Assembly: GCA_038203565.1 (NCBI GenBank)
Contig: JBBRDV010000034.1
Span: 1-13,408 of the forward strand
Length of the DNA stretch: 13,408 nt
Reading direction: 5' to 3'
From: Atribacterota bacterium
GTDB lineage: Bacteria > Atribacterota > Phoenicimicrobiia > Phoenicimicrobiales > Phoenicimicrobiaceae
The notes under the pieces are model-generated. The model saw only the letters and a list, made by a program, of their open reading frames with translations, was not told the DNA's origin and did no database searches. The first letter of the stretch is position 1. Each line of letters starts with the position of its first letter. Positions 1 through 13,408 of the stretch are shown here, piece by piece. The translations under genes were made by a program, and so were the position numbers.

Positions 1-119
1 ATAAAAAAGTCCAAGATATCCTGGAGGATCCCTGTCGTTTTAAAACGCTGAGAAAACCATTGCAAAATAAGAGAAGAGTACACGTTGGCGGAAAAAAGTC
101 AATTAGATGGGGTTTTTAG
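1..119 (+). pseudogene. 3' part of a RelE/StbE-like type II toxin gene, apparently truncated (5' end outside window)
   Basis: Frame 3 reads KKVQDILEDPCRFKTLRKPLQNKRRVHVGG-KKSIRWGF* (TAG 117-119). Up to RRVHVGG it resembles RelE/StbE toxins as I recall them. The expected FVLIY...HHD C-terminal part is absent. Confidence 0.55.
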
Positions 120-252
120 AGCGGACTCAAAGATGTATATCAGTTAATCTTGAAGATATTCGAATTGTGAATAAATAGTTTATTGATCTAAAATTTTCTA
201 TTACTATATCCCTTTTAAAAGAGCAAAACGTTTCCAATAAGGGGAGCCAGAC

Positions 253-298
253 ATTAAGATAGGCAGAACTTCTTTATTGAGGTTCTGCCTATCTTAAT
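253..298. terminator. Strong hairpin, probable (bidirectional) intrinsic terminator
   Basis: Perfect 17-bp inverted repeat ATTAAGATAGGCAGAAC (253-269) / GTTCTGCCTATCTTAAT (282-298). It starts 2 nt after the minus-strand stop at 301-303. U-tails are poor. Confidence 0.65.
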
Positions 299-300
299 TC

Positions 301-402
301 TTAACAGATCCCAATTTCTTCTTCTAATCTTCGGTACACCTTTTCAGTTTCATCACTGATACAAAAGTTGCGAAACTCGTCTACTTGCCTCCACCAAACC
401 AT
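301..402 (-). other. 33-codon ORF, candidate severed C-terminal tail of an integrase/recombinase
   Basis: MVWWRQVDEFRNFCISDETEKVYRRLEEEIGIC*. The WWR codons are the antisense of CCTCCACCA, and a hairpin directly follows the stop. Confidence 0.45.
387..396 (+). mobile_element. Putative att core (attR): displaced tmRNA/tRNA-like 3' end GCCTCCACCA
   Basis: Matches the typical tmRNA acceptor 3' end (GCCUCC-A-CCA) with no T-arm or RNA gene body upstream. A hairpin follows. It separates accessory remnants from housekeeping genes. Confidence 0.55.
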
Positions 403-403
403 C

Positions 404-447
404 AATATTAAAGCCTTTCAGGTGTTTTGCTAAAAGGCTTTAATATT
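404..447. terminator. Hairpin just after the CCA end, possible original terminator of the target RNA gene
   Basis: Perfect 15-bp inverted repeat AATATTAAAGCCTTT (404-418) / AAAGGCTTTAATATT (433-447). Confidence 0.55.
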
Positions 448-629
448 TGAAAAAGAAGGATTTTTAGAAATTCCGGTATTTTAAATAATAAGACCCTTAT
501 ATACCATAACTTAAGATATTTATAAAGATGGATTTTTAGGGAGAAATATAGTAATATAAAAATAGTTAGCCTACCCTATGAAGCCTTGGGTAAAAATCTC
601 AAATCAAAATAAAGTAAGGGGGAGAGTTT

Positions 630-2333
630 ATGGATTTCGAAGAGTCGAAAGTAACTGTTAATTTCATTCAGGAGATTATTGATCAAGACAAAAAAACGAA
701 TAAATACCATGGAAGGATTCATCTCCGGTTTCCCCCGGAACCTAATGGGTACCTGCACATCGGGCACGCGAAGTCTATCTGCTTGAATTTTGGTTTGGCT
801 GCACAAAATGGTGGTCTATGCAATCTCCGCTTTGACGATACAAACCCCAGCAAGGAAGATGTGGAGTATATTGATTCCATAATCTATGATGTTCGGTGGC
901 TGGGATTTAACTGGGATGACAGGCTTTTTTATGCTTCCGACTATTTTGAAAAGATGTATGATTGCGCCGTTCTTTTAATTAAAGTAGGTAAGGCTTATGT
1001 GTGCGACCTGAGCCCTGAAGAAATCAGGAAGTACCGGGGAGGTTTCAAGGAGCCGGGAAAGGGAAGCCCATATCGCAGCCGATCTGTGGAGGAGAACCTG
1101 GATCTATTTCGACGTATGCGTGCTGGTGAATTTCCTGACGGTTCCCGGGTGTTACGGGCTAAAATTGACATGTCTTCACCTAATCTGAATATGAGAGATC
1201 CTGTTCTTTACCGCATTTTAAGGGCTACCCATCACCGAACGGGGGATAAATGGTGTATTTATCCTATGTACGACTATGCTCATCCTCTTGAAGATTATTA
1301 CGAAAAGATTACTCATTCTGTTTGTACTCTGGAGTTTTCCGACCATCGTCCATTATATGACTGGGTTCTTAATACTTTAAGCCTGCCAGGTCCACCCCAG
1401 CAGATCGAATTTGCCCGTCTTAACTTAACTAATACGGTAATGAGTAAACGGAAGCTCCGTAGGCTGGTGGAAGAAGGTTATGTAGCAGGATGGGACGACC
1501 CTCGGATGCCAACCATAGCCGGTTTACGGCGCAGGGGTTATACTCCGGAGTCTATCCAAAATTTCTGTGACCGTATCGGTGTATCTAAGAGTAACAGTAT
1601 GGTGGATGTCCGTTTTCTGGAACATTGTATCCGTGAGGATCTGAACTTGAGGGCTTCTCGGGTTATGGGGATACTGCACCCTTTAAAGCTGGTTATTGAT
1701 AATTATCCTGAAGATATGGTGGAAGAGATGGAATCAGAAAATAATCCTGAGGATCCTACTGACGGAACGCGCAAAATGCCTTTTTCCAGGATTCTTTACA
1801 TTGAACGGGAAGACTTTCATGAAGACCCGCCGAAAAAGTATTTTCGTCTGGCTCCCGGTGGTGAGGTCAGGTTAAAGAATGCCTATATTATCAAAGGTGA
1901 AGGATTTATTCGGGATGAAAAAACGGGAGAGATAAAAGAAGTGCACTGTACCTACGACCCGGAAAGTAAAAGCGGTAAACCGGGTGCTAAACGTAAAGTA
2001 AAAGGGACTCTACACTGGGTTTCCGCAGATCATGCTTTGAAAGCGGAGGTGCGCTTATACGACCATCTTCTACTGGACCAGAACGAGGGAACGGAAGAGC
2101 AGGGGGAAGAGAAAGATTTTATAAAACAGCTTAACCTAAATTCCCTGGAAGTGTTAGCTGATTGTTTGGTGGAACCAAGTTTAGCGGGAGCGGCTCCTGG
2201 AAACAGATACCAGTTCATGCGAAAAGGTTACTTCTATGTTGATTCCGATTCAACGTCGGATAAACTAGTGTTTAGCCGAATTGTATCTTTACGGGATACT
2301 TGGGATAGAATCCTTAAAGCTGAAAAAAATTGA
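630..2333 (+). CDS. glnS: Glutamine--tRNA ligase (567 aa, no YqeY extension)
   Basis: [16 protein letters not shown] (HIGH), [35 protein letters not shown] (KMSKS equivalent), [31 protein letters not shown] at 616-624. Confidence 0.97.
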
Positions 2334-2395
2334 ATAATCCGAGCTAATCTGTTATAAATAGATAAGTAAAAAGTTGTTTCAGGTGGAAAATATTT

Positions 2396-3430
2396 ATGGA
2401 ATTTTTAAAAGATAAGAGATTGAATTTTATTATCAGCGTGGTTATTGGCCTTGTGATTCTGTTTTATGTATTAATCAAGCTACAATGGTTGTTTATATAT
2501 TTTAGTATAGCCTTGATGTTAGCTTATTTTTTCGATCCGCTTTATAGATATCTTATTCATAAAAAAATTCCGAAGGTATTGGCTATTATTATTGTCTTTG
2601 GAATAATAATAGCCTTGTTAATCCTAACCATATTTTTTCTGATCCCCGGTGTAATTAACCAACTTAATATTTTATATAAAGAAATTCCTAGTTTTATCGA
2701 AAATTACCAAAATCTAATTTTATCTATAAAACCGCAACTCTCAAAATTTATAAACCCGGTTGATGTAGAGATTTTACTCAAAGAAAATTTATCTGAGCTA
2801 CAGAGGAACGTATTGGGTTTTTCCCAAACCATTATAATTTATTTATCCAATATAGTTTCCAGCATTACTTTTGGTATAGTCATTGTCCCTTTAATCTTAT
2901 TTTATCTAATGAGGGATATGTTTATTTTTAAGGAAAATTTGTATATTTATGTATCAAGGGAAAATAAAAAAGAATTTAAGGAAGTTCTGGAGGAAATAGA
3001 TCATATTGTCAGTGGTTTTATTCGTGGTCGAATAATAGTCTGTTTTATTGTGGGGATTTTGATTGGCATAGGGCTGTATTTCTTAAATTTGGAATTTGCC
3101 TTGATTATCGGGATTGTTAGCGGAGTGTTCAACTTTATCCCTTATTTGGGACCCATTATAGGAGTTGCTCTGGCTCTAATTTTTGCTTTGGGTAACCCTT
3201 GGTGGTCTTTGTTACTGATTGTAGTTTTATTTGTTTTAGTTAATCAGTTTGAGACAGTATATCTTAATCCCCACATCTTGGGAAAGGGATTAGGTTTACA
3301 TCCTTTAACAGTAATCTTATCAATGCTAATTTGTGGTCAGTTGTTAGGAATATTAGGAATATTAGTAGCCGTTCCTTTAGCAGCTATCTTAAAAGTTTTA
3401 TTCTTTAGATATTTAGTCCAGGAGGGATAG
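2396..3430 (+). CDS. AI-2E (PerM/UPF0118) family transporter
   Basis: 344 aa multi-TM protein with family-typical LAYFFDP, GFIRG, NFIPYLGPIIG, GLHPLTVI, GILGILVAVPLAAILK. Confidence 0.92.
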   Translation: MEFLKDKRLNFIISVVIGLVILFYVLIKLQWLFIYFSIALMLAYFFDPLYRYLIHKKIPKVLAIIIVFGIIIALLILTIFFLIPGVINQLNILYKEIPSFIENYQNLILSIKPQLSKFINPVDVEILLKENLSELQRNVLGFSQTIIIYLSNIVSSITFGIVIVPLILFYLMRDMFIFKENLYIYVSRENKKEFKEVLEEIDHIVSGFIRGRIIVCFIVGILIGIGLYFLNLEFALIIGIVSGVFNFIPYLGPIIGVALALIFALGNPWWSLLLIVVLFVLVNQFETVYLNPHILGKGLGLHPLTVILSMLICGQLLGILGILVAVPLAAILKVLFFRYLVQEG

Positions 3431-3440
3431 AATAGGTTAT

Positions 3441-4952
3441 ATGAAAAAGATATTCTGCATAATTTTAATGACAGTTTTATTGATTATTTTATTCCTTGTT
3501 TCTTCAGTTTTAGCTCAATCTTCAGAAATAAAGATATTATTAGATAATAACCCCCTCGAAACCGTTGTCCCTTCAGTTATCGAGAATGACCGATTATTTG
3601 TTTCAGCTCGTAATATAGTAGAAGCTTTAGGTGGAAGGATTACCTGGTTCCCGGCTTTAAAGTTAATGACTATAAATATTAATAGTCGCACAGCCCGTTT
3701 AGTAATAGATGAACCTTCTTTGGAGATAGATAAAAAGGTAATTCCTCTGGAAATGCCAGCCAGAATTATCGATAATCGGGTAATGATTCCCTTGGAATTA
3801 ATTAAAATTGTTGCCGAAGTAGATATAAAATGGGATAATCAGGCCAAGACTTTATTTATTAACACCATAAGACCTTATCTGTTAAAAGTTAGAAGTTATT
3901 CTTATCCCGATAAGACCAGGGTGGTGATAGATTTATCTGAAAAGACAGAATTTAGAGCAGATAAATTAATAAACCCGGATAGAATTTTTATCGATATAAT
4001 GGGTTCTGTTGCAAAATTAGAAGATACCTCAAAGCAGATAAAGATAGATGATGGGGTGATTAAAACAGTAAGAACAGCTCAATTTAACCAGGAAATTATC
4101 AGAGTTGTATTTGACCTTTATCGGGAAGCCAGATATGAACTTTTCAGTCTTATTGAACCTGATAGGGTAGTGATTGATATATTCACATCAGGTGAAAAGG
4201 CAGCCATTACTGAAACTCTTCCCCCCGCTAAGCCCGAAGAAAAGCTTATCCCTAAACCCGAAATAACCGGGAAGAGAGTAGTAATTATTGACCCCGGACA
4301 TGGTGGAAAAGACCCGGGAGCGATCGGACCTACCGGCTTGAGGGAGAGCGAAGTTGCTTTAGGAATCGCTCTATATTTAGAGAAATTGTTAAAGAATGCA
4401 GGCATTCCTGCCTATTTAACCAGAACTAAAGATGAGTTTGTTTATCTGGAAGATAGAACAAATTTTGCTAACCAGAAAAATGGTTTTGTATATGTAAGTT
4501 TACATGCTAATTCAGTTTTAAATCATCGTCCTAGTGCTAAAGGAATAGAGACCTTCGTATTAAGTTCCAAATATATCGGTGCTTCTGCTAAAGATGTAGC
4601 AGATAGAGAAAATAGAGCTAGCAGGGCTCATCCCGAGTTAGATACAGATTTAGCTAAAATCATCGCTGACCTGGAAGAGAGCGCTAATATCAACTATAGT
4701 TTTGATTTTGCTGATATTATTCAGACAAAATTAGTAGAGTATCTAAAATTAGAAAATAGGGGAATAAAACAAGCTCCTTTTGTTGTATTAAAAGGAGTAA
4801 ATATGGTGGCAGTTCTTGCAGAAGTTGCTTTTATTTCCAATCCTGAAGAGGAAAAATTATTGAAAACCAATAAGTTTAGAGAAAATGCCGCTCAGAGCTT
4901 GTTTGAAGCAATAAAATATTATATAGAAAATACCCCTGATAATGGTGGATAG
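3441..4952 (+). CDS. N-acetylmuramoyl-L-alanine amidase: signal peptide, copper-amine-oxidase-N-like domain, AMIN domain, Amidase_3
   Basis: Signal peptide ending VLA-Q. AMIN-like TRVVIDL...NPDRIFIDI...RVVFDL. Zn/catalytic motifs IDPGHGGKDPGA, E, SLHANS, EVAFISN. Confidence 0.93.
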   Translation: MKKIFCIILMTVLLIILFLVSSVLAQSSEIKILLDNNPLETVVPSVIENDRLFVSARNIVEALGGRITWFPALKLMTININSRTARLVIDEPSLEIDKKVIPLEMPARIIDNRVMIPLELIKIVAEVDIKWDNQAKTLFINTIRPYLLKVRSYSYPDKTRVVIDLSEKTEFRADKLINPDRIFIDIMGSVAKLEDTSKQIKIDDGVIKTVRTAQFNQEIIRVVFDLYREARYELFSLIEPDRVVIDIFTSGEKAAITETLPPAKPEEKLIPKPEITGKRVVIIDPGHGGKDPGAIGPTGLRESEVALGIALYLEKLLKNAGIPAYLTRTKDEFVYLEDRTNFANQKNGFVYVSLHANSVLNHRPSAKGIETFVLSSKYIGASAKDVADRENRASRAHPELDTDLAKIIADLEESANINYSFDFADIIQTKLVEYLKLENRGIKQAPFVVLKGVNMVAVLAEVAFISNPEEEKLLKTNKFRENAAQSLFEAIKYYIENTPDNGG

Positions 4953-4963
4953 GATAAATTATT

Positions 4964-5590
4964 ATGGCGAAAAATAGAAAGTCGAAGAAGAAAAAAAATA
5001 ACCTGAAAATCATCTTTATATTATTAATACTCGTAGTAATTGTAATTTTTAGCTATACATTATTCAATAAGCTTATTGTCCCTATCTGGGAAAGATATAC
5101 AGAAAAGCCTATTATTACCAAGGAAGTCCCTTATAAGGAAGAAGAAATAAAAGAAGTTCAACCTGTGCCGATAGAAGAGATGGTCGAGGTGAACCTTTAC
5201 TTTTCTGATTCTCAAGCAATGTACTTGGAGCCTGAAAAAAGGAAAATATCCCAAACCCCTTCTTTGGCCAGACAAGTAGTTATTGAGCTGATAAAAGGTC
5301 CGGAAAATTCCGAACTTTATCCTACAATTCCTCAAGGAACTCAAGTCAATGAAGTATATATTGCTGATGATATTGTCTATATAGACCTGTCTGAAGAAAT
5401 ATTTAAAAATCATCCTGGAGGAAGCAGTGGTGAATTGATGACCATCTATTCTATAGTCAATACTTTAACTGAAATCCCTCCGATTAAAGGTGTGCAAATA
5501 TTAGTGGGAGGAAATGAGAAGAATAGTTTAGTCGGACATATAGACATCAGTATGCCTTTACTTAGAGACAAAGATTGGATTAAACCATAA
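4964..5590 (+). CDS. GerMN domain membrane protein
   Basis: Basic N-tail plus one TM. Domain motifs VNLYFSD...LEPEKR, ELIKGP, IPQGT, YIDLS, GGSSGE, IYSIVNTLTE, VQILVGG. Confidence 0.9.
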   Translation: MAKNRKSKKKKNNLKIIFILLILVVIVIFSYTLFNKLIVPIWERYTEKPIITKEVPYKEEEIKEVQPVPIEEMVEVNLYFSDSQAMYLEPEKRKISQTPSLARQVVIELIKGPENSELYPTIPQGTQVNEVYIADDIVYIDLSEEIFKNHPGGSSGELMTIYSIVNTLTEIPPIKGVQILVGGNEKNSLVGHIDISMPLLRDKDWIKP

Positions 5591-5636
5591 AATTGAATGA
5601 ATAACATGGAAAATCAGGGAGTGATGGAGACTAATA

Positions 5637-6089
5637 TTGCTAGACTTATCTCTACTTTTTAGAAATAAGATTCTAATAATTGCTTTTATAACCTGGGTTG
5701 TAAATCAGGGCTTAAAGCTAATGGTATTTTATATTACCGAAAAAAAATGGGATATGAGGAGATTTGTTGGGGCAGGAGGGATGCCCAGCACTCATTCCGC
5801 CCTTTCTGTGTGTGTAGCTACCACCATTGGCTTAAAAGAAGGTTGGGACTCCCCTTTATTTGCTTTAGCTATAGTCATAGCTTTTATTATTATGGCTGAT
5901 GCAGCCGGGGTAAGGAGAGAGACAGGAGAACAGGCTAAAGTATTAAATAAAATTATTTTAGAATTTTTTGAGGAAAGAAAGATCAGAGATAAAAATTTAA
6001 AAGAATTAGTTGGACACACTCCTTTTGAAGTTATAGTAGGAGCCTTTACAGGGATTGTAATGGCTTGGATATTATGCGCGGTAATTTAG
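5637..6089 (+). CDS. Divergent PAP2 family protein (DUF212)
   Basis: GGMPSTHSA, DAAGVRR, LKELVGHTPFEV motifs. TTG start preceded by GGAG. Confidence 0.92.
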   Translation: MLDLSLLFRNKILIIAFITWVVNQGLKLMVFYITEKKWDMRRFVGAGGMPSTHSALSVCVATTIGLKEGWDSPLFALAIVIAFIIMADAAGVRRETGEQAKVLNKIILEFFEERKIRDKNLKELVGHTPFEVIVGAFTGIVMAWILCAVI

Positions 6090-6155
6090 ATTTTTATTTA
6101 ACAGACAGAAAGAATTAATAGGTAGAGCTTCAGTCCGAGAGGTGAATTTATAGAT

Positions 6156-6983
6156 TTGGAAAAATCAAAGAAAGAACGTTTGGATATATTACTGGTCGAA
6201 AAGGGATTTTTTCCCAGCAGAGAGAAAGCCAAAAGCGCCATTATGGCGGGAGATGTTTTAGTGGAAGGGGAAAGAGTCGATAAATCAGGGCAAAGGATTA
6301 AGGTTGAAAGCAATATTTCAGTAATAGAAAAAGAGACTGCTTTTGTAAGCAGAGGTGGAGCAAAATTAGAAAAAGCCCTTAAGGTTTTTAATGTCAATGT
6401 CAAAGGAAAGAGAGCAATTGATGTTGGTGCATCTACAGGGGGTTTTACTGATTGTCTCTTAAAATATGGAGCTGAGAAAGTTTATTGTATAGATGTAGGC
6501 TACGGACAGTTAGCCTGGAAACTGCAGAAAGATAGTCGAGTCGTAGTTATAGACAGAACTAACATAAGATATCTTACTGCTGATAAATTTGATGACCTTT
6601 TTGAATTAGCTGCCATAGATGTCTCATTTATTTCGTTAGATAAAGTTCTGCCAGCAGTGTATAATCTACTTAAGGAGAAGGGAGAAGTGGTGGCATTGAT
6701 TAAACCCCAGTTCGAAGCAGGCCGGGAGTTTATTCAAAAGGGCGGATTAGTAAAAAAGGCAGAAGTTCATCAGATGGTAATCGAAAGAATCTGCGAAAAA
6801 GCTCAAAAAATAGGTTTTAGTATTCAAGGTTTAACTTTTTCTCCCTTAAAAAAGACTTCCGGTAATATAGAATACTTTATCTGCTTAGTAAAAAATTCTG
6901 GAAAAGATAAAGCAAATAATTTCCCTCAAATTGTTGAGGAAGTGGTAAAACAAGCTCACCAAGAACTTTCTCCTAAAAAATGA
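6156..6983 (+). CDS. tlyA: TlyA family rRNA 2'-O-methyltransferase (S4 + FtsJ-like domains)
   Basis: ERLDILLVEKG, VSRGGAKL, DVGASTGGFTDCLL, DVSFISL, LIKPQFE, GNIEY. TTG start. Confidence 0.95.
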   Translation: MEKSKKERLDILLVEKGFFPSREKAKSAIMAGDVLVEGERVDKSGQRIKVESNISVIEKETAFVSRGGAKLEKALKVFNVNVKGKRAIDVGASTGGFTDCLLKYGAEKVYCIDVGYGQLAWKLQKDSRVVVIDRTNIRYLTADKFDDLFELAAIDVSFISLDKVLPAVYNLLKEKGEVVALIKPQFEAGREFIQKGGLVKKAEVHQMVIERICEKAQKIGFSIQGLTFSPLKKTSGNIEYFICLVKNSGKDKANNFPQIVEEVVKQAHQELSPKK

Positions 6984-7067
6984 TATTCTATGACTTTATT
7001 TAGTGATAATTAATTTTAACCACAGGGGAGTGCATGAAGAATTAAATTAAAGTAAGATATTATTGGA

Positions 7068-7622
7068 GTGAAGTTTTTGAACATAGAAGAAAATGGTATT
7101 TTAATCTTTATTTTATTTATTAGCGGGGGGATAGTCTGCCTGATTCTCTATATCAGGATAAGCAATTGGTTGAGGACTAAGAGATTAAAGAAGAGATTTT
7201 CTAAAAGCAGGCAGGCAGAAAAAGAAGCAGAGAAAATATTGAGGAAAAACGGTTATGCGGTTATAGATGCTCAAAAAAGCAAACCACTCCTTGTAACTAT
7301 CGGTGACAAGATTCATCGCTACTTAGTGCGGATAGATTATTTGGCGAGGAAGAAAGGGAAAATCTACGTGGTAGAAGTTAAAAGTGGAGAGAAAATACCC
7401 TATATTACTAACCGGGAGACCAGAAGACAGATGTTAGAATATTACCTTGCCTACCGACCGAGCGGTATTCTTTTATTAAATATGAAAAATAAGAGTATTT
7501 CTGAAGTAAAGTTTCAATTTGAAAGTACCATGCGTCAAAAGACAATAAAGATAGTATATTTTTTGGCAGGAGCAATTTTTAGTTTGGTCTTATATTATTT
7601 ACTTCAAGGAGGGCGGAGATGA
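7068..7622 (+). CDS. Uncharacterised membrane protein with a PD-(D/E)XK nuclease-like domain between two TM helices
   Basis: TM1 GILIFILFISGGIVCLILYI; motifs AEKEAE, RIDY, VEVKSG, RRQMLEY; TM2 IVYFLAGAIFSLVLYYLL. The true start may be TTG 7077, since GGAG at 7065-7068 is well spaced for it. Confidence 0.75.
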   Translation: MKFLNIEENGILIFILFISGGIVCLILYIRISNWLRTKRLKKRFSKSRQAEKEAEKILRKNGYAVIDAQKSKPLLVTIGDKIHRYLVRIDYLARKKGKIYVVEVKSGEKIPYITNRETRRQMLEYYLAYRPSGILLLNMKNKSISEVKFQFESTMRQKTIKIVYFLAGAIFSLVLYYLLQGGRR

Positions 7623-8485
7623 AATTTGATAGTGTTGGTTTAATAGTGAATTATAAAAAAGAAAAAACTCGGGAAACAGCCTGCAAGATAATTGATTGGC
7701 TAAATTCTAAAAAACTAAAAGTGTGTATAGAAGGAAATATGGGCAAAGAAATAGGAAAGAAAGAGCTAAATTGCCCTACTGAAAAATTTCTTAAAGAAGT
7801 TGATTTAATAATTTCTTTGGGGGGAGACGGCACTCTACTTAGAGCAGCCAGATTAGCCGCTGCCGAAGACATACCTGTTTTTGGAGTGAATTTAGGAGGA
7901 CTGGGCTTTCTGACTCAAATTGGTATTGATGACCTGGAAAAGTCTTTAGAGAAACTGTATCAGGAGAGATATTTTCTTGATGAGAGAATGATGTTAAGTT
8001 GTACAGTGAAAAGAAGAGAAAAAGAGATTAAAAAATTTACTGCTCTAAATGATGTAGTTATAGGTAAGGGAGCTTTTGCCCGAATTATCTGCTTGGCTGC
8101 TTATGTCAATAATGAGTATGTTATTACTTATTCGGCGGATGGATTGGTCGTCTCTACCTCTACAGGTTCTACTGCTTATTCTCTTTCTGCCGGCGGTCCT
8201 ATTGTCCACCCTAATATAAATTCTATAATACTTACCCCTATCTGCCCCCATACTTTATCTGCTCGGCCTTTTGTCATCGGTGAAGATGATCAAGTAAAAA
8301 TAACTTTGGAAGTAAGCGAAGAAGAGGTAATGGTAACCATAGATGGGCAGGAGGGCTATACCCTGGAGCCAAATGACGAAGTGATAATAAAAAAATCAGA
8401 CCATAAAGCTCGATTAATTACCTTTAAAGAAAAGAGTTTTTATGCTATTTTACGGGAAAAATTAAGATGGAGCGGACAGATATGA
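7619..8485 (+). CDS. nadK: NAD(+) kinase
   Basis: GGDGTLL, GVNLGGLGFL, LNDVV, ADGLVVSTSTGSTAYSLSAGGPI, PICPH. ATGA overlap with the upstream gene. Confidence 0.97.
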   Translation: MKFDSVGLIVNYKKEKTRETACKIIDWLNSKKLKVCIEGNMGKEIGKKELNCPTEKFLKEVDLIISLGGDGTLLRAARLAAAEDIPVFGVNLGGLGFLTQIGIDDLEKSLEKLYQERYFLDERMMLSCTVKRREKEIKKFTALNDVVIGKGAFARIICLAAYVNNEYVITYSADGLVVSTSTGSTAYSLSAGGPIVHPNINSIILTPICPHTLSARPFVIGEDDQVKITLEVSEEEVMVTIDGQEGYTLEPNDEVIIKKSDHKARLITFKEKSFYAILREKLRWSGQI

Positions 8486-8533
8486 CTAACAGAATAGTGT
8501 ATTGACTATACTATGAGGTGGATACCGAAATAA

Positions 8534-10249
8534 ATGTTATTTCAATTAAATATAAAGAATATGGCCTTAATAAAAGAATTAAATATTGAATTTGAGGAAG
8601 AATTAAACGTTTTAACCGGTGAGACCGGAGCCGGGAAATCTATTATCATAGAAGCAATAGATTTAATATTGGGAGGTTATGCCGCTTCTGATTTAATTCG
8701 AGACGGAGAAGATAGTTTAATGGTAGAAGCACTGTTTCTGTTGACTCCCCAAGAAAAAGAGCTAATAAATAATTTAAATTCTGACATAGAAATTGTTGAT
8801 GGACAGGGAGTTTTACTTATTAGGCGGGAAGTTAATAAAAAAGGACGGAATAAATGCTTGATTAATCAGCGGTTGATAAATTTATCCACACTTCAAGAGA
8901 TTGGTACATTTTTAGTTGATTTACACGGACAACATAATCATCAATCTCTTTTAGACCCTACCAAACATATTGATCTGATGGATAATCTGGGTGGAGATAA
9001 AATGATTAAATATAGAAAGGAATTATTTGATAATTATCGAAGATGGCGAGAAAAGAGAAAAAAGCTATTTCAATTATTAAAAGACAAAGAAGAAAATTTA
9101 AAAAAAATGGATTTTCTAAAATTTCAGCTAGAAGAAATAGATAAAACATCTTTAGTTAAAGATGAGGATAAGGCATTAGAAGAGGAAGAAATGGTTTTAA
9201 AAAATGCGGAAAAAATTATTGAAACCATGGAAAAAGCCAATTTTATTCTCTATGAAGGCGGATCCGAACAATCCTCAGTAAGAGATTCCTTAAACGAAGT
9301 TTCCGTAGATTTAGGAGAAATTGCTTCCTTGGACCGACGGATAGAAAAGATAAGAGAAAATTTGAAAGAAGTAGTATATCAATTTGAGGATATTGTGAAT
9401 GAAATTGTAAAATACAAAGATGGAATAGATTTGGATAGCCAAAAATTAAAAGAAGTTGAGGGTAGATTAAATCTGATTAATAGTTTAAAGAGTAAATATG
9501 GCTCTACTATAGAAGAAATATGGGAATATCGCCAAAAAATATATCAGGAATTAGAAGCCGTTGATTATAGCGAAGACAAATTAGAAAAATTAAAAGAAGA
9601 AGTTAATTCTCTGGAAGATATAATTTCCACCACTTCTCACCATCTAAATATAAATCGGAGAAAGATTGCTGAGGATTTACAAAAGATGGTGGTAAAAGAA
9701 TTAGAAGATTTAAACATGAAGAGATGTCAGTTTGAAGTTTCTATTAATTCTTACGAAGATGATAATGGAATAGAAATAGATGGTAAAAAATATAAGATAG
9801 GTCCAAAAGGGATTGATGATATTGAGTTTATGATTTCTCCTAACGTGGGAGAAAGACTACGTCCTTTAGCTCGAATTATCTCAGGAGGAGAGGTTTCGAG
9901 AATTATGTTAGCTTTGAAATCAATACTTTCGGAAGTAGATCAAGTTCCGACGCTAATCTTTGATGAAATTGACAGCGGGGTAGGTGCACGCTTGGGCGAG
10001 GTAATTGCTCAAAAATTGAAGACTCTTTCTACAAAAAGACAGGTAATTTGTGTAACTCACCTGCCTCAGATAGCCTGCAGGGCTGAGAGACATTTTTATA
10101 TTGAAAAGTATATTTTAAATAATCAAACTGGGATAAGGTTAAAAGAAATGGAAGGTGAAGAACGGGTTAAAGAGATTGCCCGTATGTTAGATGGAAGTCA
10201 GATGAGCGAGATTGCTATTCGGCATGCCCAAAAAATGTTAGATAGGTAA
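8534..10249 (+). CDS. recN: DNA repair protein RecN
   Basis: Walker A GETGAGKS, HGQH Q-loop, coiled coil, SGGE signature, FDEIDSG Walker B, THLPQIA, EIARML. Adjacent to nadK. Confidence 0.97.
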   Translation: MLFQLNIKNMALIKELNIEFEEELNVLTGETGAGKSIIIEAIDLILGGYAASDLIRDGEDSLMVEALFLLTPQEKELINNLNSDIEIVDGQGVLLIRREVNKKGRNKCLINQRLINLSTLQEIGTFLVDLHGQHNHQSLLDPTKHIDLMDNLGGDKMIKYRKELFDNYRRWREKRKKLFQLLKDKEENLKKMDFLKFQLEEIDKTSLVKDEDKALEEEEMVLKNAEKIIETMEKANFILYEGGSEQSSVRDSLNEVSVDLGEIASLDRRIEKIRENLKEVVYQFEDIVNEIVKYKDGIDLDSQKLKEVEGRLNLINSLKSKYGSTIEEIWEYRQKIYQELEAVDYSEDKLEKLKEEVNSLEDIISTTSHHLNINRRKIAEDLQKMVVKELEDLNMKRCQFEVSINSYEDDNGIEIDGKKYKIGPKGIDDIEFMISPNVGERLRPLARIISGGEVSRIMLALKSILSEVDQVPTLIFDEIDSGVGARLGEVIAQKLKTLSTKRQVICVTHLPQIACRAERHFYIEKYILNNQTGIRLKEMEGEERVKEIARMLDGSQMSEIAIRHAQKMLDR

Positions 10250-10291
10250 AATAGCGGATAGCAAAACTAGCGTGGAGTGTACAGCCTCCTC

Positions 10292-10319
10292 TGTCATTCC
10301 CACGAAAGTGGGAATCCAG
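10292..10319 (+). repeat. GTC-tagged palindromic element (dRS3/CGTC-REP type)
   Basis: TGTC-ATTCCCAC-GAAA-GTGGGAAT-CCAG fits ATTCCC-N8-GGGAAT. Confidence 0.75.
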
Positions 10320-10349
10320 GAGTTAGAATAAATTCGTATCGAGTATTTA

Positions 10350-10402
10350 GTAGGGGTTCGATTTATCGAACCCGTTTCGGGTCGGATAAATCCGACCCCT
10401 AC
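10350..10402. repeat. Inverted doublet of GTAG-type REP sequences (REPIN-like)
   Basis: GTAGGGGTTCGATTTATCGAACCCG (10350-10374), TTT spacer, then the reverse complement of GTAGGGGTCGGATTTATCCGACCCG (10378-10402). Confidence 0.8.
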
Positions 10403-10436
10403 AAGAGATAAGAAAGAAAAATAAGGTTGTTTATTT

Positions 10437-11906
10437 ATGAAAGAGAAGATTAATGCAAATAAAGATAAATGGCTGCAAGAAATTGTTACACAAAAAGAGA
10501 TTCAGAGCACCTTAAAGGCAATTATCCATTCTACCGATGATGCAATCTCAGTAGTAGATGAAAATGGTTTGCATACTATTATTAATCCTGCTTATACCCG
10601 GCTTACTGGTTTAATCGAAGAAGATGTTATAGGGAAACCACCTACTATTGATATTGCTGATGAGGGTGAAAGTATGCATTTAAAAGTACTGAGAACTAAG
10701 AAACCGGTACACGGAGTGAGAATGCGGGTTGGCCCTAACCGTAAAGAGGTCATTGTAAATGTAGCGCCGGTTATAGTAGAGGGGATTTTAAAAGGTAGTG
10801 TGGCGGCAATACATGATGTTTCGGAAATTGAATATTTAAATAGGGAGTTAAAGAGGATTAAACAAAGGGTCAGGCATTTAGAATCGAAATACACTTTTGA
10901 AGATATTGTAGGAAAAAGCAGGAGAATGATTCTCGCTAAAGAACAGGCCAGGAAAGTTGCTCAAACTCCCGCGACCGTTTTACTTCAGGGGGAAAGTGGA
11001 ACCGGGAAAGAACTCTTCGCTCACGCCATACATCATGTTAGCAAAAGAAAGAACCAACAATTTATTCGGGTAAACTGTTCTGCTTTAGTAGATACTTTAT
11101 TAGAGAGTGAACTATTTGGTTATGAGGGAGGTTCGTTTACCGGAGCCAAAAAGACCGGAAAGAAGGGACTGTTCGAAGAAGCCGACAAAGGGACTATATT
11201 TTTAGATGAAATTGGAGTGATGAGCCTGAATCTACAAGCTAAGTTATTGAGGGTGCTTCAAGAAAAAGAGATTATACGAGTAGGAGGAAGAAGTCCTATT
11301 AATGTGGATGTTAGGATAATCTCAGCTACTAATATTGATTTAAAAAATGCTGTAAAAGAAGGAAGATTCAGAGATGACCTTTATTACCGACTATATGTTA
11401 TTCCTATCTATATCCCTCCTTTAAGGGAGCGGAAAGAAGATATGTCTCTCCTGGTTAATAATTTAATAAGAAAATTTAATCAAGATTTTGGAAGAAATGT
11501 AAAAGGAATTTCACCGGAAGCATTAAATATATTAGGGGGTTATTCCTGGCCAGGGAATGTAAGGGAATTAGAAAATGTAATTGAAAGAGCAGTAATAAAT
11601 ATGAAATTAAGTGAAGGGTTAATTTCGCCTAAACATATTCCTCCTTTAACTGAATCAAATAAGGTTGAAGTGATTGAAGAAAAGACAATGATCAGTTCTG
11701 AACTTGATAATTTAATTGATTATAATTTAGATAAAGATAATTTAAAAAAGATAAAAGATGCTACGGAAAAGATAGCCCTTCTAAATGCTTTAAAATCTAC
11801 CAATGGGGATAGTCCAATGGCTGCAAACAAATTGGGAATCAGCCTGAGAAGTTTTTATTATAAAATCAAAAAGTATAATATTAAAAAGATATATGAATAC
11901 AAGTAG
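10437..11906 (+). CDS. Sigma-54-dependent transcriptional activator, PAS-AAA+-Fis HTH, BkdR-like
   Basis: PAS ([10 protein letters not shown]...[10 protein letters not shown]), [52 protein letters not shown]-terminal [19 protein letters not shown]. The PAS strongly recalls B. subtilis BkdR. Confidence 0.93.
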
Positions 11907-11910
11907 AGGG

Positions 11911-11950
11911 CAATTTTCCAATTCTCCAATTCACCAATTAGCCAATTAAA
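11911..11950. repeat. Degenerate 8-mer tandem repeat, 5 units (CAATTnnn)
   Basis: CAATTTTC CAATTCTC CAATTCAC CAATTAGC CAATTAAA. Confidence 0.8.
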
Positions 11951-12079
11951 TTAGTCTTTCTTTCTTCTTTTTCCTTAATCAGCTAACCAGGCAACTTAAC
12001 TAATCTTAAACGAGATACGAATTTAGTTCCATGCTGTACGCCACCTATAATGAAATCATTGACAAAATATTGTATAAAA

Positions 12080-12103
12080 TGCAATAATATGCATAAATAT
12101 GCA
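12080..12103. promoter_or_regulatory. Putative upstream activating sequence for the sigma-54 activator
   Basis: TGCA at 12080, 12090 and 12100 (two overlapping TGCA-N6-TGCA, including the palindrome TGCATA-AA-TATGCA), about 100-125 bp upstream of the -24 element. Confidence 0.65.
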
Positions 12104-12202
12104 AATGAAAATAAAAATAAAAAATTATGATTTATTTCCTAAAAATTGCTTTTATTAACCAGTATAAGCTATTTTTTATTTTATTATTCTTGTTCTGTAA
12201 GT

Positions 12203-12218
12203 TGGCACAAAAATTGCT
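12203..12218 (+). promoter_or_regulatory. Sigma-54 -24/-12 promoter
   Basis: TGGCAC-AAAAA-TTGCT matches TGGCAC-N5-TTGCW, with GG at 12204-12205 and GC at 12216-12217. Lies downstream of an enhancer-binding protein gene. Confidence 0.9.
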
Positions 12219-12227
12219 TGTTTAATA

Positions 12228-12314
12228 AAGGAAAGACCACGGTTAGAACACACTTCAAATTTAGGAGCAGTTAGAGTATTAAAAGGCGATGAAGAAGCTT
12301 TGAAATATACATAA
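12228..12314 (+). pseudogene. buk: Collapsed remnant of a butyrate / branched-chain acyl kinase (buk-like) gene
   Basis: Startless frame KERPRLEHTSNLGAVRVLKGDEEALKYT* joins the Buk internal motif EH(A)SNLG to the Buk C-terminal pattern GA(L)RVLxGEE..Y*. Confidence 0.7.
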
Positions 12315-12347
12315 AGTAATAAGTAAAAAATAAAAGGAGTGAATGTA

Positions 12348-13408
12348 ATGTCGATAAATACAGAAGAATTTTATTCTATTTTAGCCTCCAGAATGGAAGG
12401 TTCAGTTATTCGGGAGATTTTGAAGTTAGTTCAAAATCCGGAAGTGATATCTTTAGCAGGAGGCATGCCGGATCCCGTAACTTTCCCGGTAGAAGATATA
12501 AAGAAAATAACCCAGAAGGTATTAAGTAAAAATAGCGCTCGAGCCTTACAATATAGTACCACTGAAGGATTACCCGAATTAAGAAAATGTATTTTAGACC
12601 ATTTAGCAAAAGATGGTAATAATGGAGAGTTAGAAAATATAATTATTAGTTCTGGTTCACAGCAAGGATTAGATTTAGTTGGCAAAACATTTTTAAACCC
12701 CGGAGATGTTGCGATAGTTGAATTACCCAGTTATTTAGCTGCTTTAAACGCTTTTCATAGTTATGGAGGAGAATTAGCAGGTATACCTATGGATGACGAA
12801 GGTATGCAGATGGATATATTAGAGGAAAAACTTACCCAGCTTAAAAACGAAGCTAAAAAAGTTAAGTTCATATATACTATTTCCAATTTTCAAAATCCTG
12901 CAGGAGCAACCATGTCCCTGGCTCGACGAAAGAAAATAATCGAAATTGCTCATAAATTTAATCTATTTATCGTAGAAGATAATCCTTATGAAAAACTCAG
13001 ATTCGAAGGAGAACCAATTCCCTCTATATATTCTTTGGATAATAATGGATTGGTTATTAGTTTAGGAACCTTCTCTAAGATATTATGCCCGGGGCTGCGA
13101 TTAGCTTGGGTGTTAGGTAATAAAGATATAATAAGCAAGATGGCCATATTGAAACAAGCAGCCGATTTATGTTCCAGTATCTTTAACCAATTAATTTCTT
13201 ATGAGTATTGTAAATCAGGTAAATTAGAAGAAAATATCAGATCTAATATTCAAATTTATAAGAAAAAAAGAGATATAATGCTGAATGCTTTAGATAAATA
13301 TTTTCCACAAGAGGTTACCTGGACTAAACCGCAAGGTGGATTTTTTGTAATGGCTACTTTGCCTGAATACATAGATACCGGAGAAATGTTTAAAGAAGCA
13401 ATTGAAGA
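12348..13408 (+). CDS. PLP-dependent class I/II aminotransferase (LysN/Aro8-like), 3' end outside window
   Basis: Not in the ORF track because there is no stop in the window. RBS AAGGAG 12334-12339. Reads MSINTEEFYS...SVIREILK...ISLAGGMPDP...LQYSTTEG...SGSQQGLDL...NFQNPAG...EDNPY...GTFSKILCPGLR (PLP lysine)...PQGGFF. Confidence 0.93.
   Translation, partial: MSINTEEFYSILASRMEGSVIREILKLVQNPEVISLAGGMPDPVTFPVEDIKKITQKVLSKNSARALQYSTTEGLPELRKCILDHLAKDGNNGELENIIISSGSQQGLDLVGKTFLNPGDVAIVELPSYLAALNAFHSYGGELAGIPMDDEGMQMDILEEKLTQLKNEAKKVKFIYTISNFQNPAGATMSLARRKKIIEIAHKFNLFIVEDNPYEKLRFEGEPIPSIYSLDNNGLVISLGTFSKILCPGLRLAWVLGNKDIISKMAILKQAADLCSSIFNQLISYEYCKSGKLEENIRSNIQIYKKKRDIMLNALDKYFPQEVTWTKPQGGFFVMATLPEYIDTGEMFKEAIE

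Follow-up and report, generated by a model that had tools for sequence, protein, structure and literature searches.

The left end of the window, i.e. the whole stretch of 13,408 nucleotides analyzed here (contig JBBRDV010000034.1, hereafter C34, of the 1.97-Mb Atribacterota assembly GCA_038203565.1, which comprises 218 contigs and is 99% complete by markers), most probably carries an attR scar left by elements that integrate at the 3' end of ssrA and are driven by a large serine recombinase (LSR) whose gene runs across its own attP. We assign this reading a probability of roughly 0.8. It has been observed that the LSR gene contains an att site, that near-identical LSRs end in two kinds of C-terminus, that a tail is stranded at attR and that there are units devoid of the enzyme. 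In the mechanism that we propose, the LSR gene would lie on the strand opposite the RNA gene and across its own attP. When the element is integrated beside ssrA, the enzyme would end in 11 residues of ssrA antisense, as is shown in relatives, and its own tail of about 31 residues would be left at the far junction, which is the one present in the window. On the excised circle, or where the element lies behind the junction of another one, the frame through the shared core would be open and the LSR would end in the tail. Repeated integration and loss of the recombinase module would then lead to the observed rows of small recombinase-less units bounded by tail, core and terminator.

The coordinates of the features are collected in Table 1. 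The minus-strand frame from 402 to 301 reads M-V-W-W-R-Q...I-G-I-C-stop (33 residues, stop codon at 303-301), and its WWR codons are the antisense of GCCTCCACCA (387-396), which is found in a single copy in the window, where 0.01 is expected from 200 shuffles, and which is identical to the last 10 nt of the only tmRNA gene (ssrA) of the host, on contig C105. A hairpin with arms at 253-272 and 279-298 and 17 perfect pairs begins 2 nt past the stop of the tail. The preliminary description of this DNA, based on the WWR frame, the tail, its stop, the hairpin 2 nt further on and an ATG at 400-402, is exact on all these points; it had overlooked another junction, at 127-249, and the hairpin at 404-447, which resembles a terminator. 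As the ssrA-type tail has five further copies in the host genome (C1, C77, C104, C29 and C54) and matches in 18 of the 41 genomes searched, host included, it is not a chance frame; the matches, up to 12 per genome, are always open frames of 15-99 aa. No Pfam family was found for the 33-aa tail peptide. ARAGORN and Rfam gave no RNA gene in the window or in positions 1-1000 (16 sub-threshold matches), and a structured RNA spanning 241-396, considered as a candidate, was dropped on that basis.

Table 1. Features of the window, and RNA-like elements of the related arrays.
Feature	Coordinates	Strand	Basis
Predicted stranded LSR C-terminal tail, with a stop after 31 codons counted from the first W; arm of the ssrA-type attR on the element side	301..396	-	Frame translation; tail family on LSRs P0143, P0127, P0066, P0030, P0019
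Att core GCCTCCACCA, repeating the final 10 nt of ssrA; antisense = WWR	387..396	+	tmRNA match; X5 contig
Hairpin of the family behind ssrA and tRNA-Asn; host-side arm, putative terminator	404..447	+	Folding, comparison
17-bp hairpin, likely two-way terminator; in register with the tRNA-Asn-type core, not with the tail's stop	253..298	.	Folding, junction spacing
Second att core, tRNA-Asn 3'-end type, GGGGAGCCA	241..249	+	Sequence; LSR reads into tRNA-Asn antisense in G009:C366
Second stranded tail, WLPLL class, 40 codons plus stop, drifted	127..249	-	Same class on P0022, P0147, P0148
ATG in the host-side arm; fortuitous	400..402	-	Two host copies; 0/113 metagenome junctions (among the matches listed)
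Promoter-like motif past the 404-447 hairpin, which we take to be sigma-H-like; its 14-mer has 38 exact copies in the genome	450..464	+	Motif count
glnS, glutaminyl-tRNA synthetase; native downstream neighbor of ssrA	630..2333	+	Pfam; ssrA-glnS adjacency in relatives
Glycine riboswitch-type leaders	L108:2239-2481, 3964-4071, 5543-5651; L054:793-1030		Rfam
c-di-GMP-I riboswitch matches at the start of two units; CRISPR-DR7-like repeat (one); group II intron fragments in arrays	L045:1058-1144, L044:11063-11145, L045:821-857, L054:4975-5279		

Since ssrA directly precedes glnS in relatives, the junction in the window is predicted to be the outer (attR) one of an ssrA island. We compared 24 glnS loci of the family, with a flank of at most 1.5 kb each (less than 150 bp in four). 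The empty site, with ssrA directly upstream of glnS and the core 73-579 bp before the gene, is found in five of them; three (the window, G016 and G024) display a tail-and-core junction before glnS, and 16 have neither ssrA nor junction in this flank. The whole layout can be followed on contig C3 of G015, where ssrA, about 25 kb of cargo and a tail junction succeed one another, glnS lying about 4 kb further. On this contig (5562-53016), tRNA-Asn and ssrA point towards each other across 47 kb; each has a row of junctions of its own, and the glnS block lies in the interval. A contig assembled from sequencing run X5 matches the window from exactly position 387 rightwards and bears 1611 different letters before it. 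The 404-447 hairpin resembles the one behind ssrA in the host, G011, G012, G013 and G015, and is therefore assigned to the host-side arm; its antisense is similar to the LSR codons at the KPF motif, but in the window this stretch is out of frame and interrupted by a stop. Further along the window, a 184-aa ORF (7068-7622) between tlyA-like and NAD kinase genes gives weak Pfam matches to nuclease-like families (Hjc, NERD, Cas4), none of which reaches the cut-off, and its ends are predicted to be hydrophobic.

The preliminary description anticipated that a walk upstream would lead to a plus-strand ssrA or tRNA gene with a minus-strand recombinase reading into its antisense in the WWR frame. This is the case in the relatives G009 and G010 and not at the ssrA of the host, which is followed by a hairpin and then by a transposase-like ORF (IS), the WWR frame being closed 7 codons upstream. 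The island itself cannot be walked leftwards because C34 ends 240 bp left of the tail junction, and no contig end overlaps it exactly by 25 nt or more. Among the 218 contigs of the host assembly, no LSR of the tail's clade and no PF07508 match was found; the sole PF00239 match, on C175, is cut by the contig end and only 29% like the LSR clade. This stretch (G000:C175:1-1777, L004) holds the unrelated serine recombinase fragment together with small phage-like genes. The three PF00589 matches of the host (C7, C1:70591 and C95) do not lie beside junction-like sites. As the enzyme was not found in the host genome, the scar is probably inert there unless an LSR-bearing helper element arrives; as a single site, the window junction would thus be an enzyme-less scar.

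The owner of the tail is predicted to be an LSR from its relatives. In three genomes of the same genus as the host, an LSR passes through the same core in the same WWR frame: G009 (C176) has a 498-aa LSR, on the strand opposite ssrA, that crosses the core as WWR and stops 11 residues on in ssrA antisense; a partial LSR of G010 has the same end at a contig edge, and one of G005 reaches the core at the contig end. Sister LSRs read into the antisense of tRNA-Pro (G015:C2) and tRNA-Asn (G009:C366). In the class of about 500 aa (P0027, P0066, P0143, P0001), the Resolvase, Recombinase and zinc ribbon domains all score above Pfam cut-offs. The YxRvS motif contains the catalytic serine of serine recombinases, and its Y6, R8 and S10 are invariant in 22/22 sequences. 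A split integrase with attP inside its own gene, as put forward at first, is thus borne out by the in-frame LSRs of relatives and by natural LSRs that carry the tail family; the enzyme is by its Pfam domains a serine recombinase instead of the tyrosine integrase of Mx8 or SSV1 type to which it had been likened. Upstream of the LSR lie an HTH_3 gene and a Toprim primase-like gene (G009:C176, G015:C2).

This clade is broad. A search for LSR relatives, with one genome per species, returned 409 stretches encoding them. Among the best 80 of these 409 loci, which span many phyla and include relatives labelled Atribacterota, 59 have an LSR that terminates within or next to the 3' end of a tRNA lying on the other strand; no tRNA was detected in 15, four have no usable ORF and two lie at an edge. 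Viral contigs gave no match to the junction pattern and one distant LSR. On their other strand, the codons of ssrA-type LSRs around KPF form a U-tailed hairpin just behind the CCA (-25 and -28 kcal/mol for the two stretches folded), and the LSR gene of this type appears to supply the terminator of the RNA. The KPF-codon hairpin is seen just behind ssrA in L064 (G010:C234) and L097 (G009:C176). In LSR-free genomes, the terminators behind ssrA or tRNA-Asn resemble the last-codon stretch of the LSR.

The tail itself is found on natural enzymes. We examined the C-terminal form of 117 LSR proteins: 56 have the ssrA-antisense form, 14 a non-RNA tail and 10 are partial there, the rest having other RNA-antisense forms or odd ends. 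Comparison of the tail with recombinase C-termini, as the preliminary description had recommended, yields matches to the ends of natural LSRs (P0143, P0127, P0066, P0030 and P0019). Five of the 117 carry the window's tail family: P0143 (513 aa, tRNA-Pro type, tail 19/30 identical, 63% over 30 aa), P0127 (376 aa, partial, tRNA-Asn type, 23/38 identical, 61% over 38 aa), P0019 (220 aa), and P0063 and P0066 (502 aa, ssrA type), which end 18 residues into the tail (12/18 identical for P0066, 67% over 18 aa). A search with the window frame gave 31 proteins, among which P0030, P0033 and P0037 continue in frame from the C-terminal part of an LSR into the full tail; a phmmer match, P0028, proved to be a repetitive, unrelated protein and was discarded. 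Since natural proteins join LSR sequence to the tail in frame, the attP frame does occur open in nature, and a single tail family serves LSRs for three targets, namely ssrA, tRNA-Asn and tRNA-Pro. The tail-bearing LSRs are sequences without genomic context, so that an origin from a circle and one from a tandem junction look alike. Against the tail belonging to these enzymes, there is among the 117 proteins no full-length ssrA-type LSR with a complete tail; P0092 is a partial ssrA-type LSR with another tail class, and a search for long proteins with the tail of P0019 gave none.

These proteins also bear on the place of the crossover. The att identity is limited to the last 10 nt, and judging from the LSR variants the crossover would fall within the CCA end or close to it; P0132, in which an ssrA-type arm and tRNA-Pro antisense meet at the CCA end, suggests the same. 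Two Pro-type LSRs, in L067 (G009:C124) and L068 (G006:C196), run out of frame into an Asn-type tail, the join having the same position in both genomes. This would represent an off-register cross-site event, and it counts against our main reading. The WLPLL tail class ends the full-length LSR P0022 and the fragments P0147 and P0148. At least four tail classes are found on near-identical LSRs, which argues against a precise structural role of the tail. In two AlphaFold models the tail forms helices of low confidence (pLDDT about 55 and below 40).

We then asked how the tail has been conserved. A pattern scan of metagenomes gave at least 118 loci, corresponding to at least 116 distinct junctions. 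Among the matches listed, the tail is 30-32 codons long in 107 of the 112 junctions with enough sequence. The codon test was applied to codons 12-29, which lie outside the search pattern, in 96 distinct main-class sequences among these matches, leaving out 12 tails of another class and three with less than 60% identity. Divergence from the majority base in these 96 sequences, again among the matches listed, amounts to 0.135, 0.095 and 0.233 at first, second and third positions, respectively; a single tail of the 96 contains a stop, versus 20.5 +/- 3.9 in neutral simulations. Omega is about 0.64 over 48 disjoint pairs of the same matches (p = 0.001; p = 0.09 for the nine closest pairs), p-values that are overstated because the sequences are related. 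We take these signals, which are not independent, to indicate a moderate purifying selection on the tail as a protein.

A possible role for such a tail is that the form of the LSR bearing it would be the more active or the more stable one, an assumption to which we give even odds. If so, an incoming circle would integrate efficiently and the integrated copy would be damped. The same anatomy can be read without any switch: the LSR would be complete at its KPF/WW motif and work with any end, the tail being kept only as a DNA arm of attP that supplies a stop, under a weak constraint against harmful extensions. We regard this as the less probable view, yet one with real weight. Indeed, the RNA-antisense form is by far the commonest (56 of the 62 ssrA-type ends), several unrelated tails are tolerated and, as mentioned above, the tails fold with low confidence; McMurdie et al. 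(PMC3146451) also mention this trivial reading. Such a view accounts poorly for codons 12-29 among the matches listed, whose frame and length are preserved and whose variation is highest at third positions, and for tail stops far rarer than neutral. The usual att half-site is shorter than the reach of these codons.

The hairpin at 253-298 had been taken at first for the terminator of the tail. This interpretation, in which the hairpin would travel with the tail, is doubtful. Its arm begins next to the stop and it folds on both strands, and a hairpin of this type is also seen after the C77 tail, as well as in 10 of 111 metagenome junctions (matches listed) that have no recognizable tRNA-Asn core. 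However, among the same matches, it is present after 29 of the 111 tails and absent after 82; where an Asn-type core follows, the spacing from hairpin to core is identical in 19/19 cases, whereas the spacing to the tail's stop varies from 9 to 22 nt in the same 19. Moreover, contigs of runs X2 and X5, from one study, skip 194-298 and keep the tail (runs with small shares were left out of this contig comparison). Most plausibly, the hairpin serves the Asn-type junction as its terminator arm, and it may also stop minus-strand transcripts. As to the ATG at 400-402, the preliminary description allowed that it could express the tail as a separate 33-aa peptide. It is highly improbable that the tail is either such a peptide or a chance frame over an ordinary terminator region. 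The ATG is shared with the C1 copy, and gene callers give many products of 32-107 aa over such junctions; on the other hand, the other junctions among the matches listed lack it at that place (0/113; any in-frame ATG in seven), a simple promoter scan gave nothing aimed into the tail except one weak 9/12 match at 582-553, and the peptide is the end of natural LSRs. The ATG is thus fortuitous.

In the host genome, a profile search gave 23 junction-like sites on 15 contigs, one of which is the tRNA-Asn gene's own end. Junction doublets are seen there at G000:C1:148565-148842 and G000:C162:2536-2622, a longer tRNA-Asn 3' fragment is also present, and C104 has three junctions around single genes. 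In relatives, successive junctions are spaced 1-3 kb apart. After removal of two units that belong to duplicate loci, we counted 70 junction-bounded units with a median interior of 1.2 kb, 41 of them with one ORF; the LSR motif was found in none of the 70. Cargo ORFs are co-oriented in 89 cases out of 96, pointing the way of the RNA gene, and 27 of 45 units open with a terminator and their own promoter-like motif. The cargo (26 ORFs in four arrays) comprises HicAB, HEPN plus nucleotidyltransferase, Fic, methyltransferases, hydrolases and repeat-domain lipoproteins. Upstream of the metagenome junctions, no LSR body was detected (0/116 among the matches listed, 38 loci having only 300 bp of flank); the last LSR codons are kept at 28 of 113 junctions among these matches, nearly all seen cut at one identical point, and the others have only a terminator. 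The ssrA-type and Asn-type junctions are often 140-170 nt apart (27/28 in two arm classes), and their order in the window doublet is reversed with respect to the usual doublets. Many units share a leader of about 270 nt (12 units aligned), in which Rfam scores glycine riboswitch aptamers, tandem in two; this leader and a terminator-like hairpin stand ahead of differing lipoprotein-like genes, and it would be a shared regulatory front end on varying cargo.

Under our preferred reading, in which the LSR crosses its own attP, these units would be remnants of integrations that have lost the enzyme. One would also wonder whether they are working cassettes, excised and re-inserted singly by an LSR acting in trans, instead of dead CIMEs that move only together with a neighboring element. 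This is a tentative alternative that we hold less probable, on a par with the absence of any switch. The units are small, regular and co-oriented, the kept LSR codons are nearly all cut at one point, and X2 and X5 contain two tails 605 nt apart; in addition, pairs alike over at least 500 nt up to the junction have different neighbors across it in 10/10 non-duplicate pairs (duplicate-locus pairs and short pairs, which mostly share the riboswitch leader, were left out). Different neighbors are nevertheless expected from accretion and deletion as well, and some of the 10 pairs are host flanks instead of units. No circle of a recombinase-less unit was seen in contigs, which drop rare forms, so that this absence is no evidence, and no directionality factor was identified. 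For serine integrases, the usual requirement is attP x attB, or else attL x attR in the presence of a directionality factor. Going further, an integron-like cassette system could be run by LSRs for ssrA, tRNA-Asn and tRNA-Pro that cross at the shared CCA end, which seems to us unlikely. If it existed, any stranded tail would act at once as landing arm and as spare C-terminus; an element behind a cassette junction would gain the tail while integrated, become active and move single cassettes in trans, and one beside the RNA gene would be damped, so that array position, and not a directionality factor, would set activity.

Whatever the part played by the tail, several natural LSRs of the same 90% cluster differ only in their C-terminus (P0027/P0066; P0014/P0143; P0017/P0127 or P0117), and the question of completion by the circle or by a neighbor is directly testable because such pairs exist. 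Since the clade is broad and sits at tRNA and tmRNA ends, it is relevant to direction control in serine integrases and to landing sites in the engineering of bacterial genomes. From the arrays one can also see how uncultured sediment bacteria, whose LSR relatives are labelled Atribacterota, gather accessory genes. Our literature search, which covered few subscription papers, gave none on the exchange of tails between LSRs of tRNA ends, nor on arrays of this kind in Atribacterota.

A parallel can be drawn with several known systems. Mx8 and SSV1 encode tyrosine integrases with attP inside int, and integration changes or removes their C-terminus; here attP likewise lies inside the integrase gene, and the differences are that the enzyme is a serine recombinase and that only its last 30 residues or so are exchanged. 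Integrons contain rows of small co-oriented units, in changing order, with toxin-antitoxin, methyltransferase, hydrolase and lipoprotein cargo. The present arrays resemble them in their small co-oriented units, similar cargo and changing order; unlike integrons, they have no IntI beside them and probably no attC sites, which in integrons recombine as folded single strands; their junctions are double-stranded att scars of a serine recombinase, and many of their units open with both a terminator and a promoter-like motif of their own.

Tycheposons, as far as the accessible text of the report on them goes, are tRNA-targeted cargo elements with primase-type genes, whose tandem insertions split by partial tRNAs seed islands, and 910 of 937 use tyrosine recombinases (bioRxiv 10.1101/2020.12.28.424599). 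The elements described here share with them tRNA targeting, cargo, primase-type genes and tandem insertion; they differ by a serine recombinase with att inside its own gene, and that text makes no mention of such an att site. CIMEs and microCIMEs, in the excerpts at our disposal, are att-flanked, lack recombination genes, are stacked at one target and are decayed ICE/IME derivatives (PMC7563491). Our units likewise keep att and lack recombination genes; unlike CIMEs as presented in those excerpts, their junctions carry a coding tail that appears to be under selection, and there are no conjugation genes in the loci examined.

The closest system is that of the Dehalococcoides ssrA islands, which, in the sections of the paper that we could consult, lie in tandem behind ssrA, are bounded by repeats of the ssrA 3' end and include 15 islands without an integration module (McMurdie et al. 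2011, PMC3146451). According to these sections, DsiB is a reverse-strand serine recombinase of about 500 aa whose gene overlaps attL and finds its stop codon in ssrA or in a neighboring island, and the enzyme may reach full function only when its gene is on the circle or follows an island supplying the 3' fragment; the split-gene idea is thus already in print there as a hypothesis. What is new here are the natural tail-bearing proteins, the selection on the tail, its sharing across three targets and the dense arrays. Dehalococcoides is absent from the best 80 of the 409 LSR-relative loci, and the likeness to DsiB is drawn from its description and not from its sequence. As in the DsiB islands so described, a direct repeat of the ssrA 3' end marks the borders (10 bp here versus 20 bp there), tandem arrays are formed, and the 3' end of a reverse-strand LSR overlaps attL, in G009, G010 and G005 and not in the host assembly. 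Insertion is reported there in the T-loop of tmRNA, and here identity is limited to the last 10 nt. Unlike in those islands, sister enzymes at tRNA-Asn and tRNA-Pro share the tails and the units measure about 1-2 kb. Despite the like workings, we do not class the present elements as DsiB islands, because the neighbors of the LSR are HTH_3 and Toprim genes instead of the six-gene module (dsiA and the adjoining dsiB, recF, parB, mom and a large gene) given for these islands.
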